Shown here: positions 1 through 60,805 of the stretch, piece after piece
Layout: the number at the start of each line of letters is the position of its first letter
How positions within the stretch are numbered: the first letter of the stretch is position 1
Assembly: GCF_037042905.1 (NCBI RefSeq)
Contig: NC_087247.1
Location: 4,653,196-4,714,000, forward strand
DNA length: 60,805 nt
Reading direction: 5' to 3'
DNA from: Lytechinus pictus
Taxonomy: Eukaryota
Made by a program: the position numbers and the translations under genes
Notes under the pieces: generated by a model
The model's database searches: none
Seen by the model: the letters and a program-made list of their open reading frames with translations, nothing else
Told to the model about the DNA's origin: nothing

Positions 1-483
1 GTCAGTTTTTATGGTTATTTATACACTTTTTCAATATCAATTCTCATGTTTTTCGTATGTCTTACACCCGGATTTTACATCACTTCTTTTACATCATAAC
101 CTGGATAAAGAATACTAGTAACAAAAATTAAGTGAGATTCTAAAGGGTTTTTAATTAAACATTGCACATCCCATGCGCTTGCGGGGAGGAGTAAATTTTA
201 AAAGAAAATGCCATGTGCTGACAAAAACATAAACATGAACATATTATTTTATTTCATGCTGGAAATTTGTTCGTTCTCCGTCCATTTGTTTCATACACAT
301 TCTGAAAGGAACAGTTTCGTTCAATAACAATAAACATAATAAAATTCCGACCCCCCCCCCCCAAAAAAAAAAATAGTAGGTGGTTATCATGACTATATAC
401 GACAATTAATACTACCGTTATCTTGATTATCATGATCATCTTTTACAACCTCCTTATCATCATTAGCATTATAATTGCCATGT

Positions 484-2075
484 CAGTGGCGTAACTACGG
501 GGGGCACATGCCCCTCCCCCAATCGGCTCCCCCCCAAAAAAAACCAAAAAAAAAACAAAACAAAAAAAACGAGAGAAAAGGAGAAAAAAGAGGGAGAAAG
601 GAAAAGAAACGTAGCGGGGAAAGAAGAAATTATTAGATATTATTATATTATGTTATATCATGTTATATATATATTATACTATATTACATCATTTTTTTTT
701 CATAACTGTAGTATTGCTTAGGACTTATTGTTCGCATTGTCTGTTCAATGAGATATATAATCCCGTTGTACTACAAAACATCCCGTCAATATACATCAAA
801 TATATATCCTCACATTTCGAGTTATTGATTTATATCCTGACATATGCTTCATGTTCATGACTACTAAAAGTGATTGCCCCTTTTAAGGTCTGAATAAATA
901 AAAAAAATCTAGTCCGCTTACGTTCGCATCAGTGGATTGGTGAGATATGTCTGAATTTCAAAAATTTTCAGCTCGCGCTTCGCGCTCGCAAAGTTTGATT
1001 AAAGAGATACATACCATGTTCATGATTACAATGACTTCAAAAAGTGCTTCATGTGTTTCGTTGTAATTCTAACAAAATCAGCTATATTGTGAGATTATAA
1101 GATATGTATACTCTTCATGAATTCCTAAAAGAAATAGTCCTTAAAAAATCTGTTTGGGGTCAATTATATACAAAAATGTCAGCTCGCGCTTACCGCTGGC
1201 ATCGTCTGTTTAGTGAGACAGGTATGTATCACGATTACAAAACTTTGCTTGTAATATTCCATTTTTAGGTCTGAATATAAAAAAAAAATCAGCTCGCGCT
1301 TCGCGCTCGCATTGTTAGATACATATCCGTTTAATGGCACAGTCCTTAAAGGGGAATCCAACCGAAATAAAAACTTGTTTTTATAAGGAAAAGAAAAATC
1401 AGACAAGTTGATAGGTGAAAGTTTGAACAATATTGGACAAACAACAAGAAAGTTATGAATTTTTAAAAGTTGTAAATATTGGTAATCACTATACCCATGG
1501 AGACTTCAAATTGGCCGCATATGGGATGTCATAGTGATGTAAGGCAAGGACTACTCTTCCATGCATGTACTCCAATACACATTATGGTTAAAATGTCATT
1601 TTTCCCAAAAGTTTTATTTCAAATTATGTTTTTCTTTCATGAGGACATAAAACAATATACTACCTGGGTTATATTTAGATTACTGCCCCAGGGGAATGGG
1701 TACTTAGGAGAAAACCACAAATCCCTGATAATAAAGTACATGGCCTATGGGAAAGTTGTCCTTGCCCCTTGTCATAATTTACTTACCCAGTTGCCAATTT
1801 GAAATCTACATAGTATTAGTAATCTCAATTTTAAAGCAGCTATAACTTTCTTATTGCTTGTCCGATTTCTTTCAGACTTTCACCATTCAGTTAAATTTAT
1901 TTTTCTTCTTCCCAACACAACATTTTATGGTCAAGGCTGGATTCCCCTTTAATTATGTCTCTATTAGGTCAGCATACCTGGCAATTGAGCGGGATGATAA
2001 CAAAGACCATACCTACGTGAAATGTGGAGGGATATATTCCCTCGATCACCCCCCCCCCCCCCCGGCCCCCCGGTG
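484..2075. repeat. Dispersed repeat / degenerate non-autonomous element starting CAGTGGCGTA, with internal CAGCTCGCGCTTCGCGCTCGCA repeats
   Basis: CAGTGGCGTA+G-run terminus resembles that at 47980. The motif cagctcgcgct(tcgcgctcgca) recurs at ~969, ~1180 and ~1290. The right boundary is uncertain and the element is interrupted by the TTAA element at 1350-1948. Confidence 0.45.
1350..1948. mobile_element. Non-autonomous TIR element (MITE) with TTAA target duplication, Kolobok-like termini
   Basis: TTAA(1346-1349)-AGGGGAATCCA...TGGATTCCCCT-TTAA(1949-1952); longer imperfect subterminal inverted repeats; no coding capacity. Confidence 0.8.
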
Positions 2076-5000
2076 ACCGACACACATGATCACCACATAC
2101 AATAGTATTTGCAGTAAACTAATATTTATCAGAAATATTTCAAAAGACTTTTTTCTAAATATCAATCATTTTTAACTGAATACGTCATCATTATTTCACT
2201 TTTTCTTCTGATGAAGGTGATAATCAGAAAATTTACGTAGCTCAGCTACGGCATGTGTATAAAGCATACAAGATGATAGTAGGTATATCCTTTAACTGAA
2301 TTTGAATGAGGCCTTTTCCAGAGTAACCAAAGGCAATGTTTCCATGCACTTCGGACGCCTCAAATCGGATTATAATGCGGTTTTTTTATGATTACAGTAA
2401 TTTAATTACAATTATTGCCTATCATAGCAGGTTTATATAATTTGTGACTTTGTGAGTGATGCAAAATTAATGATATGCAAAATGCTTGTGGGAAAATAGT
2501 GCGAATGGTATCGATTTTACTATAATAGACCACCTAATACATATCCAACCATTTTATGATCAGAAACCTAAATCACTGTATACTGGGCAGTGGTATAGGC
2601 CTTGATTGTTTAGAAAAGGCGGCCCCGATCAAAGGTATTACTCACCGGGCAGTCAATTTCTTATTGTTTTCAGATTTGGTGATTTGCGGAATTTTTATGA
2701 CAGTCTGTAATGTTGTTACATCTCAATTTGAACATTAAAAAGAGCGATTAGGTTACTTTGATGTGGATAGCCGGCAATGCTGCTATTTTCGGCGTGATCG
2801 TTCAATCTGCAATTAAATACTCCATGGTTGAAAATAAATAGGCTAATTTCTTCTACTGCATGTCACCCTATATGTTTTTACTTCATCAGTTTTCGTGTGA
2901 AGTTACAAAAATCCATGGTGGTTTAATGAACTTGAATGCTGTCATCATGGCTGGCTGTCATCACATATTACTATTTTGAAACCAACAATATTTTTAAAGC
3001 AGGAAAATAAAAGAATCAATCAAGTTTTTTTATGATTGAAAAATATATATCATGCACTTTTCATATTGAATTTCAACAATCGAAGTCGTACAGGCTCTAA
3101 TAGATCCATGATATTACATAATTGGAACATTTTTTTCACATTAGGTCCTACTGATTATTTTTATATTTTACAAATTGGATTAATTAATTTATAGAAATAA
3201 AAATATATAATATATACATCATATATTTTCTTTTTTCTTTTATTTTGTTTCTATTTTAGTTTATTTTATTTTATTTTCATGTGTTTTCAATTAATTCATT
3301 CGTTTAGCATCCAGGGAATTATTTTTAATATGTTTGATTTTTTTCTTTCCCTTTTATTCTTCATTATACTTATTTCATGTATTTGTTTGTTTGTTTATTT
3401 TTCTTTCTATCTGAGGGGGATCGCTTTGCTTTCTACTTTTTTTTGGGGGGGTGGGTGTCTTCCTTTTCTTTCTTTCTTTTAATTGTTGTTTGTAAATTAT
3501 GTTAAATGCAAAATGCGAATAGAGCTGAAGTTTTGGGGAATGGGGATGAAGACCCGCCTTGGTAAAGTTAACATTTTCTGCTCTGCACCTACATGACCTA
3601 TATCGCATCTAAAACTCTTATCCAGGTGTTATCATACTAGTAATCATTTAATCATTTCTGTACTTTCAATTTGATTTTACATGCATTATTATTATTTTTT
3701 GTATTATTATTATTATTATTTATTTGGCCATAAAAAACATACAAAAATTGTACAATGTAATTACATAAAATGTGTATTACATGTCTTTGTTTTTAAATGC
3801 CGAATACGAAAAGTGATAACAATACAATAAGTCAAAATCGGTTATCAGAGCCTCGTATCTGAAGAGGAAAACGGTTTAAAATGTATATTTCTTTAATACA
3901 ATCACATACTTATAACCAGTTGTTTTTTCGCTTTTATTCTTGCATAAGTACGTTGCTTGATATTGTTTGTTGTTTACATTAAGCCATGTTATCGAATCCA
4001 CATAAAACATTCAAGTTATGTTCAAACGAATTCTTGGTAATGTCATTTCGAGGAAAGAAACAAAGAAACTCCTTAGACGGTAGTCACACATTTTCTTTAT
4101 CCTTCCTCTCTATTCCGAAATCATATAAAAGGGATGTCCATTAAATTAAATTAGAGGGTCATTGCCGGTATTAATTAATAAGAACACAAATACACATGCA
4201 GGGGGCAGGAAGTTCAGATTTAATCCAGTTTTAACTAGCAATCATTCATGTCGGTCAGGGGTGGGAGGGGATGGTGGGGAGGGGGCTTATAAATCGCGCA
4301 ACGAGTCGTTTTAACAGTATATTACACATAAATAATGGGTGGGGGTATAATTATCTAAAACATGTAAAAGGGGAATTCACCTCAACGAAAACATGGGCAA
4401 GAAACTATCAAACAATCTTTAGTGTAAAAAGCATGAGTGTGATGGTATTCGGCATGAATGTATATGACTGAAAATTATTAGATTTCTTACCAAAAGGCTT
4501 CCGTCATGAGTATGGTCCTGCATTCTCTATTGTTTGGACAAAATAATATAATCCATATATGAATATGTTGATTACAGTAATTCATACAAATACATAATTA
4601 TATTAAAAATAGTATTATACACAGAGAAGAAATGTAAAAAGGGAATAAACTCTATCTATAGTATATTTCAGACATGTCAGAAGGCATTGTTTTATCAGAG
4701 GGGTACACTTACCATCCCATATTATTGAGGGAATCGGTCAATTAGATATGACTGGAAAAGATTTAAAAACAAAACAAAAACAGGCGTAATATAGAAAAAT
4801 AGAAATGAAGAGATAGAGAGGAAAAATAAATAAACAACAAAGAATACAAATTTGCTTACACTTTTTGAATCAATCATTAATATTGCGAATTGATGATGTA
4901 TATTTTATTAATCGCGTTATTTTGAAACACGGATTTTATCATCACAGTCTTTTTATTCCTCATGATTTAAACGCAAATAATTTAGTTTAAATAATACATA

Positions 5001-5587
5001 TAAAATCTGCGACAAAAACGGTAGGACCTATTGTCATTTGCATAATATAGGCCCTAGCGAAACGATTGTCGGCAGCGTATATAAGCTAAATATTTGAGGG
5101 GACCAGACGCAAAGCTGCGAGAAAGCAAAGCATTCGAGCAAAATTCTTGACATTTTTAATACAAAAAAATTATTTTTCCACAAATTTTTGACATATTCCA
5201 ATTATATTATACTTCGCCCCTTTTCCTTTTCTTTTCTTTTCCTCTTTAAAAAAAATCTTGATCGTGATTTTTTTTGGGGGGAGGGGGATATGCCCCAAAG
5301 CCGTCCAAATCTGCACGCCAGTGACGAAAAATGTAGCTGAAAAAAGGCGGAAGTAGATTATTAATGATTTCGTTTTGTTAAAAATGTGAGATAATCGCAT
5401 ATTCCCCATCCCTTCAGCTTCCTGCATCAATTAACAGTGTGTAAGTGACGTCATTTTCGAGATAGTTTGTTTAATTACTTACCCGCCAACTACATTTCAA
5501 CCAACGTACCGATTTTTTTTTTCTTTAAAACGATGGAAGATTCAGTTTGAAGGTGTCCTGAAGAGAATTTTCAAACCTCTTTAAATA

Positions 5588-5794
5588 TTCAAAGATTTGT
5601 TTATTAATCAAAGGAGACATAAACTTGATCTCTTTAATCAATGATCAAACAGCGTTAACTAGATTTATGGCCGATATATACCGGCAGTTTTGTGCCGATA
5701 TCATTTTCAGTTTTGTCTCAATAAACGTGGATCAAAGTAGCCGATAATTGGGGATTACAAGGTAATTAGAGAAGTTATCAGCAGTTCGTGGGAA
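5588..5794. promoter_or_regulatory. Candidate cis-regulatory module of the homeobox gene (Tcf, Otx, Su(H) consensus sites)
   Basis: TTCAAAG 5588-5594, ATCAAAG 5607-5613 and 5731-5737, GGATTA 5752-5757, CGTGGGAA 5787-5794. Motif matches only. Confidence 0.45.
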
Positions 5795-6888
5795 CGGGCT
5801 GGATATTATGCATTATGTGTGAATCACTCTGAATCTGAGTAGGTCAACATTTTTATAGGGGTAGTTGGAATTCTTTTACATAATACAAGCCCGGAAGCCC
5901 CAAACACATGCATGCACCGAACATTTCTGAGAATATAATTTGAAGTCCACACCATTCTTTCAAATTTAATACATTATTCAAAGAATTTTGATACAGAGAC
6001 TTTTTTAACTATTAACATTTTAAGAATTATTGTGATTTTGAATATCATATTAATAACTTAACGAAATTATCAATAATGATATTTGCCTTGTGAGGTCAAC
6101 CTACCTTATGTGTGCTTATTTTCATCAATAGAAAGTTTATGCCTAACCAATATGTGAATTAAAGTACTAAGATTATATTATGCATATTGATGAAGTCCAA
6201 TTTCCATTCAATGAATATTATTTCAATTATTCATTCATATGGCGGCGCTAACTGTCCGAGATTTACTATACAAGCTGAGACATTCAGGTTCATGGGAAAA
6301 AAAACCGTACGAAGTGTGAATCACCGTTCAGTTTATTGTTACCAAGAAAATAATAGACCCAGTATATATAAACAAGAACAAAGGATGCGCGTGTCACCTA
6401 AACACTCTATCGGGTCTTTTATGTACCCCGGTCACTGAATAGCTCCTCTGCGTTTAACAGGTATAATCATTAACTGCGTCATAACTGTTCGTTTGTTCTG
6501 ATGGTCAAGTTTCTGGGGAAAACAAAGAAAGTCAAGAGGATGATCCAATTAAATCTCCACCAGGAGCGGCGACCGACAAAGTGGTATCAAAGAGGACCGC
6601 CACTTGTCTTTCTTTGAGTTGTGGTCTGGTCGTTGAAGAGGGATGTGGTATATGGGGCTTGGGGTGGACCTGGTTCCTTCATAATCTTCCAAGACTTGGT
6701 CATAGAAGGTGTAAGTCCATAGTGCAGGAACTTGTATCAGGGCAACGTCACCGCACCCTCTTGAGTGATCAACACCAACAGCAGTATACTACCTTGGAAT
6801 ACGACAGAGTTCAGAAAGCGATTTATAATAAAAACTCACTTTTCAATATTTCGTTTGTTCTGCTTATAAAGAGCGAGCTGGTATCAGA

Positions 6889-9047
6889 ATGTTCCCAGTT
6901 TGTGATGACGATGCGGCACGGTGTGTCCCGGCCGCTGAGTTCTTTGGAGATGTGATGAAACTTAGCAGAGACGTTACAGGTAAGCTGTACAGTTCCAGAC
7001 ATTCCGTAAATGATAAATCTTTGATTTCTTTCTCTTTTCAACTTTATTTTGTTATCTCCCCCCTTCTAACTCCTTCAAAATTCATCATATTAAAAGTTCT
7101 TTTAAGTTTGTTCATAATATTATATATGCATTCCTTCATTTTCTTCATGATATTAAATATACAAAATTGATTAAATTCATTTTGTGCGGATGGCATTTCA
7201 ATTGCAAATTCGTATTTTTCATTTCCATGAAGAAAAGATACTTAGCCATTCATGGTTCATACATCGTATAGTTGCATTACTGAAACAATATATAGATTAG
7301 TTTATGAACATAAACAATTTCCACAAACATTAGCAGATCATTAGCAGATGATACTGTCATGACTGTGAAAGAATATAATTGAATTGTTTCCCAATTAACT
7401 AGTATGAAATAGTGACTTTTCAAAACATCTTATCTTTATACAAGAAAGACGATATCTTCATTTTCCGAATCGATTCATGAATAACGATTGTTGATGTTGA
7501 TCAGAACAAGTTCAAATAGTTTAATAAGTTATTCCTTATTGAAATAAAATTAGCCTGTTCAATCTTAGGAACGTAATATTACTTAACTTATAATAGGCCA
7601 AACGCCTTCCGTGTGCACGCAAGGCGAATATACTAAAGTAATCTTTTTTCAAAACAATGAATTTCTGCAGGGCGTTTACCCAACTACCATCCCCCCGACT
7701 CAACCAGTACAACCTCGCACACGGCGTCGCATCACCACCACCACCATCACTGCGACGCGGCCAGTGACCACGTGACTTCTCCCCACCACGGAGCAGGCGC
7801 CACGAACGAGGAAGAAATGAACGCACTGAGGCACAGGCGGCGCCGCAGTCGTACCATATACACACGGCTGCAGCTAGAGAGCCTGGAGCAGGTTTTCAGG
7901 AAGAATAAATACCCAGATATAAACTCAAGAGAAGCGCTAGCTGATGCCATCGATCTCACCGAAGCCAGAGTTCAGGTAATTATAAGATTTATTTTTATAT
8001 GTCATGATTAATAATCCCTTCTATCTTTCAATTCCATCTACTCGAAAGTGGTGAATTTCATATCCTTTCGAATTTCTTATATTATTTTGTCATATATCAT
8101 AAACTGACAGTATATTTGTATAAAAAAAAATAGAACAAGCTTAAAGCTATATTACTTGTGATAGCTATTCTTTAAGGAAAGTCTTAAACTTTAACCCCAA
8201 GACTTATTATTATTATTTACAGTCACAGTATTTTCTTTCAGTCTCAAAATATCTGTATGAATTACATACTAGCAGTTCATTGTCCGTAAGAAATTGTTTA
8301 CTGCATTTGATTATTATGGATATCCATTTTTTCTACCATCAATGAATAATATTTCCGTTATTACAAAATTACTTTCTTCTAACCAAGCCTTTACTTAATT
8401 CTATCTCGTTACAGGTATGGTTCCAAAATCGTCGGGCACGGGAAAGACGGCAAGAACGTTCAGGGAAGAGCTCTCCGGATAGTCGTCAAAGTCCGACCTA
8501 CCGACAACAAGCATCTGACTTCAGGAGCGACAGCCAATATTACCACGAGATCATCGGCGAAGCCGCTGGTCGTTTGATGAACAAGACCGATGGCAGTCAA
8601 AGAATCAAGCAAGAACTCGATTGGAGCTCTGGCGTAAAAACGTCGAAGGTTTCCCCTCTTATGTCCATTGAGTTTTTATCAAAGAGTAGCCGCGATGAAG
8701 CTGATTCCTCCGCAAAGACTACCCAGTCTCTCCATCAAGGTTATAAATACAACCACAAACAGAAACACCAACTGAAACAACTCTCTTCTTTTCAATCATC
8801 ACCGGATCTCTACGCCAGGTCCACTCTTCATGCCAACGTCAAAGACATTTCTGCTTCAGGACACAGCCCGATGGCACGACATCATTCCCCGTCTCTACAT
8901 GTTGACGTTGCGGACGTCGACGGTGACTACCAGAAACTGTCATCACACCCTTATTACCCGACCACCGAGACTTCGCTGAAGTATGCTTACTATCTTGGAG
9001 TTCCTCTTGTATCTTTCCAACCGATGAATTGCAAAGACGCCCACTAA
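6889..9047 (+). CDS. phb1: PRD-class Q50 homeodomain transcriptional repressor, Pmar1/Micro1/Phb family (probably Phb1), ~342 aa, 3 exons
   Basis: Exons 6889-6979 (alternative start ATG 6955), 7671-7975 and 8415-9047, all GT-AG and in frame. Homeodomain [46 protein letters not shown]|[14 protein letters not shown], with the PRD-class intron between residues 46 and 47. His7 tract; eh1-like motif [12 protein letters not shown]. The homeobox call is firm; the symbol is from recall of the family and is less certain (~0.6). Confidence 0.88.
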
Positions 9048-9354
9048 TTGTAAACTGCACTGGGAACCGGTAGAAGAAATGGACTTAGTGTCGATGATAG
9101 AGGCAAATTTTCCAGTTCAACTCTATACAAAGACTGGCATCAGCATGCACCTTGATACCTTTAGATTTGATATTATATACAATTTTGTCAACCTTAAAAT
9201 TTATACGAATTATAACTATTTCAGCTTTAATTATGCTTTGTCATATACATCAAAATAATTGGGGAGGAAATAAACATAAACCATCAAGACATTATGCTAA
9301 ATTACTAATGTTCCATAATTTGTTCACCTAATAAATTTTGGGTCTTTCTGTTGA

Positions 9355-9589
9355 AGGTCAAGTCCACCCCAATAAAATTCGGTTTTACATGAATAAAAAG
9401 AGAAAAATCGAAAAATAAGCTTGACGCTCTAAAATCTAAATCTGAAAGCCAAAAATAATGACATTTAATTTTTTTTCATTTTCCTAAAACAAGTATCTGG
9501 ACACCCTGTTCAGTATGACATCACCATCACTATATCTTTTGTATTTTATTGTATGCTTTTAAAAAATTTATTTGGGGTGGAATTGACCT
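9355..9589. mobile_element. Internally deleted Kolobok-like MITE
   Basis: AGGTCAAGTCCACCCC...GGGGTGGAATTGACCT inverted termini flanked by TTGA/TTAA. Confidence 0.7.
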
Positions 9590-10829
9590 TTAAGGAAAAA
9601 ACACAATTAACTATATGACAATAACACTGCATGTGTTGATAATTTCGCTTTTAGAAACATCTGTTTTAGCGCCTTACAAAATTATCATTATAAATGGTAT
9701 GAAAACGAAAATCAGACCCAGTTTTGATTTGATTGATTTTCCATCATAATTTTGTTTACTCAACTTGATATAGGATTTCGCCCTTGTCTATTTTATAAGG
9801 GCCTTACGGACAAGGGGTTCGTGAGGGTTGCACGATACTCCTTTAGAAGAGTAAATAGCACCCCAAAAAGGGCAAATGTCGATTTTTTTTTAGGTAATAG
9901 GCATAACTTTTTTATCTTCTCTGTGCTTAATATCATTCGTATAAGGAAGTATGTCGACCCATTCTTCCTTTATTGTTCGATTTTTTTTTGTCAATGGGAG
10001 TCCCCTCTCAAGAATGATGATAGTACGGGTTCGTACACACGGTATCTTTCATTTAAATTATTTGACGCTGCCATGCAAGCGTGACATTCTACTTGCCTTA
10101 CTTGCTCTTATTATGTTGTAAATAAGATGTGTGGTATAAAATTATTATTACCTCATAATTATCTGAAATATTTATTAAGATATTTGTCTAGTGATGAAAT
10201 TTGAATTTGTATTGTATTTCTCGATAATTTCCTTTGATCTTCAAATAAATGATGAAAATTTAGGTCTAAATCATGTTTAAGAATTTTGTCGGAGAGAATA
10301 GAGATACAGACAGAGAGGCTGTGGTGTTTGGGTGTGCTGAGAGAAAGAAGGTGGACTACAATAAAGTGAAACAAAGAGATAGAGACGTGGTGTTCTGTGT
10401 GCATGCGGAATTAGATAGAGGGAGGGGGAGAAAAAAAAATTGCAAAAATAAATTCAATTACCAGGAGAGAAGAAATCCATATGAATACAAATGAATATTA
10501 CAGAAGGGGGGGGGGGGGTTAGATCAAAGAAGAAAGTAAAGAAGGATGAATGAAAATGAAAATAATAATAATGTGGTATATACTATTGTGCCTCAGTCAA
10601 TAAATATTACATACAGATCTCCAATATTGGCACACCACACCAAAAATGTCTAGAAAAGAAACAAAAACAAATATATAAAAAGAAACAGCAAACCTATTAC
10701 AAAGCTTTTATAAATGGAATTGGAAGATGGAAAGTACAACGAATATTAACATAAAAACAAAGGCTACATTTTTAAATAGAAAACAAACTAGATCAAGAGG
10801 AGAGTAAATATGATCCCGGACATAATGGG

Positions 10830-11045
10830 AGGAGGAGGAAGAAAAAGAAGCTTAGAAGAAGAATGAGAAGAAAAAGAAGAAGAGGAAAAAAGAAGAAGAC
10901 GACGAAGAAGAAGATCGAAGAAGAGGAGGAGCGGAGGAGGAAGAAGACAGAAAGAAAGAAAAAACAAACAAAGATCGAAAGAAAGAATTAAAGAAAGAAA
11001 GAAATTAAGAAAGAATTAAAGAAAGAAAGATAGATAGAAAAAACT
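10830..11045. repeat. Purine-rich (GAA/GGA/GAAA)n simple repeat
   Basis: Direct inspection. Confidence 0.8.
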
Positions 11046-11484
11046 ATAGAAACAAAAATTGATATACATGTATATTATAATGTGCCAAAATGTGCCAACA
11101 AAATACGAGGCCGAGAAATGCTTGGAAATCGGTAGGGTACGGTACTGCCTTATTATTCCACACTCTCCCCTCTCTCTGCTCTCCTCTTGCCTTTCTGCCC
11201 CCCCCCCCACACATTTTAATGGGGGCAAGCGCGGGGTGCCTTGTAGGAATTTTCTTTCTATATTTTTTTACTTTCTTTCTTTTTTTGCAATGGTGCACTA
11301 TTTGTATAATTGCTGTTTATAATTTTTTATGTCGATATTTCACTCATGTATTCTTTGAGATGTTGTCATGAAATGTGTGTACGTATGTAAATCTCGAAAA
11401 AAAATCTTTATGGACTTGAATAAAAAAAATAAAATATATATATTCAACAAGGGTATTCTGATTTGTATATTATGAACTTTGTAT

Positions 11485-11629
11485 CAGGGGCCGCGGAACC
11501 GGGGGGGGGGCTTCAGCCCCCCACTTTTTTCCAAAACTGTGTACAAAAACGTAAAATTTACCATATGATTGTGATTTTTAGCATGGTCAACCCCCCCCCC
11601 ACACTTTGAAAACCGTTCCGCGGCCCCTG
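11485..11629. mobile_element. Short MITE with CAGGGGCCGCGGAAC terminal inverted repeats
   Basis: CAGGGGCCGCGGAAC...GTTCCGCGGCCCCTG; a diverged copy lies in opposite orientation at ~48742-48910. Confidence 0.75.
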
Positions 11630-11839
11630 TTTATTGAAGGAAACCTTCCGCAATAACAAGCTTTGCCTTTCAGAAGGTTTATATTTAATTTCATTACGTT
11701 ATATTATGATTCGCTTTAATTTGTAACTTTGTTGAAATTTTGATGTGAAAATAAATTCGTTATCAATCAATCAATTAAATTGAATTGAATTGAAATGAAA
11801 ACAAACCAACTTTGTGCATTAGAGGGCGTAATATCCAAG

Positions 11840-14800
11840 ATGGCAGCGCCCATGAATGATCATGCCACCAGTGCGATGCCATCAGAGACAGCAGAAAAGG
11901 ACGAAAGAACTGAATCCAGCCAATCAAATATAGACAAAAGAAGCTGGAATGAAAGGAGAAAACACTTAAATTGTATTGAAAGGGCAGATTTTGCTTGCAA
12001 ACACAGTAAGTTGTTTTATTTTTATAGTGAGCCAGTGGCAGTGCAACGCCTCCCGAAACCACAGTTCCGGGCTTCCCTCCACGCCGGCGCGGCCCCGCTG
12101 CGCTGTGCCCCACCGCTTGGCGCTCACTCATTCCACCATCGCTCACCCATTCCCTACCTCGAGCGAAGTTCGTGCAGGCTCCACTTCACTACCGCTACAC
12201 TAGGTGGAGCATAGTGTAGCGATAGTGAAGTGGAGTGGAGCCTGCATGAACTTCGCTTCAGGTAACCCATTCCCTAGACAGGAATAACCGTCGTTTCTGG
12301 GGATTTATTCAACAATTTCTGACATTTTACTGTAATCCCCATTTACCTATGTATTGGTGAGTGGAGCCAACGTAGTTCAGCGGAACAACCAAAATACAGA
12401 GACTGAAGCTTTTGGTCTACCCATTCCCCTGCTGCATTGTCATTGACATGATTGACTTTACATTAGTCTTGTCTTTTCTTGCTCTGCCTTTTGAAGGCTT
12501 TTCTCCTTTTCCTTTGGCCACAATCAATTATCATGCATTGGCACTTGAAACCGGGATTTGTGTTTGCTTACAAATTTTGTCTTGTCTTTTACTCTCATGA
12601 CATGAGAATTTGAGATGAGACATGACTGCCTAGCTAAAGTCGTTAATAATTAATAGTCATGATAGCAGAATAAAAGTAATTATAAATTGATCTATAGTTA
12701 GGCTTATTTTAGAATTATAATAATATATCTCAGCATTTCTTATGTTGTTTATATTTATTCCAGATCCTTATGTAAAATTCATGCTTGTTGCCATGGAACA
12801 AATTGGATGGTAAGTGGAAAACATTTAAACATTTTGTGGGTCAAGATTAAGAATGATAATTGTGATAATAATCTATATATTGACAGAATATGTTAAATTA
12901 CTTAATGCAGGAAACAACAGAAGGTATGATTAAGAGTAAAATGAAGATTGAATGATGCTTAAATAAATTATAATTTTAATGTGTTACATTTTCATTAAAG
13001 TATTATTGCATTTCAGTTGAGTTTTTAATTATGCTAATAAATTATGAAATGTTCAGTTCAATTCAATGCAATTTATTCATTTTTTCAGCATAAAAAAACA
13101 TTATGAATGATAAAATAAAAAAACAGAAACCTCAGAAATTTATAAAAACTTGGAGTAGCAGGTCCCAGTAAATTACAAAAAAAATACATCTTGACAGCAT
13201 TAAATCAGAATAATTATCCGAAATTGAATAAAATTGTATCTGAAACAATTGATCAATCAATGGTAGTCTCTAACACTTGCTTGCTAAATTATTGCTAGTA
13301 CTGTTACTAACTACAAGTACTGTGAAAGCCTACAAAGTACAAAAGGCATATTCTTTATCACAAATATCAGTATGCAGTGTGTAAAATAGAATGTGGTTCA
13401 ATACCATAGGACTGACTTGAGTAATCCAAGTACATTGTTTTCAGAAAAGAAAATAAAATCTTGTTCTATATTTTTTGTTGGAGCGAAGTTTTGGAATAGT
13501 TTGCCCCAGAGTATTCGAGAGAAAAGAACACGGTTTTCATTTCGTAAAAATCTGAAAAATCACTTGATTAATGAAGTTTGATGATTAATATGTGTTTGAA
13601 ATGAAAAAATAAAAATAAAAATCAGAGAAAGTTGTTTTAGTAGAGTAGATACATTGCACTTTGATCCTTTTGGGGGAACCATTCTTGACTAGCACTTGTG
13701 CTAACTTTTGGTTCTCCCTTTAACAGCTTTTCGTTTGTACAAAATCACCCATACCATTTACAATTTATGTTCATGCATACGATCAATTTTTATGGTGATT
13801 TGCTTCTTGTCAGGTGAAACTGCATCAAGACAAACCACATGATGTTACTCTTTTGTATTATGCTGATATCACATGTGGTATCATATTATGCTTTTATATA
13901 GACTATGCTTATGTTATGTTATAAATTGCATTTATATGATTCATATTAACACATTCTTGTAAATATGTTAATGTTGTTAATAAACTCAACTCATATACTT
14001 TATGCTTATTTTGATGGTTGCACAAAATGTTTCAAAGTAATATCGGTATAATGAAATCACTACATATGGAAGTAAAAGGTTTCTGTGCTATTCATCTTGT
14101 AAATCTATCATTATCACTGTCTATCCTTTTGTTTGTAAAAGATTGTTCATGGGTCATGAGTGTAAATAAACAGATAATAAAATCAGATGAGAGTCATTTT
14201 TATGAGTTTTCATCATTTGTCTTTATTTTGACATAATAAACTGGCAGGAATACCTGTATAAAATGAAAGTTAAAAAAAATAAGAAAAAAAAAATCAAAAA
14301 AATCTTTGTTTCTCTTTGTTTCAGCCCAGTGGATCTAGATACACACATAGTGTGTGAGCCGTGTGCTAGTGACAGTCCTGTCAATGGAGGCTTTGATCCC
14401 GTTAATGGTCAGGTGAATGGACTGAATAGTTTGTCATAACAAATTTCTTATGATATTATGATTCATATATTGATGTGATGTCTGATGAAATGTCTTTTGT
14501 CCTAATTAAGTAAATCAATTAAATTAAATGAAAGTTTCAGTCATTCTTTCTTGATTTATGAAGTTTTAATTTTTTTTAATAAGACATGTCTCTTACTCTC
14601 TTGATTTTGTAGAGGTAACATGGATTTTAAGCATAAAAGCAGGCTTGCATAACATATTCATTTTTTGACAATATAAAAATTCTGAAATATGGGGTGTTTC
14701 ATAAAGCTTTTCGTAGAATTACGCACAACTTTATGCCCAACTGGAACACGTTCTTAGGTCATAACTCAATTACACAGGGATATCACATAGCACAAGAAAG

Positions 14801-17378
14801 GTTCACCAGTTGTGCATAAAGTCATTCGTATCTTACGAACAGCTTTATGACACACCCACCAGGATGGCTTTGTATCCCACACCTACCTTTGATAAGTGTT
14901 ATGGTGATTCAATGGAAGTTTGAAAGATTTTTTCATGCTAAGTGTCTTTTTTGTGTGAATCTTGGGGTTCTTTCACAAAAATTTAATAAAATGTGACTAT
15001 AAATGACACTTTACTTCAGTTTTATGTGGTAAAGTATGTATTGCATTACAGCATTGGTCAGATCATGCACAGGTGACACACGCAACCGCATATCCATCAA
15101 TGGGAGGGTCCACATGCGTGTTAGTGCCTGAGCATGACTTGATGTCACACTTAAATCTTTGTGAAAAACCACCCTGGTGATGTATGTCAGGAAAGCACTG
15201 GGGGTGTTTCACAAAATAGAGTTAAGAATGACTTTAGAGTGGCACTTAAATATCCAGTTGCATGCAGAATAAAAGGCATCACCGCATGGGTCAAATCATG
15301 CCAAGAGGACGCATGCTACTTGTGTATTAACACAGAGCATGACTTTAAGTCATACATAACTCTCTGTGAACCCCCTCGTCTGGGGGCCGTTTCATAAAGC
15401 TGATCGTAAGTTAAGAGCGACTTTAAGAACGACTGGTGATCCTTTCCTACGTGCTAAATAATCACCAATGAACATTTAATGGCAAATACCATTTACCACG
15501 AGAAAGAATCACCAGTCGTTCTTAAAGTCGCTCTTAACTTACGAACAGCTTTATGAAACGGCCCCCGGTTCTCTTAAATTAAAAACACACTATGCACAAG
15601 TGCCCTTTGGAAGGGTATCTATTCTCATTATTAGGTCCCTCATGGACAATGAAATCTACCAGTCTATATTTGTCAGAAATCAAGTTAAACTCAATCCCTC
15701 ATAAAATCAATCTTTATTATATTTTGCAGATTGTTTTATGTGAAAACAAGAGCCCTTCCCAAAGAATATTGAGTACGCTTCTCACCCACGAGCTGATACA
15801 TGCGTACGATCACTGTAGAGCCAAAGTGGACTGGACGGATATAAGACATGTTGCTTGTTCAGAGGTAAAAAACATACTCCAGTAATTTTCAGTAGAGATT
15901 AGAACTGTAGTAAAACAATGTTAACTATATTACAACTTAACTGATTATGATAACCATGATAATATTGATAATTTTTAGGTTAAAAGTAAAAGTGGTGGAA
16001 CCAGGATGTTGATGGCATAAAAAGAGCGTTTTTTATTAAATGGAGGAGATGCAGACGACTGTTTTTTTAGACTTAATTTGATATGTATGTTTTAAATCTC
16101 AAAATATAGAGGGGGCATGCGCATCCTTTGCGCCTGCTATTGGGTGCACCACTGATGGTAATATATTTGCGTACAGCTCATGGCAACTCATCATTGCACT
16201 TCAGAAGCAACAGACTCTAGATACTAATTCCATCATTAGCTCCAGACTGCCTTTGGTATCAACAAAGACAAAAATATCTTGAGTTTCATCATGAGAAAAA
16301 TGTCAAGAATGTAGCTTTTCCCATTCTCTGCATTTTCGAGAAATGTTGTTATTTTGACTTTAAGACAAATGAATTTGGGAAAAATTTCCAAATTCATTGA
16401 GTTTATACATTGCCATCTGCACATCTTTTGAAAAATGAAAATTTGAAAGAAGATTTTACTAGTAATTAGTACTTACATGTGACTTCTTTATTTCTATTTA
16501 AATGTTTTGATTTTTATATGCGATGTTATTTCATTTTTATTTGTATTTGTTTATAGATAAGAGCTTCCAGTTTGAGTGGTGATTGTTCTTTCTTGAGTGA
16601 TAGTCTTTACAGCTGGAACTTCAGATTTAAGAATCATCATCAGGTACATTGTAGTAGACACCAGAGAGTTGTTTCACTGAAAGGGTTAAAGGGAAAGTTC
16701 ACCCAATTTGGTGTGGATAAAATTGGATAAAAGCAGAAAGAAAAGTAAGAGAAACATGTTAATGAAGATTAGTGAAGAAGCACATATATGTGCAAGTTGT
16801 CTAAAATTATTTATCAAATGATGCTGAAATTATGGTATCTGCAATTTTTTTTTCATAGGGATCTATTCAACTATGCCCATTCTTAGGTGGCAACAGGCAT
16901 CTTTAATGTTAAATTTTGCCTGTTACCAACGGACCTAATTTGTTGTTTTGGAGTCGTGGTTTAAGACATGACCCCACTTTTAGACCAATCAGACAAGTGG
17001 ATAATTCAGTATTCTGAAAGAGAGGTGTAAACATGGTTACTAATTTTATGTTGATAATATTGTGCAGCACTTTTAAATCTTTCTTTAAAAGCAAGATGTA
17101 AGTATGATGTTTATTATTGTCATTTGGAGTATAATTACTGTTATCATTTTGTTTTATCTATGTTGTAGACTTGTGTGAAGAGAAGAGCTATTGGTTCCAT
17201 ATTGGCGGTCAGGGACGTTTCTCGAGAGGTTGCAGAGAAAGCCGTCGATGATGTCTGGGAGACATGCTTCAAAGACTATGCACCTTTCACCTGTATACCA
17301 AGGAGACCAGCTGACCTGAAATCAGCATCACATGATCAATCACATGACCAGAAAACTGCTTTTCCACCAAAAAGATAA
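11840..17378 (+). CDS. ATP23: Mitochondrial inner membrane protease ATP23 homolog (peptidase M76), ~243 aa, 6 exons
   Basis: Exons 11840-12005, 12764-12809, 14325-14412, 15730-15864, 16557-16643, 17169-17378, phase-consistent GT-AG. Motifs NPYVKFML..GC, CEPC...GGFDP, IVLCEN, THELIHAYDHCR (HExxH), HVACSEIRASSLSGDC, HHQTCVKRRA, CFKDYAPF. Confidence 0.95.
12155..12264. mobile_element. 110-bp fully palindromic mini-transposon with 10-bp TSD (AcademH-like)
   Basis: TACC...GGTA near-perfect ~50 bp stem, flanked by ACCCATTCCC at 12145-12154 and 12265-12274. Confidence 0.75.
12275..12419. mobile_element. 145-bp TAGAC...GTCTA mini-transposon with 9-bp TSD (AcademH-like), copy 1
   Basis: TSD CCCATTCCC at 12266-12274 and 12420-12428; a near-identical copy at 41525-41673 has a different 9-bp TSD. 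Confidence 0.85.
13393..13760 (+). mobile_element. 3' remnant of CR1/L2-type LINE
   Basis: Translation FVGAKFWNSLPQSIREKRTRFSFRKNLKNHLI is typical of the ORF2 C-terminus; followed by a 3' UTR-like stem (ggggaacca...tggttctccc). Confidence 0.65.
14691..15565. mobile_element. Cluster of palindromic GGGG(T/C)(G/C)TTTCA-type MITEs (Harbinger-like)
   Basis: Clearest copy 15383-15565 (GGGGCCGTTTCATAAAGCTG...CAGCTTTATGAAACGGCCCC, flanks CTG/CGG); related copies at ~14691-14860 and ~15200-15376. Confidence 0.7.
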
Positions 17379-18859
17379 CACATGGTTAGACAACCTATTT
17401 GAACTGAAATGGTTTTGCAGATGGATGTGCTTGTGGTATGTGTTGTATCACACAAGGATAATAAAATAATGATTGACAATCTGAAGAAAGATTGAACATT
17501 TATCATTACTGATTTCTTGAAGAAATTTATGGTGCCATAAGACTCAAGCAGATGCTGCTGAGAAATGTATTAGAATGCATGAATTCAATATGAACAGGTT
17601 CTTGTAGTCCTTATATTTCACTTCTATTTTTATTTACTGATGTTCACACTGCTTTCTTTAGGTATTCAAAACGCAATAGTTGGAACGACCCTATTCTTAT
17701 ATTCCTGCTCTTTTGTACTGACAAAATACAAAGTTTGCATGTTAATTTTATATGATGATTTACACTTCCTCAATTTTTTTATCCTCTTCTGTATGCAAAT
17801 ACTTCCCAATGACATGAATAGATGACTTGTGAATATTTGGCATGAATGATATCATGAATTAACTTGGCTGTGGAAATATTGGAATTTACTCTCTGTGATA
17901 AAAAAATGACTGAATAATATCAATTTCCACCAGAGATAATTTAGATCATTTGAATTCATGTACATAACAGGGTATGCTTTATGGTATTCATTAGTAAGTT
18001 ACTTCAGCACAATGACAATGAGACACAGGTGCCCCATATTCAACAATATGGTTTGATTATGGTCTAAATCAGTAGTCTTACTATGGAATGATAGATGTGG
18101 CACAAATCATTAACTTTAGATGTTCACTTCATCAGATCATTTGGCATTGTAACCACTCAAAGCCGTAAACGACAACTAGATTTGTTACATATTTGCTTAA
18201 TACAATGTTTATTTGCTTTCGTCTTATGCATTGTAAAGTGCTCAGAAAACCACTCCAGGTTTTGTGCTTTTAAAATTATTCTTAAGTTATATCAGAGTAC
18301 AAATCACGGGCCAATATGAACTTGATGACTGGTTTTGTTTTTGTTCATGCAATTTGACAAGTCTTGATTTTATTTTCTCTTGCCTTATTAATCTCTTTAA
18401 TGAGTAAAAGTGAAGAGAGAAAAGATTATATTAGCTGCATTTTATTTCCTACAATCAAAAGGGGCAATTTTTTGCAATTGTGTGCAATTTGTGAGCATGA
18501 TTCTTATGTTTTTGTATTCATTTACAGCACACACAGGAGCTAAAAACCGGAGATAGAGATATAGCGTCTTCTTTACAAGACACTTACTTATGCAGTTTCT
18601 CATTATCCAGAGTAAGAAAGAAAAAATATGCTGACTTAATTGATACCATTTTCCAGTGCAGTATGTATTACACGCTCTAAATTGGCAGTGGAAATAAAAT
18701 CTGTTTAAAAATGCAAATTGCCAACAAATATTCTAAATGTTGCTGATATCATTCATTTTGACTCATGTTATATCCATATATTTAATTCTTTGGAAAGTAT
18801 GAAAATTGCTGCCAATTTGAGGATCAAATGAGATTATTGTTGACTTCATGGAAGTTTCA

Positions 18860-19177
18860 AGGCCCGTTCTCTGAACTTGGATTTGAATTAAACCCTAGTT
18901 TAAAGTTGTGGTTTAATTATGGAGAGCCAATTGGGGCACAAATCCCTAACAGTACACATTCAGTGTCTTAACTTATATGAAACTCAAATTCTTCATAATT
19001 GTCTGGGAATGATAACTGAACTATTTTGAATAAGTTTTCTTCATTATGAAAGCAACAGGAAACAAAATAGTAAACATAAGAAATATACAATATAGACAGA
19101 ATTTTTGGTTCCCCATGATTTTAGCACAGAGTTAAACTGTGGTCCAAGTTAAACCTAACTTCCGAATACAGGCCCAG
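18860..19177. mobile_element. Degenerate Harbinger-like MITE
   Basis: GGCCCGTTCTCTGAA...TTCCGAATACAGGCCC imperfect inverted termini. Confidence 0.5.
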
Positions 19178-19530
19178 GAGTTCAATTGTGTAAAAAAAAC
19201 AGCAGTCGCCATGAAATATTGATCTTGGGTACAATATTTCCATCAGAATTCCACTCAGTATTCATGCTCTCTAATATTTTCAAATACTTCTGTTTATGTC
19301 TTCCTATGGAACTATTGCTGCAAGAGTTATTAAAAAATGCTGCTAAATTTATCAAAATAAATTTGAATTCAGTGAAATAAACCAACTGCTTGGTCTGTAC
19401 GGCACAACTTGAATAATAAATTTGATTTTGAAAATCAGAAGATGGTGAAGATTACATTTATACATTTAATGATTATGTAAGAAATACATAGGGGGGCTAA
19501 TATCAATAATATGAAATAAGAGTACATTAA

Positions 19531-20085
19531 AGGGGAATGAAACCTTTCGAACAAGTGGACAAACTTTGAAAAAAATCCGACAAATAATGAGAAAGTTATG
19601 AGCATTTGAATATTGCGATCACTAATGCTATGGAGATCCTCTCATTGGCAATGCGATAAAGATGTGTGATCTCACATGTGAACAACTTTCCCTGTGTGGG
19701 ACTATAAACTACCCCTAAAATGTCCCTTTTTTTGCTCATTCTTATGATGATACAAACTCTTTATCCATAATGTATTCTTTAAAAATAAAAAATCTGTAAT
19801 ACATGCCCTCCTATAGAAAGAATACATGATCTACTGATAGATGTGATAAAAGAGGCATTTTAAGTGAAATATATAGAAAAGTAATGGGAAAGTTGTTCAC
19901 ATGTGACATCACACATCTTTGTCGCATTGCCAACTGAACGATCTACATTGTAATAATGATCTAAACTTCAAATGCTCATAACTTCTTTATTCTTTATTCA
20001 ATTTTTCTCAAACTTTTGTTGATCTGTTTCTTTGATTTTTCTGTTTTAACACGGGCTCTCTTGTTTCAAAGGTTTCATTTTCCCT
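19531..20085. mobile_element. Long-TIR MITE with TTAA TSD (Kolobok-like)
   Basis: TTAA-AGGGGAATGAAACCTTT...AAAGGTTTCATTTTCCCT-TTAA; internal inverted arms (cacatgtgaacaactttccc / gggaaagttgttcacatgtg). Confidence 0.8.
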
Positions 20086-22574
20086 TTAACATAGCCCCTC
20101 CACCTTCTCTTCCAAATTCCACTCTCTCCTTTCCCTGATATATTTTTTTAGACGTCTAAAACTTGACATTTTTTTACGTAAAGGATAAAAAAAAATTCAG
20201 TGATGATCAAAAATATGAAATTAGTGACCATCAAACTGGTATCGTGTGAGAGTGCAACCCGTTAGCGTTCAAAGACATCTTGATTGGATTTCTACGACCA
20301 TGCAGCACAATGGACATCTAAGATTTCTATATATGAATTTTTTTTGCAATAGTGTAAAATGGATGGTCCTAGATCTTTGTACAATTTTTCATAAAATTAG
20401 CGAAGTATGATGGTCACTAATATCACTTTTTGTTTTCATTTCAAGTGAATAAATATGTTGTTGTAAGAAAAAAAATCCAGTGTACAATCAATAAATATAT
20501 TTCTTACTAAAATGAAACAATACTCAATATCCAACTCTAGGTAATAACATGGCAATATTTTTTCTGTAAAAAAACTAATTTATTCATGTATCATTCAAAA
20601 CAAACAAAATATCTGCATATTGTATGTGGTTACATTCTTTTGAAATAGCATACAAATATGACAATTTACGATCTTACATACAAATGAAGAATATATATCT
20701 AGTTAGTACACAGTCGGGTCACATACACATACATTTCACAAAAATAATATTATAAAGTACTCAAAATCTCTATATGATATCAGACCAAATTGGCTATATG
20801 GAGGCAGAATGCTGCGTTGACATAAACCTAAAATTAATAGTATATTGCATCCAAGAAAAAAAAATTCAGTGACAGATATCATAATCATCAAATATATTTA
20901 GTTTTCAGTTTTGAAAGTTTAGGAATTTGAAACTTTTTTTAATTTGAGATCTCTTGCCCAAGCTTAAAAAAATGTGAATCTTGGTTTCGTTTTTTTATTG
21001 AGACACACTGTATATCTTCTGTATGAGCTGTCAAAGGGATTACTACATCAAGTAAGTAAGTATCTAAAATCTTCTCAGATGAATAAAACCACAATTTTCA
21101 TCCTCATTTGAACATTATTCAAATACAAGTTAACATAGAAAAATGTTACCAATAGAGATTCTTCTTAAAGAGCAAAGGGGGGGGGGGGGATTTTGTTATG
21201 CCAATCTAGGATTCTATCAATATTTACATTTACATTTAGTTGTGATTAAAGGGATAAATACAGTTATGACCCAAACTAAGCTTGAAAATACTCATCGACT
21301 CAATATCTTCATTGATTGGCAAAGACTCACAACTATTGATATTGAAACAAAGGCAGAGTGAAAGGAGCAATATTCCATTAAGTATTACATCTTACCCCGT
21401 ATCTGTAGAAGTTCCCTAAAATGAATTTTCTTATTCCTAATTCAAATAAAAGGCCGTAATGCTTTCAAATTATCATGGCTTGAGCATTTTGTGGAGCGAA
21501 GAATGAAGAAAAAATAGGGGTCAGACAAACAAAATTTTGATTATTCTATGAAATTGCCCAAAGAATTAAGCATATTGTAGATAACTACATGTATAGCTTA
21601 AGCAAACATAATGATAGGTTACGCATATACTATTGCACTGATAATGTACTTCCTATATGAAAGCAAAATGCATAAAAATGAAAAAAAAAAATTAATCACA
21701 TAATTCTTTGCTTATATTTCTACAGTATAGTTTCTAATCACTTGTAAGTGTGATTTGTCCACTTTCAAAATATCTGATGAAGGTAATTCTGTGTATAACT
21801 ATAACATGTATACAGTGAAATGGATGGACTACAGAAGTAGCATATTGCTGCAGCAATTTAACCTCAGATAATGCTTATAGGATCATGCTAAACCATGGCT
21901 ACCACATTAAACAATCATTCCAACAGGATTAAATTTCCTTGAACATGACATACTGGTTTCTTTTGTTAAGATTGAGAGAGAGAGGAAGAGAGATGTCGGA
22001 TTTGGACAGGAAATCACTTAAGTCTATTTTGGCTTTTTGGTAAATCCCCCAGAAAAGCAAGTCACTATTCCAATTTAGTACTAGATTATGTTAGTGTGTA
22101 TGATGAAGAGAATTGTCACATGAAATTGTGTTGTACTCAGTAAATTTTCCATATAACATTGAAATTATATAAAATATCCAGGTTTTTTTTTTCATTTTGA
22201 TTTACAAAACCACTTCTCAAGCATGACCTTGGCTGTAAATTTCGGCATGTAATCTTTGTCCGATAACCAACCATCAAATTTGTAAGATAGTGCGAAAAGA
22301 GCTGGTTATTTCATTTCAAAATAAATATATGGACTGTGATGAGAGGCATGGTTGTTTCTATAGGCTCAAATGACCTCGGGCATGATCAGGCCAATATGCT
22401 ACCCTTGACCAGAAAGGAACAACCATGTTTTATGTGCAAGTTGTGTAAAATCATCAATCAAATTGCTCTGAAATTATGGTAACAGCAATCATCCCACAAA
22501 GCAAATTTTTGCATATTTACCAGTAACTATGCCAGGAATTTTTCTTGTTAACAATGCCTGTTGTCCTTGGTAAC

Positions 22575-23041
22575 CAGTGCGGCCAAGTTGTATTTTGCAT
22601 TTTCAGTATTCTTATCCCCCAAAATCAGTATTTTGACCAAAAAATAAGTATTTTTACCGTGTGAGATAAATATTTTGTACTTTTCCCCAAAAAAGTGTAT
22701 TTCATAATAAAATGCTTGGCGCACTCGCCCATCACGGCACTCAAGCTGCATGCAAGCTAAAATGTGCACTGCTCTTGCAGATGAAAAAAAAAACCATTGA
22801 AACTTGTGTATATCTCACCCTGGTTTTTACAAAATGATTGAAAAAAAAACAAGTTACCTGAAATTACATTGATCTAATAACCATATTTGTGTACGTTTTA
22901 TAAAATAGAGACATATAGAGATGATTTTTTTTTTTTTTTTTTAAATACAAAAAACGTATTTTTTAAAGAAAAAACGAACTGCCGTATTTTGGTTGCAAAA
23001 ACGTACTAAATACGGAAAAATCGTACTACTTGGCAGCTCTG
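22575..23041. mobile_element. Non-autonomous TIR element with 6-bp TSD
   Basis: GGTAAC(22569-22574)-CAGTGCGGCCAAGT...ACTTGGCAGCTCTG-GGTAAC(23042-23047). Confidence 0.8.
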
Positions 23042-23653
23042 GGTAACGACCCCCAGTTTGTTGCTTTGCGGGAATGGTTACATACATGACTCCACTAGTG
23101 ACCAATAAGGTGACTGGAGATAATTAGACATTCTTTAAGACAGGTATATAATTCATATTATTGACCCCTTACCAAAGCTTAAGATGGGCTTTAATTGATA
23201 AGCCAAGATAGGAACAAAAAAGTGATTTTCCAATACTTTGAGATGCTGTAAAAGGTCCCTTGCTGATGGAGTCGCAAATTATTTCATTTTTAACCTTGCT
23301 GATGAAATACAACAAAGAAGGAAGAACTAGAACACAGTAAACATACAAAATATTTATCAATAAAATTATACTTTAATACAGGTGTATATGATCCTGAGTG
23401 TGTAAAATACAGACGAGATAAGACTTGATAATTAGAACAATAACTCTTATTTCTCAGGGTCGCGTCTTCAATTGTTAGCTGTTCTTCCAACAGGCCCTGT
23501 ACAACATCATGTCATTTGTATCCCTCTCTGTTTTAACACACTTAGCACCTAGCAGGAAGGCAGAAGGTCCCTTTCTTACAAATCTTTGGTATATATCTTG
23601 GCCATAGATTGAACCCACAACCTTCCATTCACAACCACTGGGCCGCATACCTG

Positions 23654-23781
23654 GGGCCCGTAATACAAAGGTTAGCGATTGATCGTAGAACAATTTTCTA
23701 TGATTGATTCCATTGACTACAATGTACAATCAATCGTGAAAATCAAGCTAACGATCAATCGCTAACCTTTGTTACGGGACC
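23654..23781. mobile_element. Palindromic Harbinger-like MITE
   Basis: GGGCCCGTAATACAAAGGTTAGCGATTGATCG...CGATCAATCGCTAACCTTTGTTACGGGACC flanked by CTG/CAG. Confidence 0.75.
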
Positions 23782-23882
23782 CAGATTACTGATTTAAATT
23801 GAAATCTACACCACTGCATTACTAGTAGTTGAATCGACCTAAATTCAAATCAAGCAAACAATGGTCAGAGTCTCGTTTTGAA

Positions 23883-24075
23883 GAGGCGCGATAGCTCAGT
23901 CGGGAGAGCAGGGGTTTTGGATTCCAGTAACCTGGGTTCGATTACCACTTGGTGCGCTAGTGCCCTTTGGTAAGGCATTTATCCTCATTACCAGGTTCCT
24001 CAGAGAGGACCTTAAGCCGTCAGTCCTCTGAATACTTGCTTACAAGCATTTGTTTACATGCTTACAAGCATTCAT
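23883..24075 (+). mobile_element. tRNA-derived SINE
   Basis: A box TAGCTCAGTCGG and B box GGTTCGATTACC followed by a non-tRNA body; related copies at ~53565-53650 (+, partial) and ~55840-56003 (-). Confidence 0.8.
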
Positions 24076-24382
24076 GCTTTCTCTATCATGTTAAAACATC
24101 ACCACCATTTACTGTAAAGAATTGTTAAAATAACAAATTTATTATCAGCCAATCAGATTGAAGGATTTCAGTAGCTTTTAAACTGTTATTGCGAATTTGT
24201 TATTACAACAAGTCCTATGAAACAGGCCCCAGGTATGGCGTGCCTATGGTACAATCTTTGTAGAATAGATTTTACGTCTCAGTATGCATGTCAAGAGCTC
24301 AGGAGGATACACGAATGGGGGCCCGTTACAAACAACTCAAACAGTAACTCCCACAGAATCCTTGGTTTTGATTGGAGCATTG

Positions 24383-24560
24383 TGCTGCACTCAACCCAGT
24401 TGAGGTGAATATGTACCCGGCAGGAATAATTCCTTGAATGCATGAGCACTGAAAGGCAGCTCGAGCTAAAGCCAGGGTAATAATAATAATAACAACATGC
24501 CTCGGAATAGAATATTTCTAGATAGATGGCGCTATATAAATGCATATTATTATTATTATC
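24383..24560 (+). mobile_element. SINE/LINE 3' tail fragment ending in (TAT)n
   Basis: gcactcaacccag...gcgctatataaatgcatattattattattat; similar tails at ~33430-33650 and ~59010-59200. Confidence 0.55.
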
Positions 24561-24619
24561 AATGGCAAATTAGAATTGCTACTATGGTAGTTACCACTGA
24601 TGGTGAAAATACAAAAATA

Positions 24620-25160
24620 ATAACTTTTATATCGTACATAGATTGAATCCTGTATAGTGATTGGTTCAAATAGCATCACGTGACCATCTATATTTCTACT
24701 ATGATGTTGCGTGACGTCAGACCTCGATATATTTTTCGCTATACCAATATTCTGACGTCATTATTTCAGAAAACTGGATATTTAGCTAAACTCTCGGGCG
24801 CACCGGCCAGCTCTCTCTCTCTCCCGGGCAAGTCCCGTGATGCGTCGGCGCAGGCACTAATCTGCGTTTGGCTGAGCGCTGTGGCTCAGAGAAAAGTAGG
24901 TAATTCAACGCAAGTAACCGGACTTTGCAAGCTCAACGCATAGATTTTGGTTGTAAATTATTAAAAGTAGGATATAAAACAAATATACCAGGCGTTTCAT
25001 TCGAAAGCATAGTGGGAATTATTAATCCTCGGTTGGACTGGCAAAACTACTATATTTCCCTCGGGGCTTCGCCCCTCCAGAAAAATAGTAATTGCCAGAT
25101 CAACCTCGGATAAATAATTCCACTATACTTTCTCAAAGCCTGATATATTTGTTTATTATG
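24620..25160. mobile_element. Putative non-autonomous element (Crypton-like appearance)
   Basis: tgattgg...cacgtgacc near one end, a CpG-rich core, and a hairpin ggggcttcgcccc near the other end. Family assignment is by resemblance only. Confidence 0.35.
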
Positions 25161-25719
25161 CAACAGGCACTAGGTCTCGTGAGTTGAATTGGTTAGCACT
25201 ACACTGCTACATTGCATGACTTATTTCATTTAAGCTGTGCACCCTAAATGTGTATGAGCTGTTTCCATTGTTCAATATACCTTTCAAAATAAAGGTGCAA
25301 TTTTGATTAATGTATTCACTTAACTACTATTTCTTAGAATTTAACAATACCCTTGACTTGGAATTCTTGGGGTGTTTCACAATGGCTTTACAGTGACTTG
25401 AAATCATACGTAAATCATCTTTTGCATGCGGTGTCTGGTCACTGGGGAATCTTGCAAAGAGAGTTGGAATCAAACTTAACTCCAGAAATCAATCAAAGCT
25501 TGAATTTCAACCGATCCAACGCACAAATTTGGGACTTGCGGTTGATTGTCTTTTTTAAGTCGAGTTTAAACATATCTATTTCTGCAATTGGCCCAGACCA
25601 TGTTCAAGGAAAGTATACATCCATAAAATTCACCGTTTGGCATCAATCACAAATTTAAGCACAACTTTAAGTCACACTTAATTCTTGTGAAACAGCCCCC
25701 TGAATCATGACCCTTGACC

Positions 25720-28700
25720 TCAGTCTATGCAGTCTGCTATGTGGATGTTGAGAGTGTCGTAATCGGGGAACGTCAGTTGGCACTTGGGGCACCAGTTTGC
25801 TGTGGTAGCCTGTTGGGGCTGAAAAGGTAACAGATGAATGCATTGAGAGTATTGAAAGAAGTCAGAATAATTCACGACGAAGCAACAACAAAGTATGGAA
25901 TTTGTGGTTCACACGTCTGCCATCTAGAAGATTAGTGTAGAGTTAAATTGGGGGAAGGCATTTTGGGATAATTCCCTCTCCACCCACCCCCCCCCCCCCG
26001 AAAAAGAGAGGAAAAACTTGGGTAAAACAGAAAGCAAGTATTACAGATACAATTGCTATATTATAACCAGTTCATGACAAAGCAATGGCATTTTGGGGAA
26101 AGCCCAATGACTAAAGATACAGAACCCTTCCTATAATTTTATTTTATTTTTTTACAAAAATGACAATGCAATCCAAACATAAAATTGCTCTTTTTCCATG
26201 CAAAGGTGGCAAATTCTCATCATTCTCAATACATTTCAGTTATATATACTTAAACAAGTAAACCATAGTAATGAAGAAAGAAAAATCACATTTGTTGCCA
26301 ATAGCGTAAATAAGTCTTCAAATTATGCATTGTCATAACAAGTAATAGAGTGAACAATGAGAAGCCCAAATGCAGGGGACCTTCCAAACTCGAAAGGAAT
26401 TGCCGTTGATAGACTTACCGTTCGCAGCTCTTGGGGCTGATATGTTTCTTGGAATCGATCGACATTCCCTGCTTCGTCTTCACCGGGAGCTTCGTAAACA
26501 TGGCGTCTCATGCCAAACATCTCCCCACCCCCTATGGGTAAAGGGAAATATGTGGAGTACAATCAAAACTCATTCATGAAATCATTCAATAGTGATTTCA
26601 GTTAAGTCCCTTTTTTTTCATTATTTCATGCATTTGATATGTAGAAGTCTACATTTTCAAACCAACATAAATCGCGGTAGAATTATACAGGTCTCTAAAT
26701 TTGATTCATATAAGTGCCCACAGAAATTGTGGCAGGATTATACAGGTTCATTATTGAGATATCAAACGTCCTTAGTTTTAAAACCAAATTGGTAACTTTT
26801 CATCTTTGAGATGAAGTGCATGTACCTTTATGACTTTTGTAAAAGCAACGCCAATTTTGTAGATTCAAATAACCAATTCATGGTGTAGCTATCAAACACA
26901 TGAAAATCTTGCACACTGACATACCCATCTCCACTCCCTAGGGTGTATGTCCATCAATCAGCTTTTGCCATCCCTATGGACCCCTCTTTCTCCAGTAACC
27001 TCATGAACATGGTGTAGCTATCAAACACATGAAAATCTTGCACACTGACATACTCATCTCCACTCCCTGGGGAGTATGGTCATCAATCTGCTTTTGCCAT
27101 CCCTATGGACCCTCTTTCTCCACCTCGTGAAAATGGTGTAGCTATGAAACATGAAAATCTTGCACACTGATAAACTTATCTCCACTCCCTGGGGAGTATG
27201 GTCATCAATCTGCTTTTGCCATCCATATGGACCCCTCTTTCTCCACCTCGTGAACATGGTGTAGCTATGAAACATGAAAATCTTGCACACTGACATACTT
27301 ATCTCCACTCCCTGGGGAGTAATGCCATCAATCTGCTTTTGCCATCCATATGGACCCCTCTTTCTCCAGTGACCTCTTGAAAAAGAAGTAGCGTATGAAT
27401 TTACATCCCTCAGACCTATCTCTACACTCGCTAAAACCCACAACATTAATTCAATTGCTTTTATTCAACTACACGATTATGACACGATCACGCATATAAA
27501 AGTACAGATTAAACCTACCTCTCCTATCATAACCAAAGCCTGTCGTCGGCCCATACGCAGTCCCCGCCACGGCATGCAGCTGTTCCCGGTGGAAGTCTTG
27601 GAGTTCGCTCTCCATCTTCTTGTTCTCCCGCAGTAAGTTTTCAATCTTAGCCTGCAGTTCACCCTTCTCTGTGTGCATGTTTTCCCTCGCTTTACGCTCA
27701 GCCTTGAAATCATCCTTGCACACCTCCATCTAATTTTCAAAGTTTAATTTTAATCAATGTTTACATTTATGCTTGTATTTTTCATGTTATGTATGTGTAT
27801 TCACCCCCAAATGTTGGGGGGCTCCCAACAAATGGTCTTATTTCTTTCTCTGTCTCTCTTCTTATGTATATGTATGCACCAGCTAATGATGTGGAGAGCC
27901 TTCCAACAGAATTTCCTGTTTCTTTTACATGATCCTCAGGCATTGGTTGGTGTGCAAAGTAACTCTCTTTATTTTTGCGTCAACCATGTGATTTTTCTAT
28001 TGTATTTTGTTATCATCTTGACTGGATATAAAATAATTAATTAAAAAATAACATCTGTTTGTTTTGAAAAATTTGAAATAATCGGCAGCAAAGCAATTAT
28101 CGAACAATGTTCTGATCTTTGATTGGTGCGTTTGGGGTCTTCATGAAGATTGTAATGTCAAGCCATTGCTTTTGTAGGCAAACTGGCTAACCCCAGAAGG
28201 ATAATAAAAGGAATTTGATTTGATGAAAAAGGGGGATAGAAAGAAGCAGTTCTAGAAGAAAAATATTTGTTTTAATCTTTTGTGGTGATCCTCAAATTAG
28301 CAATGCTGCTTTAAAATGGTTTTTGTGGAGACTTCTTCTTCATGTAACTTAATTTGACATTTGACACATTATCAAATTTGAATAAAACTACATATTATTC
28401 CAGATAATACTCAGAATAAATCAAATTAAAGAAATTTCAGACACTTTGTGCATTATTGCTGAGCTTTCGAAGAGAAACAAAGTATCAAAATTATCAATGA
28501 TACAAATTTGAAAACCACATTATCGTATTACATCAATCAAAATAAATGAATTTCATATCCATACTAATAATAAATACATACTAATTCAAATAGAATGAAG
28601 TTTCTGACACAAAATACAATTGAAGACATTATACTGACCTGTTCTTTCCAAATGTGTCTTTCATTGTCATATTTCTTAGCCAGCTGCTCAAACTTCAACT

Positions 28701-31700
28701 TCTCCCGTTCCTTGGCCTCAATAGCCTCCTCTGCAGATAAAATCTCTGCTAAGTATCGGTCCTCTTTCTCTTGGTACTATAGGGGCAAATAAAGGGGGAA
28801 ATATTGTAAGATCATTATGTTCATAAATAAATTATTTCTTTATGCAAGATAACGATCATGCATAACTTTCCAGGCCCTTTCGAGGGAGTTTAACTTTTCT
28901 CCCCAAATTCAATGATTATATTTAACATTCTCCATTATTCAATAAGGAATGACTTTTAAAAAAAAGGTCCCTTGCTCTGTTTGGGGGTTCTAAACATCAA
29001 ATATTTTTTCTTTGACCAAAATAAATGAAATAGTTATTGAATAATGTGACCTCATCTTCTTCTGTTGGGGCTGTATATCATTTTTTCTGTTCTAAACATT
29101 GAATCATGTTCTCTGTAATACTGTGGGAGTAACCTTTTCTTTCCTTGAATAGTTTCTGAACTTCATCATAAAATTACAAAGTCTACCCATTGAATATTGT
29201 GTCAATTAATACAGAGGTCTGTGTTTTAGTTTTCATTCATTTTCCCCCTTATAACTATAAATAAGGCCAACTTGGTGCACATCACACAATGTACAAACTT
29301 AATAGTTCTATACATTTACATAATAGAAATATTCATTTGATTTTTCTCTTTAGGCCATTGACATATCATGGGGTAAAGAAATGGTTGTAGAGTGCAATCA
29401 TTCTTGTACCAGATTTGGGGCGATTTTGTATCAAATTGTCGCCCAAAAGAAGGTTTTGAGGATATTAAATGGGAATTTGGGCTGCAATAGGGGGGGGGGG
29501 GGAGGAATGGCCTGTTGCCCCCTGGGTTAATTCCTACACTACTACTAACCTTACTCTTGTCTTTCAGTAGCTGGTTTAGTTTGACTTGAGAAGCACCTAA
29601 TTCTTCCTTGCACTTGTCATGCTGTAACCTACAAAAAAAGAAAGAGACACAAATATAATAAATATATCCAATATGTATCTTCAACGAAGTAAACTCAGTA
29701 TTAAACATATCACTTTGTGCATAAGCATCATCTAAACCCTACGTCATATTGTATCATAACATATCTACCTGAAAGTATTTTTTATGAAAAAATAGCTACG
29801 TTATTATATATTATATGACAAGTAGATAGATCCTTGTCATTTTATTGGTTGTTTGACATCGATCATTCAGCCCATTTACAATGACACCATCAACTGTGCA
29901 ATGTTGGATCTATTCATCGTGCAATTTTGGATCCATACGATTTTGTACATTGCACGCGCGCATCGAGACTGCAGGCCATAGCTGCAGGCACCACAAGTAA
30001 AACCACCACTCGTGTTTGCAGCACGTATGTATACATTTACGCGAGAATCTATCCACCGATCTCGCACTGCATGAGCATATTTTGCATCGATATTGATAAA
30101 ATTCACAGAAATACTGATCAAATAAGGTGTCCAAATCATTCATTGTCACAAATGGGATAATACGGATATGAGTCTGTCAATCTTCATACAGCCTTTGCCC
30201 TGTAACACAAAGCATGCGAATTGATCATACTGTTGATCAAAGGAAACCAAAATCCAAGAAGAGAAGCAATCTTATTGGAAAGAGTAAAATGAGAAGAACA
30301 ATTTAAAACCAGTTTCATAAAAAAGAATACCGGTAAGCGAGTTATGGAAGTTTGAAAAATCTTGTTGTACTTTCTATGTGGATCCTCAAATTGGCAAACA
30401 TGCTTCAAAATGGCTGATTTTGTGGACATCCCTCCATTTGCTTTGTACACAAATTTTCAGATTTCCCTCTTTATTTTACATATTTCACATCATCTCCTGA
30501 CCTTGACATATGTGGTGTGGATTATATTTTTCCATGACATATGTTATGCTCATAATGAGGCAATATGCAATTTCAAAGAAAATAGGGAAAATCTGAAAAA
30601 TTGTGTACAAAACAAAAGGAGAGTTGTCCACAAAATCAGCCATTTTGAAGCACGTTTTCCAATTTGAGGACCCCCATAGAAAGTACAACAAGACTTTTTA
30701 AATGTCCATTACTTGCTTATTTCACAACCGATTTTGCTGAAACTTGTTTTAAATTGCACCTCTTATTTTACTTTTTCCATTAAGATTGCTTCTCATCTTG
30801 GGTTTTGGTTTCCTTTAAAACTTGTGATTTAACATAATGTAATCAATCATTAAAATCAGCCCTCCCATAAAGCGCTAAGCTTCGTGTTGAAGGATTGAGT
30901 ACTTACTTCTCATGTAAAGCCTTCTGTCTCTCCGACTGACACAGGGTTTCCTTTCTCTTCAGTTCCACGTGAACGGTATCAATGTAGCTCTGTGCTTCTC
31001 GCCTCGCCTTGGCAAGCTCGTCGTGGTACATCGTCACCCTCCTCTGCAATTGTTCATTTCTATTAATAAAACCAACCAAAAAAGTTATCGGTTAGACCAT
31101 TTGATTGCTGTTCACTTGGCATGGAATACTCAGCCATTCCATTGTGACTCGCGTGACATTTACACAAAATTTAAACGGTTAATTACTTGCAAATTTTCAA
31201 TTCAGACCTATTTTTTCCTATTTATTTGAATCAAAGTATTAGCAATATGCATTGTCATACAAAAAAAATTGAACTTACAGTCATATTTGTAGGAGACATT
31301 TCAATTTGTTTATTGTGACTTGCATGATGCAACACTATTGAAGATTCATGACCTTACTGTATTTCACTGGAATTTCCTCAGAAGATGCTCACCAGATTTT
31401 GATAAAATTTTCATATCAAAATTTAATTAATTCCTGACTTTTTATTTTGAGTCCATTGCCATTTGAAAATGTGACTTGCATGACACAAGAGTATGACTTT
31501 TTGTCTAAAAATTGGATCAATTATCATGACTTTTTTTTTCATTGGGGATTGACCTTCATAGATCAATATGGCCTTTGTCAATCCCCTCCACATTTTGATT
31601 TTCTATGTATTTTTTATGAAGTATATTGTAACTATTTATACTCGTATTGTAATTATCTATGTATGTATTTGATTGTACTGATTTTTTTTTTACTCAATAT

Positions 31701-34700
31701 GTGAAAAATGAATTGAATTAACAAACAAACAATTACAGTCAGTTGTATCCCATACAGCTTAAAAGCAAAGGAAATTTAAAAGTCACTCTGATGGTAGAAA
31801 TTGGAACTTGTAATACAAAACAATGTTTTTCCCATTGACTTGTGTATTATACAAACACAATTTAGAAAAAAAACTAACATGGAAACCTATGATTACATAC
31901 ATTGTGTAATTGTTAATATCTGAAAAGTATTAGAGATAGAGGTAAGAATATCTTACACTTGCTGCTGCTGTTTAACATGCGATTTCTCTTCATCCAGATA
32001 TCTATCTTTCAGGTCAAGCTCCGCAACGAGACTGGTAACTTGCTGTTTCAGTTCATTGCTAGCACTATGGTATCTTGGCTCCTCCTAATATAAAATGAAA
32101 TTACAAGTCCAATTAGAAAATCAAATTCTTAAAGGTTCATGCATGTATATTCAAAATAAATTTTGTAGTCTATTCTGACTTACAATTTATTCTTTTTACA
32201 ATACAGTGAAGGGTGACAACTGATCGGGAAAGTGTTCTTCATACATTGAAAAGGTGGTCTTCAGGACAAATTCCTTTCCATGTTCCAATGGGAAATCCTC
32301 ACATTAACATGTTTTGCATAGTCAATTAAGTTTCATAAACATACCTGTAGTTAATACAGGGGCAATGATCAAAGTTCTGTTCTCCTTAATTTGAAATTCG
32401 TAAATGCATCCAGATTGTTGGATTTAAAAACAAATGAAAAACCCATTTCGCTCCCCAAAAGTGTTGTTATTGTTGTCTAAGTTCATAAGGTCATTCAAAT
32501 ATCATAATTGAGAGAGCAGATATTGAAATAAGCAGCAAAATTAGAGAAGTGTGAAAAAATCACCCTTAAAAGGGTACAAAAATGCCTCTTGAGAACTTTG
32601 AATAATAACAATTCTAAAATGTACCTGCAATGTGTGCTAAACTCATCTATGAAGTGACAGATCAATTCTATTTAACTCAAAAGTTAATGGGTCTATGAAC
32701 ACTTCTACAAAATTATTCTGGTCAAAACCCTTTTTAGCAAAATCAATTACGCTATTGTGTAGGAGGAACAGCACACTTTTCGCGCTATATTTATGTAAAA
32801 AAATATAAGCATCATGGAAGCGTTGTGTTCTGACTCTTGCCTTGTAATAAGAGGGTTGTGCGTTTGGCTTGTATGACTTGTATGTCAAAATTATGACTTA
32901 TGTGTGTCTTTTATTTATTTATTTTTACTTATTATGTTATCATGTCTTGTACTGTCCTGTCTCTTGTTTTGTCTTGTCTCTTGTTTTTGTCTTGTCTTCT
33001 ATGTCTTGTCATTCCCTCTCTTTTTCTGCTTTTCCTTCTGTCTATTGCGCAACATATCCTTCACAGCGAAGACCTCTTTGTGTGAATAACTTTGCACTTG
33101 TTTTGTAATTATGCTTACATCAATATGATTTCGACCTTTTTGTTCCTTCTCTTTCTTCTTTCCTGTATATAAACGCATATATGAATAAGTGGATTATATT
33201 TTCTTCATTTCCAAGGGGGATACACACTTTACAAGCTTTGCTTTTTAGTGGACCCCCTTCATTTCCATTCATGCTCAATATTATACCGTTTTTTTTTGTT
33301 TTACGAAGTAAGAATGCTCGTCTGTAAAATTGTATTTGATTTGTATTACTTTATATTACTTTGTATTATGTTTTGAATGGAAATGGAATAAAGAGTTGAA
33401 TTAGAATTGAATTGAATTAAAATCCTACTACGGCCTAGCGTCCTTTGGCAAGGCGTCAATCCACAATTTGCCACTCTCACCCAGGTGCTAATTGGGTATC
33501 GGTAGGAAACAATTGTCATTGCGGTTGGTTTAGCAAGTATGCGCTTGACAGGCTGATAGAAAAGCTATGAATCCAGTGACCGGGTAATAATAATTGTGAA
33601 GCGCTTTGAGCAGTCATAGAATATTATCGCTATATATAAAAGCTAATTATTAAAAACTTACATCAAAGGCTTGCTTCTGATGCTTTTCTGCGGCCAGTAA
33701 CGTCAGCTCATCCAGCTTAGCCATCATTTCATCCATCTCTGTCTTGTGCTTCATATCGTCCTCTTGACGTTGTCGTTCGATCGCCTCAGCAACATGACTC
33801 TCCCGCATCCCTTGCAGACTACGCAGCTCGGCCTGGCTTTTCTTCAGCTGCGTGTCCAGCGCCTCGTTCCGCATTCGTTCTTTAGTGAGGGCGCTGTTTG
33901 TATCTGCGACCTGCTGCTGGAGATTCTGGAGCTGACCGAGAACATTTTCCATGGACTGGTCATATGCACGTTGACCTGGATGTAAAATTTGATTGCAGAA
34001 TTGATTGAAGTTTGATGTTGAGATATATGTGGAGCCCAATGCATAAAAGACTTAAAGGGGTACATGAATTTAGTAGCAGACAGTCATTTTGCTTTAATAT
34101 GAATTATAATTTTAACGGGTATATATTGAGGAAATCATTTTACTTACGTACGGGTATATATTTTTAAGACAATTTGTACTTTTATTCTCTTGTATATTAC
34201 AAGAGATTAAAAATGAATTTTATTTTTCCCCAAATAATATATTACAAATATTTGAAAGCCATAGGAAGCCAAATTTCTGTTATACGTTGAGCCTGCATCC
34301 AAAGACCAAACCTCATACTTTCCAGAAATTCCCAGATCAAAATGACCCCGTGTAATGATAGAGGGACAAAGGTCATCATGTATAGTATACTCACCAGTAG
34401 GAGAGAGTGGAGAAGGGGTTGGTTTTCTCTCTCTTGAAGGTGACTTCCCCGTCTGAGGTTCCGGATCTTGTCCCTCTTGACGAAGTGATCTTGACGGACC
34501 TTGATACTGGATAAGATCACACAAGACCAAATGTGTTTACTTGGTTTTTTTTTTAAACAACAACAACAACTTCATGTAAATAATAGCTAATGACAAATAG
34601 ATGGAAAGCCTTGATCATATCGAAAAAACAAATTTTGGGCAAAAATTTTTGAATGACAAAAAAAAACACAATGATAATCGTGAAAATCAAATCGAAATTC

Positions 34701-37700
34701 AATGAAATAAAACCATGCATCATTGGAAAACCGACCAATCTAACCCATTCGCAGCCTTTTGTATGATCAAGCAGGTGTTTGCTGAGCCTTTCCTGCAGAC
34801 TTCAGTGTGTATGTATATATAATGAAAAATTACATTTCTCTAATTTTAATAAAGACTTTTTACTATCTCCAATCACTTTCTCATATGCTCATAACATTTG
34901 CGCCCAGCCACCCTGAAACCAACAACAAGTCATCAAGGAAGATTCTCCTCGAATAGCCAAAATAGTAATTTGGTCTTCAAAAAGCAATTTGATTATCTGA
35001 AAGAGTAATTCTGCCTCTTCATACTGTCAAAATTTCAAGTTGTAAAGTTGAAAAAAAAAGCAAGATACAAGAGTTTCTCTCATAGAAGCTTTTGCGGACT
35101 GCTTGGAACGTTCATTGAGATTGTGTGCACATTATCATGCTTGAGTGAACCCTGAACTCGTGACTGAACTCCAAATGTTGTTTTCTCCTTATTGCTTGAA
35201 GCTCTTGCTTAGTCTCTTCTGCATTCAATCCAGTTGTTGTAAGGGTTATTGTTGATCGATTTTGACAAGTTATATGTCATTTTAAATCTTAGGATGTGGC
35301 TTCTCAAACTCAATAAAAATCTGAAAATTCATTTTAGGGTGACTTATTGTTGGTTCTGGGGTGGTTGGTCACATATGTTTACTGCAGAACAGACAATTTG
35401 CATTTTAAAATAAATACCATTTCAACATCCTCAGTAGCGAGGATCTCCTCAGCTTTCTTGATATGGTCCATCAGCTTCTCCAAGATGTCTTTCTCCCGAT
35501 GTTCCTGCTTCATGCTGGAGAGCTCCTCACGTAGGATCTGTTCCACGGCCTGCATGTGGTGCTTCAGCTCCCCAAGGATAGGTCCACAGTACGACTCCTG
35601 GCCTCCTGCAGGCAGGTCAGGGGACTCCTGGTTCTGGTACTTGGAAATCTAAGATAGTGATACACAGGATTTGTAGTATATGTCAAAAGAATGTAATGAT
35701 AGTAACCCAGCGAGTGTTTCATGAATTGATTTTTAGACATGCTATCAGACAAGTCCTGTTTTATCCATCTGGTTCCATAGTAACAGCGCTTCTCAATCAA
35801 TCAAGATCAAGGAAAGTTGTCAGATCTGACAACCATTCGGACAAAAATTTTGATGAAATGCTTCCCTTAAACAAAAATAATTAACAAAAGGTAATATTTC
35901 ACTAAGCAGAACATGTTTCAAGGTGTGCAAATCTTATTCTGTGTCTGGTATTACACCTTGAATACCAAGTAAATTGGTAAAGGAAAGATTAAAAAAAATA
36001 CAATTATATGTATTGTATATAAATTATAAGAATACAAAAATGTATGTTACAGTATGAATAACAGGAGTGGAAATATACATGTAATATGGTATTTTTTAGG
36101 GGAGGAAAAGCAATGATTTATATAAATTATAATGTGCCAAATCCACTCTGCAGAGTGCTCAGACGTAATGAAAGATGAAGGAGGAAATAAAAAACACTGA
36201 TAGATGATTGAGAATGAGAAGTGTATTTTAGAGCTCTGTGTCTTCAGGTAATCATATGTTTAAATACATCAACATAAGTGCAGCCTAGTATAACCACAAA
36301 GCAAGATCATCCCAGAGAGATGAACCAGCACTTGCAAAACCAATTTCCCCATGGCTTTGAAGGTTTAACAAGAAAACCAGATTTGGACGATTGTTATGGT
36401 CTCTAACAGGATAGTATTTGTGAAGTACATAAATCAAGTAGAAGACGTTATTTAAGACAAGAAGAAACGTTTCTGTAATTATGATAACAGTACGAACAGT
36501 AATATATGTCACAAGTTAAGGGGGTTCCAGTCCTGCTGTGGTACTTATACATTTGGCAAGCCATTGATCAACATTTGCCAAACACAACCCAGGTGAGGTC
36601 AATTAACTTAGTAATTGTTGCCAATTTGAACAATGATACAGATAAATTCTATCAGAAAAGAGATGTATGTAAGGCTATTTGTTTCTGAAAGAAGGCGCAA
36701 ATATTCACTACTGTATGATAATGTACGTGCCGTATAAGCTAAAACAACAACAACAGGCTATTTGTTTTTGAAGCTGATTCATAACCAAAATACAAACATT
36801 GCTAATTTGATAAATTAAGATAAATCATGAAAGGGTTAAAAGAACATTTAAGTTCACCTGTTCCTGAAGGTGTTTAATCTTTTCTTGCAGTGTCTGGACC
36901 TTCTTTCTGGACTTATCGTGGAGGTCCACAAATGATTTCTTGAGCTGAGCGTTCACAGCCTTAAAATTCTCCAACTCTACAATTTTTGGTTTCCATGCTC
37001 CAAGACAAGTAATTGCCTGCGCATATTGTTCTGCAACCAAGAAAAACACATGGCACTAACTGATTTATACAATATTATGAATATTATAGAACAGTGCAGT
37101 ACATAATTCAAACAATTTAATAGCTAAGATTCGTGTTCCAGGCTTTACTGTGATGGTCGTGACAAATATATCACAAGTCAACCTCACAGTTGGTAACTGT
37201 ATGCATACTAACTATCATAACAGAACGTGCTACTATCTTGCTTTAAAAATGAAATACAAGGGTCACAATCTGCCACTTAATGATAAATTTGTACTTCATA
37301 TCCATAAAGCGTTTACACTTGTATACGTCATTGATCATAAAGTAGGACCTACATGTATAAATTTATATCATATTCACAATGTGGGGAACAAGTATTTACA
37401 TTATTCAAGTTCATTGCAGTTTTGTTCAGCAATCATGGATAATGATCTTTTATTTTGTTCATTGCTTTTAAGCCAGAGTTCACCTCTTTAACCCCAATTT
37501 ACATTCCTCTTTTCTTCAGCCTCCATCAGCCTTCTTACCTTTGTAATTCCTCATCTATCTTTGTTATCCCTCTCTTTGTTACCCTCATCTATCCTTTCAT
37601 CCCTTGCATCCCTCACTTGACTATTCCTTTTGTTTTCAAATTCCTTTATCTCTTGGTCCTCTCTACAGCTATGTTAATTCCTCTCCTCCTAGAGCTCTCC

Positions 37701-38239
37701 TGATTGACCGAGTCATGAATATTTATTTTGTAAGACTCTCTGATGTGATTGGATCTTCTACACAAATACATTACTTTCTTATTGTTATACTTTACTTAAT
37801 TTGAATATTTATTTGCCACTCTCACCCAAGTGTTCTTGTGAATAATGAATTACATATGTCCTGCCAAGAACAGACAGTAGACCACAGGCAGAAATTCAAA
37901 ACAGCAACATCTACCCTCTGTTCTTGTTCTGTGTTGGAAGAACCCCTGGATACTTAGAGCTTATAAATTATACAACAACAACAACAACTAGGCCTAATTA
38001 AATCATGTTTAAGTTAAACATGAATTCAGAATGTAGTCTTTACCTTTGAGCTGACGGTTCTCATTTAGAGCCGACTCTGCTGCCGTCCTCATCTCCTCCG
38101 AGTTGATAAAGGTTGTCAGCATGCCGCTACCACTCTGCATCATTGGATTGTTGTCAGGTCTCAGTCCAACTGTAGGGGATCTACCATCACGTGGGATGTG
38201 TTGGTTTGGGTCTGTCGTAAGGAGCCGATCGTCATTCAT
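25720..38239 (-). CDS. OPTN: NEMO (IKK-gamma)/optineurin-family ubiquitin-binding adaptor, ~648 aa, 12 coding exons
   Basis: Exons (minus) 38239-38044, 37030-36858, 35648-35418, 34506-34395, 33975-33662, 32084-31957, 31059-30907, 29628-29550, 28776-28639, 27729-27519, 26531-26419, 25818-25720; all GT-AG, total 1947 nt in frame. Coiled coils with QVTSLVAEL and SERQKALHEK, UBAN AEEAIEAK...QMEVCKDDFKAERKARE, C-terminal zinc finger CPKCQLTFPDYDTLNIHIADCID*. OPTN versus IKBKG orthology is not resolved. Confidence 0.9.
26879..27381. repeat. Intronic tandem repeat, 4 x ~123-129 bp
   Basis: Units begin (c/a)atggtgtagctat at ~26879, 27008, 27132 and 27255. Confidence 0.9.
30241..30814. mobile_element. 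Long-TIR MITE (Kolobok-like)
   Basis: AGGAAACCAAAATCCAAGA...TCTTGGGTTTTGGTTTCCT-TTAA. The ~200+ bp inverted arms explain the mirror-image spurious ORFs 30362-30667(+) and 30485-30691(-). Confidence 0.8.
32640..33420 (+). mobile_element. Probable LINE 3' remnant with 3' UTR stem and (TTGAA)n tail
   Basis: ggggatacacactttacaagctttgctttttagtggacccc stem, then AATAAA followed by ttgaa repeats. Confidence 0.4.
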
Positions 38240-38477
38240 GATGATCTAATGATAGTCTTTGAGAAAAAAAAAAAAGAACAATAAAACATGCCCATTTATA
38301 CATCAGAAAATAACTGCATATGCTTTAGAACTTTGCAACATCATTTCAAAGGAAATTTTAATAGGAAGATGATTAAAAGTATCAAAAATACATTTGCAAA
38401 CAGTTACTGTTGCTTTTGCGGTGGCAGGTCATATGTATAAATGTACAAAAAACAAAATCCAGGACACTGCCTCTTAA

Positions 38478-38896
38478 GGCCACCGCACACCTTACGACCC
38501 GACTGGTCTGCGACTGGCTTGTGACTGAGTGAGGGGAGATGAATCGCAAGGTGGTCATAAGCCTCGACACCGCACAACCTTGCGATCCGATCTGCGACTC
38601 ACGCATGCGCTTTTTGCTTTTTGCCATAGCAACTGAGAAAGTGCGCTTACTACCGCGTATGCGCGCTGTTTATCATATACGCGTCGTGCAACTCTGCTGT
38701 CTGATTGGCTGGAAGTTGGATTGAGCTTGCGATCCAGTCATAAGGATTCGACATGTCAAATCCTTACGATTTTCCTTGCGACTTGTCTCTGACCGGTCTG
38801 CGACTCTCAAGCTGACAAGAGCTGTGACGTCACATCTCCCCACACTCAGTTGCAAGCCAGTCGGCGACCAGTCGGGTCGTAAGGTTTGCGGTGGCC
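38478..38896. mobile_element. MITE with GGCCACCGCACACCTTACGACCCGACTGG TIRs (PIF/Harbinger-like)
   Basis: ~29 bp inverted termini flanked by TAA/TTT(A); CpG-rich interior. Confidence 0.8.
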
Positions 38897-39862
38897 TTTA
38901 AGGATTGGAAAATGTGTCATTAGTAGCTTCTATCCAGATCATTACTATCATACAGGAATGTCCCGAAACTAATCTGATGTGAAATATAAAATCAACCTGA
39001 TAGTACCGGTATCCAAATCTGACCATCTTCAAACTCAAGTGGAAGTGTCATATGAAATTAATGACAGAATAGATATTTACAGAGAAATTTATGAAAGCAC
39101 ATCGATCTCATTAGATATTCTAGCAATATTCTTGTCAAGAGACAAAAGTTAGGCCTAATCTACTATTGACAGTCGGATCGGCTGGCAACCAAGGAAAAAA
39201 GAGAGCCCTACAAAAATGGTAAAATAGTTTACTAGTGATTTGTTTATTTTCAAACTTTTCCCACAGAAAATACATGTTTGGAATAACAGTGAGGATCTCC
39301 CTGGTAATACAATACAATTTTCAAGTGACCAAAACACTTCACTGAAAGCCGATGTCATAAAAAAATATAAATTATTCTATTCAGATGGGATTTGCAAAAA
39401 AAAAATCATCTTGACTTCAAGCTACTTCTTAAGACAAGGATACATGTACAGGTAGGTTTGCGGAGGGGCTTCGTAGAACATCTCGAAGCAGTACCAGTAG
39501 CACCAGGGCGGCCCAGAGCAACAGCGTGTGAAACCTCCGCCTTGTGCTCTGGGACTGGGCCACTCAAGGGTTCATTACCATCCTGCCTGTGGGGAATCTA
39601 GGTAGGACTATGGTATGCCAATGCTGTACACAGCACACAATTTAAAAAATCATTAAAATATCACTTTTGTGACCAAAAATACTAATTTCCATACAATTGA
39701 TTTTATTTTTCATTAGTAACTTAGGAGTAATTTTTGTATTCACCAGAGTGCTTGAAAACTTGAATTTTGGGCATATTTTTGTGTACGCCCTCTATTGGTG
39801 CAAAGTATGGCAGTGAGTCCAAACTTCACGTGTGTCTATACTTCGCGGACGGTCATTTATCT

Positions 39863-40818
39863 AAACAAGTGGAATACCTCTGGCGGTCTCACCTGCATCA
39901 CGCGATTCAATATAGAAGCAGTGCTGACTTTGAAAACTACATAACTCGCACAAGATGTTTAGTGATACTTGGTTACTCTTATGTCCACGTTTTATGAACT
40001 AGACCAATGAATACACTTACAGAGATATGATGGTAATTCAACAAATACCCCCAACATGGCCAAAGTTCATTGACCTTACATGAACTTTGACCTTGAACAT
40101 GTGACCTAAAACTCGCACAGGATGTTCAGTGATACTTGATTACTCTTATGTCCAAGTTTCATGAGTCAGATCCATAAACTTTCAAAGTTATGATGGTAAT
40201 TCAACAGATACCCCCATTATGGCCAAAGTTCATTGACCTTTGACCTTGGTCATGTGACCTGAAATGTGCACAGGATGTTCAGTGATACTTGATTACTCTT
40301 ATGTCCAAGTTTTATGAACTAGACCAATATACTTTCAAAGTTATGATGGTAATTCAACAAATACCCCCAATTCGGCCAAAGTTCATTGACCCTAAATGAC
40401 ATTTTACCTTGGTCATATGACGTGAAACTCATGCAGGATGTTCAGTGATACTTGATTAATCTTATGTCCAAGTTTCATGAACAAGGTCCATATATTTTCT
40501 AAATTGATGACATTTAAAAAACTTAACCTTAGGTTAAGATTTTGATGTTGATTCCCCCAACATGGTCTAAGTTCATTGACCCTAAAAGGCCTAGGCTAAA
40601 TGACCTTTGACCGTGGTCATGTGACATGAAACTCAGGCAGGATGTTCAATAATACTTGATTAACCTTATGGCCAAGTTTGATGAAATAGGTCCATATACT
40701 TTCTAAGTTATGCTGTCATTTCAAAAACTTAACCTTCGGCTAAGATTTGGTGTTGACGCCGCCGCCGTCGGAAAAGTGGCGCCTATAGTCTCACTCTGCT
40801 ATGCAGGTGAGACAAAAA
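39863..40818 (-). mobile_element. Helentron-associated non-autonomous element (HINE/DINE-1-like) with internal ~160-bp tandem repeats
   Basis: Sub-terminal inverted repeats GTCTCACCTGCAT (39886-39898) / ATGCAGGTGAGAC (40801-40813), adjacent short IR GTCTCAC 40788-40794, (GCC)n microsatellite, five repeats containing gatgttcagtgatacttg and tgacctttgacc, A-run flanks. Confidence 0.75.
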
Positions 40819-41524
40819 CTAGCCAATATCCTTAAAATCTGAAATCAACGTAAAAAGCGACCTAAAATTACCCTTTGACTTAATTTTCTATAGGATGAGT
40901 TCAGTATTCATGAAAATATTGACAAAAGATCAGCAAATTTGTCACCGTTAGCGCCCGTTCCAAAGAAATCTGAAATTGTCAACAAGCAGCACGATATCAT
41001 CAGTTTGCAAGCAGATATCATAAAAAATGTGAGTTCAATGTGGCTGTTTCTCTAGCATTTTATCGTCAATCTGATATAAATATCTCACCTTTTGAGCTTG
41101 AGTTTTTAATCTCCACAAAAACTTTGGTCCGCGAAGTTAGGTCACACCTTTTCAGAACGGTTTTCCAACACAGCGCGCATTCGTCGATCAGAATAGAATT
41201 TTGAGATCGCGATACCGGCGAAGCCCCTTGATCTACTTCACATTTTCCTCAATGATTTTACAGTTAACGATCTTGCCGTCAATGTGGTAACTATTTCTTG
41301 AATTGGTTTTGTATATTGTGAATAATTTGTGAACAAATTTAAGCCCGATATATATTTTTGAAAAGTCCGCGAAGTTTGGACACCCCATCATAATATGGCA
41401 AGACAATTGTCAATTTTCAATCTCTATAATTAAGAAAAAATAATTTAAAGAATCAAATTTACCTAAGTCTAGAGCCAAGTTATATGATGAATAGCTGTAT
41501 GGAAACCGACAGTGTCAAAAAATC

Positions 41525-41673
41525 TAGACAGGAATAACCGTCGTTTCTGGGGATTTATTCAACAATTTCTGACATTTTACTATAATCCCCATTCATATGT
41601 ATTTACTATTGGTGAGTGAGCCAACGCAGTTCAGCGGAACAACCAAAATACAGAGACTGAAGCTTTTGGTCTA
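41525..41673. mobile_element. TAGAC...GTCTA mini-transposon with 9-bp TSD (AcademH-like), copy 2
   Basis: TSD CAAAAAATC at 41516-41524 and 41674-41682; the opposite arm of the large inverted repeat shows the empty site. Confidence 0.85.
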
Positions 41674-42007
41674 CAAAAAATCAAGCATTTATCCCAAAGA
41701 AAAAGAGAAAATAAGCCAAACATTGCCAACCATATTTCACCACACAGCCACAGGGAGTAGTAACAGAGAACAAGGACAGGTTATATCATAATTTCATTAG
41801 GCCTAAACCTTGTTCATAGAATGAGTGGGACTGGGCCACTCACACTAATACGAGGTTAGTATATGTATACATGACTGGGCTGGCTCACTCATCCTACGTC
41901 TACGAACGAGGTCTGGCTCAGCTCTGCATGATCTGGGACTCTGCTCTTAAGTTGAATAATGAATGGCTAAAATTAGTTTACAGCCCGATACGATATTTCA
42001 AACTTAC

Positions 42008-42220
42008 CAGGAAACTGCAGAAGGAAACGGTTAAGGACGACAATTCGTAGTTTAAAATCATTTACTCGTCTAGAAGACGGATTTGATGTGAGCAATGGAT
42101 TTCCTTCAAAACTAATTGTTAAAACTTCAAGACAAGGATGGCTATTCTGGCATCTCCGGCTAGTGTATATAAGCTTCGAACAATCCCTGTGATGAATTTG
42201 GGATGTGGTCGGGGATTCCC
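42008..42220 (-). promoter_or_regulatory. Putative promoter and non-coding first exon of the NEMO/OPTN gene
   Basis: Strong donor CTG|GTAAGT at 42008/42007, TATATA 42166-42171, kB site GGGGATTCCC 42211-42220. The first coding exon begins at an acceptor (38256), 17 nt before the ATG, which suggests an upstream non-coding exon. Confidence 0.55.
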
Positions 42221-43386
42221 AAAATAGATTGCCAATAACTTTACCGAGAGAAATTAGCATTTTTAATGAAAAAAAATCAAAATAATAAACTAATTAAATA
42301 ATATTTAAAAAAAAAACAATTTAATTTTAAATTTTTATGATCGTAAAACTGATCATATTTTTTTCTCACTCATTCAATGAACAAGGTTATGATATAACCT
42401 TGTTCTCAGTTATATCTCCATGTGTGGCAAAATAAGGATGGCAATGTTTGGCTTATTTTCTCTTTTTCTTTGGGACAAATGCTTGATTTTTTTACACTGA
42501 CAGTTTCCATTACACCTATTCGTCATACAACTTGGCCCTTAAGTAAATTCGATTCTTTAAATTATTTTTTTCTTAATTAAAAATAGAGATTAAAAAATGA
42601 AAATTTTCTTGCCATATTATTTTTCACCAATAGAGGGCGTACACAAAAATATGCCCAAAATTCAAGTTTTTGAGCGCTCTCGTGAATACAAAAATTATTC
42701 CCAAGTTACTAATGAAAAATAAATTGCAACTGTACGGAAATTAGTAATTTTGGTCACAAAAGTGATATCTTAATCATTTTTTAAAGTGTGTGCTCTGTAC
42801 AGCATTGGCATGCCATAGTCCAACCTGTAGATTCCCAACAGGCAGGGTGGTTGCATTTTTACAGGATGTGTATAAAATAAGACAAATTGGCAGTGCAGAT
42901 TCAGGGGAATCCCCGATCATTTCGCAATAACATAAAGGCGGGGAGATCTCTATGACATTAATCAGTGTAAACTAATCTAGGCTGCGTCTATTACTATAAT
43001 TCAAGAATATTTACACCAGGGAAGTTTCGTGTTTAGAAAGTATTGCAGTTTTCTTTTAGGGGAATTTAAATTTTCTTGATTATCCTTTAAAAAAATTTCA
43101 AACGAACACTATTATAATGCAAGAATAATGTAGCAAAAGGGGGAATCACATTAATGTTATGGTTGGCTATGCGACCCCTCTTTGATTCTTCAAATGGTGT
43201 AAAAGAAATAGTGTAAATAGAATTTTCAAAAATACTAAGAAGAAAATCATAGAAAAAAAATTTTGCTGTGTCTTGTAACTAAATAAAAATAATTACTGAT
43301 GAGGTTAAGAGTAGTTTCTTTCATTTTGAAGCATTATTTTTGTGCATTATTGAGAGAGAAAAATCGAAAGAAGGAGTTACGCCTAC

Positions 43387-44020
43387 ATGAAGCTTAACAA
43401 CCAAATTATTCCCAGAGTTGAAAATACTAAGTTTCTTGGCGTTATCATTGATAGTAATTTAACATGGATACATCACATAAATGAAATTGAGAACAAAGTT
43501 GCAAAAAATATTGGAATAATACATCACTTAAGTTTTTACTTGCCTAAAACTGTATTGCGTACATTGTATTGCTCTTTAATCTTGCCATATTTTTATTACT
43601 GTAATTTGGTCTGGGCTAACACATATCAAACCCATCTTAAATAATTATGTTCCCTTCAAAATAAAATTGTACGTATTATTTCTCCAGACGACAAGATACC
43701 ACTAGCAATTATCACAAATTTGTTTCATTCCCTAAAATTGTTGAAATTAGAAGACATCAACAAACTTCAACAATGTCATTTTCTCTACAGGTGTTTAAAT
43801 TCTCAAATTCCACAAAAAATTCGTGATTCATTTACATAAGTTTCCAACATATATCATTTTGATACCCGCTCAAATAATCAAATATTCATTCCCAAACATA
43901 GAAAAATAATCTTCCAACACAACATTCGTTATACTGGCCCCAAAATATGGAACGAAATTCCGGATTACATAAAAAATCTCTATCGACAACCAGCTTTAAG
44001 TATTTAAAAAAATGCTTCTG
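43387..44020 (+). mobile_element. 5'-truncated, degenerate CR1/L2-type LINE (ORF2 C-terminal region)
   Basis: KFLGVIIDSNLTWIHHI...LYCSLILPYFYYCNLVWANT, in-frame stop, then LQNKIVRII and later YTGPKIWNEIP-like sequence. Confidence 0.85.
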
Positions 44021-45793
44021 TCGTTTTATATATAAATATTTTCCATCTTACGTTTCGTTTTGACTTTAACATGATAACATGAATCATGGACAATTGTTGT
44101 TGCGGCATTTATATTTTGCACCCACTGATATTTTATTGAGCATTCTATTTTATTTAGTAATTCATGCCCGCCTCATTTAATTTTGCTTGTACTATTGCTT
44201 TATGAATTCATTATCAATAGTTTTTGCGATAAAGCAGAAACCATCGATAACGTGATCATCGGTTCCGGGTTTTGTTTGTTTGTTTGATTTATGTTTTGGT
44301 TATTGTTTTTGTTTTTGTGCTTTTTTGTTTGTCTTTTTTTAATTTGGGGAGGGGAGGGGGGGTTCAAATCCGGCTCACAATTGTGCCCCTAACCTACAAA
44401 ATATCATCGAACCCGATACAAACCCCGAGATGCTCTGATCACCGTTTATGCATGGTGGGTGTTATAAATACAGGGATATTGCACGGATTCTTATACAATG
44501 CCGAAATGAAAATATACGGCGGGCGCTTTTCTAGTCTCAATAACGTAAAAATATGTATACATTTTTAAAATATTTATTTAAAACAAAAAAGAAGAAAGGG
44601 TTGGCTTTTCCCTCCCAGTTTCCCTTTTGTCATAATAATTATGCATGCACGACCAGACGAAACTTGAACTCATATTTAAGCAAACTTAACCTCTCTGTAT
44701 TTCGTGTTTTCATCTCCCCTTCTAACCACCCTCTCCCCTATCTATCTTCGATTTTTTTGTGTTTTTTCTTTCTTACTTCCTTCCTTCCTTCTTTCTTTCT
44801 TTCTTCCTTTCATTCTTTCTTTCTTTCTCACCATCCCTCATCCACCATTCCTACTATAAAGTCGATTCATCTCTTCCTGTCTGTCAGTCTTATTACTATC
44901 ATTTCACTCAGTTTCCATCGTAACCCAATTCTCGTTCATCATTCATATTGAATAATCATTTAGTGAAAACTGTAAGTATATAATATTACATAAACTTTAT
45001 TATCATTCACTTTAATTTTGTTCATTAGATAAAGTTGAATCAATACAGGACCTATATAAAGAACAACATTAACAAAAACACAACAATAACATATACAAAA
45101 AGTATCGGACAAAATAAAGATCAATATTACAAACTCGTATTTTGCTCACTTTAATTAATGTTTAATCAAATGAGTTCACGGCGATCATTTAAGTATATCA
45201 TGAGGCCAGAAGAAAATAACACTAAAATTATATCTTTATAGAAAGACATGTTTCTTAAAGAATAAAACGAGAAAAGATAACGGGGAAGGATAACTCAATC
45301 CCAACATGTACATGAAAAAAAAACATTGAATAAGTTGGCGTAATAACTTACATCAACGTGGATACAATATCAAAGCAAAATATGTACCCCAATTCAGCCA
45401 AACTTTGTGCAGTAATTTGTTTAATAGCATACTAATTAACGGTTCGCGTCACTGTTTTGCATTAAGTCAATTTCGATCATCAACTTACAGATCAACTACA
45501 GATAACGAATAGAAATAGAATATCATAAAGTTGCAGCGCAAGGGTATTTTCATAAGGGGGGGGGGGGGGGGTGAGGTGAAGTCGTTTTGTCAGCCTTCAA
45601 TTCTTTTCTGTTTTCCCCTCTGTTTTGTTTTTTTCTTCTGGGGGAGGGGGAGGGGGAGGGTCGCCCTCAGTATCTTTATAATACCCTGTATACTTTTAAA
45701 AAAATAACGCATTATTAATAAATTCTTCTCTAAACGTATCACAACGGGAATTATTTTTAGATGAAAATAAATAATGAATTGATTTCCAAAAGT

Positions 45794-48700
45794 TTATGAC
45801 GTCAAATTTGATGTCGCGTTGCTGCACAAATTATGAGATTTTTCAGGCCCCAGATCGATTAGAAGAGTGAAGTAAGTCAACACGAAACCAGCAATCTGAA
45901 AAATAAATAGATTAATAAATGAATAGAAAATAAATAAATGAACAAATAAATAAATAATTTAATAAACATATAAATAAATGAATAAATAATTATATGAATA
46001 AATAGATTTTAAAAAAATAAATAAATAAATGAATAAATAAATAAGACTCAGGAACTATAGGGATGATGAACGATTAATTTTGGAAAGAATTTGATAATTA
46101 GGGTAAGCAATGGGTTTTATGATGAAATTTCGTAAGGCGTGTAACTCAAGTCAATAAGTTCAGCGGGTATATAGCAAATGCATGTAATATGCATGGTTCA
46201 TAATAGCTCCATCACTTTAATTGTTTACTGTAATTGGTCAAGTAATTTATTCAGGAGCGGATCCAGCTTTTACCAGAAAGGGGATGAGAGGCGGTTGATT
46301 TCATCCCCCCATAAAAAGGTAAAAATTCACAACCACTCTGAAAAATTGTAGACGTGCCCCTTTGTCCCCTCATTGATAAGGGCCATATACATATAATTTA
46401 ATTTTTAAAAATTACCTTCTTCCAGGCAGTGGCGAATCCGTGCCCGCCTCCAGTTGAGAGCCATGATAAAACAATTTAATGTAATTATGCCGTTTTTACA
46501 CAAGTGTGCCCCCCCCCCTTTGAAAGTGCATGAGGACCTTTTTTTTGCTTGTCAAATTTTCATCTGGAAAATGTGCCCCATCTTTTTGAAAATCCTGGAT
46601 CCGCCTCTGCTTCCAGGGGTCCGTTTCATAAAACTATTTATAATAACAAATTTGCAATAACATTTAAAAGCTACCGAAATCCTTTAATCTAATAATTGGC
46701 AGATGGTAAATTTGTTATAGAAATTGTACATATAACAAGTCTTTATGAAACGGAACCCAGATCTTACCGTTAGAATGACATTCCTGGTGACAGTGAAGAA
46801 TCCAATGAATGAAAGCCCAATGTTTGGACCATTTAGGCGGGAAACCAGTAGCAGGTGAATCTGTTGATAAAGCAGGAATTATGAGGTACTTTAAGATTAT
46901 ATAAATGGAGATGGGATTTGGAACCAAGACTTTTTGATAGGCGTACGTAGTTTATAATCTTTTATTTTCTCCCCCCCTCCTTTCATTGTCTTGAAAAACC
47001 ATAGAGGATAGTCGCCCACCGGTCGCATTGCCCTGTCTCTTAACAATAAGAACAAGATCAAAATGATATATTGGAATATTGAAGCAATTAACAGATTTGA
47101 GACCTACTACCCGAAAAAAATCAATGTGGGGAAAATTTCAGTTCTTTCAAATAAAAAAGTTCGATAGAGTATATCTATAGTGGCAGGCAGAGTAAATGGA
47201 TAGTGACAGATAGTAATACACTTCACTTTATTATTTTTTATTACTTTTAATGACGTCATAGTCATGGTCTTGAGTAATTCTAGCTGTAGTCCCTAAATTT
47301 AACCCGTTCCTCCTACCCCCTTTGTGCAATTTAAATTAAGTGTCAACTTAGTCTTTGCCTGAATTATCTTTATAGGGTCAACACCCCCTTTTTAGATTAT
47401 GGATCCTGTTAACATTTTAAACCCATTATTTCATTCTCCATGAGACAAATCATACCATAAGACAATGATTACATAGTATTGCAATATCTCCGAGTCAATA
47501 AACGATATCACAAAATAAGAATGCCATTTTTTTCTTTTTCTCTCAATATTTTATTTTAGACCCCAAAATCTTTTTTTTTTCATCTGATAAATAAATGCAC
47601 AATATTGGAAATTACATGAGATATTCTGGTGTCACTTGCATCCACGTGAAGTTCATAGACATGTCGCCGCAATGAATGTGCCTGGTAAAAGAAAAAATGT
47701 CACTCATTAATTGTTATAAAGCCAAATTTGGTACTTTAAATATTTTCTTTCATATAAACCCCACTGATTTGAAAACCTATTTGATATTTATTTGTTTGTT
47801 TTATTTCATTCATGTATTTGTTTTTTGGGAGAGGGTGGGGGATATACAGAAATTATTTCATTATTATTTCCGTGGGGGAGGCTTACTTCAATGATGGGGA
47901 CAAGGGCTGTATTTGATTGGTCTTCAATTTAGCAGAGATTCTAACTAATTTCAGATCATCTAACACTGTCATTGCTAAGCAGTGGCGTACCTAGGATTTT
48001 CCACAGGGGGGGGGGGGGCAAAACCGTCCGCCAAAAAATTTGACAAGCAAAAAAAAAAAGGTCTTCAATCACAAATAAAGGATTTCGTAACAGAAAAAAA
48101 ATTGACAAGCAAAAGAAGAAAAAAAAAGTCTTCAAACTCGTCAGGGGGGCAATAAAGGTCTTCAAGCTCGTCAGGGGGGGGGGGGGGGAGCAAAAAAGGT
48201 CTTTCAAGCTCGTCAGGGGGGGGGGGCAGGGATACGCTGCTTTGCATGGGTTGTGGCTCGTCAGGGGGGGGGGGGGGGCAGACTGCCCCCCTGCCCCCCC
48301 CCCCGTAGGTACGCGCTTGTGTTGCTAAGGGCTAAACAAGCAATTTGGTCTAATTCTGTTTAGGTCCAACCGTTATTTGGTCTAATTACCGTTGGCTTAA
48401 CATAATCTAATGCCCAGGAGGTCTAGCTTTCACTTCGTCATCTTATTATTTTGCACTTGGTAAATCTAATGTATGTGGTTCATATCATGTAATGATATAT
48501 ATATATATATTATGTTGTGTTAGTGTAAGTGTAGGCCTATTAGACGAAATGGATGTAGCCTAACTGGAAGTTAGACAAGGTGGTTAGTTGATGATCTCGT
48601 TGTAGATAATCGAGGATTAGACCATGTGGGATTAGACCAAATTGAAAGTACACAATGTGGGTGCAGACCAAGTGGCAATTTAACTGAGATGATAATCAAT

Positions 48701-50285
48701 TTCTGAAGATATTTCAACCGATTTGTCAGGAATGTTCATCTCAGTGGCAGTGGAATGGTTTTGAAAGCGGGGCTTGAGCCAAAAGTGGGGGCGGGGACTG
48801 ACCATGCAAAAAATCACTATTAGATGGTCATTTTTACGTTTTAATTGTACATGGTTTTAGAAAAAAGTGGAGGAAGCCCCCCAGCCTATCTTCTGTTTCT
48901 GTGCCCCCTGCATCTTGTTTAAATAAATGACTGAGAGAATGCATCAAAAGAATGCCTCTTACATCATTAGTTTTTTTGTGCAAATGAAAATGACCATGAT
49001 AGTGTCAATTACAATTGCAACATTCAGTGTAGGATTGCCTAAATTTCATCGTGTCGGTATGGTGGCCCGGTATTGTGGAAGGGATGGGAAAAGGGGAAAG
49101 CGAAAGAAAGAGAGAGAGAGAGAGAGGGGGGGGGGGGGGGGGGGGCTCGAGTCCACTAAGGATACTAAAAAAAATCAGGACTCCTACCTTCTCATTAAGC
49201 ATTGAACAGCACCAGGAGATGAGCAAAATATTCAGCATATTTGAGACACCCCAGTAGGCATTCAAGGCAGTAGTAAAAGTGCTTGAACTGTCGCTGTTGA
49301 AATAAATATCATACATGAGAAAGATGAGCAGGGGGATGTCAGTGGCAAAGACAATGGCGACAAGTGTAGAGAAAATGTAGTCGCACTGTGATGTGAGAAG
49401 ACACAAAATGTTATGCTGTCGACGGGTCTCTTCCAGGACATCAGCCCTTGCGCAGGTACCTAGGGGGTTCTCCTCCTTGAAGGCTTTGGTGAGCGAGTCA
49501 AATCTCTCCGAAAGAACATAGCAAATGAGGCAAAGGTAGACAACAGGGAACTTGTGGCATGCCAAGGCAAAGAATGAAATGACTTGCAGGAAAGCACAGG
49601 GAATATCACTTGTCCAGGGCGAGCACATGATACGGATTTCTTCACCATGATAGCCGAAGGTGAAGTACATGGAGACGGGGTACGACCCAAGGATGAAAAA
49701 CCACCCTCCTAGTGCAGCCAGGATCCCAACCTTCTTGAACTTCTTCCGTTGCAACATGCACCTTGGCTTGGGAGACTGCGTGTCGACTGACCTGTGGTCG
49801 AAGTCCACCCGATGTCTTTCGGCGGAGGGGTTCTGCCAGTAGCTGAAGAAGCGCTGTATCTTGCAGGTTCTATAGCATGCCAGGAAGAGGACAGTGTTGG
49901 TTGTGGCATTTTGTACGTACCAGCACAAGTAAGATGCATTCTGTAGGTTTAAAGTTGGGGCAATGAAAACGAGAAAACGAACGAGATCAAACCACATGAC
50001 TAGGACAACGAAGGCATGATAGACGAAGCCGAGTCTGTTCAAGATGTTCCGGATGAAAGATTGATTCCTTTGTAGTGACTGCGCATCATCCTCTTGTTGA
50101 GCAGGATGAACTGCGACTCCAGATGGTGATCGTTCATGCCACAGACCCAACAGCTTCATACTGATAGTGACGGGTCTGCTCACCTCAGAGAACATGATGA
50201 TATCTCTATGAGAAGCCTTGCAAACATTTTCTTCTGATCCTTCAGCAGGCTGCTTAAGCCAAGTAGGTGATGAAGACATCTCCAT
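45794..50285 (-). CDS. Gustatory receptor-like (GRL) 7TM ion channel of the insect chemoreceptor superfamily, ~452 aa, 4 exons
   Basis: Exons 50285-49188, 47681-47616 (AHSLRRHVYELHVDASDTRISH), 46860-46768 (IHLLLVSRLNGPNIGLSFIGFFTVTRNVILT), 45895-45794 (IAGFVLTYFTLLIDLG...*). Three phase-0 GT-AG introns near the 3' end. Motifs MKLLGLW and RRQHNILC....DYIFS; multiple hydrophobic helices. Confidence 0.9.
45900..46045. repeat. (AAAT)n microsatellite in the last GRL intron
   Basis: Direct inspection. Confidence 0.85.
46616..46757. mobile_element. Harbinger-like palindromic MITE
   Basis: GGGGTCCGTTTCATAAA...TTTATGAAACGGAACCC with CAG flanks. Confidence 0.7.
47980..48319. mobile_element. CAGTGGCGTACCTA-type element with internal G-run tandem repeats
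   Basis: Inverted termini gcgtaccta/taggtacgc; internal repeats (gtcttcaag)ctcgtcaggggg x4. Confidence 0.65.
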
Positions 50286-53200
50286 GTTAAAATGAAAGAG
50301 GAAATGTCACATAAAAATTAAAAGAAAATGTTCAATAACTACGAAGATGGTTGAAGTGGAAGTATCTCTTTTAACCAACAATTAATGGAGGATATTCGGC
50401 TAGCGTTTCTCTTTAACAAAATCTTTCCTTGCAGTGCTTGCACCAAATAAATTTTGACAATCTGCAATATTTATCTGTTAAAAAAGGTTGACTGCTCCTC
50501 ATTTTGATCTACAAGTTAAGCTACTAGGACAACAATTTCTATGTGGGAGGCCAGTGCCAAGGGCAATCCTTTGCAAGTATTATTGTTATCATGGTCATTG
50601 ACCATTAGTAGATTGTAAATATTGTAGTGTGTAGAACCAATTTGGATAATGCATATATCGTGACCTCCATTTGCATGCAAGGATGAACAAAATGAATCAA
50701 GGCAGAAGCATAACTTATCCAGAGAAAAGAATTGTTTTTATCAATATGATATATATTATTGATTGGATAAAGTTGTGTGTGTGTAATGGGGGGGGGGGGG
50801 GGTGGGTTGGGAATTGGGGAAGAAGGCGAGGACTTCAAAATCTCTATCAAAAGGAAAAGAAAATCAAAACTTATGAAGAATAAAAGTTGGTGGTCTCTAT
50901 GAGAATGCCCAAGAGAAAGATTAGAAAATGAGAGATAGTGAGAGGAAAGGGAGAGATAGGGGGGGGGGGGCAGAAAGAGATAGAGCCACAGAGAGAGTGA
51001 GAAGGGGGGGGGGAGTGGGATAGAATGAGAGGGAGAGACAGAAAGAAGCAGAGACCGAAAGAGAGAAAGGGAGGGGAAGAGAAATACTACCATCATCGGT
51101 GCATGACAATAGAAGAGGTGGCATTCTGAAGTGAATTTGACAAAGGAATCATACTTTTTGGAAGTATGCCGATCTTTGGCCCAATTTTGGCTCCGGAAGA
51201 TTGGGAGCGTATCGGATCTATTCTCTCCCCCTGATTAATGTGTGAAAATAAAATACATGTGTGGTGGCAATATGGCTATAAACCTCATTATGGAATTACG
51301 TCTCTCATTCAATCACAGTATAGATCACGTGCAATCGATCGGCAAAGCTATTCAGAAGTTTAGAGGATTGCAGATTGTGGGCAAGAGCCGAGGTGGATAA
51401 TGGAGCGACTTGATATCATCATGTGTATACCATTACATATCACAGGTTTCATCACCGATTATGAGGCACTAGCTTTCATTCAACAACAACAACAAAAATA
51501 ATTCTAATGGTATTTCTGAGTGAAATTGAACAATCATTCCACAAAAAATGGAGCTTGGGATTGCAAGCACTCAAACTACTATGTGCCTTGGCGCGAAGCG
51601 TAATCTTTCATTCTATTATATATCGATAAAAATATATTTATGTAATCCAAATCTGTATTTTCACCAATCTAGGGCATGACAGAAATACATTCCAAGAAGT
51701 CAATTCATTATGTAAGACTGATTAAAAATGAGAGCATTGATGAGTTCTTATTCCTGTTCTGATGCAATTAATATCCCTTTTAAGGATGAGTTTAAAGTGT
51801 TGTGCACTTGACAAAGCCTGAACTGCTCTGAGCAAGTAAATAATTGAAAGTAGTGATAGTGTTTTGTATGTCGTCTACAACTGATTTAACAGGGGGAATA
51901 AAATTTAATATTTAAAATATGCAGCTTAGCATGCTGACTCCCCTTGTTCTTCAAAGTATTAATTGTCCCATGGAGTACATGCATGTGTTTCCAAGAGTTA
52001 AGATGGGGTCAATGGAATCTGACAATATCATTTAAAGTCGACATCTTTGTCGATTGTAAATAATATTTTAGAAAGACCAAGAAAGTTGATTTCTGTTATC
52101 TTTTAAACATGTCAGTACAAAGATAAACACTAATCACATGTTCACATAAAAAAGGATTAAACATATATATTTTTTACTTTTATCAAGCATTTATTCCACT
52201 GACAAGATTGCATGATCAATTCATAGAATATATTCACAGCATTCATAATCAATTTGTTTGTGTGTGTGTGTGAAGACAATATGTACATACACAAAAACCA
52301 AATATAAACAACCTGTCAAGCACAAGTTAACGTAGAATAGCGAGAGTAGTTAACATATTCACAAACAGCAAATCCTACACCTGATTTAAAATCATTAATA
52401 AAAAAAAATGAAATAACAAAATCTGAGCTGTTATCAAGAGAGCTATGTACACGCCTGCTACATATACTACACATCAGGAGAGAGAGAAAATATATAAATA
52501 TTTTGGAGACTTTAAAAATCCATCATAAAAATTTCATGCCAGATCTTTTTCCACCCTCAATTTCAAAATTTTGCCTCAAAAAGTTATTTCAGCTGCACAG
52601 ATATCTCATCAATTTACTTTGTACTCGATATAATTTCAATGTGCATGTCAAAATGTAAATCGAAACAATGTCAGTAACATAATTCAAAAGGTAAAAGAAA
52701 GGGAGTGGTAGAAAAAAAATTCTTGGGGTTTCAGCATTTACGCTTGACCATACCGTATAATTTCTATGTCCCAATCTGGACATCTAAACTGGGTTCTTAG
52801 AAATATCTATTCTGGCTTATAGATATCGGGAGCTTTATAAAACCAGATTTTTCAGATGAACATTTAAATTTTGGGACTTCAAATGCAATGGGACTGTTTG
52901 AGTTGATGCTTAACATCTTGATAATTAGCTACGCAGACATGTTTTGTTTCACCTAGTTTCATTCAGCTATGAATTTATACTATTACGAATAATAATAATA
53001 ATAAAAACATCATGGAATTTACATATTCCATGTTAAAACAATATCAATCTTAGACATAATGGACAGGGTTAAAAAAGAAAATATGGGAAACATGATTAAA
53101 TTGATCATAAAAGTGCATATTAATTGCACTGCTATGTCAGAGAGACAGCAGGTAGGTATACTTGTTGACATTGAACTCCCAAAACCCAAAACAGATAAAT

Positions 53201-55839
53201 ATAAATCCTGACATAAGAAAAACATTTAATTAAGCAAACGTTTCATTACAATATCTGATTAAAAAAAAAAATCAGTCCCTGTATTATTCAAAATGATGTG
53301 AGCCCTACTAAATCAAATACAAAGTGAGTCATTATCATTCAAGTACATCTTTATTATTTAAATTGATGTTGGATGGCTAAACTTGGCATTTAATCCCCCC
53401 CCCAAAAAAAATACTATATGGTTTTCTTCCATGACATTTAAACTATTCATCCTAATTCAGATACACCCATATAATGAAATGTAGTATAATACACTTTAGA
53501 TTTAGTGTTATTGTAGTGGCATTGTAATTTATAGGTGCTAAGCTAAGTTCAAAACTTTATCAAATGGGTCACTGTCCTTTCAGTAAGAATTGATACTTAT
53601 TACTCAGAGTCCCTCTGAGAGGACCCACAGCCATTAGGCCCTGGGTTTCTTACTCATATTGCATTGATAGTACTTGTGTAATTGCAATTTGTTTACATAT
53701 GATAGAAATAGAGGTGGCTTTTTACAAATGATGTTACTATACATCTATTGAGCCTGTTATTGATAATGCAAAGAGCCCAGGATTTGTGCAAAAATTATTG
53801 TATTTTTTTTTTTTTAATAGAAGTACAAGATCAGATTATGAATAGTTTGATTTGCCTGAAAACACGGCTCTTTACTGATACCTATTAGAAATGAGCAGAG
53901 TCCTGTTTCACAAAACATTTTCAGCAATAAAAAGTGCTGTAAATCTGTGATTTATTTTCTCTTGGCTAATCAAATTGCAGGATTACAGCTTTATAAAAGT
54001 AGCTTTACGTCACAGCGCCAAATAGATAACCCACAAAAGAAAAATAGTGCACAGCTTGATATAAATTACAATAAAAAACGACAAAATTTATCACTTGTAC
54101 CCGCAACACAGTGAGCTAAAGGTGTTCATAATTTAACACCCTGGCTTTTGCCTAGTCGCCATCCATAGGGTAGTGGGTATGAGTATCGGTAGCTTCAGCT
54201 AACTTGGCAAAAACTGACCAAAGCGGTCTTATATAATCTAAATTCCACGAAAACATCCATGCAAGACATTATTTGATATTTCACTCACATAAACTTGGCC
54301 CGTAACACATATGTTAGCGATCATCGATGTACGAGCATTTTGCTCAAAAGACTGACTTGGAACCAATCAGATCAACATTTACAGCGTATTCAGCACTGAT
54401 CCTTTCTGTGACAATCTTCCCACACTGAATAGGCACACAGATCTCACATATTTGCAAGAATGGAAATCGCATTGGTTCTTCATATCGGCGGCTTTGTACG
54501 AGACCCATGTATATATGAGAGAGGATGGTTGTATTTCACATATTTTAGCCATTTTGAACCAAGTTTTGCTCAAACAAATGTTACTTGTGTTTGCAATTCA
54601 TGATCCAACATCCACATACATGTATGTAATAAGTTTCATTCCAGCTGATGAACTACCCGGGGTAGTTATATATCCCCAGTCATCATGCTTAAAAGGTAAA
54701 TTATAGCATAATCTAATGCCAGCATCTAAATTCAAGCTTAAACATGAAAAGTGACATCCCAGTCTCTAATAACATCCCTTATACATGTAGATGCTATAAG
54801 ATAGCCATCAAAGGTTTGATTAATTTAAACAATGGCAAAGAGTATGTACACACACAAACAAATAACCGATTTAATTCCAGACTTTGGTGAGATGAAAGAG
54901 ATATGAAACCGTATAAAAAAGACATACAAACATTTTTTTTACAGCCCTTGAACCATATTAATTGTATAAACCAAGCTTTGACAATTCAACATGCATTCCC
55001 TGATTCGTTCATCTTTAAATAAAAAGGATTTCAAAATGTAGTTGTGTTTTCACCATCACCAACCAAAAGGCATCCAAAGTATTGCTTTGCATAATTTCTG
55101 CATGTAGGGTGTGATTTGGGGGCTTATAAGTGAGCATATTCTTTTACAGCAAATCAAGAATTCCATTCAGATTTGCTGAAGAATAAAAGTTCCGTTTGGC
55201 GTGGAGAGACTGCCGACACCAATAGTATTTTCAATGGTTAGAACTTACCATAGAAAAAAAAAGCTTTATTCAGTGAATCATTTCTCAAATAATTTTCTAT
55301 CTTTAAATTTATATCTTTAACATCATTTTCCGTTCAAATATTCATACATTTCCTATTTAGAGAAGTGAGAGAACCACATGATAGGAATTCAAATATTAAT
55401 ATTTAAAAAGTTTTGATCTCATCATTGATCACTCGGCAATACATGTTCTATGTGGTTTTGTTTTAGATCAATGTGAAAATGAATTATATAACATATGCAA
55501 CTGGGAATGCAAGTGCAGTGTTTGTGAAAAACCCCCTTCAACTTGGTTTAAATAAATTTTATGTATTACACATTTGGTCTCACTTCACATGTTCTAATCT
55601 CCTTTCATGTACAACCACTTTATCTTGTAAAAAATTTGTCAAATTACCCCATTTACCTTTTTTTTAGAGTTACACAAATTTGGCCTTCTACTCACTTGGT
55701 CCACAAAGGGCATTTAATGTTTTGTGTACGATTCACCTGGTTGAACACCAACTAGTCTATCTCATTAGGTAACTCAATAATGGACACAAATTATATATAC
55801 TGGTGATGATTTTTTTTTTCTACCAGATTGCTAAGAAAG

Positions 55840-56003
55840 CATGCTTGTAAGTAAGAAACCAGAAGACCTATGGCTTGGAGTCTTCTCTGAGGGACCTAGC
55901 AATGAGGATTATTGCCTCACCAAAGGGCTCTATCGCATCGAGTGGGAATCAAACCCGAGTCATCTGAATCAGTATCTACTGCTCTATCGACTGGGCTATC
56001 ATG
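55840..56003 (-). mobile_element. tRNA-derived SINE copy
   Basis: The reverse complement aligns by eye with 23883-24050 (atagcccagtcgatagagcag...gggtttgattccc...cagagaagac). Confidence 0.7.
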
Positions 56004-57508
56004 TAAAATAGGGAGAAAAATTAATGACAGTGTCAGTTATGCCATTATATCATCAGATGAATTGAGAAGGATTCCGAGTGACGAAGGGATGAACGATAAT
56101 AATACCAAATTGATAATGGGGATAGGGTTTATCCATGTAGTGTTCAAGATGACCTAAGAATTAGACAAAACTGGTAAGAGAATAAATGCCTATAAACCAT
56201 GCCAAACATACAGTACAATTAATTTGCTTGTCCACTATTAAGTTAAAGCTGAAATTAGCCATTATCAATATCTAAAATTTAATTTCATTATGTTCAAAAT
56301 TTCATTGAATTTAATAATGAAGTATTCCACAAATGTAATCTTATCAAGGTATTCTAAAACAAGTTCATGAAAATTACAAAACAAATATACACATTTATCA
56401 AATACTTGGCCTAACTTAAAAGATATATCAAGTGCTGGACAAAAGACCTTCCCCTGGTATATAACAAATATCTTCTAATAAATAACAAAGAAATACCCAC
56501 CTAGATAAAGCTTTGTGTTGATGAATCTATTTGGTGTATGTCTAATATATGAATAATGTGACAGATGATGTAGCTTATCTTTCATGCATTACATGCTAGT
56601 GAATGTGATTAAAAGACATACCTACGAACAAAGAATGGGACGCTTGCAAGGAACATTTGACACCAGACCCCAAATTACAAGGAATGTTAATAGATAATGT
56701 AATTTCATCATAGACAATCCATGAATTCCATGCACTAAAAATTCATCAATCGTCAAGTGATAATTGAAAATGACGCATTACAGATAGTATGTTCAACGGT
56801 GATGACGAATGAACGATATTTTACCTTCGAATGTGTGCATCAGAACAGACTGAACATGCAATCTGTTTAAATACCACTGTTTGGACATTGTATAGCAATT
56901 ATAGATTTCTGAAGTACAACCCCCCGCCCAAAAAAAAATCAACAAACAAACCGAAACACAGGTTGAGACTTCAAGTAAAGTAAATAGATATTAACTTTGA
57001 AAACAATTGTGTTTTTTGTTAGAGTCGGTATAGTCACATGATTCTGTGTGATGTGATAGCATCACAGAGGTACTAGTTTCTCATTTAAATGCAAAGTAAA
57101 TATCAATCGAAATGAAAGAGAAATATTGACAAGAATATTACTGTATTCTAATAGAAATGTACATAATGCACTTCAATAGGTAAAGAATTACCCTCAGATT
57201 CTCCACGAGATACCATGAACATAAAAATAAAATAAAAACAGAAAGAATGTATAAATCACAAACTAGTGAACTTTCAAAAGCTCTGTGCAGTGCCAGCATT
57301 TGTTGATCTGGCAAAAGTCTTGGTATTTGTTTGATGATTACAAGTTCTGACTACTCAAGATGCAGAATCCTGTGAATCTATGGTATCTTCAAAAGATGCA
57401 TTTGTCTGCTTGCATTTGACGTCGATTCTGCTCCTTGCCACTTTGTTCAAGAACGAGTCCATATTTGGTCCTCCGGGTAAAGTTACCCTTGCACTACCCT
57501 TCTTAAGG

Positions 57509-60500
57509 TCAACCGTTTAACGATGACGGAGACGCAGACATCGTAATCTGTGCAGAGTTATAGTCGGCTGTTTCCATCCGCAATATATACGGGATGATGC
57601 TGTCTATCTGAACGTTTCCGATCAAACCGGCAAAGAACAATTCTTCCATGATTGCAGGACTGAGGAGCCTCAGGGTGGGCAAGCGGAGCAGCAGTTTGGA
57701 GAAGCGGTTGAGTTTAGAGGGGTAGGTGTGCGCCTCGTAGTCATGAAGCTCTGCTATGGCCATCTCTTGGAATTTCTCAATCTGCCGTACATTGCTCAAA
57801 CCAGGATGATCTGTTTGGGGAGAGCAAGGTATCCATTTAAATCACACCCCTCAGTACAATGAAATTTCTACAGCTAGCCTTTAAAAATTTTCATTTCCAC
57901 ATGACATCTGATGTGGGAGCAGGAAGTAAGAAAAGTGACTTGTGATGATATTGAGGAAATTGCATAACTAGAGAACAATACACAGAATTCTTTCAGTTTC
58001 TTTTTATTTGACAGAGAAACAAGAAGAATGCAAAATGACTAAACCAGTGATCAGTTATCAGCGGAGATCATCTGATTATTAGGGTGACATTTACTTATTA
58101 TGATCAAAGTCATAGTGTTCAGTTTCAAAATTTTGACTTTCATTGCAGATCATCTCCAGGAACTGAAGCATATTGTTATATGTACAGCCAGTCATAGATG
58201 TTCATGTTCCCTCTCTCTGATTACACCCTACCTAAATCATACACCACGATATCAGTCTCACATTTCAACCTTTATTTCTGATCACATTCAGGAACTCAAG
58301 TAATCTGATAGGTATACGCATACTATGCAGGTATACTAATCATAGTAATTCTTATAGAATAAAATAAGACAGCTAGTCTTCGTCAATTGGAGGTGCACAC
58401 CACCATTAGTTGTATTGGTGTATAAGTTGTGACATTTTTTTCCCCTTCCAAGTATAAACTATAAACAGAACACAGTGCGCTTTGAAACACCCGTAGTAAG
58501 CGCCTCATATATGTTATGTATTATTATTAGTCCTAGATTTCATTTTTCCTCTTCCTCAACACATCCTATTTCAACCAGTACACAAGTCGATGCTAAACTT
58601 TATAAAGAGCTCTTAACACTCGAGATCTTACTACTAATTGCTAATTCAAGATCATCTAATCTTAATCCTAATGTAAAACAAGCTGAAAATAAAATTACCT
58701 GGACTGAAAAGTACAATGGTCTTGAGGTACGCAAATTCATTATTATCCACGTCTAATTTTGACGTCGTCGTTACAAACTCTTGAAGCTTCCAGATATGTT
58801 CCATCACTGCCTTCACTCTGTCAGCTGAAAGTTTATCTGAAATATAACAAAGGATAAAAACCTTTTTTTTCAAAAGTTTGCAGATGCACCTCCTTCCTCC
58901 TAAAAAAAAAACTGAGGGCGTGATCATAATAGTTATGTAACTACCCCAAATCAACAGGTTGATTAGATTGACTATTAACAGATTTTGAAATCATCAAATC
59001 GATTCAATTTTGCCACTCGCTACCAAGGTGTAGTAACACAATGGGTAGGAAGAAATTCCTTGAATGCTTGCACATGTAGCCAACCCAGCTGAAGCTGGGG
59101 TAAGATTGACATTATCATGTTAGGCCGGGGCCTGCTGGGTAAAACAGTTTTCAGAACTAAAGTGTCTACCCTGGTTAAATATGACATTATTACCAGTATT
59201 ATTATTTATGATATGTACACATGCACATTACCTTGTTGTAAACTTGTTTGTAAATGGTTTACGATTGCTGTGAGAATGGTAGATAGTGCCATTGCTTGGG
59301 AACACTGGGCTAATCCTAACGTGAACAGCTCACTCCAACATTTCTGCACCATTGATGTGTGTGTGTCAGCACTGTGGACAGATGTAAACAACATTAACCG
59401 CTAAGTCTTTATGTGAACAATTTCCTCAAACAAAAATGGTGTGTATCAGCACTATGAACAGAAATGAATAACATAAATTCAAATAAATAATAGGCATTTA
59501 TGTACTGCCATCTATCTAGATATAATCTATTCTAAGGCCCTCTATTATGATAGAATACACTTTTTGCATATCAGCGCTTTTGATACCATATTTTGGTAGA
59601 ACATGATGAAAAACCCCCACAACCCAAATTTGGTGGAAATCGGTCCATGGGTGGCCTTAGATATGACCTCATGAATACATAATTAGCCCCAATGAAGTTA
59701 ATGTATTATTGGCCTGGTTCCTAACATTTAGAACCAGGCTAATAATACACTGACTGCAATGGGGCTAATTATGTATTCATAAGGTCATATCTAAGGCCCC
59801 ACTGGACCGATTCCCACTAAATGTTGGTAGTGGGGGGTTTTCATCATGCTCTACCAAAATATGGTATCAAAAATGCTGAAATGCTAAAAAAGCTTTTTGT
59901 GACATCATCACTTCGGTACTCTATTATCCCAGCTTCTAGTCTTTATGTGAATGTTTCACTCACACATAGAGGTATGTACCTAGCTCAGCACCTAATCATA
60001 GCTTAATCAAAACTTCTGAATTTTAACTGTGAACGCTCACTTTGATATTACTGCTCTTTGTGCATTTACTTCAATTTCAAGAATTTCTTAAGGTAGATAA
60101 CAGATATATTATATATGAGATCATCATTTCATTTGATCTATTTATTTTATCACAGTTTACTTAAGAAATGTTGAGTCAGTATAAACAAATGAATTGATAA
60201 AGAAACAAAATAAAAGAATCAATGAAAGCAAATGCAACAATTTCAGGAGTCTCTTATAGCAGATAAGCTAGGACTATGTAAAAGCAGCCTGTTATCAACT
60301 TCTAGCTCATTTTTACTCTCCCACTCTCCCTTTTCTGGTATTCAATATTTTTGCCTTAAATAAGTAAAATTCTAGTATGATATACGATATTCATAGAGCA
60401 TTGGTACCCAAACCCATTCCCAAAGGTGTATTTGAAACTGTGGTTTGAAAACAGTGGTCTCATTAATCATGCTGCAACCTTAGTAAATTTGTTGACATTA

Positions 60501-60732
60501 TTTTCCATCTATAGCATACCTGAGAACCTGAAAGGCCGGTAAACTCCTAGCCCAGTGCATGGAGAGGAAGAGTAGTCTTGATGCAGACTCACAGATGTAA
60601 TGAACATTGAGGAATTGGGGCATTGGGGTGGGTGTGGTCAGTTTGAACTGCATGTGATGTTCCGAGAGCATGGGCGAATCAAGTTTCACCAGTTCTACAT
60701 CGGATGAGCCTCCATTTGCTGATTGGTCGATA
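57509..60732 (-). CDS. NR2C: Nuclear receptor NR2C (TR2/TR4; sea urchin SHR2-like), last four coding exons (ligand-binding domain); 5' part lies outside the window
   Basis: Exons 60732-60520, 59371-59232, 58836-58699, 57810-57509, phase-consistent. LNVHYICESASRLLFLSMHWARSLPAF, CWSELFTLGLAQC, EFAYLKTIVLFSPDHPG, RFSKLLLRLPTLR, EELFFAGLIGNVQIDSIIPYILRME. Confidence 0.95.
59550..59922. mobile_element. Fold-back (nearly fully palindromic) MITE in an NR2C intron
   Basis: ~170 bp arms: tttttgataccatattttggtaga...gcctggttc / gaaccaggc...tctaccaaaatatggtatcaaaaa. Confidence 0.8.
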
Positions 60733-60805
60733 CTGTGAAAAAAAAAACACAGAGTGTGATTTCAATTTTTTTCTATGCATTCAGTTCAATGATAATAATA
60801 ATGGA

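What the first reader, a model, noticed from the sequence alone, without database searches (positions are those of the whole stretch)
12145..12428. Two unrelated mini-transposons stacked at one site: repeat-element-repeat-element-repeat array
Seen: CCCATTCCC occurs three times (12146, 12266, 12420). The copies separate a 110-bp hairpin element (TACC...GGTA) and a 145-bp TAGAC...GTCTA element that share no internal similarity. The second element recurs at 41525 with its own 9-bp TSD, which shows it is mobile and that the repeats are TSDs. Known: TA(G)...(C)TA termini with 9-10 bp TSDs characterise AcademH DNA transposons. Inference: the transposase re-targets the flank of an existing element and re-duplicates the same target. 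This would build an ordered, CRISPR-like array of different elements, i.e. a self-targeting safe-harbour mechanism.
Basis: partly seen in the sequence, partly recalled or inferred. Interest (0 to 1): 0.75.

Follow-up and report, generated by a model that had tools for sequence, protein, structure and literature searches.

The report
Two mini-transposons stacked in one target
Two unrelated miniature jumping genes landed one after the other in exactly the same 9-10-base spot inside the first intron of the sea-urchin ATP23 gene, each copying the target once more; this "double insertion" is real and cleanly documented but is a known by-product of cut-and-paste transposition, not a CRISPR-like array system.

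Summary
CCCATTCCC stands at 12146, 12266 and 12420. The copies separate a 110-bp palindromic element, E1 (12155-12264), from a 145-bp TAGAC...GTCTA element, E2 (12275-12419). E2 recurs at 41525 with its own 9-bp duplication. One correction: E1's duplication is more likely 10 bp (ACCCATTCCC), E2's is 9 bp.

Both are separate, abundant, dispersed repeat families in Lytechinus pictus and its sister species. The orthologous site in L. variegatus is empty and carries the target once. So the triple repeat was made by two successive insertions in the L. pictus lineage. The site is intron 1 of ATP23, 140 bp past the exon-1 donor.

Sister-species contigs hold at least three E2-E2 tandems spaced by 9 (one possibly 10) bp, and E2 abutting E1 elsewhere, so stacking recurs.

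This is the "double insertion" already described for fly P elements, R1 and casposons. The scan has also reported it on other DNA of this genome (s1-324926, s1-323346 and others).

AcademH membership fits by duplication length only. The autonomous partner was not tested. Nothing supports an ordered, CRISPR-like or safe-harbour system. Site preference and guidance by the resident element's end could not be told apart.

Verdict: a new member of a known kind, of low to moderate interest.

The parts
12145..12154 (+). Target copy 1 (ACCCATTCCC): left duplication of E1
   Evidence: The target is present once at the empty site in L. variegatus.
12155..12264 (.). E1: 110-bp palindromic (foldback) miniature transposon, TACC...GGTA ends
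   Evidence: Inverted arms 89-96% complementary. Fold -46.2 kcal/mol, z = -13.4. Summed contig depth is hundreds of times the unique flanks in both species. About 40 contigs per sister-species run break into unrelated sequence exactly at 12155.
12265..12274 (+). Target copy 2: right duplication of E1 (10 bp); its last 9 bp are the left duplication of E2
12275..12419 (+). E2: 145-bp non-autonomous TAGAC...GTCTA element with asymmetric ends and a 5-bp terminal inverted repeat
   Evidence: Second copy at 41525. Summed depth is thousands of times the flanks. Loose ends lie exactly at 12275 and 12419 with unrelated flanks in all four runs.
12420..12428 (+). Target copy 3 (CCCATTCCC): right duplication of E2
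41516..41682 (+). Solo E2 copy (41525-41673) with its own 9-bp duplication CAAAAAATC on both sides
   Evidence: It lies in a 2.45-kb block with no counterpart in L. variegatus.
11840..12005 (+). Context: coding exon 1 of ATP23 (Peptidase_M76). The donor GT is at 12006, so the stack lies in intron 1, 140 bp downstream.
   Evidence: Gene call 11840-17378 in window coordinates. ORF and donor read. A transcript-like contig stops exactly at 12005.

Best explanation
This is a sequential double insertion. Two non-autonomous cut-and-paste DNA transposons of different families both cut their target with a 9-10-base stagger. They inserted one after the other into the same target, ACCCATTCCC, in intron 1 of ATP23. 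This happened in the Lytechinus pictus lineage after its split from L. variegatus.

The first insertion duplicated the target, leaving an intact copy on each side. The second element then cut one of those copies again at the same position. The cut is identical on one strand. On the other strand it is the same or one base off, depending on whether E1's duplication is 9 or 10 bp. That second cut duplicated the target a third time.

Shown here: two independent families, an empty ancestral-type site, an exact duplication-length junction, and recurrence of such junctions elsewhere.

Inferred: the order of the two events is unknown. The cause of the re-use is taken to be ordinary insertion-site preference, both local sequence (G/C at the ends of the duplication) and a permissive promoter-proximal region. 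Both elements are probably moved by the same kind of transposase, possibly AcademH. I put about 0.85 on double insertion as such, about 0.55-0.6 on site preference as its main cause, and about 0.5 on AcademH as the superfamily.
For: -: E2 and E1 are separate high-copy families in both species. Contigs break into unrelated flanks exactly at 12275 and 12419 (E2) and at 12155 (E1).
- a solo E2 copy has a different 9-bp duplication.
- the orthologous L. variegatus site (L002 about 25575-25605) has the target once and neither element. BLAST finds no E1 or E2 anywhere in L002.
- an independent sister-species contig (X1 record 7) runs from the right flank into 55 letters unlike E2. It carries the same 9-bp deletion at 12442 as L002.
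-, table 5c: three single-copy-depth contigs hold E2 end to E2 start. The intervening letters plus aligned flank bases give 9 bp in two cases (AACAAATAC, CTGCTCCTG) and 9 or 10 in the third (ATTAGTACC).
-, table 5: the joint 12419->12154 shows an E2 end abutting an E1 start at other loci (1 contig in X4, 2 in X1).
- a C precedes TAGAC in about 40% of X4 ends (55 loose ends at 12274 against 83 at 12275). This and the observed duplications point to a weak G/C preference at the duplication ends.
- the mechanism is documented for P elements, R1, hobo and casposons.
Against: - No one-element allele at this locus was seen, so the two-step history is inferred, not observed.
- The L. pictus runs offered behaved like RNA: a contig stops at the exon-1 donor. 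No population DNA was examined.
- No independent contig was shown bridging the E1-target-E2 junction.
- The target preference seen is weak (about 1-2 bits). By itself it would predict few exact re-uses, so something more may contribute, such as regional preference, local hopping or attraction to resident ends.
- No genome-wide count against a null was possible.
- E1's right boundary, and so whether its duplication is 9 or 10 bp, rests on symmetry of the ends.
Confidence: 0.8

Rival explanations
1. Resident-end-guided re-targeting, the strong form of the reader's idea. Transposase bound to the end of a resident element positions the incoming transposition complex so that it cuts the adjacent duplication again. 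This is the opposite of target immunity. Stacks would then be a built-in property of this transposon group rather than a by-product of site preference.
For: - Stacking is frequent. One of two E2 copies in this window is stacked.
- Among the few rows the tool printed, at least three E2-9bp-E2 tandems and E2-E1 joints appear in the sister species.
- In X1 the consensus behind E2's end reads nine letters and then TAGAC (table 7).
- Several further stacks have been noted in this genome (unchecked).
- Two different families, one with a 10-bp and one with a 9-bp stagger, hit the same spot.
- The visible target preference is weak.
Against: - The same facts follow from site plus regional preference, as shown for P elements.
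- The site is promoter-proximal, and L. variegatus has an unrelated insertion about 15 bp away, which points to a generally permissive spot.
- If E1's duplication is 10 bp, one cut is a base off the resident end in one order of events.
- No count against a null was made, and there is no biochemical evidence.
Confidence: 0.2
2. One composite element: E1, an internal CCCATTCCC and E2 form a single mobile unit that moved here as a whole.
For: E1 and E2 are adjacent elsewhere in the sister species (joint 12419->12154). They share a 10-mer.
Against: - E2 exists alone with its own duplication.
- Contigs of both families break at the inner boundaries 12275 and 12155.
- The other adjacency is in the opposite order.
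- A composite would not carry an internal spacer identical to the new target's duplication, a chance of about 4^-9.
Confidence: 0.02
3. No transposition-linked duplication: a pre-existing triple motif, or slippage or unequal exchange between short repeats, produced the pattern.
For: Unequal exchange between flanking duplications could in principle make same-element tandems such as the E2-E2 dimers.
Against: - The sister species has the motif once.
- The two units between the repeats are unrelated sequences, which duplication by slippage or unequal exchange cannot produce.
Confidence: 0.02
4. Assembly artefact: two repeat copies were wrongly joined at a shared short word.
For: No independent contig was shown that bridges 12264-12275. 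L004 is the same assembly as the window.
Against: - Independent L. pictus contigs match 12396-12793 perfectly across the E2-duplication-flank junction (records 14 and 22).
- The structure has exactly the form expected of transposition.
- The same architecture recurs in another species' contigs.
Confidence: 0.02

Closest known systems
Double (multiple) insertion of transposable elements into one target: P element, hobo and R1 dimers in Drosophila (McGurk & Barbash 2018, PMC5932611)
   Same: The tandem junction holds exactly one duplication-length copy of the target. This is explained by a second insertion into the target copy preserved by the first. Such dimers are frequent in families with insertion preference and arise during active transposition.
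   Different: Here the two elements belong to different non-autonomous families. The staggers are 10 and 9 bases rather than 8. The host is a sea urchin, and the superfamily is probably a little-studied one.
Tandem casposons separated only by a shared target duplication (Krupovic et al. 2016, PMC4779613); Tn7 pile-ups at attTn7
   Same: The same target is used twice, giving element-duplication-element arrays.
   Different: Casposons and Tn7 are sequence-specific, with one defined site per genome. The elements here use many different targets (CAAAAAATC, AACAAATAC, CTGCTCCTG and others).
AcademH lineage of Academ DNA transposons (Kojima 2020, as cited in PMC10045372)
   Same: It makes 9 or 10 bp target duplications. 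Earlier notes of this scan report helicase-carrying AcademH elements in this genome (unchecked).
   Different: The elements here encode nothing. No link by shared ends to an autonomous AcademH copy was tested here.
Mutator-like elements (MULEs) and their MITEs
   Same: They make 9-10 bp duplications and prefer the 5' ends of genes (established knowledge). PMC10045372 gives 4-10 bp for MuDR/IS256.
   Different: E2 has only a 5-bp terminal inverted repeat and TA ends, unlike typical long-TIR MULEs. No MULE transposase link was tested.
IS30-type targeting of resident inverted repeats and IS dimers in bacteria (Dalrymple 1987, as cited in PMC5932611)
   Same: Dimers carry a duplication-length spacer. 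This is a precedent for an element end attracting a new insertion.
   Different: The system is prokaryotic with a 2-bp spacer. The mechanism is shown biochemically there and not here.

Membership tests
Non-autonomous DNA transposon (MITE), E2 | Short, non-coding, with defined ends, flanked by a target duplication, and many dispersed copies with unrelated flanks | tested here: met
   145 bp. Two window copies have different 9-bp duplications. Hundreds of contigs per run break at 12275 and 12419 into unrelated sequence.
Non-autonomous DNA transposon (MITE), E1 | Terminal inverted repeats, a target duplication, dispersed copies and an empty site | tested here: met
   It is a 110-bp palindrome with a 10-bp duplication. 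About 40 contigs per sister-species run break at 12155. It is absent from the orthologous site. Only one copy with readable flanks was seen, so the family's duplication length is not established.
Double insertion (tandem with target duplication in the junction) | The junction between the elements equals one duplication-length copy of the target, identical to the outer duplications | tested here: met
   ACCCATTCCC / ACCCATTCCC / CCCATTCCC.
Double insertion (tandem with target duplication in the junction) | The unoccupied site carries the target once | tested here: met
   L. variegatus L002 about 25575-25605 has a single ACCCATT... copy with no E1 or E2. X1 record 7 agrees.
Double insertion (tandem with target duplication in the junction) | Recurs in the family more often than random insertion allows | tested here: inconclusive
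   At least three E2-9bp-E2 junctions and E2-E1 joints appear among the printed rows. Random expectation per end is of the order of 1e-5 to 1e-4 (my estimate). No full census or permutation null was possible.
AcademH | Target duplications of 9 or 10 bp | tested here: met
   9 bp for E2 (two copies) and 10 (or 9) bp for E1. The definition comes from PMC10045372.
AcademH | Ends shared with an autonomous element that encodes a DDE transposase and a helicase | not testable with these tools
   No autonomous copy lies in the window, and no route to the rest of the genome was available. Earlier notes s1-317485 and s1-324989 assert such elements but were not checked here.
   Both elements begin and end with TA. 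Whether this defines AcademH could not be verified, because PMC7165386 is not held.
Mutator-like (MULE) | 9-11 bp duplications together with long terminal inverted repeats | tested here: inconclusive
   The duplication length fits. E2 has only a 5-bp inverted repeat, while E1 is all inverted repeat. No transposase link was tested.
Site-specific array builders (casposon, Tn7 or CRISPR-like) | One defined target sequence used throughout the genome | tested here: not met
   Duplications differ: CCCATTCCC, CAAAAAATC, AACAAATAC, CTGCTCCTG, ATTAGTACC. The other CCCATTCCC sites in the window are unoccupied.
Site-specific array builders (casposon, Tn7 or CRISPR-like) | Polarised, ordered addition at one end | not testable with these tools
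   The order of the two insertions cannot be read. Both copies differ from their family majority by about 2% (table 3).

The most novel reading that the evidence does not exclude
The transposase that moves these TA-ended, 9-10-bp-duplication elements (perhaps the helicase-carrying AcademH type) is actively drawn to the ends of resident elements of its own group and re-cuts their flanking duplication. This would be a eukaryotic 'anti-immunity' that builds mixed, in-register stacks and confines new insertions to sites already proven harmless.
Probability: 0.15. Interest if true: 0.55.

Novelty: new member of a known kind. Interest (0 to 1): 0.25.

Why it matters
This is a clean, dated example of double insertion that involves two different mini-transposon families. 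It comes with an empty site in the sister species and sits next to the first exon of a gene.

It shows that both families were active in the L. pictus lineage after the species split. It also suggests that they share target rules, and perhaps a transposase; a shared 10-mer is a weak hint of this.

If the high frequency of such stacks in Lytechinus holds up against a proper null, the group would be a good system for two questions. One is how a 9-10-base-stagger transposase chooses targets. The other is how transposon dimers seed tandem repeats.

As a single locus it changes nothing about known mechanisms.

Tried and rejected
- **Scans for E2's conserved 5' 20-mer.** The metagenome scan gave one chance bacterial hit (L001) and the viral scan gave nothing. 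These collections hold no urchin DNA, so no census was possible.
- **Orthologue of the solo E2 copy at 41525.** The whole 2.45-kb block around it is missing in L. variegatus, so no empty site was obtained for that copy.
- **Second L. pictus haplotype.** P0002 is not on record. P0001 returned the window's own assembly, identical over 19,047 bases.
- **The L. pictus runs offered (X10, X11).** They behave like RNA: a contig ends at the exon-1 donor at 12005, and intronic depth is low. They gave no DNA polymorphism data and no bridge over the E1-E2 junction.
- **The AcademH primary paper.** PMC7165386 is not held. A further literature search for Academ in sea urchins mostly matched the word 'Academy'.
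- **E1 or E2 copies in 56 kb of L. variegatus** (L002, L003): none found.
- **The other three CCCATTCCC sites in the window.** Their contexts are unrelated and carry no insertions.
- **Copy numbers.** Summed contig depths suggest thousands of E2 and hundreds of E1 copies. The tool warns that depth is not copy number, so these are orders of magnitude only.
- **Rejected readings.** A composite element, slippage or unequal exchange, and an assembly artefact were considered and rejected (see rival explanations).

Full report
**Observation**

The window is from the painted sea urchin Lytechinus pictus (earlier notes). The record is GCA_037042905.1 CM073228.1.

CCCATTCCC stands on the + strand at 12146, 12266 and 12420. 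The window holds six matches against 0.22 expected. The other three are in unrelated, unoccupied contexts. Among all 9-mers of the window this is the only complex, non-tandem one that occurs three times within 300 bp. The rest are low-complexity words or a 123-bp tandem repeat.

**The two elements**

E1 is 12155-12264, 110 bp, TACC...GGTA.
- It is a near-perfect palindrome, with arms 89-96% complementary.
- As single-stranded DNA it folds at -46.2 kcal/mol, z = -13.4.

E2 is 12275-12419, 145 bp, TAGAC...GTCTA.
- It has only a 5-bp terminal inverted repeat and otherwise asymmetric ends.
- A second copy lies at 41525-41673, 92.7% identical.
- In the alignment, similarity begins and ends exactly at TAGAC and GTCTA. 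That copy is flanked by CAAAAAATC on both sides.

- An A at 12265 separates E1 from the middle repeat. With symmetric ends, E1's duplication is therefore 10 bp (ACCCATTCCC at 12145 and 12265), while E2's is 9 bp. If instead the A belongs to E1, both duplications are 9 bp.
- E1 and E2 share one 10-mer, GAGTGGAGCC. About 1% of shuffles and 0.4% of random window segments reach this. It is a weak hint of a common protein-binding site and nothing more.

**Both elements are independent, dispersed families**

I laid Logan contigs of four runs on 11700-12900.

Organism A (X1, X4) is L. variegatus or very close. Its contig carries the same 9-bp deletion at 12442 as the L. variegatus assembly.

Organism B (X10, X11) is L. 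pictus, but its runs behave like RNA. A contig matches 11830-12005 perfectly and then departs exactly at the exon-1 donor.

In all four runs the summed depth over E2 is thousands of times that of the flanks. Over E1 it is hundreds of times. The tool warns that this is not a copy number, so I read it as orders of magnitude only.

The positions of the loose ends matter more than the depth.
- Contigs break into mutually unrelated sequence (agreement 0.36-0.42) exactly at 12275 and 12419 for E2. The counts are 16-84 and 37-102 contigs per run.
- Contigs break at 12155 for E1, with 41-43 contigs in each sister-species run.

So the inner boundaries next to the middle repeat are true element ends. 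Both families exist in both species.

**Empty site in the sister species**

The neighbouring paired-like homeobox gene (P0001) has an L. variegatus orthologue, P0003. Its locus, L002, covers the orthologous region.
- Window 11788-12113 aligns to L002 23284-23630.
- Window 12423-13458 aligns to L002 25587-26632.

Just left of 25587 the L. variegatus sequence reads ...cgtcgctcACCCATTATTCTCCTCctgcattgtc.... This aligns to the L. pictus left flank, one target copy and the right flank, with a 3-bp indel and two substitutions. Neither E1 nor E2 is there, nor anywhere else in L002.

An independent sister-species contig (X1 record 7) likewise runs from the right flank into 55 letters unlike E2.

The triple repeat is therefore not ancestral. 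It was created together with the two insertions in the L. pictus lineage. Both copies differ from their family majority at only about 2% of positions (table 3). The flanks differ by about 16% between the species, so the insertions are young.

A composite that moved as a unit cannot explain an internal spacer identical to the outer duplications. Slippage or unequal exchange cannot place two unrelated sequences between the repeats. Two successive insertions into one target remain.

**Geometry**

If E1's duplication is 10 bp and E2's is 9 bp, both events cut the bottom strand at the same bond, after the last C. They cut the top strand one base apart.
- If E2 came first, E1's second cut fell exactly on E2's left junction.
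- If E1 came first, E2 cut one base from E1's end.

The order cannot be read from the sequence.

**Recurrence**

Table 5c lists three sister-species contigs of single-copy depth (about 95, against flanks of 73-91). In each, an E2 3' end is followed by an E2 5' start.
- Adding the printed intervening letters to the aligned flank bases gives spacers of 9 bp in two cases (AACAAATAC, CTGCTCCTG).
- In the third case the spacer is 9 or 10 bp (ATTAGTACC, with the terminal A changed or lost).

Table 5 also lists a joint from E2's last base back to the base before E1 (12419->12154). It occurs in one X4 contig and two X1 contigs. So E2 is followed by E1 at other loci, in the opposite order to this locus; the spacing is not given. 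Because L. variegatus lacks the insertions at this locus, these are independent events.

In X1 the consensus of the sequence behind E2's end reads nine letters and then TAGAC.

Only a fraction of the rows was printed, so I cannot give a frequency. For random insertion I estimate an in-register neighbour at 1e-5 to 1e-4 per end, which is far below what these few rows imply.

The scan's notes list the same architecture on other DNA of this genome. Two were followed up with the same conclusion (s1-324926, s1-323346). Three are first-reader notes only (s1-322131, s1-317572, s1-324963). These are unchecked AI notes. I use them as agreement, not as support.

**Context**

The annotated ATP23 gene (Peptidase_M76) spans 11840-17378 in window coordinates. 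Exon 1 ends at 12005 with GTAAGT at 12006. The stack therefore lies in intron 1, 140 bp from the donor, in a GC-rich promoter-proximal stretch.

In L. variegatus an unrelated 1.9-kb insertion that contains a LINE fragment sits about 15 bp upstream of the empty target. The spot seems generally permissive.

**Mechanism and what is known**

Re-use of a target that the first insertion has duplicated is described as 'double insertion'. In Drosophila most P-element tandem junctions contain exactly the 8-bp duplication, and the authors conclude that insertion-site preference drives it. R1 and hobo behave likewise (PMC5932611; review PMC12628747). Casposons also occur as tandem pairs separated only by a shared duplication (PMC4779613).

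Here a weak preference is visible. A C precedes TAGAC in about 40% of X4 ends (55 loose ends at 12274 against 83 at 12275). All five oriented duplications end in C or G.

That preference is weak, so regional preference or attraction to resident ends may add to it. I could not separate these causes.

**Superfamily**

AcademH makes 9 or 10 bp duplications (PMC10045372), which fits. Mutator-type elements fit by length as well. The primary AcademH paper is not held, and no autonomous copy lies in the window. Earlier notes report helicase-carrying AcademH elements in this genome, one with TAGAC ends, but I did not test them.

**Verdict**

The stacking interpretation is right in substance. The AcademH assignment is plausible but open. 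The 'CRISPR-like, self-targeting safe-harbour' reading has no support: targets differ from copy to copy and no polarity or function is shown.

This is a new member of a known kind and has been found before by this scan on other DNA. This follow-up adds the sister-species empty site, the mixed-family 10/9-bp geometry and the independent recurrence in L. variegatus contigs.

Noticed in passing
window 26879-27368: Tandem repeat of a 123-bp unit, 3.9 copies, 92% matches.
   Followed up: partly
window 39541-41993 vs L003 17917-18016: A 2.45-kb block at the NEMO/OPTN promoter region has only about 100 bp of counterpart in L. variegatus. The block holds the solo E2 copy and part of a large inverted repeat. 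It is either a lineage-specific insertion or a deletion in the sister species.
   Followed up: partly
L002 23690-25570: L. variegatus carries a lineage-specific insertion of about 1.9 kb only about 15 bp upstream of the empty E1/E2 target. It holds a LINE ORF2 C-terminal zinc-knuckle fragment near 24900-25150 and a roughly 500-bp unit bounded by G and C runs at 24140-24630. The spot appears to attract insertions of several kinds.
   Followed up: no
window 12233-12242, 12359-12368 (and 12177-12186 on the - strand, one mismatch): E1 and E2 share the 10-mer GAGTGGAGCC, which occurs nowhere else in the window. About 1% of shuffles reach this. It is possibly a shared transposase-binding motif.
   Followed up: partly
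Read laying on window 11700-12900, table 5c (X1, joint 12419->12223): In the sister species an E2 3' end abuts the centre of an E1-like palindrome, with 28 letters between that resemble E1's loop. E2 also appears to insert inside E1-type hairpins.
   Followed up: no
window 12347 and 12353-12355: Many family contigs diverge from this E2 copy at these internal points into shared sequences. E2 is therefore an internal-deletion derivative of longer relatives, some of which have an inverted copy of the right subterminal region.
   Followed up: no
window 6889-9047 (+): Two-exon paired-like homeobox gene (P0001, named 'ceh-36-like'). Exon 2 is about 90% identical to its L. variegatus orthologue P0003.
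   Followed up: partly
window 11830-12005: Contigs of the runs X10 and X11 stop exactly at the ATP23 exon-1 donor and continue in unlike sequence. These runs of unknown kind are most likely RNA.
   Followed up: partly

Follow-up and report, generated by a model that had tools for sequence, protein, structure and literature searches.

Does the sea urchin Lytechinus pictus carry an intact gene for an ion channel of the insect gustatory receptor type? The question is raised by a 426-residue open reading frame (ORF) on the minus strand (49005..50285) of a 60,805-nucleotide stretch of contig NC_087247.1, hereafter the window, in which it is by far the longest, the runner-up being a low-complexity ORF of 163 residues. 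Gustatory receptor-like proteins (GRLs) are, to our knowledge, the sole deuterostome relatives of the insect taste and smell channels, and we know of none with a known ligand or a recorded current. Within insects, Orco and the odorant receptors (Ors) are an offshoot of the gustatory receptors (Grs) that is restricted to this class. The sequence is most likely the locus LOC129256585, whose four exons are intact and under purifying selection and encode a 452-residue GRL of the seven-transmembrane (7TM) ion channel superfamily, which by homology would form a tetrameric channel. The GRL family is already known in echinoderms and the gene is already in public annotation. Since gene, exon structure, and family are all public, the results below are a confirmation and not a discovery.

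Gene model, conserved introns and selective constraint

The gene consists of four exons on the minus strand, a 366-codon exon and three small ones, as read from the sequence and its translations, with GT-AG splice sites at all three introns. The exon lengths of 1098, 66, and 93 nt place introns 1-3 in phase 0. The features, in window coordinates, are:

49188..50285 (-): coding part of exon 1, residues 1-366, from the ATG at 50285 to the donor AAG/gtagga past 49188; putative cytoplasmic N-terminal stretch, re-entrant helix S0 and TM1-TM6, with helices taken from the models
49005..49187 (-): read-through tail of the 426-residue ORF, the noncoding, low-complexity start of intron 1; gt at 49187-49186, then poly-C and CT repeats
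47682..49187 (-): intron 1, 1506 nt, phase 0, GT..AG
47616..47681 (-): exon 2, 22 residues (367-388), between acceptor ttaccag/ and donor /gtaatt; putative cytoplasmic TM6-TM7 loop and start of TM7a
46861..47615 (-): intron 2, phase 0, its position one codon earlier than that in relatives outside the echinoids
46768..46860 (-): exon 3, 31 residues (389-419); remainder of TM7a, hairpin loop and initial turns of TM7b
45896..46767 (-): intron 3, phase 0, including a TTTA-rich repeat at 45997-46052
45794..45895 (-): exon 4, 33 residues (420-452) and the TAA stop; putative pore helix TM7b and tail
end of exon 4 (-): tail of 18 residues, predicted extracellular, with N-glycosylation sequons at N445 and N449
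45851..45877 (-): TM7 motif TYFTLLIDL, residues 426-434, aligned to the family consensus TYFxxLxQF

The spliced product of 452 residues is identical to the RefSeq protein XP_054750727.2 (P0161; Lytechinus pictus LOC129256585). The original prediction had the long ORF splicing at 49188 to three small exons, which is borne out by the canonical sites, the open exons, and this identical protein. The final 60 residues of the ORF come from reading through into a poly-C/CT intron, and this tail is missing from the orthologous proteins P0001, P0161, and P0164. The small exons had also been said to supply TM6 and TM7; they do supply TM7, but TM6 (residues 336-367) lies in the big exon. Nor are they hidden, as had been proposed: the product being XP_054750727.2, they are already annotated in L. 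pictus, and matching four-exon models exist in L. variegatus and S. purpuratus.

Profiles built from relatives, with the known sea urchin rows removed, were scanned over all 2772 ORF pieces in the window. Exon 1 is the top match (E 5e-61), its alignment ending exactly at 49188, and exons 3 (E 2.8e-12) and 4 (E 3.1e-5) are top matches as well, so that the recovery of these three exons exceeds chance. Exon 2, which encodes a poorly conserved loop, was not recovered by these profiles, its true position falling outside the top three matches among the 2772 pieces. It is supported by its splice sites, by 97% ungapped identity to L. variegatus, and by the same exon in the L. variegatus and S. purpuratus models.

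All four exons and their splice sites are common to L. variegatus and S. purpuratus, and the splice sites of L. pictus and L. variegatus are identical. Compared with L. variegatus, the exons align without gaps at 95-97% identity, as against 72-86% in the gap-rich introns, and dN/dS is 0.13 overall and 0.22 across exons 2-4. No frame breaks occur across the four exons in three sea urchin species. The gene is single-copy and has one first exon. Its orthologues, one to one in no fewer than three species of sea urchin (69-96% identity), lie in conserved synteny, a neighbouring NEMO/optineurin-like gene being conserved next to the orthologue in L. variegatus and S. purpuratus. The S. purpuratus orthologue (XP_011667752, UniProt A0A7M7HE86) is titled 'Gustatory receptor'. 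It is highly improbable, in light of this dN/dS, of the frames unbroken in three species, and of introns diverging much faster than exons between identical splice sites, that the gene is silent or decaying, or a prediction artefact with merely an open frame, even if two S. purpuratus-like public contigs (P0166 and P0170) are unspliced at the first donor. Pseudogene and chance-ORF readings were rejected given the dN/dS value, the E-values of the profiles, and the match in structure described below.

The Logan/ENA proteins P0003, P0166, and P0170 were discarded as splicing evidence, as they end in the first-donor read-through (…NEKVR…) and are uninformative; P0166 and P0170, which read past this donor, represent unspliced DNA or pre-mRNA. 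The shares of words found in sequencing runs (0.27-0.33 for organism A, ~0.1 for organism B) were likewise rejected as evidence of expression, since they match the exon fraction and equally fit polymorphic DNA. Separately, a predicted S. purpuratus isoform X2 (P0002, 415 residues) skips exon 3, and its exact mapping onto the assembly gave no placement.

Three phase-0 introns at the 3' end are the mark of the superfamily (PMC9998090, PMC7746228); the original prediction invoked this signature, which was directly tested here by mapping the introns of six other animal genes. For introns 1 and 3, the alignment columns coincide with those in the horseshoe crab Tachypleus, the arthropod of this mapping, and in Biomphalaria, Nematostella, and Ptychodera, and the 'AH...' boundary of the large exon at intron 1 is also present in sea star and sea urchin exon maps. 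The first two small exons encode 22 + 31 residues in the sea urchin genes versus 23 + 30 in the other five taxa, the latter being the lengths in the Acanthaster exon map. The intron 2 located one codon earlier is found in sea urchins, a sea urchin paralogue included.

Family membership and fold

A search with the Pfam profile 7tm_7 (PF08395), proposed with the original prediction as a check, reports 48.6 bits for the spliced protein (cut-off 26.6; profile positions 152-364 of 370), compared with 31.1 bits for exon 1 alone, the added exons extending the match to position 364. The Pfam profile Trehalose_recp is also matched by the spliced protein (44.8 bits, cut-off 21). Among solved structures, the family profile hits Gr64a (E 1.6e-33) as well as MhOr5, Orco, Gr43a, and BmGr9. 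This likeness to sugar receptors is also seen in cnidarian, mollusc, and hemichordate GRLs, and therefore no ligand can be deduced from it for the L. pictus GRL. In a tree of 19 sequences, with few rows and long branches, the gene and its sea urchin orthologues form a fully supported clade, which joins a sea urchin paralogue cluster (support 86/74); no placement inside the arthropod Grs was found in this tree, the chelicerate and tardigrade sequences being separate.

The AlphaFold model of the L. pictus GRL (pLDDT 85.5, pTM 0.86) exhibits helices at residues 26-45, 69-108, 114-138, 175-211, 227-272, 281-329, 336-367, 384-397, and 414-434. These give seven TM helices in the Or/Gr fold (S0, TM1-6, and a split TM7a/7b), and the length of 452 residues falls within the ~350-500 residues taken as a criterion for the family. 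The comparison with Orco and Gr cryo-EM structures, also proposed at the outset, gives matches to insect Gr, Or, and Orco structures only: VIA-align superimposes 350-366 residues on 19 Gr, Or, and Orco entries (Z 29-32, rmsd 3.0-4.0 Å), with a best unrelated entry at Z 7.6. Using the model of an orthologue, the best 24 Foldseek matches comprise only Gr, Or, and Orco entries, and scores fall sharply thereafter. A GPCR reading was rejected, as GPCR entries reach only Z ~6 with an rmsd above 10 Å. Members of the superfamily have an intracellular N-terminus and an extracellular C-terminus, a topology opposite to that of GPCRs. The same orientation would apply here, as the model superimposes from end to end on the solved chains of Gr and Orco. 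An extracellular C-terminus also fits the sequons in the tail, of which S. purpuratus keeps one.

Pore motif, predicted tetramer and possible roles

The published TM7 motif, (T/S)Yhhhhh(Q/K/E)(F/L/M), is diagnostic but not definitive (PMC7746228). In TYFTLLIDL, the T, the Y, and the final L conform, and the middle five residues are hydrophobic save one T. The aspartate at position 8 falls outside the Q/K/E set of that motif (PMC7746228), while being chemically adjacent to E. An aspartate at position 8 is confined to the orthologue group of this gene: of the 66 other aligned rows, 52 carry Q there, 5 carry E, and 2 carry D. Position 9 is F in 41 and L in 14.

Four copies of residues 227-452 (TM4-TM7) of the 96%-identical L. 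variegatus orthologue were predicted together, yielding an ipSAE of 0.71 versus 0.00 for the best control. At least 94% of contacts are common to the runs, with partner pLDDT of at least 75. The tetramer prediction, suggested at the outset as a check, clears its controls, although this result may reflect the model's memory of similar complexes that have already been solved. In calibration, done with two copies and not four, the ipSAE mark was attained by 21 of 30 proteins whose solved form is a pair of one chain, and by 0 of 23 whose solved form is a single chain. Confident predicted contacts cover residues 292-299, 371-400, 407-418, and 425-434 (TM5, TM6-7 loop, TM7a, and TM7b), those at 384-400 and 407-418 bearing on exon 3.

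By homology, the protein would be a channel gated by a ligand, with four GRL subunits surrounding a pore at the centre. Exon 1, the large one, would encode the ligand-binding bundle S0 and TM1-TM6, while the small exons would provide the TM6-7 loop and TM7a, as a cytoplasmic anchor binding the tetramer together, and TM7b, lining the pore. The functional role of each motif position can be transposed from the TYLVILIQF motif of BmGr9 (PMC11100771). If we assume that these roles are kept, T426 would contribute the hydrophilic ring of TM7b, L430 the inner hydrophobic gate, and L434 an outer hydrophobic plug like that formed by L473 of Orco (PMC11100771). D433, replacing the usual glutamine, would swing into the pore upon opening, where an acidic ring would suit the flow of cations. 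According to PMC9998090, ion conduction has been demonstrated for no GRL beyond the insects and nematodes.

Instead of a homomeric receptor, the protein might be an obligate, Orco-like partner subunit forming heteromers with diversified GRLs. In favour of this, the sister lineage on contig 5 of the same genome carries eight clustered ligand-side exons, either alternative or duplicated, the gene itself is single-copy with one first exon and syntenic one-to-one orthologues, and an L sits at its outer gate position, as it does in Orco (PMC11100771). However, the homotetramer prediction of TM4-TM7 clears its controls, homomeric assembly is found in many insect Grs whose motifs are ordinary, and L occupies the outer gate position in 14 of the 66 aligned rows; we regard this arrangement as unlikely. 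A more specific proposal, that the aspartate ring and Orco-like leucine plug mark a specialised subunit, either a co-receptor for the alternatively spliced contig 5 cluster or one with unusual conduction (e.g. divalent-preferring or constitutive), is speculative and clearly improbable. If true, an Orco-like division of labour would be seen for the first time in animals other than insects.

The fold might also serve something other than a chemically gated channel, such as developmental patterning, as proposed for Nematostella Grl1, or light or temperature sensing, as for LITE-1 and Gr28b. Early developmental expression is reported for GRLs of S. purpuratus and Nematostella, and certain family members serve light sensing, thermosensing, or the control of egg-laying (PMC7746228); the D in place of the gating glutamine points the same way. 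Conversely, the pore motif retains its T, its Y, and its hydrophobic residues in the middle and at the end, and the entire TM7b exon is conserved in three sea urchin species, which fits a working pore. Channel activity and a developmental role are moreover mutually compatible, and a role of this kind in place of chemical gating seems quite unlikely. A literature search on echinoderm GRL function or tube-foot expression returned nothing relevant.

A ligand-gated channel, by homology, remains the likely reading. In L. pictus, a sea urchin amenable to genetic work, a clean and verified gene model is a usable start for knock-out and expression studies. Of practical use are the one first exon, the intact predicted pore module, the clear orthologues in two other laboratory species, and the distinctive gate D.

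Comparison with known systems

The sugar receptor Gr64a of Drosophila melanogaster (PDB 8JME, 8ZE0) is the best solved relative, the profile match cited above (E 1.6e-33) covering nearly its full length, and also the best structural match (Z 32.2, rmsd 3.3 Å, 366 residues). Both proteins share the order S0, TM1-TM6, TM7a, and TM7b, with the TM7 motif at the same place. However, they are only 12% identical, the sea urchin motif ends in DL instead of QF, and the sea urchin protein bears the 18-residue glycosylatable C-terminal tail.

Orco (PDB 6C70) and the homomeric MhOr5 (PDB 7LIC) share the fold, with Z of 31.5 and 29.4, respectively. Their tetramer, with a TM7a anchor and a TM7b pore, is the one predicted here for the sea urchin GRL, and the putative leucine outer plug is as in Orco (L473; PMC11100771). 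In contrast to both, the L. pictus gene falls among other GRLs of sea urchins. The fructose-gated cation channel Gr9 of Bombyx mori (PDB 8UVT, 8VC1) also shares the fold (Z 30), but the sea urchin protein has D433 at the position of the gating Q443 and L434 at that of F444.

Lastly, the published non-insect GRLs SpurGRL1, SkowGRL1, and NvecGRL1 (Robertson 2015 and Saina et al. 2015, as cited in PMC7746228 and PMC9998090; Benton et al. 2020) share with the L. pictus protein the family and its diagnostic features of length, 7TM fold, a TM7 motif, and conserved 3' introns. SpurGRL1, which comes from the same phylum, is a different gene, with another N-terminus and an F at motif position 2.

Gene model, exon support and annotation status

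The longest ORF of the window (426 aa, 49005..50285, minus strand, within 45794-50285; the second-longest, of 163 aa, is low complexity) belongs to a gustatory-receptor-like (GRL) gene. Its last 60 codons, past a consensus splice donor, consist of poly-C and CT repeats, and three small exons, open and bounded by canonical splice sites, lie downstream on the same strand.

Coding exons of the GRL gene (window coordinates; slash, exon boundary)
Exon 1, coding part: 49188..50285, minus strand; ATG at 50285, 1098 nt, donor AAG/gtaggagt after base 49188
Exon 2: 47681..47616, minus strand; 22 aa, 66 nt, ttaccag/GCACAT…TCTCAT/gtaatt
Exon 3: 46860..46768, minus strand; 31 aa, 93 nt, atcaacag/ATTCAC…CTAACG/gtaaga
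Exon 4: 45895..45794, minus strand; 33 aa and stop, tttttcag/ATTGCT…TCATAA

Exon lengths of 1098, 66 and 93 nt place all three introns in phase 0, and the spliced product comprises 452 residues. The ORF, the donor and the three open exons read from the DNA reproduce exactly the coordinates and splice point of the original prediction. Several units of ~30 bases, each a poly-C run plus a TGACGAGCTTGAAGACC-like sequence, occur in intron 1 (47990-48310, minus strand), flanked by poly-G and poly-C tracts, and intron 3 holds a TTTA/TTTATT-rich simple repeat (45997-46052). Within the window, GC content (0.39-0.46) and GC skew (+0.2) peak in the 48-52 kb segment.

A search with exon 1 returns Lytechinus variegatus LOC121411727 (P0001, 452 aa, 96% identity) and Strongylocentrotus purpuratus LOC105439903. 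The cluster of the former includes XP_054750727.2, "uncharacterized protein LOC129256585 [Lytechinus pictus]" (P0161), which is identical to the window splice product at every residue; the small exons, previously described as hidden, thus already form part of public gene models. The earlier RefSeq version, XP_054750727.1 (P0163), differs at 7 of 452 residues. Taken as allelic, these differences point to high allelic polymorphism, which any mapping of reads should take into account. The S. purpuratus orthologue (A0A7M7HE86, 446 aa) carries the UniProt label "Gustatory receptor". The gene, on contig 3 (window at 4653196-4714000) of the 812-Mb L. pictus genome, is an ordinary one, annotated in RefSeq and belonging to a family reported from echinoderms since 2015. 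The original observation and its reading stand, save for the word "hidden" and the placement of TM6 (see below).

The four exons align to the L. variegatus orthologous locus (L001) with 94.6-97.1% identity and zero gaps, as compared with 72-86% in gap-rich alignable intron and flank blocks, and the splice sites are common to both species. The dN/dS ratio between them is 0.13 for the full coding sequence (35.5 synonymous versus 17.5 non-synonymous differences) and 0.22 for exons 2-4. To avoid circularity, all known sea urchin rows were removed before profiles were built (62 relatives, or 43 in the case of the last exon) and run against the full set of 2772 ORF pieces in the window: exons 1 (E 5e-61, the alignment stopping exactly at 49188), 3 (E 2.8e-12) and 4 (E 3.1e-5) were the best matches, while exon 2, a loop, was not recovered by these profiles. 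The S. purpuratus gene has the same four exons, the small ones encoding 22, 31 and 33 aa. Its isoform X2 (P0002, 415 aa; locus L022) omits the 31-aa exon 3 in frame, which is possible because the flanking introns are in phase 0; whether a real isoform or a prediction artefact, it would be without the greater part of TM7a and the beginning of TM7b.

The downstream neighbour in L. variegatus (L001:15782+) and S. purpuratus (L022:13383+) is the same NEMO/optineurin-like gene (CC2-LZ and zf_C2H2_10). On the minus strand of the L. pictus window, below about 42900, a separate earlier note on 39577-42851 fits this neighbour; the pair is therefore syntenic across three sea urchins.

Family membership, fold and predicted assembly

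Pfam analysis assigns the 7tm_7 domain to exon 1 alone (31.1 bits) and, as the original prediction had proposed to verify, to the spliced protein (48.6 bits; cut-off 26.6), the latter match reaching profile position 364 of 370. The spliced protein also matches Trehalose_recp (44.8 bits). An exhaustive phmmer search reports 242 relatives (E ≤ 0.001), those named coming from other echinoderms, hemichordates, cnidarians, a mollusc, an annelid, a horseshoe crab and a tardigrade, several being auto-named gustatory receptors. A profile of 65 relatives matches the sequence of the solved Drosophila Gr64a over nearly its full length (E 1.6e-33), and also MhOr5, Orco, Gr43a and BmGr9.

The L. variegatus orthologue (pLDDT 85.8, pTM 0.87) and the protein of the window itself (pLDDT 85.5, pTM 0.86) show the same set of helices in their AlphaFold2 models.

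Helices from the models (residues)
S0: 26-45
TM1: 69-108
TM2: 114-138
TM3: 175-211
TM4: 227-272
TM5: 281-329
TM6: 336-367
TM7a: 384-397
TM7b: 414-434

The best 24 Foldseek matches of the orthologue model in the PDB are all insect Or, Gr and Orco chains (target-normalised TM-score 0.58-0.72), after which the hits fall to E 0.085 and TM < 0.2. VIA-align superimposes the window's own model on Gr64a with a Z of 32.2 (rmsd 3.3 A, 366 residues); Z is 29-32 for 19 family entries, 7.6 for the top unrelated entry and about 6 for GPCR entries (rmsd > 10 A), the orthologue model giving the same picture. The predicted fold is thus consistent with that of Orco and Gr channels, as anticipated. Exon 1 ends at residue 366 and TM6 is therefore encoded by the big exon, whereas the small exons had been thought to supply TM6 and TM7; according to the models, they encode the TM6-7 loop, TM7a, a hairpin, TM7b and an 18-residue tail.

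The tetramer proposed in the original prediction was modelled with four copies of the L. variegatus orthologue (96% identical), each trimmed to residues 227-452, from TM4 onward. It returned ipSAE values of 0.71, 0.69 and 0.72 versus 0.00 for the best control; the pass mark of the method was reached in calibration by 21 of 30 proteins solved as one-chain pairs and 0 of 23 solved single chains; four copies differ from that calibration, and a pass may reflect model memory where like complexes have been solved. The runs share at least 94% of contacts, with a partner pLDDT of at least 75. Confident predicted contacts involve residues 292-299 (TM5), 371-400 (loop and TM7a), 407-418 and 425-434 (TM7b). 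Being mostly at 371-434, they would place nearly all of the predicted interface in the three small exons.

Conserved introns and the pore motif

Conserved 3' introns and a TM7 motif are characterising features of animal GRLs (PMC7746228). Six relatives (horseshoe crab, Nematostella, Ptychodera, Biomphalaria, Acanthaster and a sea urchin paralogue) were mapped exactly to genomic loci, and all six close with a large exon, after which come three phase-0 introns, in agreement with the family signature originally invoked.

Sizes of the small exons (exon 2, exon 3, last exon)
Non-echinoid GRLs: 23 aa, 30 aa, 16-21 aa
Sea urchin GRLs (LOC129256585, S. purpuratus orthologue, L. variegatus paralogue P0004): 22 aa, 31 aa, 33-45 aa

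In the four aligned non-echinoid taxa, introns 1 and 3 occupy the alignment columns that they have in the sea urchin gene, the positions in Acanthaster and the sea urchin paralogue being judged by exon maps. In contrast, intron 2 (window 46861-47615) lies one codon earlier in sea urchin GRLs (22+31) than in those of sea star, hemichordate, mollusc, horseshoe crab and sea anemone (23+30). This shift, also present at L001, L022 and the L. variegatus paralogous locus L021, is common to two sea urchin paralogue lineages and reflects a slide of the intron by 3 nt or else paired changes of one codon each.

Residues 426-434 read TYFTLLIDL (TYFTLLVDL in the S. purpuratus orthologue), the family consensus being TYFxxLxQF. 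Among 66 other aligned rows, position 8 is Q in 52 and E in 5, D occurring in only two, both from the orthologue group of LOC129256585; position 9 is F in 41 and L in 14. In BmGr9, the motif T forms a hydrophilic ring, the Y touches pore lipids, the central hydrophobic residue together with the terminal F makes up a double hydrophobic gate, and the Q swings into the pore upon opening; the outer hydrophobic gate residue of Orco is L473 (PMC11100771). By analogy, the sea urchin GRL would keep every motif role, with an aspartate ring in the open pore.

GRL genes elsewhere in the genome

Besides that of LOC129256585, the L. pictus genome contains at least 10 GRL first exons, of which contig 5 carries eight and contig 8 two; all are 23-29% identical to LOC129256585. 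A small tree groups the gene with its sea urchin orthologues in a clade that has full support and a long stem and joins the sea urchin cluster (support 86/74), in agreement with the common 22+31 aa exon pattern. For echinoderm GRLs, the literature consulted contains no functional study other than reports of GRL expression at early developmental stages of S. purpuratus.

The contig 5 cluster (G000:C5:7886511-7994824, minus strand, loci L024-L037) comprises eight large GRL first exons (E 1e-39 to 1e-77) and just three sets of small C-terminal exons. At L021, the two products of the L. variegatus RefSeq models differ in their first exons and share their end. The contig 5 layout implies that 1, 2 and 5 first exons, respectively, are used as alternatives with one set of TM7 exons each, an arrangement like that of Drosophila Gr23a, Gr28b and Gr39a.

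What the first reader, a model, noticed from the sequence alone, without database searches (positions are those of the whole stretch)
45851..45877. Pore-gate motif variant TYFTLLIDL (QF -> DL) in the GRL
Seen: the TM7b signature TYhhhhhQF reads T-Y-F-T-L-L-I-D-L. Known: in insect OR/GR tetramers this Gln and the adjacent hydrophobic residue line the extracellular gate. Inference: a ring of four aspartates at the gate could change cation/Ca2+ selectivity, proton sensitivity or basal opening, defining a functionally distinct channel subtype.
Basis: partly seen in the sequence, partly recalled or inferred. Interest (0 to 1): 0.7.

Follow-up and report, generated by a model that had tools for sequence, protein, structure and literature searches.

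The report
Aspartate at sea-urchin taste-receptor-like gate
A sea-urchin relative of insect taste-receptor ion channels carries aspartate where the family's pore gate normally has glutamine; the change is real, conserved across urchin species and under purifying selection, but it is a modest variant of a motif already known to tolerate an acidic residue, and its effect on the channel is untested.

Summary
TYFTLLIDL is encoded on the minus strand at 45877..45851, in the last of four GT-AG, phase-0 exons of an intact 452-aa gustatory-receptor-like (GRL) gene. The gene matches Pfam 7tm_7 above its cut-off, and its model matches only insect GR/OR/Orco structures.

D433 aligns with the gate Gln of BmGr9 (Q443) and of Orco. 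L434 aligns with Orco's gate Leu, so only Q->D is unusual.

- The Asp, with codon GAT, is also present in L. variegatus and S. purpuratus.
- dN/dS is 0.13-0.29.
- A control-tested tetramer model puts 433/434 at the central inter-subunit contact.

Novelty is limited:
- The published GRL motif already allows Q/K/E at this position and F/L/M at the next.
- BmGr9 Q443E has been tested and enhances activity.
- Two genes on another contig of this genome carry Glu here, in an old starfish/hemichordate clade. The other eight large GRL exons splice to Gln-type ends.
- Asp and Glu arose independently (AU test p = 2e-8).

Most likely the Asp forms an acidic ring in the open pore that favours opening and cation entry. 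No deuterostome GRL has yet been shown to be a channel. No RNA evidence was obtained. The scan also noted the whole gene separately (s1-317607), and my gene model agrees with it.

The parts
49188..50285 (-). Coding exon 1 (366 aa: N-terminus through helix S6, ending ...MLNEK|gt)
   Evidence: ATG-initiated ORF with a GT donor at 49187. Pfam 7tm_7 at 31.1 bits against a 26.6 cut-off. 96% identical to L. variegatus LOC121411727.
47616..47681 (-). Coding exon 2 (22 aa, AHSLRRHVYELHVDASDTRISH), phase 0 on both sides
   Evidence: tblastn of the L. variegatus and S. purpuratus orthologues, and ag|...|gt splice sites.
46768..46860 (-). Coding exon 3 (31 aa, S7a and the loop before S7b), phase 0 on both sides. 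It is skipped in S. purpuratus isoform X2.
   Evidence: tblastn and splice sites. Family-profile hit at G000:C3:4699960-4700058, which is window 46765-46863.
45794..45895 (-). Terminal coding exon (33 aa plus stop): pore helix S7b, then an 18-residue C-terminal tail with NAT and NLT sequons and one Cys
   Evidence: tttttcag|ATT acceptor and TAA stop. Identical S7b in L. variegatus.
45851..45877 (-). TM7b signature motif TYFTLLIDL (residues 426-434)
   Evidence: Aligned to the GR and Orco motifs. The AF2 helix spans 414-433.
45854..45856 (-). GAT codon for D433, the homologue of the gate Gln (BmGr9 Q443)
   Evidence: GAT is present in all three urchin species. Paralogues use CAG or CAA, so Q to D needs two nucleotide changes.
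45851..45853 (-). CTG codon for L434, the homologue of the hydrophobic plug (BmGr9 F444, Orco's gate Leu)
   Evidence: literature.

Best explanation
The stretch encodes the extracellular end of the pore helix (S7b) of an intact, echinoid-specific gustatory-receptor-like (GRL) protein of the insect GR/OR seven-transmembrane ion-channel superfamily.

Shown:
- The gate glutamine of the family motif has been replaced by aspartate (D433). The other pore-lining positions are kept: T419, T426, L430 and L434 match BmGr9 T429, T436, I440 and F444.
- The change is derived. The Asp clade is nested among Gln-bearing urchin, crinoid and hemichordate relatives.
- It needed two nucleotide substitutions.
- It has been held under purifying selection since before Lytechinus and Strongylocentrotus split.

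Inferred by homology, not shown:
- The protein assembles as a tetramer, and L434 plugs the closed pore.
- On activation S7b twists so that the four D433 side chains face the pore mouth, forming an acidic ring in place of the usual polar one.
- By analogy with the BmGr9 Q443E mutant, the most likely consequence is a shift toward the open, wetted state (higher apparent sensitivity or basal activity), together with electrostatic concentration of cations at the entrance. Stronger divalent-cation or proton interaction is also possible.

I put about 0.9 on the structural and evolutionary part and about 0.4 on the specific functional consequence.
For: - Motif and gene model.
- Family membership: Pfam 7tm_7 above its cut-off. 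Family profile against DmGr64a at E = 2.6e-15, and also OR28, Orco, MhOR5, Gr43a and BmGr9.
- Fold: AF2 model with pLDDT 78.9 and pTM 0.80, S7b helix at 414-433. The top 24 Foldseek PDB hits are all insect GR/OR/Orco, with TM-score up to 0.73, followed by a sharp drop.
- Residue equivalence: D433 to the BmGr9 gate Gln, and TYFTLLIDL to Orco TYFMVLVQL.
- Conservation: identical motif in L. variegatus and TYFTLLVDL in S. purpuratus, with GAT in all three and synonymous changes in flanking codons.
- Selection: dN/dS is 0.13-0.20 against L. variegatus and 0.22-0.29 against S. purpuratus at dS 0.63-0.78. It is 0.13 from exon 2 through the motif.
- Derived state: the Asp clade (100/100) is sister to the urchin Gln paralogues (98/93), then a crinoid, then a hemichordate. 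Paralogue Gln codons are CAG or CAA.
- Tetramer model of residues 225-452, four copies: ipSAE 0.70 against a best control of 0.00, runs agree in at least 92% of contacts, partner pLDDT 76. Confident inter-subunit contacts include 426, 427, 429, 430, 432, 433 and 434.
- Function of the homologous residues: in BmGr9, F444 plugs the pore and Q443 swings in. Q443A is inactive and Q443E is more active with higher apparent affinity. MhOR5 Q467A and Q467R are dead.
Against: - No deuterostome GRL has been shown to conduct ions or to form tetramers.
- The complex pass may come from the model's memory of solved insect tetramers. The tool's calibration used two copies, not four.
- The structural models used the L. 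variegatus orthologue, which differs at 17 of 452 residues but has an identical S7b, not the window's own spliced protein.
- The pairwise alignments to BmGr9 and Orco are weak by E-value on their own (0.26 and 1). The residue equivalence rests on the profile hit and the invariant T-Y register.
- Asp has a shorter side chain than Glu, so Q443E may not predict its behaviour.
- The protein could instead co-assemble with Gln- or Glu-type paralogues, giving fewer than four Asp in the ring.
- No expression evidence was obtained.
- Only three camarodont urchin species could be sampled.
Confidence: 0.6

Rival explanations
1. Near-neutral motif variant. Position 8 of the TM7 motif simply tolerates several polar or charged residues (Q/K/E, and here D). 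The Asp is then a lineage marker of one urchin paralogue, kept because any polar residue works, with no meaningful change in channel behaviour.
For: The published GRL motif is (T/S)Yhhhhh(Q/K/E)(F/L/M) and is called 'diagnostic, but not definitive'. Glu occurs naturally in another ambulacrarian clade and in two genes of this genome. The last position also varies among relatives: F, L, T, I, S and Y.
Against: Among 27 family representatives with a readable TM7, 22 keep Gln. Q to D needs two nucleotide changes, yet GAT is invariant across dS of about 0.6-0.8. In BmGr9 the position is functionally sensitive: Q443A is dead and Q443E is gain-of-function. MhOR5 Q467A and Q467R are dead.
Confidence: 0.25
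2. Heteromeric or non-channel role. The Asp-type GRL does not form a homotetrameric pore. It may be a subunit of mixed complexes with the Gln- or Glu-type urchin GRLs, or act in a non-conducting, developmental signalling role. In either case there is no 'ring of four aspartates'.
For: Most insect ORs work as heteromers with Orco, and their motifs are less conserved. Sea-urchin and Nematostella GRLs are reported to be expressed early in development, and a Nematostella GRL may act in body patterning (Saina et al. 2015, as cited). The genome holds three GRL types that could co-assemble.
Against: The homotetramer model scores 0.70 against 0.00 for the controls, with S7a and S7b at the interface. 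All the pore-lining positions of homomeric BmGr9 are conserved, which is more typical of pore-forming subunits than of tuning subunits.
Confidence: 0.15

Closest known systems
Bombyx mori Gr9 / Drosophila Gr43a (homotetrameric fructose-gated GR channels; PDB 8vc1, 8uvt, 8jm9)
   Same: Same fold (Foldseek probability 1.0, TM-score up to 0.73). Same S7b register, with matching T, T-Y, mid-helix hydrophobic gate and terminal hydrophobic plug. There is a phase-0 intron just before the TM7 exon, a position reported as conserved in animal GRs and GRLs.
   Different: The gate residue is Asp instead of Gln, and the plug is Leu instead of Phe. Sequence identity is 13-15%. The ligand is unknown. The urchin protein has an 18-residue C-terminal tail after the motif with glycosylation sequons.
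BmGr9 Q443E engineered mutant (Gomes et al. 2024, PMC11062906)
   Same: An acidic side chain at the same gate position. It is reported to enhance activity and apparent agonist affinity, and is the only experimental proxy for the urchin Asp.
   Different: It is Glu, not Asp, so one methylene longer. It is artificial, in an insect background, and ion selectivity was not reported in the passages read.
Orco (PDB 6c70) and MhOR5 (PDB 7lic)
   Same: Orco's motif TYFMVLVQL ends in Q-L, so the urchin's terminal Leu is canonical. In MhOR5 the Gln also swings into the open pore.
   Different: Both keep Gln. Orco normally works with tuning ORs.
Ambulacrarian Glu-type GRLs (A. planci XP_022090696.1, P. 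flava, G. talaboti; two genes on contig C8 of this genome)
   Same: Deuterostome GRLs with a naturally acidic residue at the same position (TYYAIISEF, TYFALLAEF, TFYAIISEF). The two C8 genes have the same four-exon, phase-0 structure as the window's gene.
   Different: They have Glu, not Asp, and the plug is Phe. The C8 proteins end two residues after the motif. They form a separate, older clade (100/100), and a single acidic clade is rejected (p-AU 2e-8).
Urchin Gln-type GRL cluster (contig C5; L. variegatus LOC121415159)
   Same: These are the closest paralogues (sister clade 98/93). Exon structure is the same and the motif is nearly identical (TYFTILLQF).
   Different: They keep the canonical Q-F, are 23-30% identical in the large exon, and are organised as many large exons with few shared 3' exon sets.

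Membership tests
Insect-type GR/GRL seven-transmembrane ion channels (Pfam 7tm_7, PF08395) | Significant match to the family profile | tested here: met
   PF08395 at 31.1 bits against a curated cut-off of 26.6, covering profile positions 153-296 on exon 1. The orthologues carry precomputed PF08395 and PF06151 hits. The family profile hits DmGr64a at E = 2.6e-15.
Insect-type GR/GRL seven-transmembrane ion channels (Pfam 7tm_7, PF08395) | GR/OR fold: seven helices with long S4-S6 and a split S7a/S7b | tested here: met
   AF2 model with pLDDT 78.9 and pTM 0.80. Helices at 227-272, 281-329, 336-376, 384-397 (S7a) and 414-433 (S7b). The top 24 PDB matches are all GR, OR or Orco.
Insect-type GR/GRL seven-transmembrane ion channels (Pfam 7tm_7, PF08395) | TM7 signature (T/S)Yhhhhh(Q/K/E)(F/L/M); the literature calls it diagnostic, not definitive | tested here: met
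   T426, Y427, five mostly hydrophobic residues (F-T-L-L-I, with one Thr) and L434 fit. Position 8 is Asp, which is outside the listed Q/K/E set but conservative to Glu. That single departure is the finding itself.
Insect-type GR/GRL seven-transmembrane ion channels (Pfam 7tm_7, PF08395) | Conserved phase-0 introns near the 3' end, one of them immediately before the TM7 exon | tested here: met
   Three phase-0 GT-AG introns; the last acceptor lies 7 codons before T426. The positions are the same in L. variegatus and S. purpuratus and in the C8 paralogues; the C5 paralogues share the exon-1 donor position and have homologous 3' exons. The literature describes this feature.
Insect-type GR/GRL seven-transmembrane ion channels (Pfam 7tm_7, PF08395) | Intracellular N-terminus and extracellular C-terminus | tested here: inconclusive
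   No topology predictor was run. The post-motif tail carries N-x-S/T sequons in all three species (NAT and NLT; NVT in S. purpuratus). That fits an extracellular C-terminus but does not prove it.
Insect-type GR/GRL seven-transmembrane ion channels (Pfam 7tm_7, PF08395) | Tetramer with a central pore lined by S7b | tested here: inconclusive
   Four copies of residues 225-452 score ipSAE 0.70 against a best control of 0.00, with at least 92% contact agreement and pLDDT 76. The interface includes S7a and S7b residues 426-434. The tool's counts: the mark was reached by 21 of 30 proteins solved as pairs of one chain and by 0 of 23 solved as single chains, and it warns that a pass may come from memory of solved relatives. 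This is a prediction, not a measurement.
Insect-type GR/GRL seven-transmembrane ion channels (Pfam 7tm_7, PF08395) | Ligand-gated cation conductance | not testable with these tools
   This needs heterologous expression and electrophysiology or imaging. The papers read here report no functional channel data for any deuterostome GRL.

The most novel reading that the evidence does not exclude
Deuterostome GRLs have evolved an acidic pore gate twice: Glu in an Ambulacraria-wide clade and Asp in an echinoid clade. These acidic-gate receptors would form a physiologically distinct class, for example constitutively leaky, Ca2+-preferring or pH- and divalent-modulated channels suited to sea water or to developmental signalling. 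That would make the Asp an adaptive change and not merely a tolerated one.
Probability: 0.2. Interest if true: 0.6.

Novelty: new member of a known kind. Interest (0 to 1): 0.35.

Why it matters
Structures and mutagenesis of insect receptors show that the Gln-Phe pair at the end of S7b is the moving part of the gate. No GRL from a deuterostome has been characterised functionally.

The urchin genome offers a ready-made natural series at this one position: Gln in the C5 cluster, Glu in the C8 pair and Asp in this gene. The backgrounds are otherwise comparable, and the Asp and Glu states are each conserved over long times. That gives a concrete comparative way to ask how charge at the gate tunes opening and cation permeation in this superfamily.

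The finding itself is one conservative residue change within a motif already known to vary, so it is a useful lead and not a surprise.

Tried and rejected
1. RNA evidence. The look-up of sequencing runs found no holder on record as RNA. Expression and splice junctions therefore rest on homology and splice signals only.

2. The search for homologous proteins with the 24-row family alignment returned only 5 proteins, nothing new. The first search gave 3. Orthologue sampling is therefore limited to three camarodont urchins.

3. A weak tblastn hit, VLYYIVVLVEV, downstream of one C5 large exon looked like another acidic variant. I rejected it: it lies in tag-repeat low-complexity DNA with no acceptor.

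4. A single origin of the acidic gate (Asp plus Glu as one clade) is rejected by the AU test: delta lnL 48.8, p = 2.2e-8. The group was named after the first tree had been seen.

6. I did not compute pore radii or side-chain geometry, because the model coordinates are not exposed to scripts.

Full report
**1. The observation**

The reverse complement of window 45851-45877 reads T-Y-F-T-L-L-I-D-L. The plus strand gives an unrelated peptide with a stop. In frame, the minus strand reads ...cag|IAGFVLTYFTLLIDLGPEKSHNLCSNATSNLTS*. The Asp codon is GAT at 45856..45854 and the Leu codon is CTG at 45853..45851.

**2. The gene**

A 426-aa ORF lies upstream on the same strand at 50285..49005. It runs past a GT donor that follows ...MLNEK. 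tblastn of two annotated orthologues, together with the splice signals, gives a four-exon coding model:

| Exon | Window coordinates (minus strand) |
|---|---|
| 1 | 50285-49188 |
| 2 | 47681-47616 |
| 3 | 46860-46768 |
| 4 | 45895-45794 |

All introns are GT-AG and phase 0. The product is 452 aa and the Asp is residue 433.

Exon 1 matches Pfam 7tm_7 (PF08395) at 31.1 bits against a curated cut-off of 26.6. Phase-0 introns near the 3' end, with one just before the TM7 exon, are a published hallmark of animal GR and GRL genes. This agrees with the scan's separate note on the whole gene (s1-317607).

**3. The fold and the residue equivalence**

I made a 24-sequence family alignment (A2) with the L. 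variegatus orthologue as first sequence. That orthologue is 96% identical to the window's protein and has an identical S7b.

- A profile of A2 hits solved DmGr64a at E = 2.6e-15. It also hits OR28, Orco, MhOR5, Gr43a and BmGr9. The profile's TYfvLlvqf aligns to Gr64a's TYELVLLQF.
- Pairwise, D433 falls on the Gln of BmGr9's TYLVILIQ, and TYFTLLIDL falls on Orco's TYFMVLVQL. These pairwise E-values are weak, but the register is fixed by the invariant T-Y.
- Read off the same alignment, T419, T426, L430 and L434 match BmGr9 T429, T436, I440 and F444. Those are the two hydroxyl rings, the second hydrophobic gate and the plug described for BmGr9.
- The AF2 model has pLDDT 78.9 and pTM 0.80. S7a is at 384-397 and S7b at 414-433, so D433 is the last helical residue.
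- The best 24 Foldseek matches in the PDB are all insect GR, OR or Orco structures (probability 1.0, TM-score up to 0.73). After them the scores fall to noise.

**4. What is known about this position**

- In BmGr9, F444 plugs the closed pore. On fructose binding it swings out and Q443 swings in, making the mouth hydrophilic. MhOR5 Q467 behaves the same way, and Q467A and Q467R abolish responses.
- In BmGr9, Q443A and F444A inactivate the receptor. [quoted passage not shown]
- Benton et al. 2020, citing Robertson 2015, give the animal GRL motif as (T/S)Yhhhhh(Q/K/E)(F/L/M). They note that the terminal Leu of Orco is part of the gate and that mutating it alters ion selectivity.

But Leu at the last position is canonical, and an acidic residue (Glu) at position 8 is already part of the described motif. 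Only Asp is outside the listed set.

**5.

(a) Private to this assembly? No. L. variegatus LOC121411727 has the identical TYFTLLIDL. S. purpuratus LOC105439903 (UniProt A0A7M7HE86, named 'Gustatory receptor') has TYFTLLVDL. All three use GAT, while neighbouring codons carry synonymous differences.

(b) Relaxed selection? No.

| Comparison | dN/dS | dS |
|---|---|---|
| Window vs L. variegatus, whole gene | 0.13 (NG86), 0.20 (ML) | 0.09-0.13 |
| Window vs S. purpuratus, whole gene | 0.22-0.29 | 0.63-0.78 |
| Window vs S. purpuratus, exon 2 through the motif | 0.13 | 0.59 |

(c) Modelled away from the pore? No. Four copies of residues 225-452 (S4-S7) gave:
- ipSAE 0.70, the median of three runs, against 0.00 for the best of three controls;
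- runs agreeing in at least 92% of their contacts, with partner pLDDT 76;
- confident inter-subunit contacts that include S7a and S7b residues 426, 427, 429, 430, 432, 433 and 434.

The tool reports that the mark was reached by 21 of 30 proteins solved as pairs of one chain and by 0 of 23 solved as single chains. It warns that its calibration used two copies and that a pass may come from memory when like complexes are solved. I take this as consistent with a central position, not as proof.

**6. How unusual is the Asp?**

A family-profile search of 1.84 billion representatives found 1064 relatives at E <= 0.001. Many of the top 150 are models truncated at the first intron. Twenty-seven family proteins have a readable TM7 (24 of the top 150 plus three members of the same clusters, P0001, P0153 and P0155):

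| Residue at motif position 8 | Count | Which |
|---|---|---|
| Gln | 22 | most lineages |
| Glu | 3 | Acanthaster planci, Ptychodera flava, Glandiceps talaboti |
| Asp | 2 | the L. variegatus and S. purpuratus orthologues of this gene |

The window's own genome holds 11 GRL large exons:
- This gene, on C3, has Asp.
- Eight large exons in a 105-kb cluster on C5 are served by only three detectable sets of 3' exons. All three read TYFTILLQF, with Gln as CAG or CAA.
- Two near-identical genes on C8 have clean terminal exons reading IGGLLLTFYAIISEFNA*, so Glu occupies the position.

**7. Phylogeny**

On an IQ-TREE (LG+C20) tree of 26 full-length proteins:
- The Asp clade (window, L. variegatus, S. 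purpuratus; 100/100) is sister to the urchin Gln-type paralogue (98/93), then a crinoid Gln protein, then a hemichordate Gln protein.
- The C8 gene groups with the A. planci Glu protein (100/98), inside a Glu clade with the two hemichordates (100/100).
- Forcing all acidic sequences into one clade costs 48.8 log-likelihood units (p-AU 2.2e-8), and at least two changes of state are needed. I named that group after seeing the first tree.

So Q to D is a derived, echinoid-lineage change, independent of the older Q to E. Going from CAR to GAT needs two nucleotide substitutions, through Glu or His.

**8. Interpretation**

Shown:
- An intact, constrained GRL gene.
- The Asp at the structural position of the gate Gln.
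- Conservation across three urchins. By my own knowledge, not tested here, Lytechinus and Strongylocentrotus split roughly 50 million years ago.
- Independent recurrence of an acidic residue at this site in Ambulacraria.

Inferred:
- Tetramer assembly.
- Rotation of D433 into the open pore.
- An effect on gating and cation handling.

The best experimental proxy, BmGr9 Q443E, points to a bias toward the active state. An effect on divalent or proton sensitivity is plausible from general channel biophysics but has no direct support here. The tail just beyond the helix (G-P-E/D-...) adds a second conserved acidic position, E436 in Lytechinus and Asp in S. purpuratus. That would add to the negative charge at the mouth.

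The rivals are a near-neutral tolerated variant, and a heteromeric or non-conducting role.

**9. Verdict**

All three refutation tests failed to refute it. It is nevertheless a one-residue, conservative departure from a motif already known to accept Glu, in a family already described in sea urchins, with no functional data. I class it as a new member of a known kind, of modest interest. Its main value is as one arm of a natural Gln/Glu/Asp series for testing gate electrostatics.

**10. Limits**

- No RNA evidence was obtained.
- The structural models used the L. variegatus orthologue.
- Orthologues could be sampled in only three species.
From 96% protein identity and dS of about 0.1 to L. variegatus, it is a close Lytechinus relative (inference).

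Noticed in passing
G000:C5:7886499-7994857 (loci L002-L009, L012-L025): Eight GRL large first exons sit in a 105-kb minus-strand cluster, but only three detectable sets of the small 3' exons (homologues of exons 2-4) are present, all ending TYFTILLQF. This suggests alternative large 5' exons spliced to shared 3' exons, as I recall for Drosophila Gr28b and Gr39a. The L. variegatus counterpart is annotated with isoforms (LOC121415159 isoform X2).
   Followed up: partly
G000:C8:29386161-29390338 (+) and G000:C8:37357338-37362249 (-): Two near-identical Glu-type GRL genes (terminal exon IGGLLLTFYAIISEFNA*) lie in opposite orientation about 8 Mb apart on one contig. They are either a recent inverted segmental duplication or an assembly duplicate. 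They are the urchin members of a clade shared with starfish and hemichordates.
   Followed up: partly
window 46768-46860 (exon 3); P0002 vs P0155: S. purpuratus isoform X2 (415 aa) skips the 31-residue exon 3, which encodes S7a and the loop before S7b. It joins exon 2 directly to the pore-helix exon in frame. Such a product would lack part of the anchor domain and may be non-functional or regulatory.
   Followed up: no
window 49005-49187: The exon 1 reading frame stays open for 61 codons past the GT donor, through a poly-C and CT-repeat tract. Intron-blind ORF callers therefore produce read-through, TM7-less models. Many database relatives, such as P0003 and P0005, are truncated in this way, which hides the motif in most entries.
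   Followed up: partly
window 45794-45850 (C-terminal tail after the motif): The 18-residue tail after D-L has a Gly-Pro helix break, an acidic residue at 436 (Glu in Lytechinus, Asp in S. purpuratus), a Ser-His pair, one Cys and N-x-S/T sequons, all kept across the three urchins. The C8 Glu-type paralogues end two residues after the motif.
   Followed up: no
window 49600-49640 region of exon 1 (residues about 220-232, MCSPWTSDIPC): A C-x-P-W-x-S-x(3)-C motif in the loop before S4 is nearly invariant across all urchin paralogues (family consensus CxPWxSxxxCGF). It may be an extracellular disulfide specific to this deuterostome GRL group.
   Followed up: no
window 43387-43644 (+): An 85-aa ORF downstream of the GRL (…KFLGVIIDSNLTWIHHINEIENKVAKNIGII…) looks to me like the C-terminal part of a non-LTR retrotransposon reverse transcriptase. 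It is probably a repeat fragment.
   Followed up: no
   Followed up: no
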